The position numbers were made by a program, and so were the translations under genes. This document shows, in pieces, positions 1 through 64,000 of a stretch of DNA of 64,000 nt. This DNA comes from a virus, in the IMG/VR virus record IMGVR_UViG_3300045391_000822, positions 1 through 64,000 of that record; one strand, written 5' to 3'. Within the stretch, counting starts at the first letter, position 1, and every line of letters begins with the position of its first letter. The notes beneath the pieces were generated by a model. The model was not told where the DNA came from. It saw only the letters and a program-made list of their open reading frames with translations, and made no database searches.

Positions 1-300
1 TTCATCAGGTGTCGGTTGTACCTTTTGAAGGTGACGAATGAAAGCCCTAGTTTTACTTGCCATGGTAGTGTTTGAAGCTCTTGCCCGACCGTTGGGTTTG
101 AGTACGGCGACGGCCACTGCTGTATGGGTGGCCTGTTCGCTCTTCGTGTCGAAGCCTATGCTGGTAATGCCACTGCGTTAGCGGGTGTTGTTTTTATGCA
201 ACAGAGCATTTACATTTGTAATGGCTCGTGTTACACTGAACATACAGGGCGCATTGGGCCCCTGGGTAGTAAGTAGATCGTCTCAACGTATAGAGGCAAC

Positions 301-579
301 ATGAAACAAGAATATCCATTCCGAGATGTCCAGCGCAAACCAGTGAAGGTTGTAGACCCCTTCGCTACAGAGAAGCGTGCTGTACGCAAATCGATCGCCG
401 GCCTCAATGACTTCGACGCAATGATCGAAATCGTTCTGAGCTACGCAGCTGAGCGTAAGCGTATGTCGGACATCGGAGCACTGAATTCTGGAGAAGCCGC
501 TGCTGATATTGCGCGTGCTGGCAAGCTCCTGGACAAAATGATTTCGAGCGTGACCCCTGCGAAGTCAAACATTTTCTGA
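301..579 (+). CDS. hypothetical protein
   Basis: ORF with GAGG RBS; followed by hairpin. Confidence 0.7.
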   Translation: MKQEYPFRDVQRKPVKVVDPFATEKRAVRKSIAGLNDFDAMIEIVLSYAAERKRMSDIGALNSGEAAADIARAGKLLDKMISSVTPAKSNIF

Positions 580-584
580 TAACC

Positions 585-605
585 GGGGCCCTTGGAGGGC
601 CCTTT
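585..605 (+). terminator. putative intrinsic terminator
   Basis: ggggccct-tgg-agggccct hairpin with short T run after stop codon. Confidence 0.45.
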
Positions 606-635
606 GCATTTGCCCAACGTATAGGGAGAAACATC

Positions 636-1127
636 ATGTACATCAAGCTCCGCAACACGGACAGCGATGAGAATATCACTGGCACGGTTCGCATGGCTAA
701 GAGCGTGTGGCAAGCATTGCGCAATTACATGCACGTCCCGTCGGATGAATCGCGTGACGTGATTCAGTTTCCTTACGGCACCCGGTTGGTGAAGCAAGGT
801 TACGGCTGGTATCGGCTCATCAACTACCGTGCTACGCAAGGTGTGCGCAAGATGAAGCAGGCCGCCCGTATCATTCGTCGATTCTTCGACGAGCAGCGTA
901 AAGATATCACTGCTGAAATCAAACGCTTGATGCGGCAGGCGACAGACGCGCAGCTCCGTGTTGTGGCCTACAGCTCACCGGTCGCTAATCTCGGCGGCGA
1001 TAACTTTGTCCTGGTGAAGCATGTGGAGAACAAATATTCTCCAACACCTAACCTGCCACAGCCACCTTCAAGTCATCAGATAGAAAACTTGTTGAGCCGC
1101 TTCGGCTCCAAGGAGCAACGACGATGA
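636..1127 (+). CDS. hypothetical protein
   Basis: ORF with GGGAG RBS. Confidence 0.75.
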   Translation: MYIKLRNTDSDENITGTVRMAKSVWQALRNYMHVPSDESRDVIQFPYGTRLVKQGYGWYRLINYRATQGVRKMKQAARIIRRFFDEQRKDITAEIKRLMRQATDAQLRVVAYSSPVANLGGDNFVLVKHVENKYSPTPNLPQPPSSHQIENLLSRFGSKEQRR

Positions 1128-1299
1128 TTGCTAAGGTGTTGCTAGTTATATCGGTTGTCTTCATGACTGCCGCGGTGATGTTCGCCCAGTTTGGTGTTTG
1201 TAGCCCCAAACGTCGGCAGCGCATCAGCAATTGCTGTAATTGGATGGCGGTGATTTTCATGGCCATATTTGTAGTGTTCATTCTGAACAAAGGGTTGGC

Positions 1300-1470
1300 A
1301 TGACGCTGTTCGACTATGTTGATAACAATCCCCTCATGGCCACGATCTTCTTGTTGGTCATCGCCTACATAGGCAAGATCTGGATCGACGCATGGCGCGA
1401 CGGTGGCCATGACTACAGTGAAGATGATGAAGACGAAGACGAACCTGTCCGAAGGAAACGCAATGATTGA
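1300..1470 (+). CDS. small membrane protein with acidic tail
   Basis: one hydrophobic segment then EDDEDED; overlaps next start. Confidence 0.55.
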   Translation: MTLFDYVDNNPLMATIFLLVIAYIGKIWIDAWRDGGHDYSEDDEDEDEPVRRKRND

Positions 1471-2008
1471 ACGCATTCAACTACCTAATAAGGTGGAACG
1501 TCTGTCCCTGATCACCGATTGGGTAGATAACTTTGTGCACCTGGTGGAAGAATTAACGCCGCACTCGTCTCGCCAACCCGTGGAAGCTGTGGTTCCCAGC
1601 AACCATATGTTGATACTGGATATGGTACCAGCTTCGGATTCCGATCTACAGGACCTAGGTTTCCTAGGCGCAGTCATCTACAAAAGGGCAGCCTATCTGG
1701 AGTTGCCGCTCACCGTAGCAGCGTTACTTGCGTTGACATATCTTTCGGAGCGTCCTGGAGACGCCGTGATGTATCTCACGGTGTTGAAACACCTTTTTGT
1801 AGCCGAGCAGATAGAAGGGATGCCAGTCAGATTGACCTACGCCATGGTTAAACGGACATTCCCGGTACCTCCTTCGCGTCCATTTCTGGATCGTCGGTGG
1901 GATGGCCAGAAATGGCATGGAGTAAATCTCGTGGATCTCATGGGTCCTCATGATTTTCTTCTGACTGCGGAAGAAGCAGTGTCTTTGGCCGATAAGGAGG
2001 ATCACTAA
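1463..2008 (+). CDS. hypothetical protein
   Basis: AAGGA RBS before ATG 1463; stop overlaps next start. Confidence 0.7.
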   Translation: MIERIQLPNKVERLSLITDWVDNFVHLVEELTPHSSRQPVEAVVPSNHMLILDMVPASDSDLQDLGFLGAVIYKRAAYLELPLTVAALLALTYLSERPGDAVMYLTVLKHLFVAEQIEGMPVRLTYAMVKRTFPVPPSRPFLDRRWDGQKWHGVNLVDLMGPHDFLLTAEEAVSLADKEDH

Positions 2009-3192
2009 TGGTACGGAAGTCGACAACCGGTCGCAAGATCATCATCTGGAACGAACACGAAACCACAAGCGTGGTAGTTAGCGCGTACAAGTTATCTAAA
2101 TACGCGAACTACACTATGGTGTATTTGTTCCAGCAGGCCCAATCAAGGGCACTGCCGGTACACAGGCAGCGGAAGTTTGCGGCACCTATCACCATAGGTG
2201 ACTACGCAAACGATCTATGGAAGGAGATCAATAGCTGGACGACGACGAAGGCAGACGCCTATGCCATGGCGTGGGAAGCCGGGCAAATAAAAGCTTCAAT
2301 GGAGGCCCGACCCCGTGGTATGCACGCCCGGAATACAGGCAAGACTTCGCTGCCCAAAGAAGGCTGGGACTGGAAGCCGCCGGAAGACGTAGCTAGTGAG
2401 GTAGACCACGAACAGCTGAGGCAACAAGCTTTGGCTGAATTGGCCAAGGAAAAAGAGGCTCCGGCTACACCAGCAACCCCTGGGTCCGACCAGATAACGG
2501 GCCTACCGTTGAATGAAGTTCAGCCAGAAGGCGTGACCGCACCACTACCAGTAGTGGAAGTGAAAGCGCGCGGAACATTTGTCACTGCATTGCGTGATTA
2601 CATGCAGACAATGATCCAAATTCATATGGACACGGTTATTCGTGAAGTTACTCAAGATCTGTCCGATAAGATGATCAAGCCCTTACTGAGGCCCCTTGTG
2701 CAGCAAGCGGTGCAGGACGAAATCATTCCATTGGTCGCTGAAACAGTGAACTCCGGTCTGAACAATGCCCTGGACGACCTCTCCAAGCAACTGCGTACAG
2801 AGCTTGACGCCTTAACCGGCCCAGGACAGCCGCAGGCAAATTCTCCTGTGCAAGCAGATGAGGAAGTGGAACTTCCGATGGAAAAACGACGTGCGCAACA
2901 TCACGTCGTGATATTTGGATTACAGCCTGATGAGTTTATGCGGGTAATCCAGGTGGTGGCGCCGCTTTCTCAGTTCGGCCTAGAAGTGCATCATGCGCGA
3001 GAAAAGCGTGACGTCCATCACCTACTGCGTGATGACACGAAGTTGATTCACATGATCAAGATGAGTGCTCATCTGGATTCAGCCATCAAGGAAAAGGTAG
3101 GCTACGTCTATCCTGTGGATGGTGGTGTCAGTGAAGCCCGGAAAGTTATTCTGGATATTGCGCGAGGAACCAATCGGGTAGCCAGATATTGA
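2008..3192 (+). CDS. hypothetical protein
   Basis: 394-aa ORF, AAGGAGG RBS. Confidence 0.8.
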   Translation: MVRKSTTGRKIIIWNEHETTSVVVSAYKLSKYANYTMVYLFQQAQSRALPVHRQRKFAAPITIGDYANDLWKEINSWTTTKADAYAMAWEAGQIKASMEARPRGMHARNTGKTSLPKEGWDWKPPEDVASEVDHEQLRQQALAELAKEKEAPATPATPGSDQITGLPLNEVQPEGVTAPLPVVEVKARGTFVTALRDYMQTMIQIHMDTVIREVTQDLSDKMIKPLLRPLVQQAVQDEIIPLVAETVNSGLNNALDDLSKQLRTELDALTGPGQPQANSPVQADEEVELPMEKRRAQHHVVIFGLQPDEFMRVIQVVAPLSQFGLEVHHAREKRDVHHLLRDDTKLIHMIKMSAHLDSAIKEKVGYVYPVDGGVSEARKVILDIARGTNRVARY

Positions 3193-3379
3193 AAAGGAGC
3201 ATGGTATGCGTACCGTAAATAAGAGGAGTACACTTCGTCCTCCCGGGAATCTCGGTGAGCTAGGTGCTTCGAACAATAAAGTTCGTCCTGCGAGGGCCAG
3301 ATTCCTCTCAGGCGACAAAGTTTTCTGGATTGCCATCGCAATTACGGCGATGGGGCTCTTAATCATGAATTGGTGATAT

Positions 3380-3661
3380 ATGTCGCAAGCTTCTCTTCGC
3401 GTTCCTGTGGAGGGCTATTTGGTCCCCTTTCTGCAGGATCGTATTTTCGATCAACACGGGACTCCGTCGTGTCGTGTAGTCTTCAACGAGGACGAAGACA
3501 CATGGACGATGCTCCCGTTAGAGGAACGTCGTAAGGCAGGGGTAGCATCATTGATGTGCTTCTTAAGCGCAGCACCGCAGGTGAATGCGACCACTCATAT
3601 CCGCATCACGTCTATCGGTAAACATGGCAGGCATTGCTACGGTGAACCATGGGTAATGTGA
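3380..3661 (+). CDS. hypothetical protein
   Basis: ORF in operon, GGTGA RBS. Confidence 0.6.
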   Translation: MSQASLRVPVEGYLVPFLQDRIFDQHGTPSCRVVFNEDEDTWTMLPLEERRKAGVASLMCFLSAAPQVNATTHIRITSIGKHGRHCYGEPWVM

Positions 3662-4383
3662 GTAGTTGGGCTACTCCGCTAAGCCTAGCGAAGTTGTTCG
3701 AGTATGAACTGGCGAAAAAGACAGCGTTGGCAGCGCGAGAGCGTCATACTGCACGTATTGACGTGTGCAACAACATCGTCAAAAAACTAGAACAGAATTT
3801 TCCTGCGCTTGTTGATGATCTTAACCGGTTAGAGTTGGCTATACGTAACCATACCAGCGGTGAACCAGACACGGAAGGGAGGGACTGGAAACCAGGACTG
3901 AACGTAAATAAGCTAGGTACAGAACGCCTTAATGCTGCTCATTGGTTGCAGGTGAAGAAATTCTTCAAAAATCTAGCTCGAATCTACCACCCAGACGTAG
4001 GTGGTGACACCAGCGAATTTGCTGCGATTGAAGAAGCACGCAGACACGGCGATCTGGATTATCTACGTATCAAGTTCGTTACTACTCACCAGCAATCTAG
4101 CTTGTATTGGAGGCAGGATGAAGGTGTCGTGTTCTGGTATACGCAGAAAAAGAAAGCAGACGTCAATTTGACACGCTTGCAAGGCACTTCTTTGTATAAG
4201 GTAGTGCAGGCACATATGGTCGGTAACCTGCCGTTGGCGTTGAAGCTGATGGAAACCGAACTACTTCAACGTCGGTTCGAACTCATTCAAGAACTGAATT
4301 ACATACTCAAACCAAAACCCTCCCGCGGAGAATACGATGGCGAAAGAAGAGAAGTTGAAGAAGAAAAAGAAAACATCGGCTGA
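3649..4383 (+). CDS. J-domain (DnaJ-like) containing protein
   Basis: VKKFFKNLARIYHPDVGGDTSEFAAIEEA matches J-domain helix II-HPD-helix III. Confidence 0.65.
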   Translation: MGNVSSWATPLSLAKLFEYELAKKTALAARERHTARIDVCNNIVKKLEQNFPALVDDLNRLELAIRNHTSGEPDTEGRDWKPGLNVNKLGTERLNAAHWLQVKKFFKNLARIYHPDVGGDTSEFAAIEEARRHGDLDYLRIKFVTTHQQSSLYWRQDEGVVFWYTQKKKADVNLTRLQGTSLYKVVQAHMVGNLPLALKLMETELLQRRFELIQELNYILKPKPSRGEYDGERREVEEEKENIG

Positions 4384-5107
4384 TGAAGGTGGCAAGGCCA
4401 CGATGAAGAAGAAAAAGACCAAGCTGTCCAAGGACGATGCGAAGAAGCTGAAATCAGACGCCAAGGTTGCAAAGACTGGCAAGGAAGATAAAGGTAGTAA
4501 AGACGGTAAGAAGAAGCCGTTTGGCGGGAAGGGCTTCCCGAAGAAAGGTAGCGGCAGCAGCAAGCCGAAAAAGAAGACCAAGATTCCGGCTTGGAAGGCG
4601 CCCGAAGACTTCAAGACCGGCTTCGTTGTCGAGTGGACCTTCGAAACCGAGAAGGATGGCATGCCTGGTGCCAAGATTCGTGCAATCCGTTTCAAGGGCA
4701 AGTACGACCCCAAGGCAGACGACAAGAAGAAGTTCGACATGATGTCTTACGACGTCAAGACCGTTCTGGGCATCCAGGCGCGTATGTCGTTGACGCAGTT
4801 CCATGCAACTGGCCGCGTCACCAGCAAGGGTGTGCGTACTCGTCTGGAGCCGAACAAGATCTACCGTGCATTGATTCGTGTTGGCAAGAAGAAGGCCGAC
4901 GATACGTTGACGGCCCGGGTTACTACCGTGCTGAAGGCCGTTGAAAAGAACGGCAAGATGAAGATGGTAGAACTGGATAAGAAGGATCCGGACTACCGCA
5001 AGATTCGAAAAGCAAACCGTTACCTGCCGGCGGCATTCCGTCATGTAGCGGCGCTGCCGGAGCGTAGTCGCCGCAAGCGTGAAAACGCCAACGACGAAGA
5101 AGAGTAA
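4337..5107 (+). CDS. Lys-rich basic protein, putative DNA-binding
   Basis: highly Lys-rich N-terminal third, folded-looking C-terminal part, GGAG RBS. Confidence 0.75.
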   Translation: MAKEEKLKKKKKTSADEGGKATMKKKKTKLSKDDAKKLKSDAKVAKTGKEDKGSKDGKKKPFGGKGFPKKGSGSSKPKKKTKIPAWKAPEDFKTGFVVEWTFETEKDGMPGAKIRAIRFKGKYDPKADDKKKFDMMSYDVKTVLGIQARMSLTQFHATGRVTSKGVRTRLEPNKIYRALIRVGKKKADDTLTARVTTVLKAVEKNGKMKMVELDKKDPDYRKIRKANRYLPAAFRHVAALPERSRRKRENANDEEE

Positions 5108-5115
5108 CCCACACA

Positions 5116-5138
5116 GGGCGGCCAAAAGAGCCGCCCTA
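5116..5138 (+). terminator. putative terminator hairpin
   Basis: agggcggc-caaaaga-gccgccct followed by agttattt. Confidence 0.55.
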
Positions 5139-5165
5139 GTTATTTCTGCAATGGAGAACTAGTTC

Positions 5166-5429
5166 ATGTATTTGAACTTGGAAAACGTACATCCAGATTT
5201 GCAAGAACACGTCCAGGCCATCCATGATGCAGTTGCTGCTATCATCGGTGCCGATACACTGCCGATAGACGTTCGACACATTGCGCTAGGCGAGGGAGAA
5301 AACCTCTTCGACGAGGCGTTCGAAACCTTGCAGGAAAAGCGTGACGACGCGGAGTCAGACGAAGATCTTGACGATCTTGAGTCTGAAGATTCAGATCTTG
5401 AAGGTGACGACGAGGACTTTGACGAATGA
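5166..5429 (+). CDS. acidic hypothetical protein
   Basis: ORF with D/E-rich tail, GGAG RBS. Confidence 0.7.
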   Translation: MYLNLENVHPDLQEHVQAIHDAVAAIIGADTLPIDVRHIALGEGENLFDEAFETLQEKRDDAESDEDLDDLESEDSDLEGDDEDFDE

Positions 5430-5761
5430 GCACCTACCTTGTGCTGCTGGCATCTGGTATGACATTGATCAGTCGTGGTCATGTTGTCACCGGTGACGCA
5501 GGCGATAACGTTCTTCAGTTGACCGAACCCTACATGCTCCAGTTTATGGAACATCCCCGACAACCTGGAATGATGGTACCGCAGGTAATGCCGTATTCCT
5601 TGATTCCAGGAATTACAACTCCTCGCAAGGAGTTGAATCTTCGTCCTGGTCAATACGTTGACTACGAAGAAGCTGAAGAAAAGATGTCAGCAATTTACAC
5701 CAAGGCTACCACGGGATTGGAGATTGCAGCGCGTTCTCCAATCCAACTGGCAAAACGCTGA
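5426..5761 (+). CDS. hypothetical protein, possible Sm-like fold
   Basis: pattern LVLLASGMTLIS...LQLTEP...MPY...IYTKATTG resembles phage Sm-like proteins. Confidence 0.45.
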   Translation: MSTYLVLLASGMTLISRGHVVTGDAGDNVLQLTEPYMLQFMEHPRQPGMMVPQVMPYSLIPGITTPRKELNLRPGQYVDYEEAEEKMSAIYTKATTGLEIAARSPIQLAKR

Positions 5762-5861
5762 TTGTTCTGTTCTGTAAATATTATGTGTGCGCCGCAGGTA
5801 GCCTACCACCTGCACACTCTGGCTAGAGTTTATCAAATCAATCTCGAGAGGCATTACCAAA

Positions 5862-6698
5862 ATGGCGAAAGCAACGAAGACCAAGAAAGCAGGCAAGGGC
5901 AAGGACGTGAAGAAGGTCGTCAAAAAGGCGAAGACCGTTCCTGCTAAGTCGGCGAAGGCAACCAAGGTTGTGAAGAAGGCCGCTAAGGCGAGTAAGCCTG
6001 TGAAGTCTTCCAAGGCCCCGAAGTCTTCCAAGAAGACTACCAAGGCGGCAGCTCCGAAGTTCGCTTCGACCCCCAACGGTACGTTGTACATGCGAACCAT
6101 TGTCGCCACCACAGGCGAGAAGGTTGTGTCCAACGCAGTTGCTTATGAAATCGACGGCGTGTCGATTCCGAAGTCCCACGTCAAGGTTGTCATCGGTAAG
6201 ATCGTGTACCATGAGGTTCTGATTCCGATTGGTGAGATCAAGGAAATCAAGGACGTTAAGGGCATCACCGTGTACGTTACCGAAGCAGGACCCGTGGTCG
6301 TGCGTGACGAACAGTTCGTGTTCATCGTGAACGGCGGAAACCAACCGGTCCTGGAGTCGGAAGAATCTGACGAGGAAGAAGACGAGGATGACTCGGACGA
6401 TTCCGATGAAGAGGAAGACGAGGATGATGAATCTGAAGAAGATGAAGACGAAGTTGAAGTCGACGAGGATGACGAATCCGACGAAGACGAAGATGACGAC
6501 GATTCCGATGAAGAGGAAGACGAGGACGAAGACTCGGATGACGATGATGACGAAGTCTCCGTAGAAGATGAAGATGAGGAAGACGAAGATTCGGATGAAG
6601 ACGAGGACGATGAGTCTGACGAAGATTCCGATGATGACGAAGAAGATGAGGACGAGGAAGAAGACGATGATGACGGCGACGAGAAGCTGGACGTCTAA
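5862..6698 (+). CDS. histone H1-like basic N-terminus / very acidic C-terminus protein
   Basis: KA-rich first ~67 aa, beta-rich core, ~115-aa D/E tract. Confidence 0.8.
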   Translation: MAKATKTKKAGKGKDVKKVVKKAKTVPAKSAKATKVVKKAAKASKPVKSSKAPKSSKKTTKAAAPKFASTPNGTLYMRTIVATTGEKVVSNAVAYEIDGVSIPKSHVKVVIGKIVYHEVLIPIGEIKEIKDVKGITVYVTEAGPVVVRDEQFVFIVNGGNQPVLESEESDEEEDEDDSDDSDEEEDEDDESEEDEDEVEVDEDDESDEDEDDDDSDEEEDEDEDSDDDDDEVSVEDEDEEDEDSDEDEDDESDEDSDDDEEDEDEEEDDDDGDEKLDV

Positions 6699-6761
6699 GT
6701 CGTGAATGTGGTGTGGTCGGATTTATTTCTGACCACACCAATTCCTACATCTGGAGTCCTT

Positions 6762-7067
6762 ATGACCAACGCAGATACCGAAGAGCTAGATCACCTGGAG
6801 GTATACTCGCGTAAGTGTTTGCGGTGCAGTCACTTGGTCGAAGGTGCCAAGAACACCTATGAAGAATGCCACTATCTTCAAGGCAATGAAGATTGTCCGG
6901 CATCTGAGGTACGTGTAGTAGTGACAGGTAGAGCAGCCCGTGCCGCTCGCCTTATCATGAAGGCACGTGAAGATCGCGATCCTGCCAAAGAAGCAAGGAT
7001 CCTACAGTCGATGGCAAACGAATCACCGGCTGTCCTGCATCAGCTATATGCTCGATTGAGTAGCTAA
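6762..7067 (+). CDS. hypothetical protein with Cys cluster
   Basis: CLRCSH...CH...CP; GGAG RBS. Confidence 0.65.
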   Translation: MTNADTEELDHLEVYSRKCLRCSHLVEGAKNTYEECHYLQGNEDCPASEVRVVVTGRAARAARLIMKAREDRDPAKEARILQSMANESPAVLHQLYARLSS

Positions 7068-7083
7068 TCCTTCCGGAGTCCAC

Positions 7084-7938
7084 GTGGAACAAACCACACC
7101 CGTAATCAGACTGGTAAAACACAAACAGTGGTACATACCAGCCGACGCTCAGGATTATCAGATTTTGGTAAACCTCGGTATACCGTCGACTCGAATCCAT
7201 GAAGATCAACGCGAGATAGTTAAGCATGTTGCCGAGCGTAAAGGTTATACGTTGCGTGGCAAACACTTTGAAACGGTGCTTGAAGAGTTCACCGAAGATC
7301 TTTACAAACGCTGGATGCGGTTCCCACACCGCAATGTAAAATTCAAGAAATCATCAATGATATTTTCAACCACTGACGCCGCCGCATTCAAACGGGCGCG
7401 GGACAAGTCGGTGCCTCTGCTTACTACAAAGCTCCAGGAGTTTTTCCAGCGATGGGGATTCGTGGGGGATTTCAAGTACAGCGAAAATCACGACAAGGTA
7501 CGCCTTGTCGTTGACTACAACTTCAGCTCATTCCGCAAGCCGGTGATAACGCTGAAGGAGAATCCTAAGGAGGTAACGAAGTCCGTTATCAACTTAGGCG
7601 GCAACCGATTGATCTTCTGGCGTGAAGATAAGCACCTGCACTGGGAAATCGAAACCAAGGCAGCGAACGAATGGCGCCCGCGTGTTAAAGGAAGTTGTCT
7701 TCATAGTGAGATGTCGGATCCAACTGATTCGATTATCCTGCTCATGCGCAGTTTGGATGAGACGGATTTGTCTCCGGACAAGTCCTTCGATAAGCAGATT
7801 GCAGCAGCATTTGCTGAACGAGATGCGGCCGTCGCCGAGAAGCTTCGTCTTCAAGAAGACCTTGCAAAAGCAAAGGAACGCATCGAGAGGTTGCGTAAAC
7901 CTAACGAAACTACCAACCATCCAGGGACGGATGTATGA
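7084..7938 (+). CDS. hypothetical protein
   Basis: 284-aa ORF, GGAG RBS, C-terminal coiled coil. Confidence 0.75.
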   Translation: MEQTTPVIRLVKHKQWYIPADAQDYQILVNLGIPSTRIHEDQREIVKHVAERKGYTLRGKHFETVLEEFTEDLYKRWMRFPHRNVKFKKSSMIFSTTDAAAFKRARDKSVPLLTTKLQEFFQRWGFVGDFKYSENHDKVRLVVDYNFSSFRKPVITLKENPKEVTKSVINLGGNRLIFWREDKHLHWEIETKAANEWRPRVKGSCLHSEMSDPTDSIILLMRSLDETDLSPDKSFDKQIAAAFAERDAAVAEKLRLQEDLAKAKERIERLRKPNETTNHPGTDV

Positions 7939-8107
7939 TTTTAATCAACCAGAAAGGCCATACGATTTCTGTGGACAACAACGATCCGGAGACCGTGTCC
8001 ATGACGGATACGGAGGCTAAGGAGATCAGGGATCTCACCGGAAAGCAATTACGAGAGCTTTCAACAGAAACGTTGCGCAGTAATCTGCGGTTCATTAACG
8101 TGGGTTG

Positions 8108-8350
8108 ATGATGGAAAAAGAACAGAAGAAGCCACGACCTCCCAAGAAGTTTGGGGGCTTCACCTTGGAAGAAATCGATGCCTTTGTTAAGGCAAGCGAA
8201 GAACAAGGCGAGAGTTTCGACTGGGTGGCGGGAGGCGATCTAGCGCACGGGTGTAATGTTGTCCGTGAGCTGGTAGTAGAACTGCGTGCCATGTCTCAGC
8301 GTCTTGCACAGGCGTCCAAAACTATCCGCAATTTGAAAGACGCCTACTAG
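8108..8350 (+). CDS. hypothetical protein
   Basis: ORF in operon. Confidence 0.55.
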   Translation: MMEKEQKKPRPPKKFGGFTLEEIDAFVKASEEQGESFDWVAGGDLAHGCNVVRELVVELRAMSQRLAQASKTIRNLKDAY

Positions 8351-8355
8351 TGCTA

Positions 8356-8431
8356 CGCCCTGTAGCTCAGCGGTTAGAGCTGCGGCCTCATAAGCCGTAG
8401 GTCGCGGGTTCGAATCCCGCCGGGGCGACCA
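8356..8431 (+). tRNA. tRNA with CAT anticodon, probably tRNA-Ile2
   Basis: full cloverleaf, loop CTCATAA, encoded CCA; anticodon stem/variable region (gcggc..gccgt aggtcg) identical to tRNA-Ile(GAT) at 46238, C4-G69. Confidence 0.85.
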
Positions 8432-8443
8432 ACCTTAAGGAAG

Positions 8444-8983
8444 ATGATGGAAAAGCAGGACGCGATTGGCTTCATTGGAGCAACCCGAATCACAGGATTT
8501 ATTCCTGGTACTACTCAAGGCGCAACTGATCAATTCGATCAGCTTTTTGGAGCCGAGTTCGACGTCCCGTCGTGGGGATCCACTTCGTGTGTGACGAAGC
8601 ACGCTACCGTAAAGAAGCTTCCTGCAGTAGCAGAAGTCATTGCGTTGGAAATTGGTGGTAGCAAAATCAAGTGTGGTGGCGATCAGATGTTCGCCATTGT
8701 TAATTATCGGTCCTACGATGTCAGTGAAGGCCGTGTGTTCCTGGAAGGTCATTCCAATCTCGCTTTCAAGCGTGCGCGTGATCTACGCAGTGGGGATATG
8801 ATTTTCAGCCCCGGTGCTAAGGAACGTGACAAGATTTCAGGGCTGACGTTCTGCCGTATCAGTAAACACCGCATTCAGCAGTTGAAAGATCCGGTAGATA
8901 TGTTCACACTGTCGGTACAAAGGGGATCAACGTTCCTCTTGCCTGGCAACATCATAACAGCCTCGTGGAAGCAACATGACTGA
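8444..8983 (+). CDS. stand-alone degenerate Hint (intein-like) domain protein
   Basis: blocks resembling intein A (GFIGATRI), B (IKCGGDQMF), N4 (FKRARDLRSGDMI), F/G (VDMFTLSVQRGSTFLLPGNIITAS), but catalytic residues absent. Confidence 0.6.
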   Translation: MMEKQDAIGFIGATRITGFIPGTTQGATDQFDQLFGAEFDVPSWGSTSCVTKHATVKKLPAVAEVIALEIGGSKIKCGGDQMFAIVNYRSYDVSEGRVFLEGHSNLAFKRARDLRSGDMIFSPGAKERDKISGLTFCRISKHRIQQLKDPVDMFTLSVQRGSTFLLPGNIITASWKQHD

Positions 8984-10991
8984 CAAGGTGAAGAAAAAGA
9001 AGAGTGCATCACAAGATGGGTTTGTGATCGCCGAAGGACTTGACGGGGTTCGGCTAAACCCTACCATGTACCTAGGAGAACTAGGTAAGTACATGGCGTT
9101 GCGATGCACCAAAGAAGTGACCGACAACGCCTACGACGAACACATTGCTGGACGCAACAACTTGATCGAGGTCGTCATTAACTATGACGATGATCTGATC
9201 GTGATTGCGGACGGTGCAGGTGGTATTCCGACCGACTACAAGAAGCTGAAAGACGGAAAGAAAGAAACGATCATGACGGCGGCTTTCAAGCGGCTTCATG
9301 CAGGTGGCAAGTTCAACGACAAGGCGTACAAGACGTCAGCTGGTACGCACGGCGTTGGTGTTGCTGCGGTGAATGCGGTGTGTCAGAGCCTTCGTGTATG
9401 GTCCACGTACAAGGGCAAACTTGCGCACCAAGCATTTGCGAAGGGTGAGATCAAAACCAAAGGTAATGATCCGGTGCAGGTTAAGAGGGTAGACGAGGAC
9501 GTGATGTCCTTGCTATCTTCTAAGATAAAGGTCTACGGCACGATCGTTGCTTTCGTCCTCGATCAATCGGTAGTCAGCGAAAGTGTGCGCCGTGGGAAGG
9601 AGCTTCCGAAGAATTTCGTGAAGGCCGAACCGGACTACAAGGCATTGGGCGAACTGCTTCGTAACGTGGCATACCTGAACCCTGGTTTGGTCGTCAAGTT
9701 TTCTGCCGTGCGTAAGGGCAAACGCAAAGATTTCGAGTTCCAGAACAAGAAAGGTCTGGAATGGATTCCGAAGATCATGTGCGAGAATAGAGAGCTTAAC
9801 CAGCTCGGCAAACCGCTGGTCTTTAAGAACGATCACATCAGCTGCTCTATCACTTGGGCGGATCATCCGGACGTCGATAACTTCTTGTCGTTCGTGAACA
9901 CCAGCCCTACGATTGACGGCGGCTGGCACGTTACTGGTTTCATGAAAGCGTTGGCAGCAGCAATCAAGCCGTATGCCAAGGAAAAGAAGGCGAAGAAAGG
10001 CAAGAAGGCAGACACTGGTTACAGCTCTTCGGATTTGTTGATTGGTCTTACTGGAATGTTCGACTGGCGTATGCACGGCGCGCAGTTCACTTCTCAGGTT
10101 AAGGACAAGTTGGCATCACGTGTCGATTCTGAAGTTGCAGAAATCATGCAACCGGTCTTTGAGTCGTATTTCAAGAAACATTCCAAGGTAGCTAAGGCAA
10201 TCATCAAGCGTGCCCAGGTGATGAACAAGGGTCGTGAAGAGCTTGCTGCTGTGGTTAAGCAGATGGCAGACGTGAAGAAGGTAGCGAAGGGCAACACACT
10301 ACCGTCGGCACTAGCCACCGCACCTGGTGCTAAACCGCATGAGCGGGAGCTGTTCATTGTTGAAGGTGATTCTGCTGCGTTGACTGCTATCGATGCACGC
10401 GATTCCAACTTCCAAGAAGTATTGGGCGCAGGAGGTAAGCCGCTGAACGCGTTGAGTGCCTCGTTGGCTGCGGTTTTGAAGCACGAGGAAATCCAAAACA
10501 TGCTTATCAGTCTAGGCGCTGATATCAAGTCGTTGGATCCGAAAGCAGAGAAGCCACAATTCAGTGCTGAGGGCTTGCGTACTGCACACGTTATCTTCCT
10601 TGTTGACCCGGACCCGGACGGTGGCCATATCGCAGTGTTGTTCTTAGCTGCTATCTATCGTTTGATGCCTGATCTGTTGAAGCAGAAGCGTGTCTGGTGC
10701 GTTGACTCGCCATTGTATGCGGCTGTGAAAGACGGTCAGGTGTACGGTGGCAAGACGTTCGAGGCGTGTCGGAAGGCTGCTCCTAAGTCCATCAAGGATA
10801 AAGAGATCACGCGCATCAAAGGCTGGGGAGAAGTCGATGAGACCTACCTGGAACCGATTGCGTTCAACACCAAGGTTCGTAAACTGATCTGCATCAATCC
10901 GTTTGAGAATGCAGAACAGGAGAAGTTCTTTCGTGGTGTTGTTGCAGAAGATTCATCGCACCGTCGTGCGCTTCTTGGTCTGGAGGACTAA
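8976..10991 (+). CDS. gyrB: type IIA topoisomerase subunit B (GyrB/ParE-like)
   Basis: GLDGVRLNPTMYLG, EVTDNAYDE, LHAGGKF, AGTHGVG, VEGDSA, DPDPDGGHI, IKGWGE. Confidence 0.95.
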   Translation: MTDKVKKKKSASQDGFVIAEGLDGVRLNPTMYLGELGKYMALRCTKEVTDNAYDEHIAGRNNLIEVVINYDDDLIVIADGAGGIPTDYKKLKDGKKETIMTAAFKRLHAGGKFNDKAYKTSAGTHGVGVAAVNAVCQSLRVWSTYKGKLAHQAFAKGEIKTKGNDPVQVKRVDEDVMSLLSSKIKVYGTIVAFVLDQSVVSESVRRGKELPKNFVKAEPDYKALGELLRNVAYLNPGLVVKFSAVRKGKRKDFEFQNKKGLEWIPKIMCENRELNQLGKPLVFKNDHISCSITWADHPDVDNFLSFVNTSPTIDGGWHVTGFMKALAAAIKPYAKEKKAKKGKKADTGYSSSDLLIGLTGMFDWRMHGAQFTSQVKDKLASRVDSEVAEIMQPVFESYFKKHSKVAKAIIKRAQVMNKGREELAAVVKQMADVKKVAKGNTLPSALATAPGAKPHERELFIVEGDSAALTAIDARDSNFQEVLGAGGKPLNALSASLAAVLKHEEIQNMLISLGADIKSLDPKAEKPQFSAEGLRTAHVIFLVDPDPDGGHIAVLFLAAIYRLMPDLLKQKRVWCVDSPLYAAVKDGQVYGGKTFEACRKAAPKSIKDKEITRIKGWGEVDETYLEPIAFNTKVRKLICINPFENAEQEKFFRGVVAEDSSHRRALLGLED

Positions 10992-12548
10992 GTGAAGAAG
11001 GTCAAAAAAGCCAAGAAAGAAAAAGCAGGTAAGCGGATCCTGAAAGCCGAACCGTTACCGACGTTGAAGTCATCAGGTATTCGTGACCAAGGTATTGAAG
11101 CTTTTACTCGTCAAGCACTTTTCGAGTACGGCTCCTACGTTGTTGAGAGCCGTGCGGTACCTGACTACCGTGATGGGCTTAAGCCAGTACACCGATCGTT
11201 GATGTGGTCATTGGCAGGTTTGGGATTACGTCCCAATGCTGCGTATAAGAAAGCGGCGCGCACCGTCGGTGACACGATTGGTAAGTATCACCCTCACGGT
11301 GACCAAGCGTGCTACGGTGCTATGGTAACGATTGCAAATACCATGCCACCGGTTGTTGACGGCCAAGGTAACTGGGGTTCGCCAATCAACAATGCAGCTC
11401 ACATGCGGTACACTGAAGCACGCATGAGCAAGTTTGCACACTTGTTCATGTTGGATCCGCAGTACCTCAAGGTGGTTCCGAAGATACCGAATTATTCCGG
11501 TGACGACACGATTCCTCTCTACCTGCCGGCTCTGTTACCGTTTATTCTGTTCTTGGGAGGTCCTCCCGTTCCGGCTTACGGTGTAGCTGCAGGTAATCCG
11601 AGTTTTAGCTTGCCGTCGGTTGCCAAGGTTGTCGCAACAATGTTGCGCGGTCAAGAGATGGATTCGAAAGAGCTGGCTAAGATCATGCGCGTTGAACATG
11701 CGTACGGTTGCCAGTGTATATCTGACAAGAAAACTTTGCGAGAAGTTCTCAAGACAGGTCGTGGTAGTCTCCAATACCAACCAGAAGTTGTAGGATTGGA
11801 GAAGCAGAAGCAGATCAACATTCGATCGTTCAGTCCTGGCAAGTTGAGTTCTAAGAACTCCGCAGATAACACGCTGAACAAACTTGCTTTGCTGGACGGG
11901 GTGAAACGTGCATACTCCAAGCAAGGTAAGAAGTCGAAAGGCTCCGGACCTTACGGCGCTCTCTACGTTGTGGAGACCAAGGGCTTGAAGGGCGAAGCGT
12001 TCGAGAAGCTGGTCGAGAAAGTCCGCAAGGAAGTTACGTCCAGCGTAAGCGTGCGCTTAGGCGTAACGATTCGAAAGGCGAATGATCCGAACGAGTTTCG
12101 TTACTGGAACTTCGTACAGTTTTTGAAGAACTGGATCAAGTACCGGATAGCACTTGAGCTGCGACTCATCAAATCGTTGATCGTAGAAGTGGAACGTGAG
12201 CTGCACCTTAACGAGGTGTACCTGTTCGCCGTCCAGAACATGGAGAAGCTGCTGAAGGCCTTGCCTAAGGTGTTGGTGGCAGATGATCCAAACGAAGCAC
12301 TTGCGAAGATTTTGCAAATACCGGTTGAAGATGCTATACTTATCTTAGACCGAAAGGTTCGTCAACTGGCTAGGTTGGAAGAGGCCGGCTTGATTGCGAC
12401 CATCAAGAAGTTGAAAGCAGAATTAGCTGGACTCAAGAAGGATCAAAAGGAGCCGGGTGAGCGGGCTGCGCGGGTCAACGATGAGCGCCTGGCTACCTTT
12501 TTGAAAAACCCGGATGCGAATCGCTCCGGACTGCGCTTCACCAAGTAG
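10992..12548 (+). CDS. gyrA: type IIA topoisomerase subunit A (GyrA/ParC-like), no C-terminal pinwheel
   Basis: RAVPDYRDGLKPVHR, GKYHPHGD, DGQGNWGS, AAHMRYTEAR catalytic Tyr; 518 aa. Confidence 0.93.
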   Translation: MKKVKKAKKEKAGKRILKAEPLPTLKSSGIRDQGIEAFTRQALFEYGSYVVESRAVPDYRDGLKPVHRSLMWSLAGLGLRPNAAYKKAARTVGDTIGKYHPHGDQACYGAMVTIANTMPPVVDGQGNWGSPINNAAHMRYTEARMSKFAHLFMLDPQYLKVVPKIPNYSGDDTIPLYLPALLPFILFLGGPPVPAYGVAAGNPSFSLPSVAKVVATMLRGQEMDSKELAKIMRVEHAYGCQCISDKKTLREVLKTGRGSLQYQPEVVGLEKQKQINIRSFSPGKLSSKNSADNTLNKLALLDGVKRAYSKQGKKSKGSGPYGALYVVETKGLKGEAFEKLVEKVRKEVTSSVSVRLGVTIRKANDPNEFRYWNFVQFLKNWIKYRIALELRLIKSLIVEVERELHLNEVYLFAVQNMEKLLKALPKVLVADDPNEALAKILQIPVEDAILILDRKVRQLARLEEAGLIATIKKLKAELAGLKKDQKEPGERAARVNDERLATFLKNPDANRSGLRFTK

Positions 12549-12682
12549 GAGAATAACAATGCGCAACTGAACCACCAAACAGTCCGAGAAGTTCGTAATC
12601 CACAATTTCAAATCGTAAATACCAACTGTACGATTCCAAGTACAGGTTCTGCAAACACCCTTTCCAAAAGGAATCACCTATC

Positions 12683-13177
12683 ATGTCGAAAGATGTCATC
12701 AAAGCCCTGGCCGAACTGTCGAAGCAAGTGAAGGCTGCTGTTAAGGAAGCTAAGGCGCAAGAAAAGCGTGCCGATAAGGCAGAAGCCAAGATCGAAAAGC
12801 TGGAAGCTAAGACTTCCGGCGGTGGCAAGAAGAAGTCGAAGAAGGCTGACAAGAAGGCCACCAAGAAAGCGACGGCGAAGAAGGAAAAGCCTGCCAAGAA
12901 GGACAAGAAGGGCAAGGGCAAGGCCAGCAAGTCCGATGACGACGAAGACGAAGTTGCGACCAAGACTTCCAAGAAGTCGGCCAAGAAGTCGAAGAAGGAC
13001 AAGGCTGAGAAGGAAGGCAAGGTTAGCAAGAAGTCGAAGAAGGAAAAGAAGGCGAAGGCCGAGAAGACCGAAGGCAAGAAGTCCAAGGGCGACAAGAAGA
13101 AGTCGAAGAAGGACAAGAAGGCTGACAAGTCGGACAAGAAGTCGAAGAAGTCCAGCAAGGAAGACTTCCTGGTGTAA
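12683..13177 (+). CDS. histone-like Lys-rich protein
   Basis: N-terminal coiled coil then K/S/A/D low-complexity; AAGGA RBS. Confidence 0.8.
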   Translation: MSKDVIKALAELSKQVKAAVKEAKAQEKRADKAEAKIEKLEAKTSGGGKKKSKKADKKATKKATAKKEKPAKKDKKGKGKASKSDDDEDEVATKTSKKSAKKSKKDKAEKEGKVSKKSKKEKKAKAEKTEGKKSKGDKKKSKKDKKADKSDKKSKKSSKEDFLV

Positions 13178-13266
13178 GCTCAGGCCTGAGCAGTGCAGAG
13201 ATTGGGTGAGGCGTACTCTACTAAGGGAACGCCTCACCCTTTCCAACATTCAGCAGGAGCATTGTC

Positions 13267-14385
13267 ATGGAAAAGACCACCAAGGTGGCACAAAAGAATA
13301 CCGTACTGCATTCATCGAAAACTGCCGGTGCAGACGCGAAGCAGGAAAAACCGTCTGACAAAAAGCCTGTGAAGGCCTCGAAGGATGCGCCGCCGCGAGT
13401 GGTAGAACCTCTGGTCCGGAGTAAGGACAACCTCTTTGATAAGTCACAAGCACACCGTGGTTTGACTGCAAAGAACAATTCACAGATGTCCCGGGTTATC
13501 GAATATGGCGTTAGCGCGTCAGCCGCGGAACGTGAAGATGCAGAAAAACGTGCCAAGTTGGAAGCACGTATTGTTTCCTTAAAGAAGACCATTGCTTATG
13601 TTGACGAGGCTAACGGACAGCTTGCTCTGTTGCCAACACTCAGCACAGAAGAAGCTAAGAACAAGCTTCTTGCAAAGGTCACCAAGCGCATGACCGCCCT
13701 GTATGAACACCCCAATCTTCCACTAGGTGCTTCTACGCCGATGAGGAAAATGCGCAATGAACTGATTTCTGCGCGTGAAGGTTTTATTGCGGATGGAGTT
13801 CTTGCCGCCTTTAACGAGGGGGAAGAAGCCGCTACGAAACTCAAAGCGACTCTGCAGTCCGCTGAAGAAACGTTGGCAATCCTGATACACGGCAATGACG
13901 TTTACATGGATAAGCTCTATGAGCGTGCCCGTGAGATCATCGAACGTACTGGTTCCGAGTCACGTCGTTTGGAATCGCTACGCGACAAGCCGATGGTGAT
14001 AAGTAGGATTCCTATTGTCCCGCTAACGGATCCACCGTTGAATCCAGATCAATTGAATCGCTTAGGAGTGAAGACAGAAAACCTTGGTGGTTATCCTTTG
14101 ATTCACAATCAATTGGTGATAGGTATCAACAAGACGGCGCTCGCGCAGAAAGGTCGCAAAGTTGAAAAGCCGATGGAAGCGGTGGAACGCTACCTGAAGA
14201 TTCTGTCTAAGCAAATGGGCAGGAACATCACGACAGTTTCCAATCAAGGTGTTCCGGGTCAAGGTGGTGTATGGTACTGGCTTGCAGATGAGCGCACCAT
14301 AAATGCTTTCCGGAAAGCTGGACGTGACCAACTCAAAATCCGTAGCTGGGGTTTTGGTTGGGGCGAATCGACATTCGGATCCTAG
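13267..14385 (+). CDS. hypothetical protein
   Basis: 372-aa ORF, AGGAG RBS. Confidence 0.8.
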   Translation: MEKTTKVAQKNTVLHSSKTAGADAKQEKPSDKKPVKASKDAPPRVVEPLVRSKDNLFDKSQAHRGLTAKNNSQMSRVIEYGVSASAAEREDAEKRAKLEARIVSLKKTIAYVDEANGQLALLPTLSTEEAKNKLLAKVTKRMTALYEHPNLPLGASTPMRKMRNELISAREGFIADGVLAAFNEGEEAATKLKATLQSAEETLAILIHGNDVYMDKLYERAREIIERTGSESRRLESLRDKPMVISRIPIVPLTDPPLNPDQLNRLGVKTENLGGYPLIHNQLVIGINKTALAQKGRKVEKPMEAVERYLKILSKQMGRNITTVSNQGVPGQGGVWYWLADERTINAFRKAGRDQLKIRSWGFGWGESTFGS

Positions 14386-14393
14386 GAGCCGCC

Positions 14394-14891
14394 ATGATGC
14401 TGAATACTTTGTATGTGGTGCTCGAAGATGGAACACGAGAGTACCTACAGCGCATGATGGGCGCTGCTCCTGACGGTTTGAATCTGGATTTTAATCCGAA
14501 AATTGAATTGTTTACCAGCCCGGATACCATTACGCCAGATAAGAGAAACATCTACAACGCTCGGTCGATTACTTTCGATATGTGGTACTCCGGACATATT
14601 CAGGCCACCTCTGGTTTGATTGTGCTGGACAGTCCATCGATGGAAAGCCGTTACACTGAGCTACTTAGTGAAGGACAAACACCAGCGTGGCCTTACGGCT
14701 ATCATCCTCACTATACGTTGATACCATTTGTGCCACCACTCAAACGCCATGTAAGGGCTTGGCTCAATAGCATAAGCAATACACTGGCAGAAAGCGATAC
14801 ACCGTTGATCTTTGGTAACGAGCAGGTCGAGGTTGTTGAATACACCTCACCACCCAACTATGAGTTCAACATGATAATGGATTCGAGGTAG
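14394..14891 (+). CDS. 2H phosphoesterase-fold protein, Acb1/T4 gp57B-like
   Basis: LYVV..., FDMW, LIVLDSPSMESRY, YHPHYTL, PLIFGNEQVE colinear with gp57B as recalled; first HxT appears replaced by KIE. Confidence 0.55.
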   Translation: MMLNTLYVVLEDGTREYLQRMMGAAPDGLNLDFNPKIELFTSPDTITPDKRNIYNARSITFDMWYSGHIQATSGLIVLDSPSMESRYTELLSEGQTPAWPYGYHPHYTLIPFVPPLKRHVRAWLNSISNTLAESDTPLIFGNEQVEVVEYTSPPNYEFNMIMDSR

Positions 14892-14894
14892 ATC

Positions 14895-15395
14895 ATGGCC
14901 GTACACTCAGCACACAAGGATTCCCAAAAACTGGACCATTGCTGGGTGTGCCGTACCCGGTTTGTCCAACATGGTGGAACCGCCCACAATGAAATCCACC
15001 ATGTTATCCCTGTTGCGTATGGTGGAACGGACGGACCAACATTTGATCTCTGCGATAGTCATCATTCCTGTCTGCATAAGATGGCTGTGGCAATCCGAGC
15101 AAAGAAACCCTACCATCATTTGCTCGGTACTCGTGATCCGGAATGGGTGCGCAAGCTATTGTGGCTTGCCACCAAGGTAAACGAGGCTGAAGCTTTAACA
15201 CGTAATGACCCTAATAAGAAAGTTGACGTGTTAGTCAGCCTCGATTACGACACACGTAACATGCTCGACCAACTACTGAAGGTTTATCCTAGCGTAAAAG
15301 GTCGAGCAGGTTTGCTGAAGGTGGCAGTACACGCTCTACACCGTCAGCATTTTATGAACAAGCCTGCAACCGTAAAGCAGGGTCACTCAAGGTGA
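14895..15395 (+). CDS. HNH endonuclease-like protein
   Basis: CWVC...EIHHVIPVAYGG...LCDSHHSCLH. Confidence 0.75.
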   Translation: MAVHSAHKDSQKLDHCWVCRTRFVQHGGTAHNEIHHVIPVAYGGTDGPTFDLCDSHHSCLHKMAVAIRAKKPYHHLLGTRDPEWVRKLLWLATKVNEAEALTRNDPNKKVDVLVSLDYDTRNMLDQLLKVYPSVKGRAGLLKVAVHALHRQHFMNKPATVKQGHSR

Positions 15396-16094
15396 ATGAT
15401 GAAAAAGTCAGACGTGATCGCCACTGGTAAGGTTTCCTCGAAGAATCTAAAGCAAGCAATGCGCTGTGGTGAATGCTTGCACTTCAATACGAAACAGCAT
15501 CAGGACAAAGGTGATCTCTGCAAGAATGAAGGCGTCGTGGCGGCTGGTATAGCGCCTCCTTGCTTCACACCCAACTACACGAAGGTAATTCAATCTTCAG
15601 ACGCACTCGTACATCTTAGTACGTTGATGCAAGAGCTGGGCCATAAGGAACGACGTATTCTTGCATCAGTGTTGATGTCAAAGCCAGGCCGTCTCCCTAT
15701 GGGAAAGAAAATCTACTTCTTAGCGTCTGGCAAGGACTACCTCAGCAACTATCTGGCAGGTTGGGTCGTTGGATACACCAGTGCGCGAGAGATCGTGGTA
15801 TTCGGTGATCCTGATAAACACCAACGTGGTAATCCGTATATTGCTTTCTTCAAAGACGAGAGCTCCGTGTTCACCGTCAAGGAATTCAAGCAAAAACGTG
15901 CAGCACTAGCTGCGAAGAATCGCGTTGAAGACCCCGATCAACCGCTGAAGAAGATCCGCAAGACGATCGCTATTGAATACGAACCGCCTACCATGGATAA
16001 CGCGCCTGCGCACTGGCATAATAAGTCCAAAGCGCCGAAGGCTAAGAAAGGTGATTCGAAGATCAAGGAGATCGTCATCTCGAGCAGTAAGTAA
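15396..16094 (+). CDS. hypothetical protein with Cys motif
   Basis: CGECLHF...C...CF; 232 aa. Confidence 0.75.
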   Translation: MMKKSDVIATGKVSSKNLKQAMRCGECLHFNTKQHQDKGDLCKNEGVVAAGIAPPCFTPNYTKVIQSSDALVHLSTLMQELGHKERRILASVLMSKPGRLPMGKKIYFLASGKDYLSNYLAGWVVGYTSAREIVVFGDPDKHQRGNPYIAFFKDESSVFTVKEFKQKRAALAAKNRVEDPDQPLKKIRKTIAIEYEPPTMDNAPAHWHNKSKAPKAKKGDSKIKEIVISSSK

Positions 16095-16109
16095 TACGAG
16101 GTGAACACC

Positions 16110-16499
16110 ATGTCCTATCAGGATGACGCAGTATTTCGAGAATTGATGCGTGCTCAAGAGGAGCAGGCACGTATAGGTGGCAGGAAGACTCCCCAAGAAT
16201 TGGAGCGCCAAATAAGGGACCGCGCTAACCAATCTCAACTAGATCAAATCGCAAATGGTTATGTACCAGAAATACCGTTGCCTGTAGCAGGTGTAGTTTT
16301 ACGCGAACCGGAGAAAGTAAAGGCTCGTGTAGGCGGCTACATCACTACCGCGAGTGCAAAGAAATTCATCGTTGAACGCCAATCAAAGAAAGGCGGTAAA
16401 TGGGAGGTGTTTAGTTCATTAACGGACGAAGCACAGGCACAAAAAGCGGTAAGCAAGGGTAACTCTGGAAAAACTCACGTCTATAGGATACGTCCGTGA
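16110..16499 (+). CDS. hypothetical protein
   Basis: GAGGTG RBS. Confidence 0.65.
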   Translation: MSYQDDAVFRELMRAQEEQARIGGRKTPQELERQIRDRANQSQLDQIANGYVPEIPLPVAGVVLREPEKVKARVGGYITTASAKKFIVERQSKKGGKWEVFSSLTDEAQAQKAVSKGNSGKTHVYRIRP

Positions 16500-16837
16500 C
16501 TGCACATACCGAATCGAAACTGTACTACGAGGCTCATATCACTATTGAGCCTGTCTTCGACGAACGATTAGATTTGGCAAAGCGTTTGTCAGCCCCGTAC
16601 AAGTTTCGAGTCGCAGATCTTCTAATGAAGAAGCGTGAATCAGATACAGAAGAACGAAGCGCCAACGATACGTTCATGACTGGTCACGGTAAGATCTACC
16701 TTGACCTTTCACTCCGAATGATTCAGCTGATCCGTCAGCTACAAGGTCACGGTTTTAAGGTATGGCGCTACAAGATCGAAGACACTATCATCGATAGTCG
16801 ACACGATGATGCGCTAGGTTTGCTCGACCCGCAGTAA
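16496..16837 (+). CDS. conserved-looking hypothetical protein
   Basis: YYEAHITIEP...VWRYKIE; GTGA overlap. Confidence 0.7.
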   Translation: MTAHTESKLYYEAHITIEPVFDERLDLAKRLSAPYKFRVADLLMKKRESDTEERSANDTFMTGHGKIYLDLSLRMIQLIRQLQGHGFKVWRYKIEDTIIDSRHDDALGLLDPQ

Positions 16838-16896
16838 GTTTGGTACCCGTGGACAAAGCCAGCACCCTCTGGCAACGTTCATTAAGGACACGCTCA

Positions 16897-17835
16897 ATGA
16901 TTAAACATACACTAGGCATAGAAGATCTGACAAAGACACAGATCGGTGCCATCTTCGCTTACCTATTCCGCCGCATCGAAGTAATGGAGTTTCGCAAATA
17001 CTTCGACAACGGAATTGCTGTTAAGAAGAAGATAGATAGTAGTGGCTACATCTTGCGTAATTGCAAACTGTTTGCCTACGCTCATTGGAGGGCTGTACAC
17101 TCTGATTCAGAAAGGCCTAAGGCAAAAGCGTTTGAAGTGTCTCCCCAGGATGCGCCGATACTTCGTCGACTGAATTTAGGCCACATACCAAAGAAGTTCC
17201 AAGTTTATTCCTTGGCTGAATACAAATCACTCATCGATGAATACCTCTGGTCTCAGCAGATTGACGTATACATCGGTAAGTTCATCAGCAAGAAGTTGCG
17301 ATTCCTCATCAAGTCCTATGGTTTGGATCGATCAGATATCGAAGCAGACTTGAAGATGAAAGGTCTGTACGACGTATACCGCATGTACCCGTTTTATGAA
17401 AGCCACCTGCACGTGGTTAACATTGCGAAAGGTGGGATCAAGCGGGCAGGCCAGGATTTGATCCAAGAACACACTTCTGGCAAACGCCAGAAGCTAAGAG
17501 CTAACACCGATGGTACGTTTGAACACCTACACGTTGCGCTAGATCTAGCTGCACCTGATCTTATTGCACCGGCTGTGGGGAACTATGTGCTTGATGGTAT
17601 GCGTGATCTCGAAAAGTTGGCACCGCACATGACGCCTAGGGCTCAGCGGTTTCTAACTTTATTGAGCGGGCAGCACGATGATGAGTTCTCTGAATACCTA
17701 GGTCGTGACAACGACAAGGCGTCGGAGAAGTTGGCCTTTGAAGTCTATTGTTCAAAGGTCCAAGCGTATATGGAGGTTTCGGATGCCTCACTCCAACAAT
17801 TTTTCGGCAAGTTACGTACCCGATTGAGCCGCTAG
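16897..17835 (+). CDS. hypothetical protein, possible divergent sigma-factor region 2
   Basis: LDRSDIEADL...VVNIAKGGIKRAGQDLIQ has weak sigma70 region-2 pattern; AAGGA RBS. Confidence 0.4.
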   Translation: MIKHTLGIEDLTKTQIGAIFAYLFRRIEVMEFRKYFDNGIAVKKKIDSSGYILRNCKLFAYAHWRAVHSDSERPKAKAFEVSPQDAPILRRLNLGHIPKKFQVYSLAEYKSLIDEYLWSQQIDVYIGKFISKKLRFLIKSYGLDRSDIEADLKMKGLYDVYRMYPFYESHLHVVNIAKGGIKRAGQDLIQEHTSGKRQKLRANTDGTFEHLHVALDLAAPDLIAPAVGNYVLDGMRDLEKLAPHMTPRAQRFLTLLSGQHDDEFSEYLGRDNDKASEKLAFEVYCSKVQAYMEVSDASLQQFFGKLRTRLSR

Positions 17836-17879
17836 TCGGTGTAGGCACGCGAACCCCAGATGTACGGGGTTTGCACGCC

Positions 17880-17969
17880 TGTAACATTTTTGTTACATTT
17901 GTTGTACGCAGACAACACCGGTAGAGCGCCGGTAGAATTCAGTTGCGGGTACTGAAAATGTGTTACAAT
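17880..17969 (+). promoter_or_regulatory. putative extended -10 promoter with upstream palindromes
   Basis: TGnTACAAT at 17961-17969; TGTAACA/TGTTACA and TGTTGT-N6-ACAACA inverted repeats upstream; 200-bp intergenic gap. Confidence 0.55.
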
Positions 17970-18032
17970 AAGGTAAGAGTACCACGGGTACTTAAAACGT
18001 AGAAATCGCACCTAACGTACAAGGAGCAAAAG

Positions 18033-18368
18033 ATGAAGAACAAGGTAACGAAAAAGCAGTACATGCAAACGTATAAATTTCTCTTAGGTCTTGGCTTCAG
18101 GCCATTTCTTATTCAGACTGAAGTGTTCGTTGATCCTGACGAGAACACCACCAGTTTCGGCGTTCAGGCAAGCGTGGGCGAGTCGTTCACCAAATCTTGC
18201 AAGCTGTTGAGGGCGGCAGGATTCAAGACGAAGACACTCATCACCAAGGCAGATAAGGAGGTGTGCATGACGCATCCTGACATCATAGGTAGCGAAGTCT
18301 TCGTAGAAGACACATACGCGCTAGGTGTGCTCCTCAACGTTTGCCAAGTTTATCCCGCCACCGTGTAA
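18033..18368 (+). CDS. hypothetical protein
   Basis: AAGGAG RBS, first gene after promoter. Confidence 0.75.
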   Translation: MKNKVTKKQYMQTYKFLLGLGFRPFLIQTEVFVDPDENTTSFGVQASVGESFTKSCKLLRAAGFKTKTLITKADKEVCMTHPDIIGSEVFVEDTYALGVLLNVCQVYPATV

Positions 18369-18410
18369 TTCGATAACGTTCCTGACCTGACGTGTAAGGA
18401 GGAGCAGCTA

Positions 18411-18611
18411 ATGGAAAACGTAGTGATGAACAAAGTCACAAAGACATTCAATGTGTTCGTTAACAACGGTTTCAAGTTCGAGTTCAAAGAACAACGCCAA
18501 GGGTCCTCGACCAAGCAAGTCAGGAAAATCATCCTTAATGAATGGGGTAGCTATCTGAATCCCTTTGATCTCAAAGTTCAAGAGCATAGGTGTCCGAGCT
18601 CCACTAAATAA
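18411..18611 (+). CDS. hypothetical protein (possibly frameshifted into 18565-18783)
   Basis: strong AGGAGGAG RBS. Confidence 0.5.
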   Translation: MENVVMNKVTKTFNVFVNNGFKFEFKEQRQGSSTKQVRKIILNEWGSYLNPFDLKVQEHRCPSSTK

Positions 18612-18752
18612 CAAGTTGTACAAAGCGCCCGCTGAAGCGTTTCGAGTGTTACTCCTTAATCGGTCCGCAGTTTCGATTATGGTCCCTCCCAGTCTCTGGA
18701 AGAGAAGCTTTTCAGCACCCCTCCAAACTTTCTCACTTGAAGGTGAGTCGAA

Positions 18753-19460
18753 ATGCAAGCCAAGATCCAAACTAAGGAAGTGACGTTCAAGTTGTTAGCA
18801 GTCGAAAAGTTGCCGGTCGCACGTGGTCGTCTCGAAGATGTGTACACGTATGTCAGCACCGACAACCAATTCGGCATTCAGTTCCATGCGCACCCTAGGC
18901 GCGCTTTCAGCTATTCCATTCTCAGAACTCATAACCTGAGTGTGGCGGGTCGGAAAAACTTGACCCGCAATCGGGCGGCCATTATCCAAGCCTTCATCAC
19001 GCAAGGCTTGAATCAAGAAGCCCTAGGTGGTTGGGATTCGGCTATCAAGGAACTCAACACCGAACTTGTTGTCGGTGTGTCGTTGAAGAACGTAGGTGCG
19101 CTCAAGAAGATGGGCGTAAAGAAAACAAAAGTGGTACTGAACGTCGATCGTCTACTGGCTGGTCTTCGAAACCAAGGCGTAATCGTAAAGCACGAAAAAG
19201 GTAAAGAGCGTCTCGATGGCGCGAAGACGTACAGGTTGACCTTTCCAGAGGGTCGCAAGGACGCCTCGTTGTTGCGTGCTGTAATGACCGCAGCAGGCAG
19301 CTGGAAGACCCAAGGTCCAGGAACGTTCCCGTTGATTGACGGTGACAACAAGCAATACTTCATGACTGCTAAGGCAGTGGTCCCGGAAACATGGGATTCG
19401 CAGGCAATGTATGACTCAGCACAACGAATACTCTTCGTGATGGAAGAGGGTAACTGGTAA
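18753..19460 (+). CDS. hypothetical protein
   Basis: AGGTGA RBS, 235 aa. Confidence 0.75.
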   Translation: MQAKIQTKEVTFKLLAVEKLPVARGRLEDVYTYVSTDNQFGIQFHAHPRRAFSYSILRTHNLSVAGRKNLTRNRAAIIQAFITQGLNQEALGGWDSAIKELNTELVVGVSLKNVGALKKMGVKKTKVVLNVDRLLAGLRNQGVIVKHEKGKERLDGAKTYRLTFPEGRKDASLLRAVMTAAGSWKTQGPGTFPLIDGDNKQYFMTAKAVVPETWDSQAMYDSAQRILFVMEEGNW

Positions 19461-19524
19461 ATTGTTCCACGTAGTTCATTTCGCAGTTCAATCGTAAGAC
19501 CTCCTAACGTACAAGGAATTCATC

Positions 19525-19764
19525 ATGTCGAAAATCATCGTATCGGTCGATTTCAATGGCCGCAGCAAAGACGTCGTTTTCAAATCGACGCATGGTCGGT
19601 ACAAGGCCATACCGATGGGCATCAACAAGCCGGAGCTGACCATCAGCCATAAGAAGGGTGCGTGGTTCGGATCTGCGAAGATTCGCAATCAGCGCGTTCA
19701 AACGGAGGGCATGAAGACCCCGCACGCGGTTTTCCAGGCCATGGTAAAAGAATACTGGCAGTAA
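19525..19764 (+). CDS. small basic hypothetical protein
   Basis: AAGGA RBS. Confidence 0.7.
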   Translation: MSKIIVSVDFNGRSKDVVFKSTHGRYKAIPMGINKPELTISHKKGAWFGSAKIRNQRVQTEGMKTPHAVFQAMVKEYWQ

Positions 19765-19786
19765 TTTCCGAAGGAAGAGGACTTCG

Positions 19787-20047
19787 ATGAAGAAGCTTAT
19801 CAGTAGAGCAGTGGCACGTGAAGCAGCTCTTTATTTCCATGGTCTGGAAAAACAAGGAGAGCTTCACCGTAGGGCTGAAATCTTTGTCACCCAAGACAAA
19901 GTTCGGTTTCTTTGGGTCGAAGTCCTCTACGAAGACGGCAAGGTAAAGGTGTCCACGTATAGCGGTGCTCCTAAGCAGGACGGCAGCAACGTAACCGACA
20001 CAGTGGTAGGTAGTATCAAGGATTACTATCAAGTCTACGGACTTTGA
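19787..20047 (+). CDS. hypothetical protein
   Basis: GAGGA RBS. Confidence 0.7.
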   Translation: MKKLISRAVAREAALYFHGLEKQGELHRRAEIFVTQDKVRFLWVEVLYEDGKVKVSTYSGAPKQDGSNVTDTVVGSIKDYYQVYGL

Positions 20048-20107
20048 AGCTGCATCAGCTCGCGGTCAACGTAGTTATAAGCTGTCCAACGTATAGGACC
20101 TCGACAT

Positions 20108-20566
20108 ATGAAGAAAGAGTATCAGACAAATCTGTCCGTCGCGTCGGTGCGCATGATCTGCAATGGTTTGAAAACCCAGATCAAGTCGCAACCGAAGTAT
20201 AAACGACAAGAAATGCCTGAGCTTATTCGTTTGCAACGTTTCATGCTCAAACACCTGAGTGGTTCGCTGATGGCCTTCAACAAGAAGCGCCATCAGCATA
20301 TCGTTCTCAGCGTCGTGGCAAAGCACGTGGAACTGGCTGACGTAATAACTAGTGCGGCTCGTCAGTCGTTGTTGGAACTGCACCTGAAAGGTACGCAGAC
20401 CTTCCAACATACCAAGGACATGTGCTGGGTTGTCGATAGAATGGACACGATGAAGGCTTACGTGCTCTACCCTGAACTTCGTTGTGCGAAGTGCAGGTGC
20501 GTTGGTGACAAGCGTAGTTTGCTGCTGTTTGGTGGCTACTGCGGTCGGCATTCTTGCAAGAACTGA
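20108..20566 (+). CDS. hypothetical protein with C-terminal Cys/His cluster
   Basis: CAKC...YCGRHSC. Confidence 0.7.
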   Translation: MKKEYQTNLSVASVRMICNGLKTQIKSQPKYKRQEMPELIRLQRFMLKHLSGSLMAFNKKRHQHIVLSVVAKHVELADVITSAARQSLLELHLKGTQTFQHTKDMCWVVDRMDTMKAYVLYPELRCAKCRCVGDKRSLLLFGGYCGRHSCKN

Positions 20567-20575
20567 GGAAGGAAC

Positions 20576-20818
20576 ATGATGAGCAAAGAAGAGATTTTCC
20601 GCGAAACTCTGCGCCGTGCTGTGATGCTGCAGGACGCAGGTATTGCAGGAACACCGACTGTGGTAAAGCAGTTGGCAAACCGAATCGCAGTGGACATGCG
20701 AGCGCTTCTCGCAATGGTCGACGAGAAAGAAATACCGGACACCCCTCAGCTGGTTGAGCAGAGGTTACGCGACATGCGTGCCCTTGCATTGCTGGTAGGG
20801 AACTCCCCTGTCCATTGA
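20576..20818 (+). CDS. hypothetical protein
   Basis: AAGGA RBS. Confidence 0.65.
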   Translation: MMSKEEIFRETLRRAVMLQDAGIAGTPTVVKQLANRIAVDMRALLAMVDEKEIPDTPQLVEQRLRDMRALALLVGNSPVH

Positions 20819-20829
20819 AGGAGAGCTCA

Positions 20830-20979
20830 ATGGAGAGCTATTCGTGGGAATACTGTGACGGCTACAACTCCGCGGCGTTCGGTCTGGAACGAGATAGAAG
20901 TCGTTCAGCGGAGTGGCTGCAAGGTTATGACGCGTTCAACGATGACATGACACGTAGTGAAAGCGAGCGTTTTGCCTAA
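20830..20979 (+). CDS. 49-aa protein with Rmf/CrpP-like pattern
   Basis: AGGAG RBS; YCDGYNSAAFG...EWLQGY. Confidence 0.45.
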   Translation: MESYSWEYCDGYNSAAFGLERDRSRSAEWLQGYDAFNDDMTRSESERFA

Positions 20980-21017
20980 GTAGTTTCTTATCAACATCTC
21001 TTGTGATGGAGAGTACC

Positions 21018-21626
21018 ATGACTCAAGCTGACAATACCAAAGAATCCCTGGCTTCCCAAATGCCGACCGAGACGTCCGTACCGGAGCAGGTACCGGAGAA
21101 GGCGCTTAAGAAGCCGAAAGGCGTCAAGCCAGGCGCGTTGAAGTTCCGATCGCAGTGGTTGACTGCTAAGCAGGAATTGGTCAACGCCAACAGCCTCGTC
21201 CAGTTCTTGGGCGGCCTGCATACGTTCTTTGATGAACCCCGTTTCCGCATGGCGGTGGCCAAATCGGTGGACGGAAAGGGTGATCCAATCGAAATTGTGT
21301 GGAAACGGGTGCAAGGTTCCCGAATCTCGGAATTGGTTTTTCCGATGGCAAAGACTGCCAAGGGCATACCGATGGTTGTGGCAGAGGCGACACTCGGTCT
21401 GGAGTTCGGTGAAACCCTGGCCAAGTTGTTGGGCGGTTTGGCTGATGGAATGAACAAAGACCGTCTCTACCTCCACCAACTCCTGTGGCTGTCCGATCCC
21501 AAGGACGACCGTACTGGTGAATACATCAATTTTGCGTTCATGGTAACAGACTGCCATCCGCAAGCTGTGTTGACCGGCGCTACGGTTCTGGTGGTTCGAC
21601 CGATCGAACTGGTTGACGAGCAATAA
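21018..21626 (+). CDS. hypothetical protein
   Basis: GGAG RBS. Confidence 0.7.
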   Translation: MTQADNTKESLASQMPTETSVPEQVPEKALKKPKGVKPGALKFRSQWLTAKQELVNANSLVQFLGGLHTFFDEPRFRMAVAKSVDGKGDPIEIVWKRVQGSRISELVFPMAKTAKGIPMVVAEATLGLEFGETLAKLLGGLADGMNKDRLYLHQLLWLSDPKDDRTGEYINFAFMVTDCHPQAVLTGATVLVVRPIELVDEQ

Positions 21627-21701
21627 GGTTAACGTCACTCTAATCAATTGGGTGGTTACCTCCGGGTAACCACCTGTGTCCATATCAGCTTAGGAACTAA
21701 A

Positions 21702-22637
21702 ATGATTTCGCAAAATCCCGTGATCGCCCTGCTGGACTCCGTTTACAAAGATGGTCAACAAAAGTCAATTCTGACACAGCACGCATTCCGTGGCGCGGCG
21801 TCAGAAGTTGTTGATAGCTTTGCCCAGCAGTTGTTGGACAACAACGGCTCGGAAGATGAAGAAGAAGCGCTCCGATCATCGGATCTAGGCACAGCCTTGA
21901 CGGGGTTGGAGTCTGCTGTATTCAGGAACGGACTCAAGCAGGAGTTCCTAAAAGGTATGGGCGACACCCATTTCAGCAATGATTTCGAGGAAGTCAATTC
22001 GTTGCTTGCACAGAACGGTTTTGAAAAGGTTCATACGTTCAAGTTCTGGCCTGTTGATGATCAAGGGGTCGAAGTTACGACCGATTCTCAGCTAGAGGAA
22101 AATCTGGTCATCTGGGCTCGTCGTGACCAAGGGCTGGTGGTATCTGTCGAGTCCTATACCGCGTCGGACAAGAATTCCAATTATTTCCGGCGTGGTGCTA
22201 ACACCATACATCTGTTCTACGCTTGGCGTGATGCCCAGCTTATTACGAGATCATACTCGTTACGGTCCAATGGGGAGTTGGTGTCCCCAGGCACGCCGAA
22301 CTGGCGTCAAGAATACCGAGATGCCGTCGATAACGGTGACGTGTACAAGATGCCTGACGATCTAACGTTTGTCGGTCGTTACGATGCGCGTGAAGGTATG
22401 TTCCTACATATTCGGCAGCTGATGCGTAGCGGTACGCTGTTACCGACGCATCCTCCTGGTCGTGATAACTTTGGACATATCTACGGTGTTGGTTTCTACA
22501 CCGACTATAAGAGAAAGGAATTTCTCGGAGACGATGGTCGATTTAATCATCGGAACTACGACGGTATCCGTGAGCTCCACAAGCAGCGACTTGCTGAGTT
22601 GCCTCAGTGGTTCCGTGAAATGGTAGGTCGCGAATAA
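21702..22637 (+). CDS. hypothetical protein
   Basis: AGGA RBS, 311 aa. Confidence 0.75.
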   Translation: MISQNPVIALLDSVYKDGQQKSILTQHAFRGAASEVVDSFAQQLLDNNGSEDEEEALRSSDLGTALTGLESAVFRNGLKQEFLKGMGDTHFSNDFEEVNSLLAQNGFEKVHTFKFWPVDDQGVEVTTDSQLEENLVIWARRDQGLVVSVESYTASDKNSNYFRRGANTIHLFYAWRDAQLITRSYSLRSNGELVSPGTPNWRQEYRDAVDNGDVYKMPDDLTFVGRYDAREGMFLHIRQLMRSGTLLPTHPPGRDNFGHIYGVGFYTDYKRKEFLGDDGRFNHRNYDGIRELHKQRLAELPQWFREMVGRE

Positions 22638-22664
22638 TCGTAGATCCGTTCAGGAGGATTAGGA

Positions 22665-23159
22665 ATGAACTATATGCAAGCGCGAAGCATCTTCTTTGTT
22701 GAACGGACACGAGAAGTTCTCGCTTTCATGAAAGAACACCCTGACGTGCATCATATTGTTATCATGCCTGCGTTTTCACGTCATGATGTTCTTGGTGATA
22801 TGTTCGATCGACAACGTTGCCTTAAGGAACGGGTTCCCTATTGTGCGTCCACAGCGCCGTTCCCTCAACGGCGTTTGTACCTTGATCAGCTCGAAACCTG
22901 GCTCAATCATCCTGCAGAGCCAGGTTTCACGTTGTTAAGTAGCTCATGGGCGTACATGGGCTGGCGTGTTGCGCAACACACGGACACCAAAATTATGGTA
23001 TCCTGGGTAGCAACAGTGACACCTGACATATCAGGAACGGACTCTGCTTCGGCCGAAGTAGAGCAAGCTCTTAGTCGGTACATCGGGCTGGATGGGGTAC
23101 GAGCAGGTATAGGAATCATCCCTGCTCGTAAACCTTTTGGATTGATAAGCAAGGAATAG
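22665..23159 (+). CDS. hypothetical protein
   Basis: AGGAGG RBS. Confidence 0.7.
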   Translation: MNYMQARSIFFVERTREVLAFMKEHPDVHHIVIMPAFSRHDVLGDMFDRQRCLKERVPYCASTAPFPQRRLYLDQLETWLNHPAEPGFTLLSSSWAYMGWRVAQHTDTKIMVSWVATVTPDISGTDSASAEVEQALSRYIGLDGVRAGIGIIPARKPFGLISKE

Positions 23160-23161
23160 GT

Positions 23162-23362
23162 ATGGAGATTCGTAAAAAGATTACCTACGAAGACGCTGGT
23201 ACGTTTCTTTATCTCGCTAGGACACGAGCGGCTCTTCAGCATCAGCGGTTGGGTCAATTGCTTATAAATGAGCTTGACCCTTCTAATACCAATCCTGAGA
23301 TCTTCTACTCGGAAGACGAGCGAAAGGTCGAAGCATGGTTTTACACGACGTGGGTGGCCTAA
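23162..23362 (+). CDS. hypothetical protein
   Basis: QRLGQ...P.IFY motif typical of small phage proteins. Confidence 0.6.
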   Translation: MEIRKKITYEDAGTFLYLARTRAALQHQRLGQLLINELDPSNTNPEIFYSEDERKVEAWFYTTWVA

Positions 23363-23841
23363 TGAAAGCCTTGTTTCCTTTTACAGCCCATAATGTTAGC
23401 CATGATCCTTGGTTAAGCTCGTGGATTCAACTGCACCGTAGCATGTTGAATGAGAAACATGGACACCGTACGTTCACTGGTAATGCCGAACGCGATCGTG
23501 AAAAGCATTTTACTTTCTACGAAGCGTCAGCCGAGATAACATCGGAGGACACCGCAGTCATCTACTTCTACGGTATGGAAGACAGCGTCCTTGGTGGCCG
23601 AGGTCCACTTGAAGTGGAAAAGAAGGCCAAGGCCTTGAAGATATACCCCTCCTTCCAGAAATTGGTAGAACGCAGAAAGGTCTGTCTAGTGACAGAGAGT
23701 ATCCTTGCCCAGGATCGAGAGGACCGTATCCGGCGTCTCCAAACCCGCATAGAAGAGAAGCATTACGCTGCCTTCAATCATTTCGTCTCCGATGAGATGA
23801 GAGAAGCAATTCGTAATGAGCTTGCGTTGAGGATAGATTAG
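23362..23841 (+). CDS. hypothetical protein
   Basis: TAATG coupling. Confidence 0.65.
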   Translation: MKALFPFTAHNVSHDPWLSSWIQLHRSMLNEKHGHRTFTGNAERDREKHFTFYEASAEITSEDTAVIYFYGMEDSVLGGRGPLEVEKKAKALKIYPSFQKLVERRKVCLVTESILAQDREDRIRRLQTRIEEKHYAAFNHFVSDEMREAIRNELALRID

Positions 23842-23843
23842 CT

Positions 23844-24572
23844 ATGAGGATCAAATCCAAGTTCAAAGATTACTATGACTTCCTGGGTGGGGTTCATGGC
23901 GAGGATCCCAACATAAACTATGTTCGGTTACCTCATAAAGGTGATCTGTACGAACAACGGGATTACAAATCCGGTAAACTCGTGACTAAGATGGTGGAGC
24001 ACGATTTCTTTTCAGTACCTGTCATCGTCGGTCTGCCTCATTTCCAATTGAAGGACGAATGGTCTGATCGTGGTTGGAAAGTAGATACTATCTACGTATG
24101 TGGAATAGCGTACTGCATCATTGGATTCGAAGCCAAAACCGAAATGGTTCATCGCAATAAACAGTGGGTCTACGAGAAGAAAGGCGAAGACATACCGTTT
24201 ACTGTGTTTGATCTCGATCATCAGTTTGCGAAGGACTACGTCATCTGGGCTGAAAGATTGCTGCCACAGCAGCATCGGTCTATAGCAGAACTACACAAAG
24301 TATCGGGTATGCCGGTTTGCAGAACATCTGGTTCTTTGAGCTGGGGTAGCAAGACTACTCTGATCGATACTCGTGTGCCTGTTCTGTCTGACTATAATTT
24401 TGGAAAAATTCTTCCGCCGGAAAAGATTTGGCAGGACATTCAGTATTGGTTATCTAACCTTATCAATGAAAGTCCTGATATGGCTCCGCCTCCGCGTCCT
24501 CCTCAATCCAACGCAGAAAAATTGGACGCACACGGTTTCGATAAACGTTGGTCTTTCCGTCATAGGAAATGA
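23844..24572 (+). CDS. conserved phage hypothetical protein
   Basis: MRIKSKFKDYYD...HGFDKRWSFRHRK termini. Confidence 0.75.
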   Translation: MRIKSKFKDYYDFLGGVHGEDPNINYVRLPHKGDLYEQRDYKSGKLVTKMVEHDFFSVPVIVGLPHFQLKDEWSDRGWKVDTIYVCGIAYCIIGFEAKTEMVHRNKQWVYEKKGEDIPFTVFDLDHQFAKDYVIWAERLLPQQHRSIAELHKVSGMPVCRTSGSLSWGSKTTLIDTRVPVLSDYNFGKILPPEKIWQDIQYWLSNLINESPDMAPPPRPPQSNAEKLDAHGFDKRWSFRHRK

Positions 24573-24573
24573 T

Positions 24574-24846
24574 ATGAGCATGGAACTGCATGAAGCGATC
24601 AAGAGAAACGTAGAGTTCGCAGAGTTCTATCAAGACGAGCTGCGCGAGCTCGCAGAGCAGATTTCTTTCGTTAATAAGAAGGCTGGTGATCGCCTTCTCA
24701 CGATTGCAAAGGGTATCGTCGCGTCCGCTGACACCGTACAGATAGCATACAGAGAAGATCTTAGTGCTAATGTGCGACGTCAAGAACAGACGATGGGTAA
24801 TTGGTTGTCACTACTTATGAGTGACAAGGTTAAGTTCGTTGCCTAA
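24574..24846 (+). CDS. hypothetical protein
   Basis: ORF in operon. Confidence 0.6.
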   Translation: MSMELHEAIKRNVEFAEFYQDELRELAEQISFVNKKAGDRLLTIAKGIVASADTVQIAYREDLSANVRRQEQTMGNWLSLLMSDKVKFVA

Positions 24847-24856
24847 AAGGTGTTCC

Positions 24857-25207
24857 ATGGAAAAGTATATCATACTTGATCAGGTTGAGTTGCTGGTCAA
24901 GGACTATAAAGAAAACGGTCCCTACCGTCTTGATGAGGAGCGCGAAGACGCGGCTGCTGCCGTACAGATCATCAATGACTGTCCTGAAGCTGTCGAGATC
25001 CTTAAAGCTGCAGGTGTCATGTTCAGTATGATTGGTGATGAAGCTGCTGTCTTTTCCCGAGCCGACCTCGAAGCAATCGGAGGTGTAGTATTTTCCGAAT
25101 CTGAAATGGAAGATATAGTCGATCGTAACGACGGTGACATCGATTCGGTTGTTCGGGATCTAGTGATTGAAACGAATAAAGTTCTTGGCGACAAGAAGGT
25201 TCATTGA
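24857..25207 (+). CDS. acidic hypothetical protein
   Basis: AGGT RBS. Confidence 0.65.
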   Translation: MEKYIILDQVELLVKDYKENGPYRLDEEREDAAAAVQIINDCPEAVEILKAAGVMFSMIGDEAAVFSRADLEAIGGVVFSESEMEDIVDRNDGDIDSVVRDLVIETNKVLGDKKVH

Positions 25208-25455
25208 TGCAGAAGATATTCGAAACCAAAGAATGGCACCAGAAAAGTTTGGCCAATAAGGAGTTGCTGCGCGACGCCGGTGACAATTGTGGCTGCTTCG
25301 GTTGTTGCAAAACACTCTCGTTTTCGGATATCACCGAATACGTGTCCGACAAAGGCGGCGAAACGGCACTGTGTCCTTACTGCGAAATGGACGCCGTTAT
25401 TCCGTCCAACGACGAAGTTCTTCTGAACAAGATGTTTGACGAATGGATGACTTAA
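25207..25455 (+). CDS. small Zn-finger-like protein
   Basis: CGCFGC...TALCPYCEMDAVIP. Confidence 0.7.
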   Translation: MQKIFETKEWHQKSLANKELLRDAGDNCGCFGCCKTLSFSDITEYVSDKGGETALCPYCEMDAVIPSNDEVLLNKMFDEWMT

Positions 25456-25676
25456 AGGTTTTCGATTGGTTACGGAGCCTACACAAGGTATGTAGGTTCA
25501 TGAGCGTGGAAAAACCATGCACTGTTGCGAGTAACAGTGAGCTTCAACGTTGGATTAAGGACGGAAGCATACTCGTAAATAGTAAGAGAATGGCACCTAA
25601 TGATGTCCTGGCATTCCCAGTAACGTCGTTGGTGTTGTTTCCCAAATCGCAACATCGCCGAACAACTGTTTGGTAA
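25443..25676 (+). CDS. stand-alone S4-like RNA-binding domain protein
   Basis: SNSELQRWIKDGSILVNSKRM matches S4 alpha-L motif. Confidence 0.55.
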   Translation: MDDLKVFDWLRSLHKVCRFMSVEKPCTVASNSELQRWIKDGSILVNSKRMAPNDVLAFPVTSLVLFPKSQHRRTTVW

Positions 25677-25688
25677 GAGGAACAACCC

Positions 25689-26522
25689 ATGTTGGTAAAC
25701 TTGATTGACAGCGCCTTGCTCAGCGATATGTACGACGCCTTGGAAGCAGAGGGTTTCGACGAAATCGTGAAGGCGACGGCATGGTCAGATGTAGGTCTTT
25801 GCCGGGCTGTCATGCTTCGACATAAGACTCTCCCGCCGGAAGATCGCATGGAGGGAATTCTCCTGAAGCTCAACGAGGGCGGCGCCTTGCGTATGGTCGT
25901 ACAAGGTAACGATGGGCCTTCACAGGCAGTTGTGTCGGCAGCCGATTTTGTTGAGAAGTTTGATTTCTTTCTTGCTGAAGACGTACTTCAGTTTCTAGAA
26001 GATTACGAAATCGATGATGGCGAGGAAGACTGGGAGGATGACGAAGAAGAAAGTGACAATGAGGACGAGGACGAAGAAGAGGACACTGAAAGCCAAACTG
26101 GTTACGATCCTGACAACCTACAGATTATTAATCTGTTCGAAATGATAGCCGAACTCCAATCCTTGGATTTCTCTATCCGCAATATGGCAAGTCTCAGCGA
26201 AGATTGGATGGAGCCGGCAGCCCGAGAAGGTATGCCGGAAGTAGGGGATCTGTTCGTAACTCGCGATCTGACGGATGCCTTCCGCGTGTTCCAACTGCGA
26301 AGTGACAGCCCGTTCCAGGTTGTATCCGTTAGTCCAGGTGACCTACAAGGAAGTGTCATCGATGGTGCAGAAGTTATTGCTACCTATCAGTTCCTGCCAT
26401 CCGTAGATGGAAAGCATCAACTGGAATACTGGGCGTTAGATCGTCTTATTGATCTTGCTCAACATCTGGACCCGGATGACGAAGACGAGTTTGAAGAGGA
26501 AGACGACGAGGAAGAAGATTGA
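25689..26522 (+). CDS. acidic two-domain hypothetical protein
   Basis: GAGGA RBS; two D/E tracts. Confidence 0.75.
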   Translation: MLVNLIDSALLSDMYDALEAEGFDEIVKATAWSDVGLCRAVMLRHKTLPPEDRMEGILLKLNEGGALRMVVQGNDGPSQAVVSAADFVEKFDFFLAEDVLQFLEDYEIDDGEEDWEDDEEESDNEDEDEEEDTESQTGYDPDNLQIINLFEMIAELQSLDFSIRNMASLSEDWMEPAAREGMPEVGDLFVTRDLTDAFRVFQLRSDSPFQVVSVSPGDLQGSVIDGAEVIATYQFLPSVDGKHQLEYWALDRLIDLAQHLDPDDEDEFEEEDDEEED

Positions 26523-26675
26523 AAATAAATTATCCAAGTCTATACTCGAAAGGGGTCATTACGAAAAGTGCTGATCCTTCTCGTGTAGGGCAAATAATTT
26601 TTATTCCGCCTTCTGTGATGAAGGCAATAATCAAGCTCCAATCGAAGTTGGAGCACTCATCTAAAGGTGATGGTA

Positions 26676-27410
26676 ATGCTTGACTTCTCTGATAAGGAGA
26701 AACGAGCCGCAGGTGTAGCCAAATGGGCTGTAGCTGTCGTGGGTCTCGCTATCCTTGCTCCTGTGGTGTTCACTGCCTTACAGGGTATGTTGGCTCTCGC
26801 AGTATTTGTTGGTCTCGGTGTCGCTATCGTGAACTTCGCTCCGTTGTTTGGACGCCTAGTTGGCATTTGGCGCGTGAAGGGCTTGAAGAAATTGGCGGAA
26901 GCCAATCCAATCGAGACATTGGAGATCTACCTATCCCAACGTCGACAACGGTTGGTTGACGATTATGGTTCCCGAGAAGACTATGCCGCTTCATTGGAAG
27001 TCCAACGCGGCCAGATAGTGGCATACGAGAAGGAGTTTCCGGATGGTTCCCAGGAGTTGTGGGACCAATACAATGAAGACGTGAAACTCTTGCAGGCAGC
27101 AGAATCTGACGCTACCGAGGAGAACCAAAACATCGTTGAAGCGGAAACCAAACTTCGTCAATTGAAGATGAAGTACAACATCTCGCAAGGCCGCGCACAG
27201 ATGGCGAAGACCATGAAGGGGCGTACTCTTGTGTCCGAAGACGATAGAACTTCTGTCAAAGCTGCTATCGAATCCATCGAGACGGCGTCGGCACGTTCGT
27301 CGGCAACGCTCAAACGTCTTGTTGTTCAGCGTGAACAGCGTGTGGGCATGTCGTCCAGTATCAATGAGCTGCGCCTCAAGCCTGTCCAACAAGTCAAGGA
27401 GCTCGCATGA
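26676..27410 (+). CDS. membrane-anchored coiled-coil protein (PspA-like architecture)
   Basis: two N-terminal TM segments then long helical region. Confidence 0.65.
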   Translation: MLDFSDKEKRAAGVAKWAVAVVGLAILAPVVFTALQGMLALAVFVGLGVAIVNFAPLFGRLVGIWRVKGLKKLAEANPIETLEIYLSQRRQRLVDDYGSREDYAASLEVQRGQIVAYEKEFPDGSQELWDQYNEDVKLLQAAESDATEENQNIVEAETKLRQLKMKYNISQGRAQMAKTMKGRTLVSEDDRTSVKAAIESIETASARSSATLKRLVVQREQRVGMSSSINELRLKPVQQVKELA

Positions 27411-27559
27411 AGTTTCGCATCGCTATGACCTTGTTGGTCCTCGTTATAGGTCTTCTGGGGTATCTGGCTTTCGGACGTGACGTGCCGTCATCGCATTCAC
27501 GATCGTCTGCTTCGAGTTCTACGCAGAACGACTCGTTCAAGAATTTCAAGATGCCCTGA
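27407..27559 (+). CDS. small membrane protein (50 aa)
   Basis: AAGGAG RBS, ATGA overlap, single TM. Confidence 0.55.
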   Translation: MKFRIAMTLLVLVIGLLGYLAFGRDVPSSHSRSSASSSTQNDSFKNFKMP

Positions 27560-27602
27560 GCTAACCAGCTCGATTCAAACCCCTTCCCATAAAAGGATTC
27601 TC

Positions 27603-28556
27603 ATGAATATGTTCAAGCAAGTTAGCGGTGGATTCAAGCGCGGTGCGATGATCCTTATCGCTGGTGCAGTAATGGCAAGCGTTTCGATGGTGGCCCATGC
27701 GCAGCAACTGTTGGTTGCCGTCGGAGCCCCGGAAGGCACCTACGCCAAGATGTTCGATCAGGCAACGGCCGTTTGCCAACAGAAGATTGTTCTCGTGCAA
27801 TACAAGCCGGCAACAACTGGTTCAGTTCAGAATGTGGAACTGTTGATGTCCAACAAGGTTAACGCTGGTATTGTGCAAGCCGACGTATTGTTCTATCGAG
27901 CAATGACCGACACCCGCACGGCCAGTACGGTCAAGACACTCTTTGGTTTGGCACCGGAAGAAATCCACCTGATCGCACGCGCAGACGGCGTGAAGGACGG
28001 AGGTTTCCTGGGATTCGGTGGTACGCGAGTGATTTTCAATGATCTGGCGGATCTCGATGGCCGCAATATCGGAGCGGTCGGTGGCTCTGTTATTACCGCA
28101 AACATCTTGGCAGCTCAGGCTGGCATCAAGATGAATGTGATCAACTTCAACTCGAACCCAGAAGCTCTGCAAGCCCTTCAGGAAAAGAAGATTGATGCGG
28201 TAGTAGTGGTAGGTGGTCAGCCGATGCCTGTTGTGTCTGCGCTGAGTTCGGACTACAAGCTGCTGTCAATCTCCGACAAGTTCGCTGAGAAGCTGACTGC
28301 GTTCTACACCAAGGCTTCCCTGAACTACCAGAATGTCGGTGCTAACGGTACGCCTACGTTGGCTACTCAAGCCCTTTTCGTCACGCGAGACTACCGTACA
28401 CCGGACATGGTCGAAGCGTTGACCACCTTCCGTTCGTGCGTGCGTTCCAATCTGCAAACTCTGCAAGAGACGCTGGGCAATCATGAGAAGTGGCAAGACG
28501 TGAAAGTCGGCGCTGATGGCAAGTGGCCTCTTTATGATCGTAAGGTAGGTCAGTGA
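27603..28556 (+). CDS. TAXI-family TRAP solute-binding protein
   Basis: signal peptide, G..GTY, TTGSVQNVELL, AGIVQADV, EEIHLIAR, IDAVVVVGGQP. Confidence 0.8.
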   Translation: MNMFKQVSGGFKRGAMILIAGAVMASVSMVAHAQQLLVAVGAPEGTYAKMFDQATAVCQQKIVLVQYKPATTGSVQNVELLMSNKVNAGIVQADVLFYRAMTDTRTASTVKTLFGLAPEEIHLIARADGVKDGGFLGFGGTRVIFNDLADLDGRNIGAVGGSVITANILAAQAGIKMNVINFNSNPEALQALQEKKIDAVVVVGGQPMPVVSALSSDYKLLSISDKFAEKLTAFYTKASLNYQNVGANGTPTLATQALFVTRDYRTPDMVEALTTFRSCVRSNLQTLQETLGNHEKWQDVKVGADGKWPLYDRKVGQ

Positions 28557-28993
28557 TGACGGTGCTTCACGCTAAGGTTTGGGAATATAAAGGCTATCTG
28601 CTCTGTGGTGCTACAACGACGACCACAATCGAAGGGGAGACGATCCGTCCCACAGATCGTCAATCGTTGGGTTGCGTAACGTTTCATACCGACAAGTTTC
28701 TAGGTGTGTCCGCTGAAGCCTTCGAGTTGATGAAGACTATCAAAAACGGTTTTGATGATCTCAGTCATATCGATTGGTTCATTACAGATGAGGGCGAGTC
28801 GGTATTCGCGTGGCTTGGTGGGCTGTATGTAATCCTTGATCCTAAGGAAGTCGAAGGGGCACGGTACTATGCAGTACGCGAAGGCATGTACGTACCGATC
28901 CCCAACGATCCACCGGACGAAGCTAAGGCTGCTGTCGATCGATTAATCGCTGAGGCAGCACCTCAAAAACCGCAGTGGTCAGCTGAGGAGTAG
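28553..28993 (+). CDS. hypothetical protein
   Basis: GTGA overlap. Confidence 0.7.
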   Translation: MMTVLHAKVWEYKGYLLCGATTTTTIEGETIRPTDRQSLGCVTFHTDKFLGVSAEAFELMKTIKNGFDDLSHIDWFITDEGESVFAWLGGLYVILDPKEVEGARYYAVREGMYVPIPNDPPDEAKAAVDRLIAEAAPQKPQWSAEE

Positions 28994-28999
28994 AAGTAG

Positions 29000-29030
29000 A
29001 AGGGGCTGGTGACAAGGGTCATCGGCCCTT
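29000..29030 (+). terminator. putative terminator hairpin
   Basis: aaggggctggtgac-aagg-gtcatcggcccttt. Confidence 0.5.
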
Positions 29031-29467
29031 TACCTATTGTTCAACGCAACACAACGGAGGTTCCTATGGAACGTAGAGACCGTTATTTGCAGTTGCAGTT
29101 TGCACGTGATCTACGTAGAGACATCTGGTCTCAGAGTAGACGATGTAATGTTCCCTTCAAGCTCTTGGTCGATGTGGAGAGACATTCCACACCAGTGTAT
29201 TACGCTACTCTTGTAATGCTGCTGGAGACGAAGACCTTCAAGAGCACATTTCGTGAACGTATTGCCTTATGGGCCCGGGAATGGTTTGAAGAGGACGCAA
29301 TACGATCGGTGCGATCAATGCCCATTTCGGAGAAGCAAGCAAATGCCTGTGCAGCCCCTGGTCTAGATTCAAGGCTTAAGAAAATGCCCAGATACCGTGC
29401 CCAACAGGCACATATTCGAAGAAATGAGTTTCGACCGTTTGACACCTAGACGTAAGGGGTATAACGA

Positions 29468-29519
29468 TGTTGTATACAAACAACACCTAGGTCAATAAAG
29501 GGTTGGTGCATGTTAAAAT
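29468..29519 (+). promoter_or_regulatory. putative extended -10 promoter with upstream palindrome
   Basis: TGnTAAAAT at 29511-29519; TGTTGT-N6-ACAACA at 29468-29485 matching 17900 site. Confidence 0.55.
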
Positions 29520-29558
29520 AGTGTACGGAGCACTGGGTTCCGTAGACGGAGGTATTTG

Positions 29559-29933
29559 ATGGATAAGAATTCTCGCAAGGTTCGTACACATGCGAAGCTG
29601 GTTATCTCGTGGGTCGACGTGATAAGCAATCTAGCTACAGATAAAGGCCTTCTTGAAGGTGACGCAACCTTCAGCTTACCTGATGGCATCTTGTTATGCT
29701 CTTTCGCTATGGTACCTCATTCGGAAACCAATGTACCACGTTGGTATATTCGATTGAGCGTAAAACCTGACACTGTTCTATTCGGCGAAGAGGATGAAGA
29801 AGAGTTGGACTTCGATCATGAAGAGGCCAAGGTCTTCTTTGACCAATCAGAAGATGGTAGCACCATGATCTTTGGTGCAGACTCGGTGACCTTACTTATT
29901 GGTATGGTGTACTCGAATTTGAAGACCGGGTAA
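29559..29933 (+). CDS. hypothetical protein
   Basis: GGAGGT RBS. Confidence 0.7.
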   Translation: MDKNSRKVRTHAKLVISWVDVISNLATDKGLLEGDATFSLPDGILLCSFAMVPHSETNVPRWYIRLSVKPDTVLFGEEDEEELDFDHEEAKVFFDQSEDGSTMIFGADSVTLLIGMVYSNLKTG

Positions 29934-29956
29934 TTGCGTATACGCAGGAGTGTTGT

Positions 29957-30331
29957 ATGTCACAGTTGAAAAATCACTCATCATTGATTACCGAATGGTT
30001 GGGTGTCCTGCCGAAGATTCTAGCTACGGGTGCTGATCAGATTGACATCCGTTGGCCACTCCCTGGGTCTGGTTGCGAACTTCGATGCCAGCTTCAGCTG
30101 TCAACAGTTGAGGAAGATCGAGTTTCGATCTTTATCTATGAATCGGATGGTAATGAAAATCTCGTAGAGAAGGCCGTCATCACAGATCCAATACACGATT
30201 TACACGCTACCTACCACATAGGTAGTCTGGTTGTTGTAGAAAACGGCGCAGGCGTAGACATAGTGGCTCGTTCGCTCGAAACGGCTGTCAGCATGTTGAC
30301 CTCATACCTCCAAGGAGACCAACACCATTAA
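29957..30331 (+). CDS. hypothetical protein
   Basis: AGGAG RBS. Confidence 0.7.
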   Translation: MSQLKNHSSLITEWLGVLPKILATGADQIDIRWPLPGSGCELRCQLQLSTVEEDRVSIFIYESDGNENLVEKAVITDPIHDLHATYHIGSLVVVENGAGVDIVARSLETAVSMLTSYLQGDQHH

Positions 30332-30401
30332 GGTGCGGTGGGACCGGGTCCCACCTTTGTTCTTTGTTTTTCTTCCTACAATAAATTTGGAACCAAAGTA
30401 A

Positions 30402-30806
30402 ATGTCCATAAAGAAGCGCGTCGCCAGCGGTACTGTCCCCTACAAATTGGTAGAGGAGGTATGTCATATCTTGCTAGTCAAGAGTACCAGCGGCGGCAAT
30501 TGGGTGTTTCCGAAAGGTGGCCTAGAGCCGGAATTGACGAAGCGGGAAAACGCATTGAAAGAGACTTACGAAGAAGCTGGCGTAATCGGTGTACCTGGCG
30601 AGAAGCTGGGTGAGTACACCTACTATAAGGCTGGAGTTGAGCAAGAAGTACATATGTATGAAATGCGGGTCACGTTGGAGTTGGAAGAATATCCTGAAGG
30701 CGAGATGCGGGATCGCAAATGGATTAAGTTGAGCGATGCTTTTGATACGTTGTCGACGGATCACCAGTTCCTGCTGGGACCTTTGCTCGAAAGGTACAGC
30801 GTCTAA
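30402..30806 (+). CDS. Nudix hydrolase
   Basis: WVFPKGGLEPELTKRENALKETYEEAGV Nudix box. Confidence 0.9.
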   Translation: MSIKKRVASGTVPYKLVEEVCHILLVKSTSGGNWVFPKGGLEPELTKRENALKETYEEAGVIGVPGEKLGEYTYYKAGVEQEVHMYEMRVTLELEEYPEGEMRDRKWIKLSDAFDTLSTDHQFLLGPLLERYSV

Positions 30807-31183
30807 TGGCAGATGTCTCCATCTATGCGGCGGCAACAGGAGCCGCATTCTGTTCCACCTTTCTCCGTGGATTCCAGAATAAGAATGTTGCTGCGGGACT
30901 GAAGAGTTTGGCGTTTGGTACAGGTTACTTGATGAACCTGGCTGATATTGCTTTAGTGTCGATCGTAGCCCACGTCGGTAGCGGAGCTGACATGTTTGCG
31001 GCACTCCAGGTCGGTGCAGTCTCTGCTGTGGGTGCTGGTGCCGGATACGTAGCAAGTATGAAGGTGCACGACATCTTGCTGAAGGAGAAATACAAGGCAG
31101 CTGAGAAGGCCGCGAAACAACAATTGAAAACTCGTGTGCGCAAGTACGTTCGTCGCGAGATGGAGAATAGTCATGTTGACTGA
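30806..31183 (+). CDS. membrane protein (paralog of 46672-47007)
   Basis: three hydrophobic helices, basic tail. Confidence 0.7.
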   Translation: MADVSIYAAATGAAFCSTFLRGFQNKNVAAGLKSLAFGTGYLMNLADIALVSIVAHVGSGADMFAALQVGAVSAVGAGAGYVASMKVHDILLKEKYKAAEKAAKQQLKTRVRKYVRREMENSHVD

Positions 31184-33086
31184 TACCAAGTTCTTAGAAT
31201 CTCTTTCTTTGGACAAGAAGAAAAAGTTATACAAGGAGGCTCTCCCGGCTTACGAGGTGGGAAACCCCCTTATGTCGGATAAGGTGTTCGATGCGCTTGA
31301 AAACCGAATCAAGCAAGAAGACCCTAACTGGTCTGCGTTGGCCAAGACTGGCGTGAAGATGAAGAAGATGAAGACTCCCTTGTATGAGCCTGCGCCTTCT
31401 CTAGGAAAGGTCTACCCAGAAGCAGCTAACAAATGGTTGGCTAAGAGCCCAGAAGCTCTTGTTCTCGCTGATAAGTTGGATGGTAGTTCAATTCAACTTT
31501 TGGCCGATAAAGGCCGTATCACCAAGATGATCACCCGTGGTGACGGTACCACGGGTCAGGATATATCGTTTCTACTACCTTACGTTAAGAGGTTGCCGTC
31601 GTCCTTGATCCTCAAAACCCCTCGTGTTATTCGCTGTGAAGCGATTATGAAGCAAGAAGTCTTTGAGAAGAAGTACGCGGAAAAGTATGATAATCCACGC
31701 AACTTGGTTGCTGGCATTCTCAATCGAAGTCTTAAGAGCGGAGAGAAGCCGGATCCTGCGATTAAGGATATCGATATAGTTGTGCTGGGTGTTTACGGCA
31801 TGACCAATTATGTTGGTTTGAATTGGGCTGAAAAATCAGGATTTCTGGTTGTTGAACATGAGGTGGTTTTCAATAAAGAGCTCAACGCTTTGAAACTGGG
31901 CAAGCTCCTGAAGGGAAGACGTGCAAACTCTCTCTACGAAATGGATGGCCTGGTACTTTCCGATGCCCTTTACGAATTCGGTTATGATTCAGCCGAAAAA
32001 CCAAAATGGGCAATTGCTTTCAAAGAAAACCTTAGTGAGGCAGACGCGCCTAAGACTAAGGTGGTTGATGTCATCTGGCAGACAAGTCATAACGGCCGCC
32101 TAATACCTAAGGTGCAGGTAGAGCCTGTTCGACTTGACGGTGCCAAGATAACATATGCGACAGTCCATAACGCTGAGTGGATGACGGAACGAGGAATCGG
32201 ACCTGGTGCAGTAATCCAAATCGTCCGTAGTGGAGGAGTGATCCCCAAGATCACCAACGTGATCAAGAAAGCGAGCAAGCTCAAGCTACCTGACGTAGCC
32301 TATGAGAAGAAAGGTGTCCATTTCGTGGCAACTGAAGAATCGTTGGAGTCGGAAACGAAATCCATTTATCGATTCTTGCTGAAATGTGGTGTAGAATCCA
32401 TCGCGTTGAAGACAGTTACGAAGCTGTACGAAGCAGGTACGATGGAGTCATACCTGGACTACGTGATCATGTCCCAGCGTGGTGCTGATGAAGACTTCAT
32501 CTTCGAAATGAAGAAGGCAGGATTCACGTTGAACACTACCAAACGTATCTGTGCTGAACTGGCAGCAAAGCTCAGCGTTATCGATGTTAATGCAGCAATG
32601 ATAGGTACAGGTTCGTTTGCTGAAGGTATTGGAGAGCGTCGACTGGACTTGATTAACAAGACTATCAGTACTGGACAGTTGTTGGATATGTCGAAGGAGT
32701 TCTCGACTAAGCAATTTGCTGAGACACTATCACAGATCAACGGTATTGGTCCGGTGGTGGCAAAGCAGATTGTAGAAGGTATACGCTCATTCCGCCGCAT
32801 ACATCTGCCTGAGCTTCAAAAGCGGGTAGAAGTAACGATACCCCGTTCTGTGAAAAGAGCACCTCGTGCAAAGAAAGGTATATGGGCAGGTAAGTTTGGT
32901 ACCTGGACTGGATACCGTAATAAGGATGAAGAATCACAGTTCGTTGCAAAGGGCGGACAGATAGTGTCGTTCGGTAGCAAGACTAACGTCTTGTTCATGA
33001 AAGAAGGTGGCAAGGCCAGTAGCAAGATCACGACGGCCAAGGCCAAGGGCATTAACGTTACTACCTGGGAAGAATTCCGTGGATGA
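31173..33086 (+). CDS. ligA: NAD-dependent DNA ligase
   Basis: KLDG, TRGDGTTGQD, NPRNLVAG, YEMDGLV, PKWAIAFK, OB fold, HhH, BRCT-like end. Confidence 0.93.
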   Translation: MLTDTKFLESLSLDKKKKLYKEALPAYEVGNPLMSDKVFDALENRIKQEDPNWSALAKTGVKMKKMKTPLYEPAPSLGKVYPEAANKWLAKSPEALVLADKLDGSSIQLLADKGRITKMITRGDGTTGQDISFLLPYVKRLPSSLILKTPRVIRCEAIMKQEVFEKKYAEKYDNPRNLVAGILNRSLKSGEKPDPAIKDIDIVVLGVYGMTNYVGLNWAEKSGFLVVEHEVVFNKELNALKLGKLLKGRRANSLYEMDGLVLSDALYEFGYDSAEKPKWAIAFKENLSEADAPKTKVVDVIWQTSHNGRLIPKVQVEPVRLDGAKITYATVHNAEWMTERGIGPGAVIQIVRSGGVIPKITNVIKKASKLKLPDVAYEKKGVHFVATEESLESETKSIYRFLLKCGVESIALKTVTKLYEAGTMESYLDYVIMSQRGADEDFIFEMKKAGFTLNTTKRICAELAAKLSVIDVNAAMIGTGSFAEGIGERRLDLINKTISTGQLLDMSKEFSTKQFAETLSQINGIGPVVAKQIVEGIRSFRRIHLPELQKRVEVTIPRSVKRAPRAKKGIWAGKFGTWTGYRNKDEESQFVAKGGQIVSFGSKTNVLFMKEGGKASSKITTAKAKGINVTTWEEFRG

Positions 33087-33354
33087 ACAAGAGAAAGAGG
33101 CTAAAAACGTAGTTGTTCTAGGCGGTAGACGCGGGAAGAATGGACTTGCTGCGTTGGCCATCGCCTCGATGGTAGCGGGTGGGCCATTAGCCCCAATCCT
33201 ACGGAGACAACAGTCAGCACCTGATGATGTAGAAACACGTATTGCACGCGCAGGTGTAGAAGCCCAGTTAGCGAAAGAAGCTATAGCGGCAGCTGACGCG
33301 AAACGAGAACGTAAGCGGTTGAAGCGATTGGAAATTTCCAAACGAAATGAGTAA
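33079..33354 (+). CDS. hypothetical protein
   Basis: AAADAKRERKR tail; overlaps neighbours. Confidence 0.5.
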   Translation: MDEQEKEAKNVVVLGGRRGKNGLAALAIASMVAGGPLAPILRRQQSAPDDVETRIARAGVEAQLAKEAIAAADAKRERKRLKRLEISKRNE

Positions 33355-33607
33355 TATCATATCCTTTCTAAGGGCATTCTGGTTTCGGTCTTCGATGCCT
33401 TATACCAAAGGTTGGTATGACCTATATGGTATCGACGCCCAGTTGAATTCCTCATACAGAGGTTCGTTTAGGGAACACGAATTATTCTTTGCCTTGATAA
33501 AGGCAAACGCCGTTATGTACGATGTACACAATAGGATTGTTGGCTTGAAAAATGGTTGGCGAATTGAACTTAACTACGCCTTATCCTTAAGACACCATAG
33601 GAACTGA
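33347..33607 (+). CDS. hypothetical protein
   Basis: ORF in operon. Confidence 0.5.
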   Translation: MSNIISFLRAFWFRSSMPYTKGWYDLYGIDAQLNSSYRGSFREHELFFALIKANAVMYDVHNRIVGLKNGWRIELNYALSLRHHRN

Positions 33608-33608
33608 A

Positions 33609-34544
33609 ATGAGCACTAGCCGTATCTTGATCAACGGAGCTGACCTTTTGGAAATTGCCACCTATCCTGGTGGCGAAGTTCGTATAGGCGCTATCCCTTC
33701 CGGGCGTATCAACTATATCAAGGCACATATATCTGATAGCGACGGAATCATCGCGCTCCAGCAATTGGCAGATCTTCTTCGCCGCCAGTCTGTTCGCAAA
33801 TGGGGCACCTATGATGGTATGGAATTACCTCGTGGACCAGCTGTGTTGCCACCCTTGATTTTACCGTACGTACCTTACGCACGCCAGGATCGTGTGAAGT
33901 TGGATACCGTGTACAACCAGAGTCATGCTCTTCGCGTATTTTGTGATACGTTGAATGCTATGGGATGGTCGAAGATTACGATCTGGGATCCTCATTCGGA
34001 TGTTGCGCCTGCGTTGATTAACAACGTGGAGGTGATTACTCGTACTCAGATGATTGAGACTACCATCAATCAAATCAAGGCTCGGTTTTATGAAAAACCG
34101 ATTGCTCTTGTAGTTCCGGATGCCGGTGCTTTGAAAGCCTCGTTGGAGCTAGCGGAAGCATTCCGAATAGAAACGGTCTGCCAAGGCGAGAAGGTTCGTA
34201 ATATGAGAACCGGAGAAATCACTGGATCGTTCGTACACAACGTCGCTCACCTGCGTAACAAGGTAGTGTTGATAGCAGACGACATCTGTGATGGTGGCAG
34301 AACGTTTACGGGGCTTGCTGAATTTGTTCGCGGACACATCGCGGTTGAAGCGATGGTCCTGTACGTGACCCATGGTATTTTCAGTAAAGGTATGCGGGTT
34401 ATGATGGACTATTTCAATATGGTGGCTACGCCGAATCAATTCATGCCGCCGCATACTGACATATCTGGGAAAACCCAATATCTGGCAGAAGCAACAGGCA
34501 TAGTAGTTAACACCTACGGACACACCGTCGTTTACAGCAACTGA
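33609..34544 (+). CDS. Prs-like pyrophosphokinase (candidate ADPR-PP synthetase, Adps)
   Basis: YPGGE, LPYVPYARQDR, DPHS, VPDAGA, IADDICDGGRTF, VTHGIFS. Confidence 0.88.
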   Translation: MSTSRILINGADLLEIATYPGGEVRIGAIPSGRINYIKAHISDSDGIIALQQLADLLRRQSVRKWGTYDGMELPRGPAVLPPLILPYVPYARQDRVKLDTVYNQSHALRVFCDTLNAMGWSKITIWDPHSDVAPALINNVEVITRTQMIETTINQIKARFYEKPIALVVPDAGALKASLELAEAFRIETVCQGEKVRNMRTGEITGSFVHNVAHLRNKVVLIADDICDGGRTFTGLAEFVRGHIAVEAMVLYVTHGIFSKGMRVMMDYFNMVATPNQFMPPHTDISGKTQYLAEATGIVVNTYGHTVVYSN

Positions 34545-34568
34545 TTCGTACACAAGAGAACAATAGAT

Positions 34569-36371
34569 ATGAACCAAGAACGTAAGCAAGCCCTGATATC
34601 TCGTATCAATGCCGGAGATCATGATCTTACCATGATGTACTGCGCGCCTCTCTTGAAAGACGTGTACAAGGTAGGTCACATCTTTCAATATCCGGACAAC
34701 ACGCAGTTGGTCTACTCGAATATGACACCACGTTCAGACAAACATCTACGTGGTCGCGTAAACGAACGGGTATACGATCAGAAATCTGTTTTCTTCGGCC
34801 TGCAAGGCTTCATAATCGAAGTCTTGATGGATCATTGGAACAAGACTTTCTTTCATCGTTCGTGGTCTGAAGTAGGTGACGTGTACAAGCGTTATGTAGA
34901 TGCTGTCCTGAATACAGATTTTCCGGTCGATCATATCAAGGCGCTTCACAAGCTGGGGTACCTTCCGATTGAAATCCGAGCCTTACCGGAAGGTACGTTG
35001 GTGCCCTTTAAGATTCCTGTGTATACGGTGCACAATACGAATCCTAACTTCGGGTGGGTAACCAATATGTTGGAAACGGTCATGAGCTCCGATACATGGA
35101 AGCCTGCAACGGTGGCCACGTTGGCCTATAACTTCCGACGGACACTTGATTACTGGGCGGAAAAGACTGGTGGCATATCAGCCCTGCTTCAATGGCAAGG
35201 CCATGACTTCAGTTTCCGTGGTATGTCCAATCATCAGGATGCTGCGGCTTGTGGTGTTGGCCATCTTTGCTCGTTTTCTGGAACCGATACGTTGCCGAGT
35301 ATTGCGCGTGCAGAATTCTTGTATGGTGCGGACGTAAACAAACAGATTGTCGGTGGCTCCGTTAATGCTACGGAACATTCCGTCATGTGTATCAATGGTG
35401 GTGATGGCGAGTTGGAGACATACAAACGTCTCTTGCAAAAATACCCCACAGGTATTCTCAGTATCGTCAGCGATAGCTTCGATCTGTGGCAAGTTATCAA
35501 CGAATGGGCGCCGGGACCGCTTCGTAGCCTCATTGAAGGCCGTCAAGGTAAGGTGGTGTTCCGCCCGGATAGCGGCAATCCTGCTGATATCCTTTGCGGT
35601 ACGGTTCGTGGAATACCAAATCATTCTCAGCAAGAACTGTTCTTTGCCTATGGAGAAGCTCTGGGTACCGAAACCTTGGTTAAGGAAGTCCGTGAGGAAT
35701 ATTTCTACGTTTATTGCGTAGAAGACGATACCTATTATAAGGTCGTCGTTAAAGATGATGCCGTGGCAGAATTCGGTATGTATTTTCTTATACAAGGAGT
35801 TTTTGATGCAGACATTACGCCCGAAATGCGTGGCGTTGTAGACTGCCTGGGTTACCATTTTGGTACGGTCACCAATGAAAAGGGCTACAATGACCTTGCA
35901 GCTTGTGTTGGTACTATCTACGGTGACAGTATCAATCCTCGTCTCTTCGATGAAATCCTGAAGCGACTGGCTGACAAAGGATATAGCTCCAACTGCGTTG
36001 TCGTCGGTATCGGTAGCTACAGCTATCAGTACATGACCCGTGATACTTTGGGCTCGGCTGTTAAAGCCACCTTTGGTGTTGTTGGTGGTGTCGGTCGAGG
36101 GATCCTTAAAGATCCGAAGACAGGTGACGGTATAAAGAAAAGCGCCTATGGGCTCCTGACTGTGGCCGATATGGCAGGTGGAGGGCAAGAGCCTCTACTG
36201 GAATTGATGGACGGCGAAGTAGATATCCCTGCCGAAGCTGTCTTCGAAGGTAACTTCGACAGTGGAGAGTTGAAACCTGTCTTCCGCAATGGGCATCTAC
36301 TGAAGTTCCAGACCTTGTCCGAGATTCGTATGCGCCTGCATGGTTGGGATGATAGCATTCCTTCTCTGTAG
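34569..36371 (+). CDS. NAMPT-like phosphoribosyltransferase (candidate Namat)
   Basis: DVYKVGH, HDFSFRG, GTDT, ATEHSVM, SIVSDS, RPDSG, IYGDSI, KDPKTGDGIKKSA. Confidence 0.9.
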   Translation: MNQERKQALISRINAGDHDLTMMYCAPLLKDVYKVGHIFQYPDNTQLVYSNMTPRSDKHLRGRVNERVYDQKSVFFGLQGFIIEVLMDHWNKTFFHRSWSEVGDVYKRYVDAVLNTDFPVDHIKALHKLGYLPIEIRALPEGTLVPFKIPVYTVHNTNPNFGWVTNMLETVMSSDTWKPATVATLAYNFRRTLDYWAEKTGGISALLQWQGHDFSFRGMSNHQDAAACGVGHLCSFSGTDTLPSIARAEFLYGADVNKQIVGGSVNATEHSVMCINGGDGELETYKRLLQKYPTGILSIVSDSFDLWQVINEWAPGPLRSLIEGRQGKVVFRPDSGNPADILCGTVRGIPNHSQQELFFAYGEALGTETLVKEVREEYFYVYCVEDDTYYKVVVKDDAVAEFGMYFLIQGVFDADITPEMRGVVDCLGYHFGTVTNEKGYNDLAACVGTIYGDSINPRLFDEILKRLADKGYSSNCVVVGIGSYSYQYMTRDTLGSAVKATFGVVGGVGRGILKDPKTGDGIKKSAYGLLTVADMAGGGQEPLLELMDGEVDIPAEAVFEGNFDSGELKPVFRNGHLLKFQTLSEIRMRLHGWDDSIPSL

Positions 36372-36378
36372 GTAACAT

Positions 36379-36394
36379 GGGGCTTCGGCCCCTT
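36379..36394 (+). terminator. UUCG hairpin, putative terminator
   Basis: ggggc-ttcg-gcccc-tt. Confidence 0.5.
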
Positions 36395-36417
36395 CCTAAA
36401 ATATATAAGGATAGAAT

Positions 36418-36879
36418 ATGCTGTACGAACAAATTAAAGAAGACCTGATTTTTGCAATGAAGCAACCCATGAAAGCACTCGTTAATATCGAAAACGATGA
36501 CCGTGCTCTGCGTATCGGTACGCTTCGTATGACGAAGGCTGCGATTGATAGGGAAGCCAAGGATACCGGTGTAGAAATTACCGACGAGTTGGTTACCAAG
36601 GTCTTGGCGCGTGAAATGAAGAAACGCCAGGAGTCCATCGAGCAATATGCGAAAGCAGGTGCTGTCCAATTGGTTGCTGTCGAAACGGCCGAAGCTGCTG
36701 TACTCAAGCCTTATCTTCCACAACAAATGGACAAGGCCAAAGTTGAAGCCATGATCGATGAAGTCATCAAGATGCATGGCAAGAGCATTGGGCCTGTCAT
36801 GAAGGAAATGAAGCTTCGTGTAGGCGCTGCTTTTCCTGGTAAGGATCTCGCCGATCTGGTTAAAGCGAAACTCCAATGA
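36418..36879 (+). CDS. GatB/YqeY domain protein
   Basis: IKEDLIFAMK...KKRQESIEQY...YLPQQM...IGPVMK. Confidence 0.88.
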   Translation: MLYEQIKEDLIFAMKQPMKALVNIENDDRALRIGTLRMTKAAIDREAKDTGVEITDELVTKVLAREMKKRQESIEQYAKAGAVQLVAVETAEAAVLKPYLPQQMDKAKVEAMIDEVIKMHGKSIGPVMKEMKLRVGAAFPGKDLADLVKAKLQ

Positions 36880-37106
36880 GTGTATCGTTACAGTCTATTG
36901 TAGAGACCTTAGAATGGTCTCGGCTTGAAATGATTCACGCAACTGATCCAAGTCGGAAGCGTAGGCTTGGTGCAGAACTTGGTAACGTCACTGTAGTTCT
37001 TCTAAGAAAATTGATAGATGATGGTTTGATAGAAGACACGTTGGACCAGGTACACCAACGCTTCTTAGAAGCACACCCTCAATATGCCGAAGACGTTGGC
37101 GATTAA
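36876..37106 (+). CDS. hypothetical protein
   Basis: ATGA overlap. Confidence 0.55.
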   Translation: MSVSLQSIVETLEWSRLEMIHATDPSRKRRLGAELGNVTVVLLRKLIDDGLIEDTLDQVHQRFLEAHPQYAEDVGD

Positions 37107-37157
37107 TCGATACTTGATCTTTCATCTCGGTAGGTAGTACCTACCATTGGAGCGCTT

Positions 37158-37682
37158 ATGACAACCGTATTTATCATGATTGGTCTTTCTGGAGCTGGTA
37201 AGACAACTTGGGTACGAGACCAAATTACCCAATACGAAGATGCTTCTGTTTGGTCTCTGAACAATCTTCGTCTGCAATATGCGTACAAAGAGCTGGGAAT
37301 CGGTCGCGATCTTGCCTTGTGGGAGGAGCCTACCGCGCAGGAATACGAAGCTGCGTGGGAAGCCACCAAGGATGATGATAATTTCCATCACGTGACCAAT
37401 TCAGCGTTGAGTCAGATGATTGGTCGTGCGATACGTGGTGCACCTTTGTTTATTGACAACATGAACCTGCGGCGTAAAGGACGGAGACAGTTGGTTAACC
37501 GTATGCGCAACAAGGGCTTTCATGTTGTTGGTGTTTATATCAAGGCTTCCTACGCAGAGTCTATGGCACGACAACAACGTGGCCTGCCTGAGGACGTTAT
37601 TCGGCAGCATGTTGATAACATGGATATTCCTTTGTCGGAAGAGTTCGACACGTTGCTAACTGTGGGGCCGTTATGGCGTTGA
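37158..37682 (+). CDS. P-loop kinase (AAA_33 / polynucleotide kinase-like)
   Basis: MIGLSGAGKTTW, IDNMNL, R..R lid, P..EEFD. Confidence 0.8.
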   Translation: MTTVFIMIGLSGAGKTTWVRDQITQYEDASVWSLNNLRLQYAYKELGIGRDLALWEEPTAQEYEAAWEATKDDDNFHHVTNSALSQMIGRAIRGAPLFIDNMNLRRKGRRQLVNRMRNKGFHVVGVYIKASYAESMARQQRGLPEDVIRQHVDNMDIPLSEEFDTLLTVGPLWR

Positions 37683-38101
37683 CAGACAAACAATTGTTTG
37701 GAGTAACACGGGTGTTGATCCATTCCATGGAAGTGGATATGGAAGAGAATGGTCGACCTCGGTTACCTAAGGTGTTGGCCAATCCTTTAGCATCTGAATC
37801 TTTGGTAGAGACCACTAGAAGAATCATGGCGGTTATGATCGAAGCACAAGCGTATCTTCTGTGTTCGCAGCAAACAGTGTTTCCTTATGACGTGGTAAGA
37901 GACACGAAGAAACTTTTGTTGAAGTTCAACGGATCTTTTGATCCTACCGAGCCTAAATCCAGACCTTTCCTCTTAGGGAAAGCCGCAGGGCTGGATATCA
38001 ACAAAACCACATCGAGGTGTCCGTGGGCTCGATATGTGGATTTTACACTCCACATGCAATGGATGAGAGGATTCAAAGTAGGTAGAGCCATAATTACCTA
38101 G
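37673..38101 (+). CDS. hypothetical protein with C-terminal Rmf/CrpP-like motif
   Basis: FLLGKAAG...CPW...QWMRGF. Confidence 0.55.
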   Translation: MALTDKQLFGVTRVLIHSMEVDMEENGRPRLPKVLANPLASESLVETTRRIMAVMIEAQAYLLCSQQTVFPYDVVRDTKKLLLKFNGSFDPTEPKSRPFLLGKAAGLDINKTTSRCPWARYVDFTLHMQWMRGFKVGRAIIT

Positions 38102-38110
38102 GAGCGAGAC

Positions 38111-38350
38111 ATGAGAAGTTTTGCGTATCGTCAAATATCCAGCGTGCAAGGTGTTCATGATTACCTGGACACCTGGGATGTCCCTCGTCTCATTGAGGCT
38201 ACGCCAGGTATCATCAAGGTAAAAGTTCCTGCCTCTTCACTTCGCCAGGTTGGTGTTCTGGTTAAGTGTAATGCTTCGCCTGAATTCAGCCTAAGACTGG
38301 TTTTCGAGAAGATGACAATGAAAGAGCGCCTGCTCAGTATGTTCTCGTAA
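38111..38350 (+). CDS. hypothetical protein (paralog of 59109-59369)
   Basis: RLIEATPGIIKVKVP. Confidence 0.65.
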   Translation: MRSFAYRQISSVQGVHDYLDTWDVPRLIEATPGIIKVKVPASSLRQVGVLVKCNASPEFSLRLVFEKMTMKERLLSMFS

Positions 38351-38377
38351 ACATATAGTACATACCAGGAGCATCAA

Positions 38378-38593
38378 TTGAAGTCATATTTGACCCCGGC
38401 GAAGGGGGAAGCAGTTGATTGGAACTATTCGGTACCAAAACACCCAGGCGCAAAAATGCAACTCCTTACCATAGGCAACGTTGCTGTTCATGGCACCTGG
38501 AAAGGAGAGCTTGGTCAATACTTTAAGGCGTGGGCACCGATGCCACGTCGAAACAAACAGCTCGAGAAACAACTCTTCGGAAGTCTTCAATGA
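38378..38593 (+). CDS. hypothetical protein
   Basis: AGGAG RBS, TTG start, AWAPMP. Confidence 0.65.
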   Translation: MKSYLTPAKGEAVDWNYSVPKHPGAKMQLLTIGNVAVHGTWKGELGQYFKAWAPMPRRNKQLEKQLFGSLQ

Positions 38594-38976
38594 AAACTTT
38601 GGCACAAGCTATTGCAGCGAACTCTTCGGAGTTCACAGCAGTTCTTCAGAATACTATTGCCGAGTGGTGTCGAGAGGCATCGGCAGATAAAATCAAGACC
38701 GCCTTTTTCCCGGAACGCGCTGGAGTTGAAATTCATCTTCCAGAAAAAGATGATGTTGACGAACCTCCCCTTCAAGGATGTGGTGAGATTTATTTCATTC
38801 GGGTCAATGCTGAGGAGCCGTACAGCATCCTGCAGGATGAATCTGTTGGAAAGAATGAGTACTTCACTGTACCCTTCCTTTTCCATAATAAAGAAACCGC
38901 ACGGGCTATGTGCGACGCTCACGGTATTCCTTACGGCAATATCTATCCGGTAGAGATGTGGAAGCTTGATCGATGA
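38590..38976 (+). CDS. hypothetical protein
   Basis: ATGA overlap. Confidence 0.65.
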   Translation: MKTLAQAIAANSSEFTAVLQNTIAEWCREASADKIKTAFFPERAGVEIHLPEKDDVDEPPLQGCGEIYFIRVNAEEPYSILQDESVGKNEYFTVPFLFHNKETARAMCDAHGIPYGNIYPVEMWKLDR

Positions 38977-39173
38977 ATACGTTTTTTGATAAGGTGACTT
39001 ACGATACTATCGTATACGGTGTTCTGGATTCTACACAAACCGAACTATGTCGTGGTGTTATTGCTCCGCACCTTTTTAGTTCCCGCGAACTAGCGGAAGC
39101 TTGGTGTGTAAATCAAGGACTACCAACCGGTAACGTTACCCCTATGACGGTTATGAGCTCTAATGAACAATAA
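38973..39173 (+). CDS. hypothetical protein resembling C-terminus of upstream ORF
   Basis: PHLFSSRELAEAWC..GLPTGNVTPM vs PFLFHNKETARAMC..GIPYGNIYPV. Confidence 0.6.
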   Translation: MNTFFDKVTYDTIVYGVLDSTQTELCRGVIAPHLFSSRELAEAWCVNQGLPTGNVTPMTVMSSNEQ

Positions 39174-39501
39174 GGCAGAAGTTCGATTCTTCCAGACCGA
39201 CCGCAAACAGTGGCCAACACGCCTTCTGAATATGGAACTTCACGCACGGCTGGCCGTTCCTACGAGAGCAGTGACGATCGTTACCCATCTAGCGAATGTA
39301 GATGAATGGGAACGTCAATTGAAGGATACACAGGTTAAGGTGTCCACTCCCTTCCGTGTTAAGGGTAAGCCGTTGGAAGGTCTGATTCTGGTAGATCATC
39401 TTGATGCCCAGGCTCTTGTAGAGATGCACAAGCTGGTTATCAAGGAAGGCGCAGAGTTCAGTGTTATCGATCTTCGCAGCCTCAGTGGGATCAAGCGATG
39501 A
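39163..39501 (+). CDS. hypothetical protein
   Basis: ORF in operon. Confidence 0.6.
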   Translation: MNNKAEVRFFQTDRKQWPTRLLNMELHARLAVPTRAVTIVTHLANVDEWERQLKDTQVKVSTPFRVKGKPLEGLILVDHLDAQALVEMHKLVIKEGAEFSVIDLRSLSGIKR

Positions 39502-39680
39502 TCATGGCGCCACACCAACTCCTAGGTGTTATGATTATCATCCTGGTATGCGTTGTAGTAGTCACGCGTCTAGCGGTGCTAGGTACGATTGGGCGTGCCA
39601 CTGGCGCGTTCATGTTGGTGTTGTTATTGGCAATCTACCTGGCAGTGATATACCAATTAATAAAGGTTTTAACTGGGTAG
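39498..39680 (+). CDS. small two-TM membrane protein
   Basis: hydrophobic, ATGA overlap. Confidence 0.55.
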   Translation: MIMAPHQLLGVMIIILVCVVVVTRLAVLGTIGRATGAFMLVLLLAIYLAVIYQLIKVLTG

Positions 39681-39694
39681 CTACTGGAACAACT

Positions 39695-39943
39695 ATGTCG
39701 ATCATCGAAATCAGTGAAAACAAAGCCTACAAGATTGAGTCGGTCAAGATCAAGGGTAAGAAGTACGTGAACATCCGGCAGATGTATAAGACCAGAAAGA
39801 CGCCTGACGAATGGCAACATGGTCGTGCTGGTATGGCTATCGAAGTGGCAGATCTCGAGCAGGTTTTGAAGAAGATGAAGGTAGTAGGTGCTCGTCCTGA
39901 TTCCAAGTTCAAGGAGCTGAACTTGGAGAAAGGTAATGAGTAG
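39695..39943 (+). CDS. PC4/p15-like ssDNA-binding protein
   Basis: KGKKYVNIRQMY...EWQHGRAGMAI. Confidence 0.7.
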   Translation: MSIIEISENKAYKIESVKIKGKKYVNIRQMYKTRKTPDEWQHGRAGMAIEVADLEQVLKKMKVVGARPDSKFKELNLEKGNE

Positions 39944-40589
39944 CAGGATAGAAGCAGTTGTCAAAGCTCTCCGGGACTTGGACTCAGATGAGAGACGGTA
40001 TCTGGCAGATGCCCTTCATAATGACGATGACGAGATTATTGGTGTTGAAGGGTTGATCAGTTGTTTCAAAAATTTGGATAGTAAGATCAATTCCTTAGGT
40101 CAATATGATAAGTTGGCCCAGAACTTAGAAGGTATTGGCCGTGCCATATCAGTGGTTGATGAAGGAGCTCGCCGTTTTTATATGGTGAAATCTATTCTCG
40201 ACAAGTTGCGTGAAACGGTCTCGGTACCTCCGACTTCCTTAACCCATGATAGGCTTCATTGGTCTATGGGTAATTTAGAACACCCTCTGGGCAGCTTCGA
40301 AATCTGTATCTCCTCTGCTAAGGGTGGGATACATGATCGCGACTCTACTGAGTACTCGGTAACTTGGAGAGCAGGTTACACGTTAAAAACCTTGCCTAAC
40401 TGCAGGATCCCGTTTCGTTCGACTCGGGTAAATTTGTCCGGTGATTTTTATTCGGACCTGAATGACTGGTTACTCAGAGTCCAGAGTTATTTGCAAAAAG
40501 CTAAATCTTTAAAGAAGACGCCTGCCTACAAGGCGAGTAGAGCTAAGGCTAAACCGAACAACGTAATTGATGAGGACGATGATGACTGA
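39936..40589 (+). CDS. hypothetical protein
   Basis: 217-aa ORF. Confidence 0.7.
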   Translation: MSSRIEAVVKALRDLDSDERRYLADALHNDDDEIIGVEGLISCFKNLDSKINSLGQYDKLAQNLEGIGRAISVVDEGARRFYMVKSILDKLRETVSVPPTSLTHDRLHWSMGNLEHPLGSFEICISSAKGGIHDRDSTEYSVTWRAGYTLKTLPNCRIPFRSTRVNLSGDFYSDLNDWLLRVQSYLQKAKSLKKTPAYKASRAKAKPNNVIDEDDDD

Positions 40590-41127
40590 TGTGCAACCCT
40601 TTACCTTCGATGATCTGAAGAAACGAATTGCTGAAGACGTTCAATCGAAGTTCGGTTCCATGATTCCTCCTGAGGTATTCGAGGACATGATCGAACAATC
40701 GGTTCGAAAATTCTTCGAGTCTACAACGGAAACGTTCCGAGTTACAAGGGTGAACTACGCCTCTTCCGAGGTAGAAACAAGTCTCTCACCATTCCAAATC
40801 ATAGTATGGTCCAAGTTACGTGATATTGTTCGTCCAGCTCTAGATAAATGGTTTGGAGAAAAGCAAGAAGAAATTACGAAGATGATGGAAGAGGCTCTTC
40901 AAACGAATACCAACTATGGGGCTACTTTGAATAGTGCTGTAGGACCTATGGTTACCGGTATGGCACAAGTTCAGGCTTTAGCAGCCATGCGTCAGGCTAC
41001 CTATCCATACCAGCTACAAGTGGCACAGACGTTGAGCCATGCAGGTATAATGGTGCCGTGGCCTATAGCTCCTAACAATGACCCGAAGGAAATCCTCAAG
41101 GGGCTAATCGATGAAAAGAAGTATTGA
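40582..41127 (+). CDS. hypothetical protein
   Basis: GAGGA RBS. Confidence 0.7.
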   Translation: MTDVQPFTFDDLKKRIAEDVQSKFGSMIPPEVFEDMIEQSVRKFFESTTETFRVTRVNYASSEVETSLSPFQIIVWSKLRDIVRPALDKWFGEKQEEITKMMEEALQTNTNYGATLNSAVGPMVTGMAQVQALAAMRQATYPYQLQVAQTLSHAGIMVPWPIAPNNDPKEILKGLIDEKKY

Positions 41128-41374
41128 AGAGTTGATAGCTATCAGAACGAAAGAGCTTCTTCTAGTCGATCCCCGCAATGGTGGCGGTGCTCGAATGTTT
41201 GAAATCAACAAGGACCTTGAAGTTTTGAAACGTGCTCAACGTGGTGACGTTTCAGCCCTGCCTTTAGTAGAACTAATCGAAGCACAGATCAAAGATACGG
41301 AACGTAAGAAGGGTCTTTTCCAGGAGACATTTCGTCCGGTGGATCCTTCGGAATTTCCAAAGCTTGGGTCATAA
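41111..41374 (+). CDS. hypothetical protein
   Basis: ORF in operon. Confidence 0.6.
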   Translation: MKRSIEELIAIRTKELLLVDPRNGGGARMFEINKDLEVLKRAQRGDVSALPLVELIEAQIKDTERKKGLFQETFRPVDPSEFPKLGS

Positions 41375-41397
41375 CGCTCCCTATCCAAGGAAGTAAA

Positions 41398-41808
41398 ATG
41401 TTCCCATTAACCCCAGCTCAGCTGGAAGACCGTCGAATTTGTACAGCACGCCCTGTCCGAACCCGGTATCGGGTTGTTGGAGTAAGAATGACGCGGCATC
41501 TACTCATCACGCACAATGGTGTACGAGCACTGATGTGCTTTAAGAACGTAGAAGACGTACCGTATTGGCTTGCACAAGTCGCAGATGACGTTGTATTCCT
41601 GAACCCGGAACAAGTAGCAGAGTGTCCGTGTCCAACGGGAGAGTTTGTCTACGATGAGCTTCTCGAAGATGGCGAGCTGACAATGCGTGTCGTCTGCGGT
41701 ATAAGGGCCGAAAATGGTTTTGTTCTGCGACGACCTATGGTTCATGTGGACGCCGACATGACAGGACACGACATAGTTTGGAAGCCTGGACTCCCTTCAG
41801 ATGCCTAG
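41398..41808 (+). CDS. hypothetical protein
   Basis: AAGGA RBS. Confidence 0.65.
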   Translation: MFPLTPAQLEDRRICTARPVRTRYRVVGVRMTRHLLITHNGVRALMCFKNVEDVPYWLAQVADDVVFLNPEQVAECPCPTGEFVYDELLEDGELTMRVVCGIRAENGFVLRRPMVHVDADMTGHDIVWKPGLPSDA

Positions 41809-41848
41809 TTGCCAGCAATTTTATGGCATTCCCAACTAGGAGAACAAG

Positions 41849-43519
41849 ATGTTGATAACCGCTTCCATCCTCGCCAATCTGCTTGAAGTTCTGTACGTTC
41901 TTGTCATCGATTGGAAGGAGTCCGGTGAAGGTAAAGCTCAAAGCGATACAGCTTCCGAGCTTAAACAGTTGGCTCCACGTGCTCTACGTAATTGGAAGCG
42001 TGCCCTTCCTGCACTAGAGCCTGCGCTACAATCCGCGATCTCTGGACAGAACAAGGTTGAATCCTTGGTAAGCCTAGGGCAAGAACTGAAGGATCAGTTT
42101 CCGCTCTTCCGTAAGAATCACGACTTCACTGCACAAGAACTTGAAGTAATGAATGCGCTTGGTGCGTATATGCGTACCGATAGCGAAAATGCACTGAAGA
42201 AGTTGGTCAAGCTCGCTGGTATAACCCAATCGGTTTGGGTTGCCCAGAAACTTCGCCCGGATGTAGGATCACAAGGACAATCGGAAGGCGCACTCCGTAA
42301 GCTGGTCAAGAAAATGGCTGGTCGTGATGACGTGTGCCTTACCTTGGAGGAATCCAAGGTTGCTAGGGAAACATATCCTGACGAATACAAGGAATACCTG
42401 CAGTTGAGTCGCGCATTTAACCAAGTGTGGAAAGACTCCTTGGTTAACTTTGTTCGCCAATCAAAGAAACGCTTGGTGCCCTATCAAGACGTGTTGGACT
42501 TCATGAAGTCCAACGGTATTCATAACAAGCTTCCTTTGGGCTTCACTGGTCTTATTGACGATCAAGGCAAACTGTACACACGAGACGGCAAAGCTGTTGA
42601 TGGTGTACCAAATGCAATGACGTCGCCTACCGTCAAGATGAATACCAAGTATGGTCCTGAATCACCATGGGTGTTCATGGCGGTTAAGGCTGATGGTTCA
42701 GCTCCAACGTATTTCTACACTGCGGATTTCAAAAAGAGCCAAGCCAAATCGAAGTTCACCAAGGTAAAGGATTTGACTGCACGTATTCCTCAGATGCGTG
42801 CCAAGTGGTTCATGAATGTGAAGAAGTTCAACCAAGCCAGCGTTACCTGCGTGGCATCGGTAATCCTGGAGCTCCTTTACCAGTATAGTGCCCGTGTTGG
42901 AACCACTGGCAATTCAACCTACGGTTGTGGAACGTTGTTGGTTAAACATCTAAAGAAAGAACCAACTGGTGACTACACGATTCGTTATCTAGGAAAGGAT
43001 TCGGTGCCAACCAAACATGTGGTGCGTGCATCAGACCCTGAGCAACGTTTCATTGTTGCTGCCTTAGATCAGTTGGTGGCGAATAAAGGTCCGAAAGAAA
43101 AGGTGTTCACTTCGGTGTCCCAAACTGGACGCCCGAAGTTGGTTGGACCCGTGGCTGTGAACAAGTTGTTCAAGGAATTGGCAGGTACTGCGGAAATTAC
43201 GGTACACAAACTCCGTACGTACCGTGGTACAAAGTTGTTCCAAGAACTTTCTGAGGAAATCATTCCGCGCCTTCAACCAAAGGTTGAGAAATTGGCTGCA
43301 AAGAATCCACGTCTTGCAGAGAAGCTGGTGTTGGATGAATTTCGGTCTATTGCTGAGAAAGTTGGGAAGTTGCTGAATCACGTCCGTCGTGGAGCAGCAG
43401 GTTCAAAAGTTACTGGCGTAACGGCGATCGCCAATTACATCGATCCTCAATGTTCGATAACCTTTTTCCGCAACTTAGATACTCGCCCTCCCAAGATGTT
43501 GGAAAAGTTTGATGTGTGA
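41849..43519 (+). CDS. type IB DNA topoisomerase with long N-terminal extension
   Basis: ARVG, YG.GTL...H, YLGKD, TVHKLRTYRGT, LLNH, NYIDP catalytic pentad. Confidence 0.85.
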   Translation: MLITASILANLLEVLYVLVIDWKESGEGKAQSDTASELKQLAPRALRNWKRALPALEPALQSAISGQNKVESLVSLGQELKDQFPLFRKNHDFTAQELEVMNALGAYMRTDSENALKKLVKLAGITQSVWVAQKLRPDVGSQGQSEGALRKLVKKMAGRDDVCLTLEESKVARETYPDEYKEYLQLSRAFNQVWKDSLVNFVRQSKKRLVPYQDVLDFMKSNGIHNKLPLGFTGLIDDQGKLYTRDGKAVDGVPNAMTSPTVKMNTKYGPESPWVFMAVKADGSAPTYFYTADFKKSQAKSKFTKVKDLTARIPQMRAKWFMNVKKFNQASVTCVASVILELLYQYSARVGTTGNSTYGCGTLLVKHLKKEPTGDYTIRYLGKDSVPTKHVVRASDPEQRFIVAALDQLVANKGPKEKVFTSVSQTGRPKLVGPVAVNKLFKELAGTAEITVHKLRTYRGTKLFQELSEEIIPRLQPKVEKLAAKNPRLAEKLVLDEFRSIAEKVGKLLNHVRRGAAGSKVTGVTAIANYIDPQCSITFFRNLDTRPPKMLEKFDV

Positions 43520-43684
43520 TACCAAGAAAGGAATGATTCCGGATGAATGCGAGCTATACACAATCATCCGGAGTTTTGGGTACGCTACCAGTGGCCAAAG
43601 CGAGGAAATTGCTGAAGCTATCCGAGAAGAGTTAGAAGCACGCGGATTTGAAGCTGGTAGCGTTTATCGAAAGGATCGGAACGA

Positions 43685-44020
43685 ATGACAGTAGTCCTTG
43701 CAGGTAAATCTGCGGTAGCCGCATCAATTCTGGATAGACTGTATCCACACCAGAAAAAGATTTTGCTGAGCCTCCAGGATTTCGCCAAGGGTAGAGACAG
43801 ATTCTTAATCAGCTATCCTAGACTACCTGGTAGGAATACAATTCTCAATATCATTCGCAACGAGCTTCCTTACGATGAGCAAATCAGAGATACCTGGGCG
43901 TCCTACACCGACACCCAAGAAGGTGAACAGGTTAAAATTCCCGGGGCACGCAGAACTAGGCTTCGCAGGTCCCTGTTCGCAATGTGGTCGGAGTCCAGGT
44001 TACGACCAGGCCTTGGATGA
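43685..44020 (+). CDS. hypothetical protein resembling degenerate terminase ATPase N-terminus
   Basis: LYPHQKKIL...RFLISYPRLPGRNT (Q-motif and decayed Walker A). Confidence 0.4.
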   Translation: MTVVLAGKSAVAASILDRLYPHQKKILLSLQDFAKGRDRFLISYPRLPGRNTILNIIRNELPYDEQIRDTWASYTDTQEGEQVKIPGARRTRLRRSLFAMWSESRLRPGLG

Positions 44021-44360
44021 ATACGATCCAGATTTTATATATCCTGCCACCAGAACCGGACATTCGTTAGCGTTGAAACACGCAGTCTGTTCTGAAACGT
44101 GGGGTGGATGCGGGCACGTGGTAGTAGCACTCTCGTATCAATCATGTGTCGATCTGTGGAACAATCCTACACCAGATATGGCGTATACCTATCTACCTGG
44201 TATGGAAAAATTGATAGCAGACTATGTGGTTGCCAGTCGTAAATGGTGGGATGAGTTTCAGCGCACTGGTGATGCACTTCATGCACCTCAACCACGAGAC
44301 TGGTCGTACAACGTTGATATGTTTCTACAAGAAAGGTTACCAAGACGAGGTAGAAAATGA
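43875..44360 (+). CDS. hypothetical protein with CxxC..CxxxxxxC (Lar-like)
   Basis: PCSQCG...VCSETWGGCG...LWN; ATGA overlap with next gene. Confidence 0.5.
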   Translation: MSKSEIPGRPTPTPKKVNRLKFPGHAELGFAGPCSQCGRSPGYDQALDEYDPDFIYPATRTGHSLALKHAVCSETWGGCGHVVVALSYQSCVDLWNNPTPDMAYTYLPGMEKLIADYVVASRKWWDEFQRTGDALHAPQPRDWSYNVDMFLQERLPRRGRK

Positions 44361-44689
44361 ATGAATGGAAAGAAGCCGCTAATTACCGTCGTGATGTCCG
44401 ACACGGACTCCTGAATGCTCAGGACGAGACGTTGCGTCTGCCAAAAGGCAAGAAGCATGAGAAGGATTGCATTGAAGTTCATTATCGTCATGTGTTCTAT
44501 GACGGTAAGGGCTGGTTGCAGAAGACGAAATTTCCTTCTCGTAAGAAAGCGGTAGAGTTTATGAATCGGATGAACCAGTTGGAAGCCAACAAGCAAATCC
44601 TGCGTGGTGCTCATCCTGCTGATGTGGTAAAGCCTTATTTCATTGCAGACGATGCCGCCAATGATGAGCAATCCCGAAAAGCCGCGTAA
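44357..44689 (+). CDS. basic hypothetical protein
   Basis: GAGGT RBS. Confidence 0.65.
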   Translation: MNEWKEAANYRRDVRHGLLNAQDETLRLPKGKKHEKDCIEVHYRHVFYDGKGWLQKTKFPSRKKAVEFMNRMNQLEANKQILRGAHPADVVKPYFIADDAANDEQSRKAA

Positions 44690-44969
44690 TCGCATATTTC
44701 TCCATCCCGGACCTGTTACCAGTAAGGTAGATGGAGACCGCCACTACGTGGATGCCGCAGCACTCAGTTATCTCTACAGCGTACCGCTCAAAGCGTGCAA
44801 TGTTGTGCTATCTGATCTGCCTGCTTGGTGGATCCAGAGGATGCGTCGTCAGGATTCAGGCTTTGAACATTTTCTGCCTGTTGGTGTATTCCCCCAAGAG
44901 GGTGATGTTCATCTGTACCCTAGATATGATGGTAAGTATTTTCCGATTGTAGAAAATTTACCAGCATAG
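44661..44969 (+). CDS. hypothetical protein
   Basis: HPGPVTSKVDGDRHYV...HLYPRYDGKY. Confidence 0.65.
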   Translation: MMSNPEKPRNRIFLHPGPVTSKVDGDRHYVDAAALSYLYSVPLKACNVVLSDLPAWWIQRMRRQDSGFEHFLPVGVFPQEGDVHLYPRYDGKYFPIVENLPA

Positions 44970-45012
44970 CGCGGTTAGTAAATAAAGAATAAGATCAACA
45001 AGGAGTATCATT

Positions 45013-45510
45013 GTGGCTACTGGTTTTCTTCGCGCTTTCAGCACCCCTTACCGAGAACGCACTTTTGCCAATCGTGCTCTTGCTCAAATCCGATCAAGCC
45101 GGTCTACAGGACAAGGTGCAGGCATCCTATTCTACGCTACCGATACGGAAAGGTTCCTCTTAGGTAAGAGAGCTCCTGGATGTGAGCAGCCTGGTACTTG
45201 GGCAAATTTCGGTGGTGGCGTGGAGTATGGGGAATCATTGGAGGAGGGTGCAAAGCGTGAAGTTTGGGAAGAAGCAGGTTTCCGGGGCCCAGTTGAATTG
45301 TGTACCTTGTATGTGAGTAAGCAACCAGGCTTCACCTATACCAACTTCCTAGGAACAGTAGCCAAGGAATTTACGCCTGTATTGAATGACGAGCACACGG
45401 AATTTCGTTGGATTGAACTTGGGGAATTTCCTGAGGAGTTACATCCAAAGTTTGCTGACGCTCTTCAATCGCCGGAAGCACGGAAGATTTTCCAGTCGCT
45501 TGGTATGTAA
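45013..45510 (+). CDS. Nudix hydrolase
   Basis: GTWANFGGGVEYGESLEEGAKREVWEEAG, LNDEH. Confidence 0.9.
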   Translation: MATGFLRAFSTPYRERTFANRALAQIRSSRSTGQGAGILFYATDTERFLLGKRAPGCEQPGTWANFGGGVEYGESLEEGAKREVWEEAGFRGPVELCTLYVSKQPGFTYTNFLGTVAKEFTPVLNDEHTEFRWIELGEFPEELHPKFADALQSPEARKIFQSLGM

Positions 45511-45584
45511 ACCAGATTCTGTAAATATCAACGTAAGTTCAACAGGCACAATTTTAAAACCTGTAGGAATGCAAATTCCGATTT

Positions 45585-45661
45585 CGGAGTGTAGCGCAGC
45601 CTGGTAGCGCATCTGCTTTGGGAGCAGAGGGTCCAAGGTTCGAATCCTTGTACTCCGACCA
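45585..45661 (+). tRNA. tRNA-Pro(TGG)
   Basis: cloverleaf, loop TTTGGGA, CCA. Confidence 0.95.
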
Positions 45662-45684
45662 TCATTTTCCTTTTCGAGAACATC

Positions 45685-45930
45685 ATGTCCAATAATCTGT
45701 CCAATCAAGAAATTCAGGATCGCGTAGTTGAAACGATCGAGAATTATTGTGGTATCAAACCTGAGTTGAGCCATAGTCTGGAAGACCTAGGGTTGGATTC
45801 ACTTGACGAGCTCGAACTTGTTATGGAACTCGAAGACGAATTCGAGTTTGAGATTCCTGATGAAGACGCGTCGAATTTCAAGACCGTTGATCAGGTGGTG
45901 ATTTATATCACCGAGAAGCTTTCCGCCTAG
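45685..45930 (+). CDS. acpP: acyl carrier protein
   Basis: [29 protein letters not shown]. Confidence 0.9.
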
Positions 45931-45963
45931 CGGAGCTACTGGAACGTAGTTTCGCTAAGGTAA

Positions 45964-46040
45964 GGGTGAGTATTTCAATTGGCAGAATGTCGGTCTCCAA
46001 AACCGTACGGTTGTAGGTTCGAATCCTACCTTGCCCGCCA
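45964..46040 (+). tRNA. tRNA-Trp(CCA)
   Basis: cloverleaf, loop CTCCAAA, G73, CCA. Confidence 0.9.
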
Positions 46041-46050
46041 ATACCTTATA

Positions 46051-46137
46051 TAGCGAATACGTTCCGATTCGTAAGAGTCGGTTTGGTGCACCGCACCCGT
46101 ATACCCGATACAAATGATTCCAAGAATGTATTCGCTA
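46051..46137 (+). ncRNA. orphan four-way-junction structured RNA
   Basis: 14-bp closing stem plus three internal hairpins. Confidence 0.4.
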
Positions 46138-46154
46138 GTTTCGATTTCAAGAGT

Positions 46155-46237
46155 TGTGCTGTAGCTCAGAGGCCGAGTAGCCTTACCATCAAATCGACGT
46201 AAGGCCGACGTGGGTTCGATTCCCACCAGCACTCCCT
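46155..46237 (+). ncRNA. tRNA-like RNA with enlarged anticodon arm
   Basis: D and T arms canonical; 7-bp stem with 12-nt loop; no CCA. Confidence 0.55.
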
Positions 46238-46313
46238 AGCACCTTAGCTCAGTCGGTAGAGCAGCGGCTCGATAAGCCGTAGGTCGTAGGTTCGAACCCT
46301 ACAGGTACTACCA
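46238..46313 (+). tRNA. tRNA-Ile(GAT)
   Basis: cloverleaf, loop TCGATAA (C33), CCA. Confidence 0.9.
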
Positions 46314-46331
46314 TCATCTTCAAGGTTACTC

Positions 46332-46541
46332 ATGACAATGGTTACCACAGGATGTTTCGTTGCCGTTATCATAGTTTGCTTAACGTGTACGTTCATCCTA
46401 TACCAGTTAGTTGGAATTTTTACCAAACCCAATAATCCTATTGATTCGTTTACCGCGTTGATAGCGAGACTTGGTATGGCACTGTGTTTAATCGCTGCTG
46501 CGATTTCAGCCATCGCTTTGATTTCACAGTTCACAGTTTGA
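46332..46541 (+). CDS. small membrane protein
   Basis: two hydrophobic segments. Confidence 0.5.
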   Translation: MTMVTTGCFVAVIIVCLTCTFILYQLVGIFTKPNNPIDSFTALIARLGMALCLIAAAISAIALISQFTV

Positions 46542-46560
46542 GCTGGTAGTTGTTTCATGT

Positions 46561-46636
46561 TGGCTAGTAGCTCAGTTGGTAGAGCGGCGCACTGTTAATG
46601 CGTTGGTCGCTGGTTCGATCCCAGCCTAGCCAGCCA
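46561..46636 (+). tRNA. tRNA-Asn(GTT)
   Basis: cloverleaf, loop CTGTTAA, G73, CCA. Confidence 0.95.
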
Positions 46637-46671
46637 AGATTAACCCACTCCGCGTCAGCGGGAAGGGCTTT

Positions 46672-47007
46672 ATGAGTTCCGTAGTTTTGTACATCTCGGC
46701 AATCATTGCAGCGTTTCTGTCTGCGTTTCTAGCTGGATTCCAAGGCGTTAATCTCGCCTGGGGCAACCGTAAGTTGGCAATAGTCACCGGTGGCCTAATG
46801 ACTCTAGCAGAAGGATCAATAATTTGGTTCATAGGTAAAGGCGGACTAGGCGTTGTGCTTGTTGCTGCTCTTGGGGCAGCAGCCGGTTATGGTGTAGCTA
46901 TGTATGCTCATGATTGGTTGATTGAAAAACCCGAGGAACTCTCCAAGTCAAAAGTGAAGGCGATGATTAAACGCCAGATCGAGAAACACTTAGAGAAAGA
47001 TAAGTAA
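46672..47007 (+). CDS. membrane protein (paralog of 30806-31183)
   Basis: AAFLSAFLAGFQGVN...GAAAGYGVAMYAHD. Confidence 0.7.
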   Translation: MSSVVLYISAIIAAFLSAFLAGFQGVNLAWGNRKLAIVTGGLMTLAEGSIIWFIGKGGLGVVLVAALGAAAGYGVAMYAHDWLIEKPEELSKSKVKAMIKRQIEKHLEKDK

Positions 47008-47012
47008 GTCCT

Positions 47013-47090
47013 GGACATGTAACTCAGTCTGGTAAGAGTGCTGGCCTGAAAGCCCAGATGTCGTTCGTTCAAATCGAACCGTGTCCACCA
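47013..47090 (+). tRNA. tRNA-Phe(GAA)
   Basis: cloverleaf, loop CTGAAAG, C31/C39 mismatch, CCA. Confidence 0.85.
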
Positions 47091-47113
47091 GTTTTAAACA
47101 GAGTACGTTCTGT

Positions 47114-47195
47114 GGATCCATCGCATAATGGTATTGCAGTGGATTGTAAATCCGCCACCCTTTGGGTATTGTTGGTTCGAGTCCAGCTGGATCCA
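47114..47195 (+). tRNA. tRNA-Tyr(GTA)
   Basis: loop TTGTAAA, long variable arm; CCA not encoded. Confidence 0.88.
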
Positions 47196-47220
47196 CAGAA
47201 CGTATTCTGTAAATGTTTGA

Positions 47221-47296
47221 TGCGGGGTAGCTCAGTTGGTAGAGCGGAGGTTTCATACGCCTCTTGTCGTGGGTTCGAGTCCCACTCCCGCTACCA
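47221..47296 (+). tRNA. tRNA-Met(CAT), initiator-like acceptor stem
   Basis: loop TTCATAC, unpaired 1:72 (T/T), GCGGGG acceptor, CCA. Confidence 0.85.
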
Positions 47297-47311
47297 GTTA
47301 ATCGAGTTTGA

Positions 47312-47388
47312 TGGGGTGTAGCGCAGCCTGGTAGCGAAACGGATTTTGATTCCGTTGGTCGTTGGTTCAAATCCAACCACCCTAGCCA
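47312..47388 (+). tRNA. tRNA-Gln(TTG)
   Basis: loop TTTTGAT, U1-A72, G73, CCA. Confidence 0.92.
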
Positions 47389-47626
47389 ACTTCTAGTCAT
47401 TGTTTCCTATCCTGTACGTTTGTTCCATGGTGTATCCGTGAGAACTTCTTAAACAGTGTTTTAATCCTTAGGAGAAAGAAATGAATGACATAGAAGAGCA
47501 AGACGATCCTTTCGGCTTTGGAAAGGCCATTAAAGAAATGATCGAGCGAGGTGAAGTTGATGAGCTTCTAATTCCGGATGTTCTTCCGGAAGACGAGGAG
47601 AATATCGACAAGACCTAATTAAGGTA

Positions 47627-47700
47627 GCGAGCTTGGTATAGTGACTGTGCCTCGGCCTTCCAAGCCGGTGAGACGGGTTTGATCCCCGTAGCTCGCTCCA
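47627..47700 (+). tRNA. tRNA-Gly(TCC)
   Basis: loop CTTCCAA, U73, CCA; D-loop GA and T-loop TTTGA. Confidence 0.88.
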
Positions 47701-47750
47701 GCAACCTAGACAAGGAGAATGTCATGTTATCTTGAATTTAACAGGAGATC

Positions 47751-47927
47751 ATGATGTTTCACAAGAAACGCTTTTTCGCGAAGTATGCTGGTTTCGACGT
47801 TGGCCTTGGTGGCATAAGGTGCCCTTGCTGCGCTCCACCTCCTAAGAAAAGGAAGAAGCTGTTCAGGAGTGGGCGTAAACAATTGAACCGAGCGGTCTTT
47901 AAGATTGAGCGTGAACAAGAAGAGTAA
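47751..47927 (+). CDS. small basic Cys-containing protein (58 aa)
   Basis: AGGAG RBS; GGIRCPCCAPPPKKRKK. Confidence 0.65.
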   Translation: MMFHKKRFFAKYAGFDVGLGGIRCPCCAPPPKKRKKLFRSGRKQLNRAVFKIEREQEE

Positions 47928-47934
47928 ATGGTTT

Positions 47935-48018
47935 GCAGACGTGGCGTAATTGGTAGCCGCGCAAGCCCGAGGAGCTTGTGACTCAGTCGTGTGGGTTCGA
48001 GTCCCACCGTCTGCACCA
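47935..48018 (+). tRNA. tRNA-Leu(GAG)
   Basis: loop CCGAGGA (C33), variable arm, A73, CCA. Confidence 0.9.
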
Positions 48019-48041
48019 ACCCAATGTATCAAAGAAGTACC

Positions 48042-48118
48042 AGGAGTATAGCTCAACTGGTTAGAGCAATCCCCTTTTAAGGGATAGGTTCTGGATTCGA
48101 GTTCCAGTACTCCTACCA
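48042..48118 (+). tRNA. tRNA-Lys(TTT)
   Basis: loop CTTTTAA, CCA. Confidence 0.93.
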
Positions 48119-48125
48119 AACATAC

Positions 48126-48210
48126 GCGGGCATGGCGAAATTGGTAACCGCACCAGGTTTAGGTCCTGACGCCTTTAGGCTTTCCGGTTCGAGTCCGGAT
48201 GCCCGTACCA
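48126..48210 (+). tRNA. tRNA-Leu(TAG)
   Basis: loop TTTAGGT, variable arm, CCA. Confidence 0.92.
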
Positions 48211-48227
48211 ACACTATTAGTTCAAGA

Positions 48228-49015
48228 CCCCGGGTGATGAAATGGGTAGACGTAGGAGACTTTAACTTATTGAGCACCACCGAAAAATGATTGGTAGTCA
48301 GTCTGCGACACAGAGATAGTGCTTAACGGCATAAAGCGAAAGCTTCAGATAATCTGACTCCGATGGTAAGACGTACGCGCAGAGGCGTAACATTCAATCG
48401 AAAGACGGTAAAACAGTTGTTGGCTTCTTTGCTTGGAATAACACCCACCTACGAACAACGAACGCCGGAATGATTAAGTTAAATCTTAATTGGGACGGAA
48501 CTAAGCGTAGGCCGGTGCCAGGTTAACAGCAATGATTGGGTGAATGGAATCAAAGTCGGCGAATGCTTTATGGTAATGAGACAAGCGAAGGCCAGCATCT
48601 TAAGATGCAAGAGTGCAGACCTTGTAAATTCCTGCTAACGCCGAGCCAAGCCTGAGAAAGTCGGGTTCAAAGTCCGAGGCCCTGTAAGAGGGATATAGCA
48701 TAGATGGAAATGCGCTCAGGAAGGTGTAGAGACTAAACGGTTCCCTCCTAAGATAGGCGACTAGCTCCATGTGTTACGGAGCTACCGCGGTAATTCCGGT
48801 AGGCCTAATTAAATCCTGCCTTATTACGGAGAAGACATAGTCCAGACCATCAAACTTTTATGGCGCCATAGGTCGAAAGCGGCAAATTTGTCGCCTGTTA
48901 AAACGGCGTCTTAGCGTTGGTTTATCTAGACCAACGGAGAAGGTAGCGAAAGCTATAGTGGTACGAAAATCTCCCGCCTTAGGGCGTACCGGTTCGAGTC
49001 CGGTCCCGGGGACCA
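48228..49015 (+). tRNA. tRNA-Leu(TAA), split by intron (exons 48228-48262 and 48966-49015)
   Basis: joined exons give ccccggg/cccgggg acceptor, ggaga-CTTAAAA-tctcc anticodon arm, variable arm, T arm, ACCA. Confidence 0.9.
48263..48965 (+). mobile_element. group I intron (IC3 / trnL-UAA type), 703 nt, no homing endonuclease ORF
   Basis: U before 5' splice site, IGS ttgag, P aaagtcggcgaa, Q taacgccgagccaagcc, R ggaaggtgtagagactaaacgg, S aagacatagtcc, P9 tagcgaaagcta, terminal G. Confidence 0.9.
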
Positions 49016-49294
49016 TTCATTAAGACGAAGCGTAGATGAAAAACATAGCAGGCAATATCTTGTCGATGTTAATTTCGTTGTTTGCGACCATTAATGCATT
49101 CAGTCAAGGTAACTTGATAGGGATAATTCTTGGTGCGGCTGCGTCGGCATGGAACATCCGTATGATGTTCACACTGCATAATATTCGAGGAATAAATATG
49201 AAGTTTGCACGAATCAATAAAGGTGGCATCCCTATGATGCCGCATTGGATAATGGTCGGCACCCGCTCGACACCAATGCGGCGGGGAGCTACCG

Positions 49295-49561
49295 ATGCGA
49301 AAAACCAATCGCAGTATACGCCGCAAGGAAAGAGCGCGCCTCAAGAAGGTTCGCAAACACTACTGGTGGGGAGCCAGCGTTGACGGACCTTTGACTGGTA
49401 AGTACCTAGGTATGGCAGTGAACACCTCTACACCGTGTTCCTGCTGGATGTGTTGTAACCCTCGGAAGAGCTGGGTGGACGATACACCTAAAGGTATGAC
49501 CGTAAAAGAAGTATCCGATAATGAACTGGCGGACCTCATGGAAACGGAGTACGTTAAGTGA
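49295..49561 (+). CDS. small basic Zn-binding-like protein
   Basis: GGAG RBS; PCSCWMCCNPRK. Confidence 0.65.
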   Translation: MRKTNRSIRRKERARLKKVRKHYWWGASVDGPLTGKYLGMAVNTSTPCSCWMCCNPRKSWVDDTPKGMTVKEVSDNELADLMETEYVK

Positions 49562-49893
49562 CTCAACCTATTCAGTTGACTAGTGCCAATTTCGTAGAAA
49601 CGGTAGATCAGAACACCAAATTGATTGTTCGATTTACTGCACCGTGGTGTGGTCCGTGCAAGACGTTTGCTCCTGTATTTGATAAGGCTGCAGAAGAAAC
49701 GTCTGGTATGACATTTGCTGTATTGGACGTAGACGACAACCAGGATATCGCTACCGAATTCGGTATTCGTGGTGTTCCGTCCGTAGTGTTTTTCAAGGAT
49801 GGTGAGGTAGCTTACCGAATGATGGGTGCTATGACACCAACGCAGTTTCAAACAGGTATCGAAAAAGCCTTTGCTCCGAAATCGGTTTCGTAA
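49558..49893 (+). CDS. trxA: thioredoxin
   Basis: FTAPWCGPCK, LDVD, IRGVP. Confidence 0.93.
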   Translation: MTQPIQLTSANFVETVDQNTKLIVRFTAPWCGPCKTFAPVFDKAAEETSGMTFAVLDVDDNQDIATEFGIRGVPSVVFFKDGEVAYRMMGAMTPTQFQTGIEKAFAPKSVS

Positions 49894-49915
49894 ATACTGG
49901 TTGCAAGCAAAGGAG

Positions 49916-50101
49916 ATGATAATGCGTAAGAACCTGATACGTGCTTTCTATCGAAACTTGACTGGACTGTCCGATCAAGAGTTGGATCAAGCTTTTACAG
50001 TGGAATATTTCCTGACTCGCAGCAAGTTCCGTGCTATGTGGAACATGCTGAAATGGAATAAGGAAGTGATCCAAGGAATGGCCGCTACCTTTAAATTCTG
50101 A
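49916..50101 (+). CDS. hypothetical protein
   Basis: AAGGAG RBS. Confidence 0.5.
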   Translation: MIMRKNLIRAFYRNLTGLSDQELDQAFTVEYFLTRSKFRAMWNMLKWNKEVIQGMAATFKF

Positions 50102-50195
50102 GGTAGTGTTTGTAAGTGAATGCGAGGCACCAGAAGCCACTGGTAGCAGTAGGTGGACGGAAGTGCGTTAGTGCTGGTGGGTAAGCCACCACAAT

Positions 50196-50283
50196 GGGTG
50201 AATGGCTGAGAGGTCTAAGGCGGCAGTCTTGAAAACTGATGAGTGTAAAAGCTCCGTGGGTTCGAATCCTACTTCACCCGCCA
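50196..50283 (+). tRNA. tRNA-Ser(TGA)
   Basis: loop CTTGAAA, long variable arm, G73, CCA. Confidence 0.93.
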
Positions 50284-50297
50284 TTGCAAATGATTAC

Positions 50298-50376
50298 GTC
50301 GAGGTCCAGTTGGGGACAGGATGCCGCTGATCACGGCCGATCAACCTGGTGGGTTCGAACCCCACACTCGACTCCA
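50298..50376 (+). tRNA. atypical tRNA-like gene (loop CTGATCA, U73)
   Basis: canonical T arm and TCCA end; 6-bp acceptor, irregular D arm, 4-bp anticodon stem. Confidence 0.5.
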
Positions 50377-50587
50377 ACATTCAAACGTTTTCGTTGGTGT
50401 TTATCTCCTTGGTACGAGCTGCGATACCAACGAAATTGTACCGAGCAGGTGTAGGTTTAACGACCGCTTCTACTTGGGCTACTACGTTGCCTATGAGCTT
50501 CCATAGTGCGCCTGTCTGCTGGAATGACGACAACGTAGCAGTTAGGGACAGGACCAAAGCGGACTTCGGGTCCGGAGAATGCTTTGG

Positions 50588-50662
50588 GGTGATAGTAGCT
50601 CAATGGTAGAGCCGTGGATTGTGGATCCACTGACGAGAGTTCGATCCTCTTCTATCACCCCA
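50588..50662 (+). tRNA. tRNA-His(GTG)
   Basis: G-1:C73, loop TTGTGGA, CCA. Confidence 0.92.
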
Positions 50663-50694
50663 AAGCGTTTTCAAGTTCCGTAAATAGTTGATAC

Positions 50695-50870
50695 GAGATG
50701 TCTTAGGGGTAACGGGAAGGACTAAGGTTGAGAATAAGAGTTAGTTCGGTGCACCGATTAACTTGATTTCGACTAAGGTGGCTTCAGCAGATAGTACCCA
50801 TCATAAGGTTGCGCGCCTTGGATACTGTAGTTTCAGGATCGTTCCCTGGTCGGTGCCCCTAAGACATTTC
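50695..50870 (+). ncRNA. orphan structured RNA A
   Basis: 17-bp terminal stem, T-arm-like hairpin tcagg-ATCGTTC-cctgg, three TAAGGT repeats, upstream CGTAAATA. Confidence 0.55.
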
Positions 50871-50875
50871 AAAGT

Positions 50876-51074
50876 ATTCTCAGAGCAGCAATGCAAAGCG
50901 AAATCAGTAAATGCCTGGTGAGTGCGCACAATCCAGAACATCGAAACAAAGTAGCTGGTGCAAGATACTAACCCGCGTAGTTGTTTGACGCGAGTACGGC
51001 ATTCTTATTGGATGTGACAGTACCGGTCTACGTTGGAGGCTCCTGGATCGTCCCCAGGTTGCTGCTCTGAGAAT
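50876..51074 (+). ncRNA. orphan structured RNA B
   Basis: perfect 16-bp terminal stem stacked on T-arm-like cctgg-ATCGTCC-ccagg. Confidence 0.55.
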
Positions 51075-51080
51075 TGCTTC

Positions 51081-51164
51081 CATAGTTGGTAGCGTTGGAC
51101 GTCGATATCCAAATAATCCTGTTGGATCCGGATCACAGGTTGGATACCAGCGTTACCAACTATG
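51081..51164 (+). other. long irregular hairpin upstream of tmRNA
   Basis: 18-bp basal stem plus tatccaa/ttggata and cctgt/acagg. Confidence 0.5.
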
Positions 51165-51560
51165 GTAGTAGGTGACCTAAAGGTTACGAGAGTGAGAAAT
51201 GAATGGCGGTAAGACGCGGGTTCGATTCCCGCCGGCTCCACCATACACGCCTTGTCTTCATGAAGCACGCCTTAACAGGACGTGTATGATGGGGCTGACA
51301 TGGATTCGATTATCGTGCTGAAGTGGACGCAACTACCCGGGCAAGCGGAGCCCGCTGACCTAGGTCAGGAATACCAAGCAAAGAAGATAAATGCTAACGA
51401 CAGCATCTTTGAGCAGCGCCTCGCGGCCTGATCACATAGTCCCTAGTAAACTGGATAGTTGATAACGATACGATTCCAGGGAGCTAGGTGGGGCCACCGT
51501 GTACCTAGTACACCTGTGTCAGAAACCTACCTTGTCAGATAGGAAGAGTGGCCCACCTCC
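51163..51560 (+). ncRNA. ssrA: circularly permuted (two-piece) tmRNA; outer ends approximate
   Basis: T arm + CGGCTCCACCA ends at 51243, GGGGCTGACATGGATTCGA starts at 51291, G3-U pair, tag ANDSIFEQRLAA* 51393-51431. Confidence 0.88.
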
Positions 51561-51574
51561 AGGTTAAGATAATC

Positions 51575-52192
51575 ATGGCTCTAAGAACGATAACGTTTGA
51601 TGATGAAGACCTAGATTCTGTCTCTAGGACAATTAATATATTGAACAGTTTCCGTGGAACGTTAAGGGCCAGGTCCGGTACGGCTACCGTGACGAGCAGG
51701 TGTAACGCTCAATACAACGCCGCAAAAGCTATCATAGAAACCAGAACTGCGTACCTGTATGGTAATTATGTACAGCGCAGATCCAGGGGTTGCTATGTGT
51801 ACATGCACTGCGAGGCCGATAGGAAACTTCATCGTGGCAAAAGTGGCGTAATCAATTTCCTTTTGGATTGCGGTGTTGAGTACATGCCCTTCTATGTAGG
51901 CAAGGGAGTAGGCTCGAGAGATATCTGCCTAGACAGAAACGAAACACACCGCAAAGTACGTCAACGACTCCAGACGTTTGGCAAAGATGTTGTAGTCAAA
52001 CGAGTTGCAGAAGATCTTTCCGAGAAAGATGCGTTAGCACTGGAATCACGATGGCTAGATGTGTTAGGACTCCGAGTGAACGGAGGAATGTTGGTAAATC
52101 TTGATGAAGGTGTGGAAACAGCTAGACGACGTGTTCTGTACAAGGAGCACCTGGTCGTTTTATCAGAATTTTACCAACATTCGGTAAAATAA
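51575..52192 (+). CDS. free-standing GIY-YIG (LEM-3-like) endonuclease
   Basis: YVYMH...PFYVGKG..R...LSEKDALALE...LVNLDEG. Confidence 0.75.
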   Translation: MALRTITFDDEDLDSVSRTINILNSFRGTLRARSGTATVTSRCNAQYNAAKAIIETRTAYLYGNYVQRRSRGCYVYMHCEADRKLHRGKSGVINFLLDCGVEYMPFYVGKGVGSRDICLDRNETHRKVRQRLQTFGKDVVVKRVAEDLSEKDALALESRWLDVLGLRVNGGMLVNLDEGVETARRRVLYKEHLVVLSEFYQHSVK

Positions 52193-52196
52193 TTCA

Positions 52197-52363
52197 AGAA
52201 TCCAGCGCCGAGGATGCTCCACTCTAGTGGTAGCCATAGAGACAGCTACTTAGGTAGGTTCTGAAGCGCGGAAACCGTATAGTCAACAAGGTGACCTGGG
52301 TAGAAACTGCCCGGCATATATCCGTTGAGAGCCAAGGACGTAGTGTTCTCGGCACTGGGTTCT
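52197..52363 (+). ncRNA. orphan structured RNA C
   Basis: ~22-bp terminal stem enclosing about five hairpins. Confidence 0.5.
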
Positions 52364-52371
52364 AAATTGAC

Positions 52372-52444
52372 CTCGCGTGGTCAGGTAGGTTATGTGATGG
52401 ATTGCAATCCATCTAGACTGGTTCGATTCCAGTACGCGAGTCCA
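52372..52444 (+). tRNA. tRNA-Cys(GCA), 6-nt anticodon loop
   Basis: atgga-TTGCAA-tccat, U73, CCA. Confidence 0.75.
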
Positions 52445-52446
52445 AA

Positions 52447-52534
52447 GGATACATGGCTGAGTGGTCGAAAGCAGCACGGTGCTAACGTGTCGAGTCGAAA
52501 GGCTCCGTAGGTTCGAATCCTACTGTATCCGCCA
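52447..52534 (+). tRNA. tRNA-Ser(GCT)
   Basis: loop GTGCTAA, long variable arm, G73, CCA. Confidence 0.92.
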
Positions 52535-52560
52535 ACCGTAATTTAACTTCGGACAATACG

Positions 52561-52761
52561 ATGTACTATGTTGAATACTTCACACGTCGTGATGGCGTGT
52601 TGGTATCTTCTGGTGGTATTAAATCAGTACGTGGTAATAATATTGAAGAAGCACATTTAGGTGCTGTGCAGAAAGCCACAACAGTAGATTTTGGTTATCG
52701 GCTTTATGAGGGTCCTATGATGTCTCTAATTCGTCCGGTAACTGGCGTTGTTGAGCGTTAA
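52561..52761 (+). CDS. hypothetical protein
   Basis: short ORF with GGA RBS. Confidence 0.5.
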   Translation: MYYVEYFTRRDGVLVSSGGIKSVRGNNIEEAHLGAVQKATTVDFGYRLYEGPMMSLIRPVTGVVER

Positions 52762-52766
52762 AGATA

Positions 52767-52994
52767 ATGGGTAAACTGTCCAGGCATAAGAAAACGAAGA
52801 TGGGTGCATTACCTGGTGACATACCTTTGCAGTCCAAGGTAGAAATGCTAGAAAAAGGTAAGGCCGCAATTCGATTTTCAAAAGGCTATTCCCAGGAAAT
52901 GGGAAAGAAGGCGAGTAAGGCATTCAAGAAAATACTACGTGGACCTGAGAGAGCGCGTCTTAAAGAACGCTGTAGAACAGAGTTTGAAGAATAA
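52767..52994 (+). CDS. small basic protein
   Basis: K/R-rich ORF. Confidence 0.55.
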   Translation: MGKLSRHKKTKMGALPGDIPLQSKVEMLEKGKAAIRFSKGYSQEMGKKASKAFKKILRGPERARLKERCRTEFEE

Positions 52995-53032
52995 GTGATT
53001 CCGTAAATAATATGGAGTCGCTTTTCAACTAC

Positions 53033-53104
53033 TTGGTGGCGAGGGCTATCGGTTACTTCCAGACTTTGAATCTGACCAAAACACCGTTGCTAATTATTCC
53101 CCAA
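53033..53104 (+). ncRNA. Y RNA-like 1 (minimal, single hairpin)
   Basis: GGTGGCGAG..GTTACTTC..TATTCCCC ends; caga-CTTTGAA-tctg hairpin. Confidence 0.7.
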
Positions 53105-53157
53105 GTAGCTGAAAAGCGATTCCGTAAATAACTGTGAAGAAGTTATCTTTGATTCTA

Positions 53158-53296
53158 GCAGTGGCGTAGCTGTGCAGTTACTTCGACTGTTAATCGAGTG
53201 GTCGCAGGTTCGAGTCCTGTCACTGCGTAAGTGGTGTAGCTCAGTTGGATAGAGCACTTGGCCGAAAGGCCGTTCCTGCAGGCGAGGGTTCCCTGC
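53158..53296 (+). ncRNA. Y RNA-like 2 (YrlA type)
   Basis: CAGTGGCGTAG..GTTACTTC, CTGTTAA loop, T arm, closed acceptor stem, D arm, GTTCCCTG. Confidence 0.85.
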
Positions 53297-53331
53297 TAGA
53301 ATCAAAGATAATTTAGACTGTTATGATGTGT

Positions 53332-53456
53332 GCGGTGGTGAAGTATACGATTCCATCTCAACCAGTGGGTCGCGGGTTCGAGTCCCGTCTATCCGTCAGG
53401 ATAGTAGATCAGTTGGTAGATCAACCGGCAATTAATCGTACACGATTGTTCCCCGC
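53332..53456 (+). ncRNA. Y RNA-like 3 (YrlA type)
   Basis: CGGTGGTGAAG..., T arm, ctatcc-gtca-ggatag, D arm, TGTTCCCCG. Confidence 0.8.
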
Positions 53457-53487
53457 ACACATCATAGCAGTCTCAGAGTTTTAGTTT

Positions 53488-53633
53488 AGCAGTGGCGTAG
53501 ATAACAGTTACTTCGCATGGAAAGCCGGTACCGTAAGGTTGCGCTAGTTCGAATCTAGCCCCTCCCAAATCTGTGGGAGGGTAGGGAAGTGGATAAACCC
53601 GCCGTAACGTTCTGTTGTCGTTTGTTCCCTGCT
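53488..53633 (+). ncRNA. Y RNA-like 4 (YrlA type, Ser-like)
   Basis: CAGTGGCGTAG..GTTACTTC, ATGGAAA loop, long variable arm, T arm, closed acceptor, D arm, TGTTCCCTG. Confidence 0.82.
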
Positions 53634-53635
53634 TT

Positions 53636-53711
53636 ACATCCATCGTCTAGAGGCCTAGGACACTGCCCTTTCACGGCAGGTACGCGGGTTCGAATCCCGC
53701 TGGGTGTGCCA
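53636..53711 (+). tRNA. tRNA-Glu(TTC)
   Basis: loop CTTTCAC, G73, CCA. Confidence 0.93.
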
Positions 53712-53782
53712 GTTTAGGCTCCTTGTTTCACGGACATGCTAGTCCGAGGTTTTGAAACTGGAACAAGGAGTCCTTCTTAGTT

Positions 53783-53890
53783 TTGCAGTGGCGTAATTAA
53801 TCGAGTTCATCGCTAATTGGATAAGCACTGGGGCTTGGTCCCAGTTTAGTGGTTCGATTCCACGCTCTCGATAATGTCTGTTCCCTGCAA
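53783..53890 (+). ncRNA. Y RNA-like 5 (arms in canonical D-anticodon-T order)
   Basis: CAGTGGCGTAA..., D arm, ctggg-GCTTGGT-cccag, T arm, TGTTCCCTG. Confidence 0.75.
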
Positions 53891-53902
53891 ATTGATTTAT
53901 GT

Positions 53903-53978
53903 GGTGCGTTAGCTCAGTTGGTAGAGCGCTGGATTGTCTATCCAGAAGTCAGGAGTTCGAGCCTCCTACGCATCGCCA
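53903..53978 (+). tRNA. tRNA-Asp(GTC)
   Basis: loop TTGTCTA (U37), G73, CCA. Confidence 0.9.
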
Positions 53979-54073
53979 AGTTTGGACCACCAGCTTGTTA
54001 ACTGAATCTGATTCATATGGCTCAGCGCGCTAGTGACCAGCTTTTTTGTAGAAGCTGGTGGTCCTACTAGTTT

Positions 54074-54189
54074 GGTAGTGGCGTAGTTAGTCGGTTACTT
54101 CTTTGCAAGAGAATGCTAGGTTCGATTCCTGGTGCGGCCGGAAGGCTGTAGGCATGGCGCCAACTACCCGACAACGTTTGTTCCCTACC
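54074..54189 (+). ncRNA. Y RNA-like 6 (YrlA type, reduced D arm)
   Basis: TAGTGGCGTAG..GTTACTTC, TTGCAAG loop, T arm, tgcggcc-ggaa-ggctgta, TGTTCCCTA. Confidence 0.8.
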
Positions 54190-54372
54190 TACCCTGTCTC
54201 TGTTTCTGCCTGACGCAGAGATACGCGCTGTCAAGTTCTTGTAGACCCGGTGGGGCCGGCACCTATGAGGATTTGACAGCGCATCTTTTTGGGGTTGGTG
54301 AGGAAGTTGAACGTCTACGAACTACCGAAGTTCGTTCTTTCATCTGTCACTCTTCACTACAAAGGAGCCAAA

Positions 54373-55845
54373 ATGGCCCACCTCAACCGTAAAGCTGATC
54401 CGCATCGTAAAGCGGTAACCAAAGAATCTGTCCTTAACAATGCTCCGTTCGAGCAACTTTCCCGTGCAGTGATGACCTGCCTGCTGTGGGAAGGTACTGA
54501 AGACGAACGCATATCCAAGCTCGTTCCCAGCGTTCCGCTGGAAGATGTAGCGTACCTGGCACGGACGGCACATGAAGATATGAAGCTGCGCCATGTGCCG
54601 CTACTCCTGGCTCGGGAAATGGCGCGCCATCCAGGTCGTGTGGAAAATCCTTCCGTCATCGCGAACACGATTGAAGCGGTTATCAACCGTCCTGATTCAT
54701 TGACGGAATTCCTGGCTATCTATTGGAAGGATGGACGTCAGCCATTGTCAGGCCAGGTAAAGAAAGGTCTGGCTCGCGCATTTGCAAAATTCAGCGAGTA
54801 TCAACTAGCGAAGTACAATCGTGATCACGAAGTGAAGTTGCGCGACGTGCTCTTCCTTTCACATGCAAAGCCGAAAGACGTTGAACCTGGTTCTGCTTTG
54901 TGGAATAAGGATGCGCGTACCAACTACAAACCAAACAAGGGGTTTGTACGCGAGTTCACGAAAGGCGAACTCCTGTATGGTCGAGTAGTTCACGATCAGT
55001 TGGTTTCCCCAGAAACGTGGGAAAACAAGCTGTCACGCGGCAAAGACAAGAAAGAAACGTTTGCTGATTTGATGAAGAGTGGTAAGTTGGGAGGCCTGGC
55101 TTTCCTGCGTAACCTGCGCAATATCAAAGAAGCCGGCATATCTAAGGATGTGGTCAATAGCTATGCAGATGTAGCCAAGGTTGATGGAATCCTGCCTTTC
55201 CAGTTCATGTCTGCGCAACGTGCAGTTCCTGAATGGGAAGATGCCATCGAGAAGATGATGCTCCGCGCAGTGGAGAACATTCCCAAACTACCAGGACGCA
55301 CGGTGTTGGTTGTGGACTTGTCGGGTTCCATGAGAGCGCAGATGGCAGATAAGTCGGGATTGGAACGTACTGATGTAGCGGCAGCATTCAGTGTTCTGTG
55401 CCGTGAACTGTGCGAGAACATTGCAGTGTTTGCTACGGCAGGTAACGACCATAGCCGGAAGCACGCTACGATAACTGTTCCGCCGCGTCGTGGATTTGCT
55501 TTGGCAGAAAAGCTGCGTGTTGGTGGAGATCAAGAAATCTATCGTCGCATTGGCCAAGGCGGTATTTTCCTTAAGCAGGTTACGGAGTTCGTTTCTGGCA
55601 CCCTTGGTGATCAAGATGTCGAACGTTGTATCGTCATCACTGACGAACAGGATACGGATATCGACGGAACTTCTGCGAAAGCAAAGTTGATCGGTAAACA
55701 CAACTACATCGTCAACATCGCGACGAACGCTCGAGGTATCGGTTACGGACGTTTCACCCATATCAATGGATGGTCCGAAGCTGTACTGAAGTTCATCGCA
55801 GCCTATGAAGCGAACGAAGAAACGATGCACAAAGGTGCAGCTTAA
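54373..55845 (+). CDS. rsr: Ro60/Rsr TROVE-vWA RNA-binding protein
   Basis: EQLSRAVMTCLLWE, LRHVP, FSEYQLAKY, KLRDVLFLSHAKP, TWE, AFLRNLRN, VVDLSGSM (MIDAS), ITDEQ, GWSE; AAGGAG RBS. Confidence 0.92.
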   Translation: MAHLNRKADPHRKAVTKESVLNNAPFEQLSRAVMTCLLWEGTEDERISKLVPSVPLEDVAYLARTAHEDMKLRHVPLLLAREMARHPGRVENPSVIANTIEAVINRPDSLTEFLAIYWKDGRQPLSGQVKKGLARAFAKFSEYQLAKYNRDHEVKLRDVLFLSHAKPKDVEPGSALWNKDARTNYKPNKGFVREFTKGELLYGRVVHDQLVSPETWENKLSRGKDKKETFADLMKSGKLGGLAFLRNLRNIKEAGISKDVVNSYADVAKVDGILPFQFMSAQRAVPEWEDAIEKMMLRAVENIPKLPGRTVLVVDLSGSMRAQMADKSGLERTDVAAAFSVLCRELCENIAVFATAGNDHSRKHATITVPPRRGFALAEKLRVGGDQEIYRRIGQGGIFLKQVTEFVSGTLGDQDVERCIVITDEQDTDIDGTSAKAKLIGKHNYIVNIATNARGIGYGRFTHINGWSEAVLKFIAAYEANEETMHKGAA

Positions 55846-55864
55846 CTAGTTCGTAAATAGGATA

Positions 55865-55891
55865 GCGGGAGGCAAGAACATGCCTCCCGCT
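55865..55891 (+). terminator. hairpin after Ro60 gene
   Basis: agcgggaggca-agaaca-tgcctcccgct; no clear U tract. Confidence 0.4.
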
Positions 55892-55937
55892 CGTATGCGG
55901 CTCACGACCTGTAAAGAGCCAAGAATTCAAAACCCCT

Positions 55938-56387
55938 ATGAAAGATCCTAATGTAGTGGCAGTCCTAGGACTGTTGTTGGGACTCGGTGTGAAGCATCTC
56001 ATTGTGGACTTCGCATTGCAGCCACCGTACATGTACTTGAACAAAGGAAAATTTGGCCATCCTGGTGGCATCATACACTCGCTCCTACACGCTGCCTCTA
56101 CAATTGTTGTCATTGGTATTTGGTCCGTCGTTACCAAATACGGAATTGCAGGTGCTCATGCGTTGGTTAACATCGTGGTGCTTGAATTCTGGTGGCACTA
56201 CATGACAGACCTGACTAAGGTACGTCTGTGTCAACATTTCGGATGGAGAGCACTTCCTCCCAAGGGGAAGGAGCACGACGTACAAGAATTGGCTAAGTGT
56301 AATTGTTTCTGGATCGCACTAGGTGTTGATCAATTCTCCCATTTTACCAATTACCTGGTCATTGCTTTTGTGATGATGGCTATCTAA
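55938..56387 (+). CDS. DUF3307-like membrane protein
   Basis: KHLIVDFALQ, HSLLH, HYMTD, LGVDQFSH. Confidence 0.8.
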   Translation: MKDPNVVAVLGLLLGLGVKHLIVDFALQPPYMYLNKGKFGHPGGIIHSLLHAASTIVVIGIWSVVTKYGIAGAHALVNIVVLEFWWHYMTDLTKVRLCQHFGWRALPPKGKEHDVQELAKCNCFWIALGVDQFSHFTNYLVIAFVMMAI

Positions 56388-56396
56388 GGAACATCA

Positions 56397-56762
56397 ATGA
56401 AAGGTGCTGAACATATTGAATTCGAGTCCTATGCGGCTGCAAAGGAACGAACTGCTCATTCATTTGTAGATATGGAAACATTCCACGATGACCTACGCAG
56501 TCACACGCTGAATCACCATTTCAGTGGTATCAAGATTTTCATTCCTGAAGACGTATACGACACGCTGTACCGTACTCTCGTGGAGTCAGGAGAGGAAGAA
56601 GATTCTCGCGTGTCGTTGGATGAGCAGCAACAGGAAGATAATGAAGGGTATGTGTTCACTTATCGCAAGATGGCGGTGATCACGGATACTATTCTTGATA
56701 AATCACGGCGCTTCCTTCCTCCAGGAACCTATGTCGTGGCCTACTACCCCACCTCTAACTAG
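56397..56762 (+). CDS. hypothetical protein
   Basis: AAGGA RBS. Confidence 0.7.
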   Translation: MKGAEHIEFESYAAAKERTAHSFVDMETFHDDLRSHTLNHHFSGIKIFIPEDVYDTLYRTLVESGEEEDSRVSLDEQQQEDNEGYVFTYRKMAVITDTILDKSRRFLPPGTYVVAYYPTSN

Positions 56763-56771
56763 GAGACAACT

Positions 56772-57128
56772 ATGTCGAACTTAAGCACTGGTAGCGTTAA
56801 GAAAGCAGCAAGTATTGGTGAAGAAGATATTCAGTCCTTTGTAGCACGATCCATGGACTGTGTAGGGCCTATAAGCGGTACGATGCAGCAGATTCGGAAC
56901 ATGCAGGATCAAGTGGACATCTTTAATAACCTCTTGTTGAGTCTGAAGAACCGACTACACCCGGTAACTATACCGCCTATTACGGCAGAAGCTGGGATAG
57001 ATTCTACGGATAAGCAACTTCCCTATACGTCTTCGAGCCCTGTAGCCCGAGAGATCGAATCAACTGTTCGTGCTCAGAAGTTGCTTAATTCTGAGTTGCG
57101 GGATCTGCTCTCTATGCTGGAGATCTAA
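56772..57128 (+). CDS. helical hairpin protein
   Basis: AGGAG RBS; two coiled segments around LHPV. Confidence 0.7.
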   Translation: MSNLSTGSVKKAASIGEEDIQSFVARSMDCVGPISGTMQQIRNMQDQVDIFNNLLLSLKNRLHPVTIPPITAEAGIDSTDKQLPYTSSSPVAREIESTVRAQKLLNSELRDLLSMLEI

Positions 57129-57129
57129 A

Positions 57130-57438
57130 ATGGTACAGGTAGCTAGACGAGTTGATTTATCAGATTCCCAACAAGCTACAGAACAGAAAGTAGTAGGTTA
57201 TCTGGAGCGTGAACTCAACGAGGTTGATAGCCTAATCACCAAGTTGGTAGCTGCGGTCGATCATCATGAACAGGTATTGAATCCTGTTCTAGGATCGTTG
57301 GAAGAGGAGAAAGATACACCTCCGGAGCCAGAGATAGATCCAGACACATTGATAGGACAGAAACTGCTATCCGTTCGAGAAAGTCTAAGGTACGTAACGC
57401 AACGATTGTATAGCCTGACTGGTCGTACACGGGTTTAA
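57130..57438 (+). CDS. helical hairpin protein (probable paralog of upstream gene)
   Basis: GGAG RBS; two coiled segments around LNPV. Confidence 0.65.
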   Translation: MVQVARRVDLSDSQQATEQKVVGYLERELNEVDSLITKLVAAVDHHEQVLNPVLGSLEEEKDTPPEPEIDPDTLIGQKLLSVRESLRYVTQRLYSLTGRTRV

Positions 57439-57473
57439 AAATTATTTGGTTTCCTGCAGCAAGGAGTAAGATT

Positions 57474-58190
57474 ATGGCTTTGAAAGAGTTATCCATTTCG
57501 GAATTATTGGAACTTCCAGATCATGAACCCCTGTGGGTTCTGAATAATTCCATGAATGCAGTTGGTCGATATACGAGGATTACTCGTCCTTCAGATGTCC
57601 TGATAGATATCCGCAAGCCTATAACAGGGAAGCTTTTCCAGTCCCATGTTATGGATATTGTGAACGCCGTTTCAGACGCAATGGTTTTAGACGATACGGC
57701 AGCTATGAGTCACCGCGATAAGTTTCTTGAACCGATGAAACATGAACTTAGCGTTCAGCTAACGCGGGAGTTGAGACTTGAGAGCACACGGGCTACTACC
57801 ATTGTGGTACCTCATGACTACAGGGGATTCCCTTTTGACTGTGCGGTAGCTCTTCCTCGGCAAGACATCCTTGCTAACGGAAATTTCCGTGCAGCTCTTG
57901 AGAAGAAGCTGGTAATAGGTATTACGACTGAAGACGCAGAATGGTTAATCGCCTATCTGGAAACCTTTTACGAAGGGTTCGAGGAACCAGACCGCCACCG
58001 TGCATTTCAACATCTGTGCATGGGTGTAGAAAAGGACGAAACGAATTTGTCGAATACGTTGACCGTATGTCCTGTTGATCGTATTCGAGACATATTCGAC
58101 AACCGTGATCGAGAACTTGCGCGTCGGCGTGCATTGGCAGCACGTCCCTGGTACGTTAAGTTGTACTCATGGATCCGTGGAGGTGAGTAA
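57474..58190 (+). CDS. hypothetical protein (paralog pair 1)
   Basis: LSISEL...PLWVLNN. Confidence 0.75.
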   Translation: MALKELSISELLELPDHEPLWVLNNSMNAVGRYTRITRPSDVLIDIRKPITGKLFQSHVMDIVNAVSDAMVLDDTAAMSHRDKFLEPMKHELSVQLTRELRLESTRATTIVVPHDYRGFPFDCAVALPRQDILANGNFRAALEKKLVIGITTEDAEWLIAYLETFYEGFEEPDRHRAFQHLCMGVEKDETNLSNTLTVCPVDRIRDIFDNRDRELARRRALAARPWYVKLYSWIRGGE

Positions 58191-58987
58191 TGTACGAGAA
58201 CTCACTTTCTCTTGAAGAGATCAAGAATGGTAAAGGACCTCTGTGGGTGCTGAATAATACTAAGGCTGGAGGCGTAACCAGCCTTGGTGAAGTATTGGTA
58301 GAGATACGTACCAAGATTGCCAAGGTCAAGAGCAGCAAGCAACACGAAATTCATGATCTAGAAAATTGGATGAGATCACGTACCATAGGTGCGCCATTGA
58401 AATCGGCACAACCGATTGAAGAATTCTCTGTAGAGCATCTTCAATTACCAGCGACGTGGCTACCTATGTGCGTTACCAATGAATTTTCTCGCAAAGTTCT
58501 TCTGGAGTCAGAAGGATTTATTCACGCGCTAGAAGAAGGTATCTTGGTAGCTATCTCAGAAAAACTAGCATTGCGCTTGCTAGAAAATGAAGCAGCTCCT
58601 GAAGAGTTAGCACGGTTAGATAAGCAACGCGATGCACGAAGGTTTGTGGAAACAACGCAATTGGAGCTGGTACCATCAGGTTACGATATAGATCCAATGC
58701 TCAGTATCTGGCAGGAGCAGCTGATACAGTTTGTAGAGCCTAGCGTAGAAGGTGAAGGATATTTTCCACCTCCAATATTTGGAGAAAGCAAACCTCTGTC
58801 CAGTAATCCTGCCCGGATTGTGAGTAATAGTGACCTTGATACGTGTTGGGATATGTACGAAGGATGTTCTCGGGCAATCATTGATCCAGATATCTACCCA
58901 GATCAAAAACCTGAAATAGTTCCGACAGCAAAACCAAAAGAAAAATGGTTTTCATGGATCATAAGTGTACTCTTTGGACGTAAATAA
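58190..58987 (+). CDS. hypothetical protein (paralog pair 2)
   Basis: LSLEEI...PLWVLNN. Confidence 0.75.
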   Translation: MYENSLSLEEIKNGKGPLWVLNNTKAGGVTSLGEVLVEIRTKIAKVKSSKQHEIHDLENWMRSRTIGAPLKSAQPIEEFSVEHLQLPATWLPMCVTNEFSRKVLLESEGFIHALEEGILVAISEKLALRLLENEAAPEELARLDKQRDARRFVETTQLELVPSGYDIDPMLSIWQEQLIQFVEPSVEGEGYFPPPIFGESKPLSSNPARIVSNSDLDTCWDMYEGCSRAIIDPDIYPDQKPEIVPTAKPKEKWFSWIISVLFGRK

Positions 58988-59010
58988 GTAAGAGTGCAAT
59001 TTGATAGGAC

Positions 59011-59086
59011 GCTAGAGTGGCTCAGCGGCAACAGCACTCGCCTTGTAAGCGAGCAATCGTGGGTTCGAGTCCCACCTCTAGCACCA
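59011..59086 (+). tRNA. tRNA-Thr(TGT)
   Basis: loop CTTGTAA, CCA. Confidence 0.93.
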
Positions 59087-59108
59087 GCCCTAGCAATAAG
59101 GAAGATCC

Positions 59109-59369
59109 ATGGGAAGTATCATAGTCACTATCAAGGACTTGAAGATTGCGCTAAAGAATACAGCGAAGCGTGGTCGTGTTGTTGAACATACGCCAGGCCT
59201 ATTACTAATCAGCGTACCAAAAAGTAAGTTGGTAGAAGTAGAAGAGTATCTTAGGATGCATCTGCCTTACAGCGTCAGATTCGACCTCAAGCCTCTGAAG
59301 ATTTGGGATACGTTTTTCCTGTGGACAGTTAAGCATCGCAACATATCCACTTTCGGAGAAACGTTTTGA
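59109..59369 (+). CDS. hypothetical protein (paralog of 38111-38350)
   Basis: RVVEHTPGLLLISVP. Confidence 0.65.
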   Translation: MGSIIVTIKDLKIALKNTAKRGRVVEHTPGLLLISVPKSKLVEVEEYLRMHLPYSVRFDLKPLKIWDTFFLWTVKHRNISTFGETF

Positions 59370-59815
59370 ATCCTAAAACAAAGTTAACGCCTGAGTTAAT
59401 TGAGGACATGGTGGAGTCATTCACCTGGACGCTATTACCTAGTGGTAAGTCTATGGTGTGTGAAGCCATATTGAATAATGGTCACGCTGTTCATGGCATC
59501 GCAAGTGTTACCGATCCAGAAAACTTCAATGAAGAAATAGGAAAGGTAATCAGTAAGAAACGGTGTTTAGACGCTGTAGGTAATTTTGCTGCATATGAAA
59601 TGCACTCCAAGATTCGTCGAATTAAGATTGGCTTCGAGCCCAACACACTCGGTCTAAAACTAGAAAAATTACCATGCCAAAATGGATCTGTAGATTGTTT
59701 GGTCACAAATGGTACGGAGTCCCTTCGTGGGAGACCTGGCCTACCTACCGATATAGATGTGAACGCTGCTATTGTAGTAGAGTCGACGTCAACTAGTTCC
59801 AAGGATGTAGAATGA
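59366..59815 (+). CDS. N4 gp49/Sf6 gp66 family protein
   Basis: MVCEAILNNGHAVHGIASVTDPENFNEEIGKVIS. Confidence 0.75.
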   Translation: MNPKTKLTPELIEDMVESFTWTLLPSGKSMVCEAILNNGHAVHGIASVTDPENFNEEIGKVISKKRCLDAVGNFAAYEMHSKIRRIKIGFEPNTLGLKLEKLPCQNGSVDCLVTNGTESLRGRPGLPTDIDVNAAIVVESTSTSSKDVE

Positions 59816-60132
59816 GCATGAACATGGGTTACCTACGTAGCATCCGATCGATGCGTGCGGAAGTAGGAAACAAGTTGCTCCAAGGTTTAGTTCAGACAGC
59901 TCTAGAGCAGGTAGTTATTCCTGAAGGCTGGGTCATGCAACGTAACCCGTCATCAGTAATGTATGCAAATCGACAACATCGATTACCCCATATAAAGGCA
60001 TACTACGATAAATATCGCGTTGATGTTGATGTAGGCAGAGGCTGTGATGTGAAGAGTACGCGGCAAGAGTTTGATTCCGCAGAAGAGATGGCGAAATACG
60101 TACAATCGCAAATCTGGTCTTTTGCTCAGTAA
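59812..60132 (+). CDS. hypothetical protein
   Basis: ATGA overlap, last + strand gene. Confidence 0.65.
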   Translation: MSMNMGYLRSIRSMRAEVGNKLLQGLVQTALEQVVIPEGWVMQRNPSSVMYANRQHRLPHIKAYYDKYRVDVDVGRGCDVKSTRQEFDSAEEMAKYVQSQIWSFAQ

Positions 60133-60151
60133 TGAATTCCTTTAGTCCAAG

Positions 60152-60190
60152 AAGAAGGCCCTGTAGACTCAACATCTACAGGGCCTTCTT
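60152..60190. terminator. bidirectional terminator between convergent transcription units
   Basis: perfect 16-bp inverted repeat aagaaggccctgtaga/tctacagggccttctt. Confidence 0.75.
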
Positions 60191-60205
60191 GCGTTTTCGC
60201 CAGAA

Positions 60206-60970
60206 TTACATCGAGGCTGATTCGTTCGTGTATTTCACAAATGCGTCAGCGTAGGGCTTGTCATAGGAATACAGAGTGCGCCAGTATTCTGCGGCCTGCG
60301 CTACTTCACCAGAAGTTTGAACACGAGCCATCACCGCCTTGTGAATTTCCTTGTCGATGCTGACAGGAGTAAGGCTAGCGATTAGTTGGTTCGGAACAAC
60401 CACTGGACGTTGAGTAGCCATCGACATGATTTCGCACTTGGTATTGGAAGTGCGAGTCACGAAGCCGTAGTCCATGTTGCCATCAAGTCCGCAGTAGGCT
60501 GCGAATTCACCACGACCTGCCTTGGCAATAGTGATACGCGACAGCTTCGGAACGTCGGTACGCTGAAAGTTAGTGGTCGCCTCAATCAGCTCAGCGAGAT
60601 TCTCGTTTCCATGACGTGCCAGGTATTTTCCGCCAGGGCCGTCTTTAACTTCCCAGAGCGTACGGTCTTTGTTGTCCATCAAGATGTTGTTGGACATAAC
60701 CTTGTACTGGACACGAGCCATAACTTGGCCAGTCTTAGGATCCTTGGCTTCATTCAGTTCGCGGATTTCACGGTTCGCGCGAACGAAACCAACAGCGGTA
60801 TCCTTGGTGAGGCTGCGGAATGAATTCTCCACAGGCGTAGCCAGATACTTCATCTGTTCCGTCAACATGCCGGCCATGGTTTCGGTGCTCATTTCACCAG
60901 TCCATGCGACAATAACGCGAGCCAACGTGGGGGTAACAAGCTTGTGATCGGTAATGGTAATAGTTTGCAT
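60206..60970 (-). CDS. hypothetical protein, probably virion structural
   Basis: GAGGA RBS; downstream of tail genes. Confidence 0.7.
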   Translation of the reverse strand: MQTITITDHKLVTPTLARVIVAWTGEMSTETMAGMLTEQMKYLATPVENSFRSLTKDTAVGFVRANREIRELNEAKDPKTGQVMARVQYKVMSNNILMDNKDRTLWEVKDGPGGKYLARHGNENLAELIEATTNFQRTDVPKLSRITIAKAGRGEFAAYCGLDGNMDYGFVTRTSNTKCEIMSMATQRPVVVPNQLIASLTPVSIDKEIHKAVMARVQTSGEVAQAAEYWRTLYSYDKPYADAFVKYTNESASM

Positions 60971-61078
60971 GATATCCTCGATTCGATTGGGAACCTCAAA
61001 CGGTAGCGAATCTCTTTTAGAGAAAGGCCCTGCTAAGAAGCAGGTGCCGTGTACGCCATTAAATTAACGGGCGTGGAC

Positions 61079-61402
61079 TTATCCTTGTGCTGGACTGACT
61101 ACAATGGTTCCTTCAGGGCGACTAACAAAAACCTGAATCCCTTCTCCTACAAAGTACGCGCCACCTCCATTACTCTTTTTGTCAAAAGAAATATTCATCT
61201 TCTTGAGACAGTCACCCAAGGCGGATAGTTTGGCATCAAAAGTTTTACCTGGTACCCGTGAAAGATAGATAGAAGCTGCATAATCAGGGGAACTACTGGA
61301 AAACTGAGTACCAAAAGCGTCCTTTATTGCACGGGCTACGGAGCGGACATCTGTAGATGCTCGGATGGCAGTTGAAGATAGGATACGTTCTGCAAAATTC
61401 AT
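61079..61402 (-). CDS. hypothetical protein
   Basis: AAGGAG RBS. Confidence 0.7.
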   Translation of the reverse strand: MNFAERILSSTAIRASTDVRSVARAIKDAFGTQFSSSSPDYAASIYLSRVPGKTFDAKLSALGDCLKKMNISFDKKSNGGGAYFVGEGIQVFVSRPEGTIVVSPAQG

Positions 61403-61417
61403 AATTGTCTACTCCTT

Positions 61418-61924
61418 TTATACGGTTTGCCAATCGGTATATCGGAAACTAACTTGAAGATGAACCGCACCGTTCTGTGAACCGTCCAGCTGAACTTCTT
61501 GCATGTTTTCTGGCCACATGTTGTTGATCTGCGTGGTCGCGACAACAGTTGGAATATCATCATAGGTAACAGCTTGTGCGGTAACCCAATATCCAGTGCT
61601 GAACGAACCAGAATTATTACGCCAGGAACGAGCTGACTCAATCCAGCGACGAAACTTCTCTCGTGTACTCCAGTCATGCGTTTCCAAGAACGTTACGTTC
61701 AAGGTCTGCGTGAACATACGACGACCAGCATACGGGATCTGTACACCGTGTAATGCAACGTCGACAGGTTCAAGTTGCGTACCAGGAAGGTCCATGGACT
61801 GGCATTTGAACGTCAGGTCGCGAGTATCAGACGATCCAGGAATCACAGGAAGGAACAGGTCGAAGTTCCAAATGTGCGCTGGGTCGCCAACACTCAGGGT
61901 ATCTTGAAGGCTTGAACGAGCCAT
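61418..61924 (-). CDS. tail tube protein (T4 gp19-like)
   Basis: DP...F, C.S.DLPG, YAGR, LNVTFLE, WP, LD, VSFRY pattern; near sheath gene. Confidence 0.75.
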   Translation of the reverse strand: MARSSLQDTLSVGDPAHIWNFDLFLPVIPGSSDTRDLTFKCQSMDLPGTQLEPVDVALHGVQIPYAGRRMFTQTLNVTFLETHDWSTREKFRRWIESARSWRNNSGSFSTGYWVTAQAVTYDDIPTVVATTQINNMWPENMQEVQLDGSQNGAVHLQVSFRYTDWQTV

Positions 61925-61943
61925 GATGTGCTCCTGTGTTGAA

Positions 61944-63155
61944 CTAGAACATGCTGTCTATAAGCTTGAGCTTTCTACCGGCAGGTATTATGTACAAGCC
62001 GAATTTCTTACTCAGGTATTGACCGTTTGGGGTTTTCACGAAGCTGAGCTTTTCCAGTTCTTCACACACATCGTCGACACCCTTATCGAGTTCGCATGTT
62101 AAGCAAAGGCTGAGCGTACCAGGAACTAGAGATTCTAGGCCTACGTCTGCTCCGTGAGCAATGAAATGTTCCATTTGGTTAAGCACTTGAAATTTCTGTA
62201 AGCTCTTACCCAGGAACGTAATTACTGTACCGAATCCGGAAGTGGGTTCGCGCACCACTATCGGGAACTCGCCGTTGATCGACATAAAAGCAGCATCGCG
62301 TAGAGTACGTGATAGCCGCCATCCATTTCGCATGATATCGAATTGCCGGTAACCAATTCGAGAAACATCGGACACTACATCACGAACATCGCCAGAACAG
62401 GAAACAGCGTTATCGATATCATTGCGTTTGTAGTCGAACTGTGAAGATCGGTTAAGCTTATCGACGAGCGTATCACTCATCTCACGTGCTTCGTGCCTGT
62501 CTGCGAATGTTTTTGCACTCACCGCACCTGCCATCTCAGGCATCTTCATTTTTGCTTCCTTCTTGAATTTCTCTGTAGACCATCCGCTACCTAGAAGAAC
62601 CAATCGATAACTGGAAAGTCCCTGTTCACGCGGACTTACGTCTTGACCGAGATAGGTAGTATCATAGTCGGTATATTCAATCCAGAACCAATCCCAACGA
62701 TGAGTTAACTTCCACCAAAGTGCGTTAGCAGATGAGCTCTGTTCACCCCCAGACACCAAGCAAACTCCATTACGCAATACCATATCGTACATGGAATAGG
62801 CATAGCCCTGGCCACGGTAAACATTACGAAACATCGTATGGGGCTCTAGCACCTTCTTACCTAAACCAGATGGTTGAAGATCTAGCTTACCTGCTATGAT
62901 TTCCTCGTCAACGTCGTAAAGATATGCAGTAGCCCCATAGCCGTCTTGAGAGGTTAAGATGACTAGGTTAGATTCATCGGTATGTATCGCATGACGTAAT
63001 AGGTCATTGAACATCTGATGAGAGTGCATCCTGGTAAGGTCCTCGTCAAGACGTTTGTTAACCTGTGAATCAGAAATCTTCACAGATAACTTTATTGCCT
63101 CCAGAGGACCTTCCTTGTGGTCTGCTAGACGTCGTTTCTTATCGATGTCTCGCAT
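61944..63155 (-). CDS. hypothetical protein with GNAT-like acetyl-CoA motif
   Basis: VYRGQGYAYSMY...LVSGGEQSSSANALWWKL. Confidence 0.55.
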   Translation of the reverse strand: MRDIDKKRRLADHKEGPLEAIKLSVKISDSQVNKRLDEDLTRMHSHQMFNDLLRHAIHTDESNLVILTSQDGYGATAYLYDVDEEIIAGKLDLQPSGLGKKVLEPHTMFRNVYRGQGYAYSMYDMVLRNGVCLVSGGEQSSSANALWWKLTHRWDWFWIEYTDYDTTYLGQDVSPREQGLSSYRLVLLGSGWSTEKFKKEAKMKMPEMAGAVSAKTFADRHEAREMSDTLVDKLNRSSQFDYKRNDIDNAVSCSGDVRDVVSDVSRIGYRQFDIMRNGWRLSRTLRDAAFMSINGEFPIVVREPTSGFGTVITFLGKSLQKFQVLNQMEHFIAHGADVGLESLVPGTLSLCLTCELDKGVDDVCEELEKLSFVKTPNGQYLSKKFGLYIIPAGRKLKLIDSMF

Positions 63156-63187
63156 AATCAGCCTCGCTAGATTTTGTCTCTTCTACC

Positions 63188-63216
63188 AAGTGGGTGGAGG
63201 ATTCCTCCACCCACTT
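63188..63216 (-). terminator. 13-bp hairpin right after sheath stop codon
   Basis: aagtgggtggagg-att-cctccacccactt. Confidence 0.5.
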
Positions 63217-63219
63217 AGG

Positions 63220-63999
63220 TTAACCGCCGTAGAGCTGAGTGACCGTTTCTTGGAACGACACACCTTGCTTGCTGATTACGACGTCGATTTGCAGTTCATG
63301 AACAGGAATCACAGGAATCAGGATAACCGTGCAACGCAGAACGCCGCTGTTTGCATCAGCAGCACTGTTGTTACTAGCATCCGCGATCACGCTGTAGCTG
63401 TTCAGGGCACGTGCATTCTGGAGGGTGTCCAGATAATCGCTGAACGATCGAACCATCTGACGACGCGTGAAGTCATCATTCGGTTCCTGTAGAACGTAGA
63501 GACCGAATTGGTACAGGGATACCTTGATGACGTTCACGATACGGCGAACAGACAACCACGATAATGCGCTGGCTTTCGCCTGCATCGTCTGTTGTTCCCA
63601 CAGTGCAATGCCTTGGCCAACGAACGTACGGGTGTAGTTCACCTGGGCCTTGAACATAGCACTCGCTTCGCCGTCATCGTAGGAGAAGCGTGTCTTCAAC
63701 ACGTTCACTAGACCACGATTCAGGCCAGCGATAGAGAACGACGGGTTCGCTACACGATCAGTACGAGCACACAATGCAGCAGCCCATCCGGAGAATGGGA
63801 CATACTGTTGCTTGCCGTTGATGTTGTCCGATTCCAACATGTCCGGGCAGAACAATGCAGAATACGAGCTGTTCAGGTTCAACGTCAGATTGCGATAGTT
63901 AATCGCTTGCTGGAATTGTTGGCTGTTCGAAGGAACGTCCAACAGTGCTACCGCGTCACCACGGGACTGTGCAAGCGAATCCATAGCTTGCTGAACCGT
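63220..63999 (-). CDS. contractile tail sheath protein, C-terminal part (runs off window)
   Basis: VPFSGWAAALCARTD, AGLNRG, LSVRR, EPND, NN..D, I.LIP motifs; frame open to window edge. Confidence 0.88.
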   Translation of the reverse strand, partial: TVQQAMDSLAQSRGDAVALLDVPSNSQQFQQAINYRNLTLNLNSSYSALFCPDMLESDNINGKQQYVPFSGWAAALCARTDRVANPSFSIAGLNRGLVNVLKTRFSYDDGEASAMFKAQVNYTRTFVGQGIALWEQQTMQAKASALSWLSVRRIVNVIKVSLYQFGLYVLQEPNDDFTRRQMVRSFSDYLDTLQNARALNSYSVIADASNNSAADANSGVLRCTVILIPVIPVHELQIDVVISKQGVSFQETVTQLYGG

Positions 64000-64000
64000 A

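Follow-up and report, generated by a model that had tools for sequence, protein, structure and literature searches.

The DNA studied here, which we call the window, corresponds to positions 1-64,000 of the viral IMG/VR record IMGVR_UViG_3300045391_000822 (64,000 nt), and window coordinates are used throughout. In this region, a tRNA-Leu(UAA) gene that was not detected by standard ARAGORN or by the Rfam tRNA model is split by a 703-nt insert (Table 1). The spliced exons form an 85-nt class II tRNA-Leu(UAA) with the anticodon loop CUUAAAA, an encoded CCA and a flawless cloverleaf. No second tRNA-Leu with a UAA anticodon was found on the 155-kb contig, which is metagenomic and where the split gene is the sole tRNA able to read UUA; UUA and UUG make up 33% of the leucine codons in the long ORFs of the phage. 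It can also be mentioned that a gene for a Ro60-type protein (54289-55845) lies 5 kb downstream of the intron, together with an array of Y-like RNAs.

Table 1. Features of the split tRNA-Leu(UAA) gene, in window coordinates.
Feature	Position	Strand	Remarks
Split tRNA-Leu(UAA) gene	48228-49015	+	ARAGORN with introns allowed: one tRNA with a 703-nt insert
Exon 1	48228-48262	+	Acceptor 5' strand, D arm, anticodon stem 5' strand, C32 U33 U34; ARAGORN -i
Intron, assigned to group I	48263-48965	+	703 nt, no ORF; terminal G is 48965
Internal guide sequence	48270-48274	+	GAG pairs with C32 U33 U34 (P1); the two U preceding it can form P10 with A35 A36
P2 domain	48275-48542	+	268 nt (~30 nt in compact relatives), closed by CACC/GGUG; constrained fold
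Conserved P2 module	48279-48409	+	Shared with 8 viral loci
P2 module, outer stem	48279-82/48406-09	+	Covarying; followed by an A-rich joiner
P2 module, helix	48288-93/48391-96	+	After the A-rich joiner
P2 module, conserved internal loop	48294-99/48384-91	+	Surrounds the 84-nt variable insert 48300-48383
P2 module, mini-hairpin	48398-48405	+	GAAA loop
Second long P2 arm (P2.1-like)	48414-48537	+	124 nt, lineage-specific; folds
P3, 5' strand	48546-48551	+	Six pairs with 48739-48744; covaries in relatives; high R1 posterior
P4 and P5	48556-48644	+	P4 48556-61/48639-44; P5 48565-66/48634-35; 67-nt P5 extension 48567-48633
P6 with four-way junction	48645-48725	+	P6 48645-47/48723-25; junction 48651-48720
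P6 junction, closing helix	48651-56/48715-20	+	
P6, T-arm-like hairpin	48661-77	+	
P6, capped hairpin	48680-92	+	
P6, UA and D-arm-like hairpin	48696-48713	+	
P7, P3 3' strand and P8	48731-48842	+	P7 48731-35/48838-42; P3 3' 48739-44; P8 48745-48/48828-31
P8, near-canonical 11-nt GAAA-receptor motif	48747-52/48825-29	+	
P8 extension	48753-48824	+	72 nt
P9	48846-48962	+	P9 48846-50/48958-62; covaries in relatives
P9 insert	48856-48941	+	86 nt, enclosed by P9
P9b, conserved GAAA-capped hairpin	48943-48956	+	Covaries in relatives
Exon 2	48966-49015	+	A35 A36, anticodon stem 3' strand, long variable arm, T arm, acceptor 3' strand, A73, CCA

The junctions were located with the intronless 85-nt tRNA-Leu(UAA) of Pseudomonas phage phi30-3, to which exon 1 (35 nt, positions 1-35 of that tRNA) and exon 2 (50 nt) align without gap or overlap, with identical sequence across the junction. 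The insertion point, CUU/...G/AAAA, lies between U34 and A35, a site common to the 57 other viral trnL introns listed and to cyanobacterial loci, and it follows the junction rule that we applied for group I introns, namely a U before the 5' site and a G as the last intron base. Two neighboring registers were rejected. ARAGORN sets the insert one base leftward and makes a "Phe GAA" call, which would have a long variable arm and an intron ending in C; a separate normal tRNA-Phe(GAA) is present in the same phage at 47013-47090. One base later, the anticodon loop would have 8 nt. A first-pass annotation of this DNA had proposed that excision of 48263-48965 restores a clean tRNA-Leu and that the insertion follows U34; ARAGORN -i, the cloverleaf, the phi30-3 alignment and the group I rule support both statements. 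The one-base register shift that it considered conceivable is excluded by the terminal G, by the 57 relatives, all of which splice after CUU, and by the intronless homologue.

The ribozyme core and its relatives

All the core helices are preserved, together with the terminal G, the receptor motif and the bases between helices; P3, P7, P9 and the other elements named in the first-pass annotation could be read directly at the places given there. At the 5' splice site, U34 (48262) and G 48272 form the U.G wobble of P1, and across 38 relatives P1 shows the same three pairs (C-G, U-A, U.G) without exception. In the 703-nt intron P1 is short, with three pairs followed by a U-U mismatch, and the outermost P4 pair is G-G. 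The analysis of the 38 relatives with RNAalifold gave 71 pairs, 47 of them with compensatory changes, in P1-P5, P8, P9, P9b and all tRNA stems; the 703-nt intron retains all those covarying helices, several of them (P3, the inner P4 pairs and P8) by compensatory changes.

Searches with group I covariance models agreed with this reading. Rfam has a single group I model (Intron_gpI, RF00028) with a gathering threshold of 50 bits. Its full length (1-253) aligned to 48470-48863 with 21.3 bits, below the cut-off (E 0.006 when 951 nt were searched and 2.2e-4 for the genome), a shortfall that we attribute to the five long inserts. The covariance model R1, built from 38 compact phage trnL introns, gave 46.4 bits (E 1.2e-11), its sole match in the 64 kb. 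R1 aligned P3, P4, P5, P6, P7 and P8 with high posterior, and only P3-P8 is clean, since the long inserts lead R1 to misplace the intron ends. Inside the intron, Intron_gpI was the only Rfam family at E < 1; a second, nested ribozyme or RNA family was discarded, the only other hit being a chance-level sucC (E 6.7). Judged by sequence, the 703-nt RNA is thus confirmed as a genuine group I intron in tRNA-Leu(UAA).

A single pattern scan of viral contigs retrieved at least 58 distinct trnL(UAA) introns, typically of ~200 nt and belonging to two insertion classes. R1 also recognized cyanobacterial tRNA-Leu(UAA), tRNA-fMet and tRNA-Arg introns with 75-133 bits, and five cyanobacterial tRNA-Leu(UAA) introns at the same site, as the first-pass annotation had supposed, with 114-125 bits. 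Since R1 matches both the 703-nt intron and the cyanobacterial trnL introns, their kinship is supported; the cyanobacterial/plastid-type tRNA-Leu(UAA) anticodon-loop introns are the IC3 family of the literature. In a core tree of 124 columns, the cyanobacterial introns group into a separate clade (100/99), with the 703-nt intron outside it in the free tree, although the AU test did not reject its placement within that clade (p 0.34). A clade of the 703-nt intron with the class that carries the P2 module (inserted after U33) was not rejected either.

According to a review of 2014, all phage group I introns then known were in protein genes (PMC3984707). The earlier statement that such introns are mostly found in protein genes fits this review, but not the trnL(UAA) introns of viral contigs counted above. 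Phage trnL introns are hardly mentioned in published papers, and their common occurrence in uncultured phage contigs indicates that the phage setting is under-reported, not exceptional. Among 50,697 GenBank phage records, only one cultured phage, Atu_ph07, had such an intron. When the intron region was compared with GenBank phages by blastn, only tRNA pieces and Atu_ph07 were recovered, and an expanded intron of the U33 class had no match in the same collection. Furthermore, R1 found no match in phages PaBG, AD1, Lu11 and SNUABM_7 (64-71% GyrB identity), and two neighboring proteins had no relatives in viral contigs.

Expanded arms without an open reading frame

The compact form of these introns has about 200-300 nt and simple P2, P5, P6, P8 and P9 hairpins. 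In the 703-nt intron, the segments P1-P3, P5, P6, P3'+P8 and P9 measure 289, 81, 72, 102 and 122 nt, compared with medians of 46, 22, 14, 38 and 41 nt in 54 compact relatives. Of the ORFs overlapping the intron, the largest is a minus-strand frame of 56 aa, and no Pfam or PHROG match was obtained for the six longest, so that the intron-encoded ORF of a mobile intron with a homing endonuclease is missing. The first-pass annotation had described both aspects correctly, with inserts in P2 (~250 nt), P5, P6, P8 and P9 and no ORF of 60 aa or more. The 703 nt without protein-coding content are thus accounted for by extra folded RNA on every outer arm of the ribozyme. This size without an ORF is the unusual feature of the intron; the kind of intron itself is not rare in phages. 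The folding z-score of the whole intron is -1.44, and its G+C content is 46.7% vs 48.3% for the genome. A repeat or mobile-element origin of the inserts was rejected, as no other copy was found in the 155-kb genome. It should be noted that no close relative with the same expansions was found and that, for this reason, the folds given for them, except that of the P2 module, are energy predictions.

The P2 domain lies within 48275-48545, a stretch whose fold is more stable than those of its shuffles (z -2.94; equalled by 2 of 200). The conserved P2 module was seen only in viral contigs: in the 8 viral loci its variable insert ranges from 4 to 117 nt, and the ten matches to its 18-base pattern in 185,579 prokaryote genomes were all due to chance. 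Part of the 84-nt insert resembles a degenerate nested copy of the module (11 of 1000 shuffles score equally), and the P2.1-like arm had no homologue among the loci fetched. In the structural model, the GAAA loop of the module probably docks on the receptor motif of P8.

As regards P6, the four-way junction is the minimum-energy fold both of the isolated stretch and of the constrained whole intron. It presents T arm, capped hairpin and D arm in a permuted order, with tRNA-invariant bases in the loops. A T arm followed by a D arm appeared in 30 of 200,000 shuffles, and in 1 of 200,000 when the UA was also required. A model of the Y-RNA modules of this phage matched the P6 module over its full length (19.2 bits, E 0.0064); the training trio aside, all the matches above it contain a real tRNA T arm, mostly together with a D arm that belongs to the following tRNA gene. 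The isolated stretch is not unusually stable (z -1.38), clean pairs in the acceptor-like hairpin number just four, and, compared with the Y modules of the phage, there is one extra base in the junction leading to the D arm. The closing helix continues into P6 and is not a Ro-type stem. When 100 nt were searched with E values up to 10 allowed, neither the Rfam tRNA model nor the YrlA model matched the module. In the viral scan, none of the 14 loci retrieved with medium-sized P6 inserts had the module; in the metagenome scan, the one match was an ordinary hairpin; and R2, applied to 10 loci with expanded introns, found no P6-type tRNA-like module inside any intron. Viral and metagenome contigs yielded no other intron with this module, so the P6 module is without covariation support. 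Of the expanded ORF-less introns, 3 have T-arm-like hairpins, which are absent from all of the ~55 compact ones, and one relative, L126, holds a whole tRNA-like insert within its P2 module.

Interpretation of the intron and of its extra RNA

We consider it highly probable that the 703-nt RNA functions as a group I intron and belongs to the tRNA-anticodon-loop family, in which the cyanobacterial/plastid trnL(UAA) introns are also placed; its splicing, its docking contact and the roles of its expansions are what we infer. The split gene would be transcribed along with the surrounding tRNA cluster. After folding of the intron, free guanosine would attack 3' of U34, held in P1 by the U.G wobble; the terminal G (48965) would then occupy the same site, and the exons would be joined into the 85-nt tRNA-Leu(UAA) with its CCA already included. 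The ~500 extra bases are noncoding and would form helices at the tips of P2, P5, P6, P8 and P9, the insertion-tolerant positions of the family, where relatives hold endonuclease genes, and the addition in P6 would be a copy of the T-arm/D-arm elbow of a tRNA. Large peripheries can retard folding or impose protein-dependent splicing.

With respect to the extra RNA, it could be the result of neutral accretion, that is, of slippage, duplication and decayed inserts at permissive loop tips, harmless to the fold and functionless. The expansions coincide exactly with the loop tips whose length differs among relatives, those other than the P2 module have no homologues, the G+C content is near that of the genome, and the 84-nt insert partly resembles a degenerate nested module. 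Nevertheless, phage genomes are compact, a class of ORF-less trnL introns of 424-611 nt retains similar expansions, the P2 domain surpasses its shuffles in folding, and the P6 module has tRNA-invariant bases. On balance, neutral accretion seems to us somewhat unlikely.

Alternatively, the excised intron or the unspliced precursor could work as a non-coding RNA with the periphery as a platform of RNA modules, the elbow mimic in P6 recruiting or distracting RNase P, a modification enzyme, a synthetase or a tRNA-directed defence protein. The permuted T arm/UA/D arm is improbable by chance (1 to 30 per 200,000 shuffles), and the full-length match to the Y-RNA model, outscored, apart from three training modules, only by hits that include real tRNA T arms, points in the same direction, as do the T-arm-like hairpins of expanded introns, the insert of L126 and the Ro60-type protein and Y-like array of the phage. 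The failure of the Rfam models, the lack of a second intron with the module, and hence of covariation, and the imperfections of the module (four clean acceptor-like pairs, a longer D-arm junction, z -1.38) argue against this possibility, which we regard as unlikely. Still more doubtful is its extension to a large-phage lineage, in which the periphery of a group I intron in a tRNA gene would be a carrier of functional RNA modules and the 703-nt intron a multi-domain non-coding RNA acting on the tRNA-handling or Ro60-linked machinery during infection. If this were true, one copy of the intron would be released per tRNA made, P6 would show a Y-RNA-type mimic of the tRNA elbow and P2 the conserved module exclusive to viral contigs, and splicing would yield two products, the tRNA and a decoy or adaptor RNA.

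That the gene is a dead relic, with an intron that no longer splices and a tRNA that is not made, appears very improbable: the low Rfam score, the weak P1 and the very large periphery could be taken in its favor, but the exons give a flawless cloverleaf with CCA, every core element is kept, and this is the sole UUA-reading tRNA on the contig. Finally, an origin of the extra RNA from a homing endonuclease gene that has since decayed was rejected as hardly credible: two other large introns at the same site do carry HNH-like ORFs of ~155-170 aa in P6, but here the additions are spread across five separate loops, the largest (P2) holds a conserved RNA module, no frame exceeds 56 aa or has a family match, and tblastn with both HNH-like ORFs found nothing in the intron outside shared core bases.

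This intron combines a minimal ribozyme core of the Azoarcus/Anabaena type with ~500 nt of ORF-free periphery. It is a candidate system for examining how ribozymes acquire peripheral domains, and also whether phage introns, once excised, go on to act as RNAs in their own right.

Comparison with known systems

The cyanobacterial trnL(UAA) intron has the same tRNA, insertion point, core and GAAA-capped hairpin before the 3' end. However, it is found in cells and measures ~210-250 nt, whereas the phage intron has 703 nt and all five peripheral domains expanded. Among phages, the trnL(UAA) intron of the Agrobacterium phage Atu_ph07 (MF403008, 112936-113215) occupies the same site, and its P9b and 3' end are 83% identical to those of the 703-nt intron. 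With 278 nt, it has only moderate P5 and P8 extensions, and its P2 and P6 are simple hairpins, that of P2 capped by GAAA; R1 recognized it with 177.7 bits, while Rfam misses it entirely. In the Atu_ph07 record a "hypothetical protein" is called over exon 2 of the split tRNA. Standard tRNA finders miss the split gene described here and the intron of Atu_ph07 is unannotated in its record, so phage tRNA repertoires, and the arguments on codon supply built on them, are systematically incomplete.

Two viral introns at the same site, L008 (652 nt) and L089 (682 nt), are similar in total size, but in them a single ~470-nt P6 insert encodes an HNH-like endonuclease (arms of 49, 22, 471, 30 and 43 nt). 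L008 and the 703-nt intron have rare core variants in common, in the segments flanking P7. The ORF-less phage introns inserted after U33 (L122, L125, L132, L126 and L138; 424 to ~611 nt) also have several arms expanded, and L125, L126 and L138 carry a P2 module like that of the 703-nt intron. They differ in being shorter, in their site, one base upstream (ACU/C...G/UAAAA), and in the sequences of P3 and of the P7-P3 joining segment, and none has the T-arm/D-arm junction in P6. In the Lak megaphages, "enigmatic" tRNA introns were reported, one of them predicted to hold a tRNA-like element (Devoto et al., preprint 10.1101/356790); those introns are far shorter and were given no group I assignment, whereas the 703-nt intron has an explicit ribozyme core.

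With regard to P6, the tRNA-like domain of YrlA-type Y RNAs (Rfam RF02553) shares with it the order T arm, capped hairpin, UA, D arm and closing helix, and so do the Y-RNA units of the phage itself (53204-53255, 53372-53422 and 53543-53602). The tRNA-invariant bases in both loops are identical in the Y-RNA domain and in the P6 module. Unlike the Y RNAs, the P6 module sits in the P6 of a ribozyme and not on a Ro-binding stem, and only about half of its sequence is identical to theirs.

The split tRNA-Leu(UAA) gene and its group I core

Between the end of tRNA-Leu(UAG), at 48210, and position 50196, neither standard ARAGORN nor the Rfam tRNA model found a tRNA; with introns allowed, ARAGORN called a single one at 48228-49015, with an insert of 703 nt. 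Its placement of the insert ('Phe GAA') was rejected, as it lies one base too far left and contradicts the group I rule. We applied this rule, by which a U precedes the 5' site and the intron ends in G, and the exons joined by script gave an 85-nt class II tRNA-Leu(UAA) whose 7-bp acceptor stem is perfect and which has a long variable arm, A73 and CCA. The two exons correspond, with 0 gaps and 0 overlap, to the intronless 85-nt tRNA-Leu(UAA) of Pseudomonas phage phi30-3, to which they are identical in the junction region. The claim of the first-pass annotation that removing the intron restores a clean tRNA-Leu is thus borne out.

The single group I model of Rfam aligned end to end with 48470-48863 at 21.3 bits (E 0.006; cut-off 50), and because of this low score relatives were gathered for a family model. 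With 38 compact trnL members, exons included, RNAalifold gave 71 pairs, 47 of them with compensatory changes, which cover P1, P2, P3, P4, P5, P8, P9, P9b and all tRNA stems, among them the anticodon stem bridging the intron. The covariance model R1, built from 38 compact phage trnL introns, had one match in the window (48500-48878, 46.4 bits, E 1.2e-11), with P3 through P8 aligned at high posterior and the ends misplaced because the inserts are long. Helices P1, P3 to P9 and P9b of the table were read directly in the window sequence, and the core elements and terminal G previously reported are all present. In addition, P8 contains a near-canonical 11-nt GAAA-receptor motif (48747-52 / 48825-29), and enforcing the core in the fold of the intron costs only 9.6 kcal/mol (-193.1 versus a free minimum of -202.7 kcal/mol).

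Table. Window positions of the exons, intron helices, arm modules and Y-like RNA array
Feature	Position	Remarks
Exon 1	48228-48262	group I rule
Intron	48263-48965	group I rule; 703 nt
Exon 2	48966-49015	group I rule
P1	48272-74	guide GAG with C32 U33 U34; U34.G wobble
P2 module, outer stem	48279-82 / 48406-09	covaries among loci
P2 module, A-rich joiner		between outer stem and helix
P2 module, helix	48288-93 / 48391-96	one U-U mismatch in the window
P2 module, conserved internal loop		on both sides of a variable hairpin (4 to 117 nt; window, 84 nt)
P2 module, terminal hairpin		two to three pairs; loop always GAAA
P3	48546-51 / 48739-44	six pairs
P4	48556-61 / 48639-44	six pairs; next pair outward G-G
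P5	48565-66 / 48634-35	
P6	48645-47 / 48723-25	
P6 module, closing helix		six pairs; occupies anticodon-stem place
P6 module, T-arm-like hairpin	48661-77	five-pair hairpin; loop UUCAAAG
P6 module, capped hairpin	48680-92	acceptor-like cap
P6 module, UA and D-arm-like hairpin	48696-48713	four pairs; eight-base loop A-G-N-N-G-G-N-A
P7	48731-35 / 48838-42	
P8	48745-48 / 48828-31	
P9	48846-50 / 48958-62	
P9b	48943-56	loop GAAA
Terminal G	48965	
Y-like RNA array	53000-54200	upstream of TROVE/Ro60-type gene (54289-55845)

Enlarged arms and their modules

Size was compared in five segments delimited by fixed core motifs (P1-P3, P5, P6, P3'+P8 and P9), with 54 compact relatives as reference. The medians of the latter are 46, 22, 14, 38 and 41 nt, and the window segments measure 289, 81, 72, 102 and 122 nt; all five exceed the medians, in agreement with the enlargement at P2, P5, P6, P8 and P9 described in the first-pass annotation. 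Rfam found no further known RNA family inside the intron besides Intron_gpI, and no part of the intron has another copy elsewhere in the phage genome.

The P2 domain (48275-48542) has 268 nt, where compact relatives have a hairpin of about 30 nt, and the fold of 48275-48545, which contains it, beats shuffled sequences (z -2.94). Eight viral loci (L125, L126, L128, L134, L137, L138, L139 and L140) share its module at 48279-48409, and several of these loci are tRNA-Leu(UAA) genes with the intron after U33. A search of viral sequences with an 18-base pattern of the module recovered genuine introns in 8 of 10 matches, and 185,579 prokaryote genomes gave chance matches only. Within the 84-nt insert, 48305-48342 aligns with the minimal P2 module of L137, a score equalled by 11 of 1000 shuffles; this is suggestive only, and part of the insert may have arisen by duplication of the module, as a nested and degenerate copy.

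In P6, the segment 48651-48720 is predicted to fold into a four-way junction, in isolation as well as in the whole intron with the core enforced. Its parts, as modelled, follow each other as in a circularly permuted tRNA, with T arm, acceptor-like cap, U8-A9 and D arm in turn. A T arm with such a D arm within the next 40 nt occurred in 30 of 200,000 intron shuffles, and in 1 of 200,000 when UA was also required. The model R2, trained on three Y-RNA modules of the phage (T arm, six-pair hairpin, UA, D arm), matched the module over its full length (19.2 bits, E 0.0064); training modules aside, all higher matches contain the T arm of a real tRNA, in most cases combined with the D arm of the adjacent tRNA gene. 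Neither the tRNA nor the YrlA model of Rfam matched the module, its cap has four clean pairs only, and its fold stability is unremarkable against shuffles (z -1.38). Viral and metagenome scans, and R2 on 10 expanded-intron loci, revealed no second intron with this module. T-arm-like hairpins were present in three expanded ORF-less introns (window P6, L126 P2, L138 P8) and in none of about 55 compact ones.

In L126 (minus strand, about locus 2300-2420), a 117-nt insert forms the variable hairpin of the P2 module: a 19-bp perfect stem that ends in a tRNA-like unit, whose D arm is of Leu type and whose T arm is canonical. This is a tRNA-shaped domain nested within a tRNA-gene intron. The L138 locus, which carries an expanded trnL intron, has minus-strand modules of the Y-RNA type (T arm, hairpin, D arm) at 7525-7578 (57.2 bits with the model of the window Y units), 6690-6751 (33.6 bits) and 8374-8429 (26.7 bits).

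Phage setting and readings of the expansions

The source contig, an IMG/VR virus contig (155.6 kb; completeness estimate 66%; the window is its first 64 kb), encodes a GyrB-like protein with 64-71% identity to its counterparts in the jumbo phages PaBG, Lu11, AD1 and SNUABM_7. The region from 45.5 to 59 kb holds a tRNA cluster, a permuted tmRNA and the Y-like RNA array adjoining the TROVE gene. Rfam YrlA scores of 50.3 and 44.8 bits for the Y-like RNAs are both below the cut-off of 69, and three units are made up of T arm, six-pair hairpin, UA and D arm. Two tRNA calls are irregular: 46155-46234 (entry 46155-46236) reaches only 36.5 bits with Rfam and is fitted by ARAGORN with a 7-nt 'intron', and 52372-52444 is a 'tRNA-???' with an anticodon of two bases, immediately ahead of tRNA-Ser(GCU). 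The window also carries a eukaryotic-type topoisomerase IB catalytic domain (PF01028; 41849-43519), a NAMPT/NAPRTase-like gene (34569-36371) and an NAD-dependent DNA ligase (31134-33086).

Judging the chemistry from family membership, we consider it very probable that the intron is active and would self-splice, restoring tRNA-Leu(UAA). Tetraloop-receptor clamps are an established feature of introns of the Azoarcus and Anabaena type, and such clamps are suggested here by the P8 receptor motif together with the GAAA loops in P9b and in the P2 module. The expansions may be a structural periphery. That they are neutral accretion is possible, if doubtful; none of the fetched loci has a homologue of the second P2 arm (48414-48537) or of the P5, P8 and P9 extensions. 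It is rather unlikely that they are RNA cargo with a function of their own. A dead gene is a very improbable reading; the contig has no second Leu(UAA) tRNA besides the split gene, although it has a normal tRNA-Phe(GAA), a Leu(GAG) and a Leu(UAG), and 33% of the leucine codons in the phage's long ORFs are UUA or UUG. A decayed endonuclease gene is hardly credible: the longest frame overlapping the intron has 56 aa (minus strand), consistent with the reported lack of ORFs of 60 aa or more, the six longest intron frames matched nothing in Pfam or PHROG, and tblastn with the HNH-like ORFs of L008 and L089 found shared core bases only.

Relatives and comparison with known tRNA introns

This kind of intron is common in IMG/VR. 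At least 119 viral loci match one core pattern; among the matches listed, about 100 hold an intron-split tRNA, and at least 58 distinct tRNA-Leu(UAA) introns all lie at CUU|...G|AAAA. Of 50,697 GenBank phage records, those of Agrobacterium phage Atu_ph07 and of huge-phage metagenome assemblies were the only ones found with the intron. In Atu_ph07 (L002:1212-1573; MF403008 about 112890-113250, minus strand) the split tRNA-Leu(UAA) has a group I intron of 278 nt, unannotated in GenBank, with a 'hypothetical protein' CDS (AUZ94936.1) overlying exon 2; R1 gives this intron 177.7 bits and Rfam Intron_gpI no match at E up to 1. A second phage tRNA-Leu(UAA) class (L122, L125, L132, L126 and L138) has its site one base upstream, ACU|C...G|UAAAA, and its introns are ORF-less, of 424 to about 611 nt, with several arms enlarged.

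In the cyanobacterial phylum, R1 had matches in 23 of 101 genomes (75-133 bits), the top loci being classical tRNA-Leu(UAA), tRNA-fMet and tRNA-Arg(CCU) introns. Since R1 also matches these, the window intron is placed in their family. The literature names this family IC3, the putative subgroup of the window intron.

The other large introns at the CUU|AAAA site, L008 (652 nt) and L089 (682 nt), are compact save for a P6 insert of about 470 nt that encodes an HNH-like endonuclease, whereas the window intron has none. These ORFs (about 155-170 aa; L008:7494-7955, plus strand; L089:13554-14063, minus strand; opposite strands relative to the intron) have a clear H-N-H motif, with Pfam HNH/HNH_3 matches below cut-off.

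According to a 2014 review (PMC3984707), phages carry many tRNA genes, yet every phage group I intron known by then was in a protein gene. Unclassified tRNA introns were described in the Lak megaphage preprint as a first for phages (10.1101/356790), and 21 classes of tRNA group I introns were mapped in bacterial genomes (Williams 2020). The literature that we searched nowhere describes group I introns in phage trnL(UAA) genes. What is new here is an ORF-free, fivefold expansion, combined with a P2 module encountered in viral contigs only and a putative tRNA-elbow module in P6.

Follow-up and report, generated by a model that had tools for sequence, protein, structure and literature searches.

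Between the tRNA-His gene and the permuted tmRNA of a large phage genome lie two tandem structured modules, RNA A and RNA B, which are related to each other. Each is closed by a long helix formed from its own two ends, and each carries nearly the same 5-bp/7-nt hairpin close to the 3' strand of that helix. Our leading reading, held at a probability of about 0.45, is that A and B are real, mutually related clamped modules, most probably made on one transcript with the tmRNA and then released to persist as stable passenger RNAs.

The window analysed here, a stretch of 64,000 nucleotides, covers the first 64 kb of an IMG/VR virus record that is 155.6 kb long. The large subunit of its topoisomerase II shares 71% identity with the counterpart in the Pseudomonas jumbo phage PaBG and 64% with the one in Lu11, and the phage is classed from its sequence as a PaBG/Lu11-like jumbo phage. 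An RNA island at 45.5-54 kb, lying entirely on the + strand, comprises ~20 tRNAs together with the circularly permuted tmRNA. The position given to A and B in an earlier note on this DNA, between tRNA-His and the permuted tmRNA and just after the motif TTCCGTAAATA, is correct.

Structure and relatedness of RNA A and RNA B

The two modules and their hairpins are as follows.

50695..50870, + strand: RNA A, 176 nt, delimited by its closing helix and MFE fold
50833..50849, + strand: shared hairpin of RNA A, UCAGG-AUCGUUC-CCUGG, 6 nt from the 3' strand of the closing helix
50876..51074, + strand: RNA B, 199 nt, with a 16-bp closing helix and a multi-arm interior
51042..51058, + strand: RNA B copy of the shared hairpin, CCUGG-AUCGUCC-CCAGG, with no gap before the 3' strand of the closing helix

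The closing helix of RNA A pairs 50695-50710 with 50855-50870 over 16 bp, two of them G-U, and is followed by a 2x2 internal loop and a further 3 bp. Inside this helix is a linker-free four-way junction, from which a 70-nt arm, a 47-nt arm and the 5-bp/7-nt hairpin emerge; the pair probabilities of the hairpin range from 0.5 to 0.95. The MFE is -69.1 kcal/mol (z -5.1). The minus strand folds far more weakly, at -47 kcal/mol (z -2.5), which indicates that RNA A is strand-specific and constrained at the RNA level on the + strand; this specificity comes through the G-U pairs.

It is noted that the hexamer UAAGGU occurs in three direct copies within RNA A, at 50723, 50774 and 50804, two of them in the form ACUAAGGU. 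The first two copies oppose each other across arm 1, where they give a symmetric AA/AA internal loop. Beyond these three copies, TAAGGT is found nowhere else in the 3.4 kb searched.

RNA B is closed by a perfect 16-bp helix between 50876-50891 and 51059-51074, an inverted repeat with 100% complementarity. Its MFE is -70.1 kcal/mol (z -3.6), and with a z of -3.8 for the minus strand its fold is symmetric between the strands, showing no strand preference. The hairpin of RNA B is a minority conformer of ~5% ensemble probability, set against an alternative AUCCAG/CUGGAU pairing; when it is enforced, the energy is -69.0 kcal/mol, 1.1 above the minimum.

The terminal helices, and the GG-AUCGUYC-CC hairpins of 5 bp and 7 nt placed before their 3' strands, are thus confirmed in both modules, which are separated by a spacer of 5 nt. 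The stems of the two hairpins differ by one pair that is altered on both sides (A-U to U-A) and by one U-G that becomes C-G, and the two hairpins are the sole representatives of their type in the 155.6-kb genome. A post-hoc test shuffled the interiors 2000 times. In 5 trials both modules acquired a 5-bp/7-nt hairpin no more than 6 nt from the 3' arm, and in none did the two loops differ at one or fewer of the seven positions. A and B are related to each other, and their common hairpin placement is not due to chance. The interiors are indeed unrelated, as had been claimed, and no further copy of either module exists in the 155.6-kb genome. The broader picture drawn in the earlier note, in which a common hairpin and a closing duplex frame unrelated interiors, is supported, and both modules sit within an RNA operon on the strand that is transcribed.

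The absence of a convincing + strand ORF also holds. The sole candidate, of 52 aa with a TTG start, spans the A/B boundary and is not credible, and a small protein gene was accordingly rejected. Several other roles were considered and set aside. Antisense targets in the phage genome amount to chance matches of only 11-12 nt, and a CsrA-type sponge is disfavoured by a rough count in which GGA is not enriched in A and B. An anticodon-arm mimic would have its U33, but pyrimidines occupy positions 37 and 38. A pseudoknot between the loop and the 5' junction, of 4-5 bp in both A and B, is too short to be told from chance.

Promoter-like motif, tmRNA leader and the ~380-nt insert

The neighbourhood of A and B, all on the same strand, contains the following features.

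50676..50686, + strand: promoter-like motif TTCCGTAAATA, with the start of RNA A 8 nt downstream
50693..51074, + strand: insert of ~380 nt relative to syntenic relatives, with no counterpart in L121 or L128
51077..51168, + strand: hairpin C, a conserved tmRNA-precursor leader hairpin, shared by the window, L121 and L128, among which 4 pairs differ on both sides
51151..51522, + strand: permuted (two-piece) tmRNA with tag ANDSIFEQRLAA, found by ARAGORN and by Rfam tmRNA_permuted at 83.5 bits
51548..52192, + strand: 214-aa ORF, weakly like Seg homing endonucleases (tblastn to annotated homing endonucleases, E 3e-7 to 9e-5)
54289..55845, + strand: gene for a Ro60/Rsr-type TROVE protein (Pfam TROVE, E 5e-15)

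The motif ahead of RNA A belongs to a family with a marked distribution. In the 155.6-kb genome the + strand holds ten copies of the core YYGTAAATA and the - strand none, with all copies in the first 56 kb (3213, 5772, 12613, 25573, 45519, 49888, 50678, 53001, 53122 and 55851). Several of these copies lie directly before RNA units, and each of the three exact copies of the full motif is ahead of one. Lu11 carries annotations of CTGTAAATA and CTGTAAATT as 'putative middle/late promoter', and TTCCGTAAATA matches CTGTAAATA; the YYGTAAATA core itself equals the core of the Lu11 element. It was also observed that the 3' arm of the closing stem of the first Y unit, described below, overlaps the next YYGTAAATA copy. 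Neither a sigma-70-like promoter nor an intrinsic terminator was found in 50200-51700.

Folding of the 491 nt between motif and tmRNA (z -6.9) gives three clamped modules that form independently of one another, namely A, B and hairpin C. Hairpin C appears to mark the ancestral transcript start, and it could serve as a leader or belong to the acceptor piece of the two-piece tmRNA. Its helix is ~19-25 bp long and its apical loop contains GGAUCCGGAUC. From this arrangement we infer that A and B would form the 5' part, the first ~380 nt, of the tmRNA transcript.

Two syntenic relatives allow the same locus to be compared. L121 is a 227-kb NCBI metagenome-assembled contig whose TROVE protein is 74% identical to that of the window and whose gene order is the same, namely the topoisomerase I gene, tRNAs, tmRNA, Y array and Ro60 gene; L128 is a contig of 3.9 kb. 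In both, tRNA-His is followed by GTTCCGTAAATA, then by 8-9 nt, then by TGCTTCCATAGTTGG (hairpin C) and the tmRNA. The distance from motif to hairpin C in these relatives is the distance from motif to the start of RNA A in the window. Since L121 and L128 join the motif straight to hairpin C and the tmRNA, A and B are most simply a lineage-specific insert of ~380 nt. In a more distant relative, L125, with a TROVE protein 51% identical, the tmRNA lies close behind an ATAAATA-type motif, and A, B and hairpin C are all lacking. The insert is therefore missing from two syntenic relatives and one more distant relative, which makes it dispensable for the tmRNA operon. The insert junctions, when compared with L121 and L128, show no target-site duplication. 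A MITE-like element was considered and rejected; the 16-bp inverted ends are present, but each module is single-copy and lacks such a duplication.

The 214-aa ORF, directly after the tmRNA and ~480 nt downstream of A and B, constitutes a second insert, as L121 has no homologous stretch there. It carries an FYVGKG motif, and searches of Pfam and PHROG gave no match. On these comparisons of sequence, the tRNA/tmRNA region is clearly mosaic between relatives.

Other parts of the cluster yielded observations of their own. A tRNA-like gene outside the annotation, at 50297-50377 of the window, corresponds to L121 7009-7094 with 77% identity. Its features include the acceptor stem GUCGAG/CUCGAC, a CCA within the gene itself, a T-arm of canonical type (GUGGG-UUCGAAC-CCCAC) and, as anticodon-like loop, CUGAUCA (GAU); ARAGORN and Rfam tRNA miss the gene, probably because of its odd D region. 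The 211-nt spacer from this gene to tRNA-His (50378-50588) folds into multiple hairpins (z -2.7), and in its place L121 (7095-7369) and L128 have a different stretch of ~275 nt, conserved between the two and containing GGCGUAG. The spacer may be another orphan RNA, swapped between relatives. The segment 48022-49196, with tRNA-Lys and tRNA-Leu(UAG), has no counterpart at the syntenic position of L121 and is a further indel in the mosaic cluster.

Long leader-trailer clamps are general in the cluster, according to an inverted-repeat analysis that found them around tRNA-Tyr, tRNA-His, the Y units and hairpin C. At the tRNA genes the duplexes extend the acceptor stems, with 23-nt arms for tRNA-Tyr (47098-47210) and 24-nt arms for tRNA-His (50575-50672). 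The extension of the tRNA-His acceptor stem is seen in L121 too.

The modules were also looked for elsewhere. When the region was compared by blastn with 50,697 phage records, its tRNA-like and tmRNA pieces alone gave matches. A scan of IMG/VR for the shared hairpin with its flanks gave five matches, apparently by chance and in unrelated sequence, none with the surrounding RNA architecture; a scan of IMG/VR for permuted tmRNA gave one unrelated AT-rich phage that has neither A nor B. TROVE protein searches of IMG/VR and JGI metagenomes did not find close relatives. Homologue searches with the TROVE protein and a thioredoxin-like protein led to L121, L122, L123 and L125 and to none closer, and a scan with the hairpin C sequence returned L127 (the same sequence as L121), L128 and two chance matches. 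Homologues of A or B were found neither in the phage records, nor in the IMG/VR scans, nor among the collected loci, so that the sole covariation is that between A and B.

Comparison with tRNA halves, Y RNAs and T4 stable RNAs

The earlier note had proposed that A and B each use a half-tRNA, as tmRNA does. According to this reading, the hairpin and helix would imitate the stack of T-arm on acceptor stem, and RNase P, the CCA-adding enzyme or a tRNA-binding factor would handle an RNA with variable cargo. The geometry stands in part. A 5-bp/7-nt hairpin is stacked coaxially on the helix of the RNA ends, directly so in B (where it has ~5% ensemble probability), and this is the feature that A and B share with the tRNA-like domain of tmRNA and with tRNA minihelices. 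The T-loop, the acceptor stem and the CCA do not stand. The T-loop motif is defined by a reverse-Hoogsteen pair between U54 and A58; the loops AUCGUUC and AUCGUCC of A and B have A54 and U58, which removes this pair, and all 27 of the 27 genuine T-arms in the genome read UUCGA/G. The closing helices measure at least 16 bp, as opposed to the 7 bp of an acceptor stem, and in RNA A the internal loop lies at the place of the acceptor stem. Neither a discriminator nor CCA follows A or B, the 3' flanks being AAAGU and UGCUU, although CCA is encoded by the phage tRNA genes read here (tRNA-His and the tRNA-like gene at 50297-50377). Even at E<=10, A and B go undetected by the covariance models for tRNA and tmRNA, and ARAGORN misses them as well. 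Compared with the tRNA-like domain of tmRNA and with minihelices, A and B hence lack the T-loop consensus, the 7-bp acceptor stem, the discriminator, the CCA and a model match, and the hairpin is, as far as its sequence tells, a T-arm in geometry only and not a true T-arm or T-loop. Bacterial RNase P takes minihelix and hairpin substrates largely by shape, and the half-tRNA reading is kept for this reason as a minor rival; the top 7 bp of the RNA B helix do start with G, and T4 rnaC shows that phages build such RNAs. Overall we regard half-tRNA mimicry as improbable.

A second known class of small RNA lies close at hand. About six helix-closed, Y-RNA-like units occupy 53011-54200, directly upstream of the Ro60/TROVE gene. 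That gene lies 3.2 kb downstream of A and B, and the stretch between holds the tmRNA, the ORF, tRNAs and the YrlA-like units. The homologues of the TROVE protein number in the thousands, and some bear the source name '60 kDa SS-A/Ro ribonucleoprotein'. The unit scaffold, GUGGCGUAG ... GUUACUUC ... UUGUUCCCY, matches 113 stretches in IMG/VR viral contigs, and none of these 113 loci has a hairpin and closing helix of the A/B type. Rfam YrlA matches two of the units significantly, though below its gathering score, 53336-53458 with 50 bits (E 5e-10) and 53197-53258 with 45 bits (E 2e-8), and the units of this phage carry GGCGUAG in a bulged helix. In the paper that defined YrlA (Chen et al. 2014, PMC4201824), GNCGAA(N)G near the 5' end was described as the likely site of Rsr binding. 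The same paper describes several Y RNAs at bacterial Ro60 loci, notes that bioinformatic searches missed some of them, and gives YrlB of M. smegmatis a possible T-arm.

A and B might on these grounds be divergent non-YrlA Y RNAs, comparable to YrlB, that bind the phage Ro60 and tether it to other factors. Like YrlA and YrlB they are small, closed by their 5' and 3' ends (a hallmark of Y RNAs), more than one per locus and near a Ro60 gene, and the T-arm-like element that some of those RNAs carry has a likeness to the A/B hairpin. The 3' half of the hairpin (GUUCCCUG in A) also resembles the UUGUUCCCY ahead of the closing strand of the Y units. The closing stem and this GUUCCC(U/C) before the 3' strand are the sole likeness of A and B to those units. 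Against it, GNCGAA(N)G, GUGGCGUAG and GUUACUUC are all absent from A and B, whose closing helices are continuous, with no bulged helix, and which also lack the permuted tRNA module of YrlA and YrlB. The YrlA model (RF02553) recovers the true units at the E values given above and finds nothing in A or B at E<=10. The YrlA-like units of the phage sit at 53.0-54.1 kb, directly upstream of the Ro60 gene. In relatives, Ro60 and the Y array are retained although A and B are missing. A role as Y RNAs is on balance doubtful, to about the same degree as that of tRNA halves.

By analogy, the closest counterpart of A and B is the rnaC/rnaD pair of phage T4 (species 1 and species 2). Unexplained small stable RNAs are a long-familiar component of phage tRNA clusters, T4 species 1 and 2 and T5 RNAX among them. 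T4 rnaC (species 1 RNA, 139 nt) and rnaD (119 nt) occupy the end of the tRNA cluster as tandem neighbours with 6 nt between them, and adjoin segB, a gene for a GIY-YIG homing endonuclease. The likeness extends to several features: both pairs are tandem non-coding RNAs on the tRNA strand within a phage tRNA cluster, with a spacer of 6 nt in T4 and 5 nt here, near a GIY-YIG or Seg-type endonuclease gene, and both are without a qualifying Rfam match. In the fold of T4 rnaC, a closing helix encloses a long arm, a second arm and, beside the 3' strand, a canonical T-arm. This four-way layout is the same as that of RNA A; RNA B fits it only with the hairpin enforced. The differences lie in the details. 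T4 rnaC has a UUCGAAU T-loop and a short acceptor-like stem, in contrast to the AUCGUYC loops and 16-bp clamps of A and B, which at 176 and 199 nt are also longer. The likeness is architectural only, as BLAST of A and B against all collected loci, T4 included, gave nothing at E<=1. The T4 RNAs have been shown to be stable in vivo, whereas the expression of A and B is deduced from sequence.

With regard to novelty, A and B match no Rfam family at gathering thresholds, nor at E<=10 in a cmscan of 50660-51160. The further claim of an undescribed ncRNA class was overstated, because T4 rnaC already has the closing helix, the two arms and the T-arm near the 3' strand.

Proposed processing and biological meaning

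We propose that A and B entered the phage lineage as one insert of ~380 nt between the middle/late-type promoter (TTCCGTAAATA) and the tmRNA precursor, and that they would make up the initial 380 nt of the tmRNA transcript. Each module would fold alone, as a multi-arm body clamped by a 16-bp duplex, and structure-specific host nucleases would excise both from the precursor. The leader-trailer stems of rRNA operons and of phage T7 early RNAs are cut by RNase III, and the 16-26-bp duplexes flanking each RNA gene of the cluster are like them. By this analogy the long clamps suggest excision of the RNase III type, and RNase III would, to judge from duplex length, be the likeliest agent. Exonucleases would then trim back to the duplex, and A and B would persist as small stable RNAs. 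The GG-AUCGUYC-CC hairpin, stacked on the closing helix, could provide a common recognition or tertiary-contact handle. In kind, and by analogy to T4 species 1 and 2, A and B would then be passenger stable RNAs of a phage tRNA/tmRNA cluster, and neither tRNA halves nor YrlA-type Y RNAs.

The main rival to this proposal is that the 380 nt are a neutral or selfish insert, acquired by recombination and functionless beyond being tolerated in the tmRNA leader, with clamps that merely prevent the disturbance of tmRNA folding. Cassette shuffling associated with promoters, or co-conversion with the Seg-like homing endonuclease gene, could be the route of entry. Such an origin agrees with the absence of the modules from L121, L128 and L125, with the second insert 480 nt downstream, the Seg-like ORF, which is also absent from L121, and with the mosaic state of the tRNA cluster; RNA B is moreover equally foldable on both strands, as a DNA palindrome would be. 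It accounts poorly, however, for a common hairpin that A and B keep with one pair changed on both sides, for G-U pairs in RNA A that work only in + strand RNA, and for 16-bp helices that are perfect or near-perfect, against decay. The single-copy state and the lack of a target-site duplication also argue that the insert is not MITE-like. We consider a purely neutral insert unlikely, though it is the strongest of the competing explanations. A role in cis is more remote still. A and B might act as the leader of the tmRNA precursor and tune the timing, stability or processing of the two-piece tmRNA; they do lie between promoter and tmRNA with no terminator, and the helix of RNA B directly abuts hairpin C. 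Relatives nonetheless make the same tmRNA without A and B, and the modules are self-contained and predicted to be unpaired with the tmRNA. Among all the readings weighed here, we give this one the least credence.

A more far-reaching reading is that A and B represent a modular class of phage RNAs, of which they would be the first two examples, with a constant 3' handle (the GG-AUCGUYC-CC hairpin on its long closing duplex) recognised by a factor and an interchangeable multi-arm cargo. We hold this to be rather improbable. If true, the handle would be bound by one phage or host factor, for example the phage Ro60, RNase P or a tRNA-modifying enzyme; it would be an analogue of the T-arm that has evolved away from the T-loop consensus, and the RNAs may have a role in RNA surveillance or counter-defence beside the phage tmRNA and Y RNAs.

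On present evidence A and B are dispensable and unconserved, and they are for this reason of moderate interest and not a new RNA class. Within 9 kb this jumbo phage accommodates tRNAs, a two-piece tmRNA, a Ro60 gene accompanied by a Y-like array, and several further orphan RNAs. A and B extend this set by two putative passenger RNAs that are clean, strongly folded, related to each other and set in a defined promoter context, and their clear-cut presence or absence among relatives would make them a convenient case for studying the roles of passenger RNAs.

Follow-up and report, generated by a model that had tools for sequence, protein, structure and literature searches.

A circularly permuted, probably functional tmRNA gene within the tRNA array of a phiRSL1-related jumbo phage

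Our analysis revealed a circularly permuted tmRNA gene of the two-piece type in a phage, and we consider it likely that this is a functional phage-encoded ssrA gene whose processing and ribosome-rescue activity depend on the host. The gene lies in the window, that is, the first 64 kb of the 155,598-bp linear IMG/VR virus record IMGVR_UViG_3300045391_000822. ARAGORN reported "tmRNA* permuted" at 51151-51522 with the tag ANDSIFEQRLAA and placed the resume consensus at gataaatgctaacgacag, while the Rfam model tmRNA_permuted (RF04321) matched 51182-51431 over model positions 1-213 with 83.5 bits (E 1.6e-14), against a curated cut-off of 47 bits. Both programs, which the initial annotation had named as checks, and the phage structural genes of the record agree with its claim of a circularly permuted two-piece-type tmRNA in a phage. 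The features of the locus are listed in Table 1.

Table 1. Features of the permuted tmRNA locus in the window.
Feature	Position	Strand	Basis or remark
Whole conserved tmRNA gene block (precursor)	51075..51557	+	L110 BLAST boundaries; z = -5.06
Components of the block, in order	51075..51557	+	5' hairpin, acceptor piece, spacer, coding piece
5' structured hairpin, arms 51077-51098 / 51147-51168	51077..51168	+	Inverted repeat I1; 22-nt arms, 86% complementary
P2-distal 3' strand GGTAGT, partner ACTACC 51332-51337	51164..51169	+	Read from sequence
Small hairpin of the acceptor piece, GTGACC-TAAA-GGTTAC	51172..51187	+	MFE fold
P2a 3' strand CGGTAA, partner TTATCG 51310-51315	51207..51212	+	Covariation, 49 sequences
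T-arm, 5-bp stem GCGGG/CCCGC, canonical T-loop TTCGATT	51216..51232	+	Sequence and family pairing
3' acceptor strand CGGCTCC, discriminator A, encoded CCA	51233..51243	+	Pairs with 51291-51297
Intervening spacer, 47 nt, predicted to be excised, ends TGAT	51244..51290	+	Terminal arms fold back
5' acceptor strand GGGGCTG and D-loop analogue ACATGGATTCGA	51291..51309	+	5' end of the coding piece
PK1	51338..51379	+	Stem-loop and pseudoknot helix; covariation of second helix
Tag reading frame, GCT resume codon, ANDSIFEQRLAA, TGA stop	51393..51431	+	ARAGORN
Post-tag stem-loop, helix-5-like, with conserved GATAACGA	51442..51488	+	MFE
Large 3' hairpin domain, closed by GGTGGGGCCAC / GTGGCCCACC	51487..51557	+	RNAalifold; 3' end of the coding piece

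Inspection of the sequence bore out the arrangement initially described. The 3' half (GCGGG-TTCGATT-CCCGC-CGGCTCC-ACCA), whose encoded CCA ends the acceptor piece at 51243, lies ahead of the 5' half, GGGGCTGACATGGATTCGA, which begins at 51291. Between them is the 47-nt spacer with complementary ends that fold back (inverted repeat 51235-51255 / 51275-51295), and the halves form seven acceptor pairs with G3:U70, as had been claimed; the discriminator is A. The identity elements of the tRNA-like part are all intact, including the 7-bp acceptor stem, G3:U70, A73-CCA, the T-loop and the GG..TTCGA D-loop analogue. The resume codon GCT follows ATAAAT, also as annotated; it is preceded by PK1, and the frame closes with TGA at 51429-51431. 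P2a and P2-distal join the two pieces over a long range. Several non-canonical pairs were flagged in the generic P2 of the RF04321 alignment, and we propose P2-distal as an alternative to it on the basis of few sequences; in PHB04, L110 and L099 GGTAGT is accompanied by ACTACT, a C-G to U-G change. The fold z-score of the block (51074-51558, 485 nt; Table 1) was matched by none of 100 dinucleotide shuffles.

The PK1 comprises the stem-loop CGGGC-AAGCGGA-GCCCG (51338-51354) and a second helix between the loop bases GCGG (51345-51348) and CC..GC (51374-51375, 51378-51379). Its pseudoknot loop holds an extra hairpin, CTGACC-TA-GGTCAG (51355-51368), at a site where L110, L111 and L093 carry unrelated hairpins. 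The small hairpin of the acceptor piece has equivalents of different sequence in L110, PHB04, L095 and L093, and GATAAYGA is kept after the tag in L110, L111, L113 and G406. For the 3' domain, RNAalifold with five relatives gave a closing stem of 10 pairs in which 1 of 50 cells was broken, with two-sided changes at four pairs in two to three sequences. Only this 3' hairpin was retained from the coding-piece run; the 5' pairs predicted on the coding piece alone were rejected as spurious, their true partners lying on the acceptor piece.

The hairpin at the 5' end of the block is a possible extension of the acceptor piece. It is kept in L110 with pair-keeping changes, namely AG/GA swaps opposite UU and an inner helix of UAUCCAA:UUGGAUA versus UGUUCA:UGAGCA. 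The strand 51455-51467, part of the post-tag stem-loop in the tail of the coding piece, also forms a 13-nt inverted repeat (I3, 92% complementary) with 51151-51163, and could pair with it in trans to close the two-piece molecule. We demoted this trans helix, which retains 9 of 12 pairs in L110 by eye, to an alternative, because the competing cis hairpin keeps its pairing there.

The record is approximately 66% complete according to CheckV; among its genes are those for a portal, a baseplate wedge, a head-tail connector and a large helicase. Portal identity is 52-57% with phiRSL1 (Ralstonia), BcepSaruman, BcepSauron and BCSR5 (Burkholderia) and Motura (Achromobacter). Judged from this identity together with the structural genes, the source is therefore a phiRSL1-related jumbo phage, a Burkholderiales phage type, and its host is most likely a betaproteobacterium. 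The G+C content across the window is 45-51%, which is low for betaproteobacterial hosts. The tmRNA gene stands within a co-oriented array of about 20 tRNA genes at 45.5-59 kb. Neither a sigma-70-like promoter nor an intrinsic terminator was found on the + strand between 50200 and 52400, consistent with co-transcription with the tRNAs. The initial annotation had noted that smpB was absent from the window, and our search extended this to the whole record, where no SmpB (PF01668) was found at E <= 1 in the approximately 66% that the record represents. RtcB was likewise sought in the whole record and was not found. When the locus and the 40-60 kb region were compared with INPHARED phages by near and distant BLAST, only tRNA- or T-arm-sized matches were obtained.

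Synteny with 47.7-53.7 kb of the window was seen in L110, a metagenome contig of 3.9 kb, which is 75-83% identical over the aligned segments and carries genes in the order tRNA-Leu, Leu, Ser, His, permuted tmRNA, Cys, Ser, Asn and Glu. BLAST aligned 51075-51245 at 82.8% and 51287-51557 at 75.7% identity. The gene could be bounded at 51075-51557, because the flanking stretches 50691-51074 and 51558-52192 have no counterpart in L110. The L110 tmRNA has a spacer of 95 nt and the tag ANDSQFDQRLAA; compared with the window, its tag differs by three synonymous and two amino-acid changes (a conservative E/D and an I/Q), and its first residues (AND) and last residues (RLAA) are unchanged. On this comparison, the tag is under constraint at the peptide level.

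Two stretches flanking the tmRNA gene are specific to the window in this comparison. Upstream is a 384-nt non-coding stretch (50691-51074), missing in L110, and directly after the gene is P0001, a 205-aa ORF (51575-52192) that is missing at the equivalent position of L110 and for which sequence searches of Pfam, PHROG and PDB gave no match. Both stretches appear to have been inserted into the RNA-gene array. P0001 was considered as a stand-in for SmpB, and we treated it as an insertion rather than a partner because it is not at the same position in L110. Further downstream, 52372-52444 was called "tRNA-???" by ARAGORN and scored 27.9 bits on the Rfam tRNA model, just below the cut-off; it is the positional counterpart of the tRNA-Cys(GCA) of L110.

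The permuted arrangement is common to a wider family. A generic DNA pattern for it recovered 42 IMG/VR contigs and 18 bacterial (betaproteobacterial) genomes, in all of which, except for one viral locus (L038), ARAGORN made a permuted call; a PK1-motif pattern added further, closer relatives. The alignment A2 consists of 49 distinct permuted tmRNA genes from viral and bacterial contigs, onto which the structure of the window tmRNA was mapped. Paired cells amounted to 90.1% in A2 versus 76.1% in shuffles, and the covariation score was 0.377 versus 0.127, a value reached by none of 500 shuffles; with slid partners it was at most 0.089. P2a showed two-sided changes at all six pairs with 98.6% of cells paired, the T-arm was 100% paired with covariation at four of its five pairs, and the acceptor pair G3:U70 was invariant (49/49 sequences). 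The GGGG, GG and TTCGA of the 5' acceptor strand and D-loop analogue were invariant or nearly so. Covariation extends to the second PK1 helix, which is GAU:AUC in the main family and GG:CC in the window tmRNA; pair 291/322 is AU in 19 sequences and GC in 10. The terminal fold-back of the spacer is also a family-wide property, with 8.3 consecutive pairs versus 3.4 in shuffles; TGAT closes 31 of 48 spacers, placing a U at -1 before G1. The PK1 and resume-codon context of the window tmRNA fits the family consensus ATAAATGC.AACGA.

These results bear on the origin of the gene, for which the initial annotation had offered either capture from a host with a permuted tmRNA or an independent permutation. 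The order, the spacer design and homologous P2 and PK1 are shared by the 42 IMG/VR contigs, the 18 betaproteobacterial genomes, metagenome contigs and PHB04, and this wide sharing of gene order and spacer design makes an independent permutation unlikely. As for the capture proposal, no bacterial donor was found among 401 sampled Pseudomonadota genomes, of which the unpublished G388 is a very small part. BLAST of the 410-nt gene against these genomes matched only query positions ~49-114 (T-arm and 3' acceptor), and a DNA pattern for the exact tag retrieved nothing from IMG/VR. The nearest relatives of the window tmRNA were all phage or metagenome sequences; in the tree it groups with L110, beside a group of L111, L106 and PHB04-like sequences.

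The three lineage-specific Rfam models gave scores below their cut-offs: beta_tmRNA (RF01850) 38.3 bits (cut-off 84) over model positions 70-173 only, alpha_tmRNA (RF01849) 37.7 bits (cut-off 50) over positions 40-268, and cyano_tmRNA (RF01851) 31.6 bits (cut-off 70) over positions 56-120. As controls, beta_tmRNA gave 165.7 bits for Gallionellaceae G001, 158.6 for the viral locus L002, 102.8 for Herbaspirillum G002 and 60.8 for PHB04, and alpha_tmRNA gave 66.8 bits for CcrPW. Because it falls below all three cut-offs, the window tmRNA appears to sit in a divergent branch, met here in phage and metagenome contigs only. Three members of the PK1-motif subfamily (G406, L113 and L114) have non-canonical T-loops, and for this reason some members of the branch may be decaying.

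These data suggest the following model. The tmRNA would probably be co-transcribed with the neighbouring tRNAs, and the 47-nt spacer would be removed by host tRNA-processing enzymes: RNase P would cut before G51291, with a leader U at -1 and the fold-back stem stacked on the acceptor stem, and 3' trimming would halt at the encoded CCA at 51243. Processing would yield a coding piece (51291-51557, about 267 nt) and an acceptor piece ending at that CCA, the latter about 90 nt long without and about 165 nt long with the 5' hairpin; the acceptor stem, P2a and P2-distal would hold the two together. Host AlaRS would then charge the RNA via G3:U70 and A73. Assisted by SmpB and EF-Tu of the host, the RNA would enter stalled ribosomes, add (A)ANDSIFEQRLAA and free them, the tag serving as a degron of the ...LAA type. 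Since no SmpB is encoded in the record, the tmRNA most likely works with that of the host, and its fit to a given host's SmpB is not assured because of the scores below the alpha, beta and cyano cut-offs. We infer that the phage would gain ribosome-rescue capacity while host mRNA and tRNA are damaged or out-competed. The gene is real, intact and probably functional.

The four closest isolated phages (phiRSL1, BcepSaruman, Motura and BCSR5) lack a permuted tmRNA, so the gene is dispensable for a phage of the phiRSL1 type. It is accessory and appears to move; a tmRNA of the same subfamily occurs in the 187-kb contig G406, whose portal is just 37% identical to that of the window phage. We tentatively put forward a broader reading, which has perhaps a modest chance of being right, in which the RNAs of the window, L110 and G406, and loosely the PHB04 group, would form a structurally distinct branch of phage-carried permuted tmRNAs that moves between unrelated jumbo phages and imposes its own degron in hosts with a one-piece tmRNA. 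The branch would be marked by sub-threshold scores on the three lineage models, by hairpin expansion in the PK1 loop and by a cis 5' hairpin replacing the trans closure of the coding-piece tail to the acceptor piece. Its spacer and flanks would be landing sites for mobile modules, such as an endonuclease ORF (G406), tRNA-like elements (L110, L113 and L106) and an ORF after the gene (window).

It is unlikely that the RNA, if made, acts chiefly by competing with or re-programming the trans-translation of the host, titrating host SmpB or AlaRS or swapping the host tag, instead of simply providing more rescue capacity. No phage SmpB was found, so that the RNA would draw on the host pool, and for a tmRNA of mycobacteriophage DS6A that lacks a CDS, inhibition of the endogenous tmRNA of E. 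coli has been reported (PMC11915505). Moreover, betaproteobacteria with a related permuted tmRNA keep a standard one, and the permuted gene is thus not simply a housekeeping copy. However, the window tmRNA has an intact tag frame of the standard AND...LAA design, whose peptide is conserved, as well as a PK1 and resume context that match the family consensus, neither of which a pure decoy would need.

We consider it very improbable that the gene is a hitch-hiking or decaying remnant, acquired through tRNA-gene pickup or a mobile element and now neutral or non-functional. Its absence from the four closest isolates, the insertions at the locus and the signs of decay in relatives (the T-loop and spacer endonuclease ORF of G406, the lost P2a partner of L113) would fit such a history. 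In contrast, every helix and identity element of the window copy is intact, the differences from L110 are concentrated at pair-keeping or synonymous positions, and the fold z-score is strong. An assembly or recombination junction as the source of the permuted order, the refuting case named initially, is effectively refuted: although the record is a metagenome assembly, the same order recurs in the independently assembled, syntenic L110, in the 42 IMG/VR contigs, in the isolates PHB04 and CcrPW and in the 18 bacterial genomes, and the halves are exactly complementary across the spacer.

A functional phage-borne permuted tmRNA would not be new in kind, because permuted tmRNAs of phages have been published (PMC9004378). 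Two-piece tmRNAs were described in alphaproteobacteria (Caulobacter) by Keiler et al. (2000) and in betaproteobacteria by Sharkady and Williams (2004), both as cited in PMC11915505. Buchholz et al. (2022) reported 133 unique tmRNAs in 402 isolate phages, 53 of them two-piece, and the entries marked "Permuted" in their Table S1 include PHB04 and, among Caulobacter phages, CcrPW, CcrSC and CcrBL9 (PMC9004378); the 2025 tmRNA database holds 79 unique phage tmRNA sequences (PMC11915505). We confirmed unannotated permuted tmRNA genes in the genomes of PHB04 and CcrPW. Permuted tmRNAs of phages are thus a documented class, of which the gene described here is a divergent further example.

The closest named relative is Bordetella phage vB_BbrM_PHB04 (NC_047861, tmRNA at ~46.05-46.43 kb). 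Its gene is likewise phage-borne, adjoins tRNA genes and falls in the same tree group, and it shares the order of the halves, the GGTAGT:ACTAC(C/T) P2-distal, the fold-back spacer, a tag starting with AND, an identical PK1 loop (GGCAAGCGGAGCC ... CCAAGCAAA) and, in the acceptor piece, a hairpin with GAGA..GTGA..GAATGG after it. In contrast, identity is 51-68% over the compared pieces, the PHB04 spacer is 72 nt, its tag is ANDDYIRAAA, its PK1 loop has no hairpin, its 3' domain is different and it scores higher on beta_tmRNA (60.8 vs 38.3 bits); furthermore, PHB04 is a 94-kb myovirus, not a jumbo phage. With the betaproteobacterial family (RF01850) the window tmRNA shares the permuted order, the T-arm/acceptor/P2a layout, an A-rich stretch (...AAGCAAA..) after PK1 and the resume context ATAAAYGC.AACGA, and L002 and G001, clear beta members, align with it in A2. 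It aligns to the beta model in the tRNA-like part alone, however, and differs in the middle section of P2, the PK1 insertion, the 5' hairpin and the 3' domain.

The alphaproteobacterial family (RF01849) and its phage copies (CcrPW; Melnitz and pelagiphages, PMC9004378) have the same two-piece design, and the alpha spacer is thought to be excised by tRNA-processing enzymes. These phage copies are likewise present without a phage SmpB being reported, and the CcrPW tag also ends in ...EQRLAA. In contrast, the PK1 region differs and the alpha_tmRNA score is 37.7 bits versus 66.8 for CcrPW. Melnitz carries a glutamine riboswitch, whereas Rfam reported none at the window tmRNA region. One-piece phage tmRNAs, e.g. 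of cluster C mycobacteriophages (PMC11915505), also occur alongside a large tRNA set but have the standard, non-permuted order. Our study adds a well-bounded, structurally intact two-piece tmRNA for phiRSL1-like jumbo phages, of which the four closest isolates have none, and reveals a branch that is missed by the lineage-specific models and detected by the generic permuted model only.

The RNA-gene array of the window contains further elements. Two matches to YrlA (RF02553), at 53336-53458 (+; 50.3 bits, E 2e-9) and 53197-53258 (+; 44.8 bits), are both below the cut-off though their E-values are good, and downstream of them lies a gene for a 518-aa TROVE-domain (Ro/Rsr-like) protein (54289-55845, +). 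Together they look like a phage Ro/Y-RNA module within the tRNA array; a search for related loci based on the TROVE protein found no relatives. The tmRNA, the adjacent tRNA array and such a module fit large phages with their own translation-maintenance kit. The early region (8976-12548, 31134-33086, 34569-36371 and 41849-43519) carries genes for GyrB-like and GyrA/ParC-like subunits of topoisomerase II, for an NAD-dependent DNA ligase and for an enzyme of the NAMPT/NAPRTase family; a further protein has the catalytic core of a eukaryotic-type topoisomerase IB (PF01028, 70.5 bits).

In G406 (IMGVR_UViG_3300020577_002562, locus L101), the permuted tmRNA lies on the reverse strand (~rc 1440-2330) with the tag ANDAQFDQALAA, a T-loop of GGCAGTA in place of TTCGATT and an RtcB-like gene upstream. 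Within its 498-nt spacer, an ORF for a DUF559 protein of 167 aa (Vsr-like endonuclease) begins 7 nt past the CCA; the ORF ends within the 5' acceptor/D region. The spacers of L110, L113, L106 and L093 are 86-111 nt long with T-arm-like hairpins inside (GTTGG-TTCAATT-CCAAC in L110), and that of L113, which has lost its P2a partner, is a nearly complete tRNA-like cloverleaf with a long closing stem.

Standard and permuted tmRNAs occur together in Gallionellaceae G001, Herbaspirillum (G002), Noviherbaspirillum (G003) and Duganella (G005), the standard copies scoring 213-226 bits on RF00023 and the permuted copies 112-139 bits on RF04321. On contig C56 of G001, the two genes (23746-24115 and 24396-24718) are about 300 nt apart. 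The permuted tags of Herbaspirillum and Duganella end in ...GT (e.g. ...AYGT) rather than ...LAA. Finally, a permuted tmRNA of the same PK1 subfamily occurs in L093, a viral contig of 56 kb, and in L107, a metagenome contig of 470 kb; its tag is unusually long (36 residues, ANAFASSS...GGFAVAA), and ARAGORN mistook the gene for a standard tmRNA and gave it another tag.
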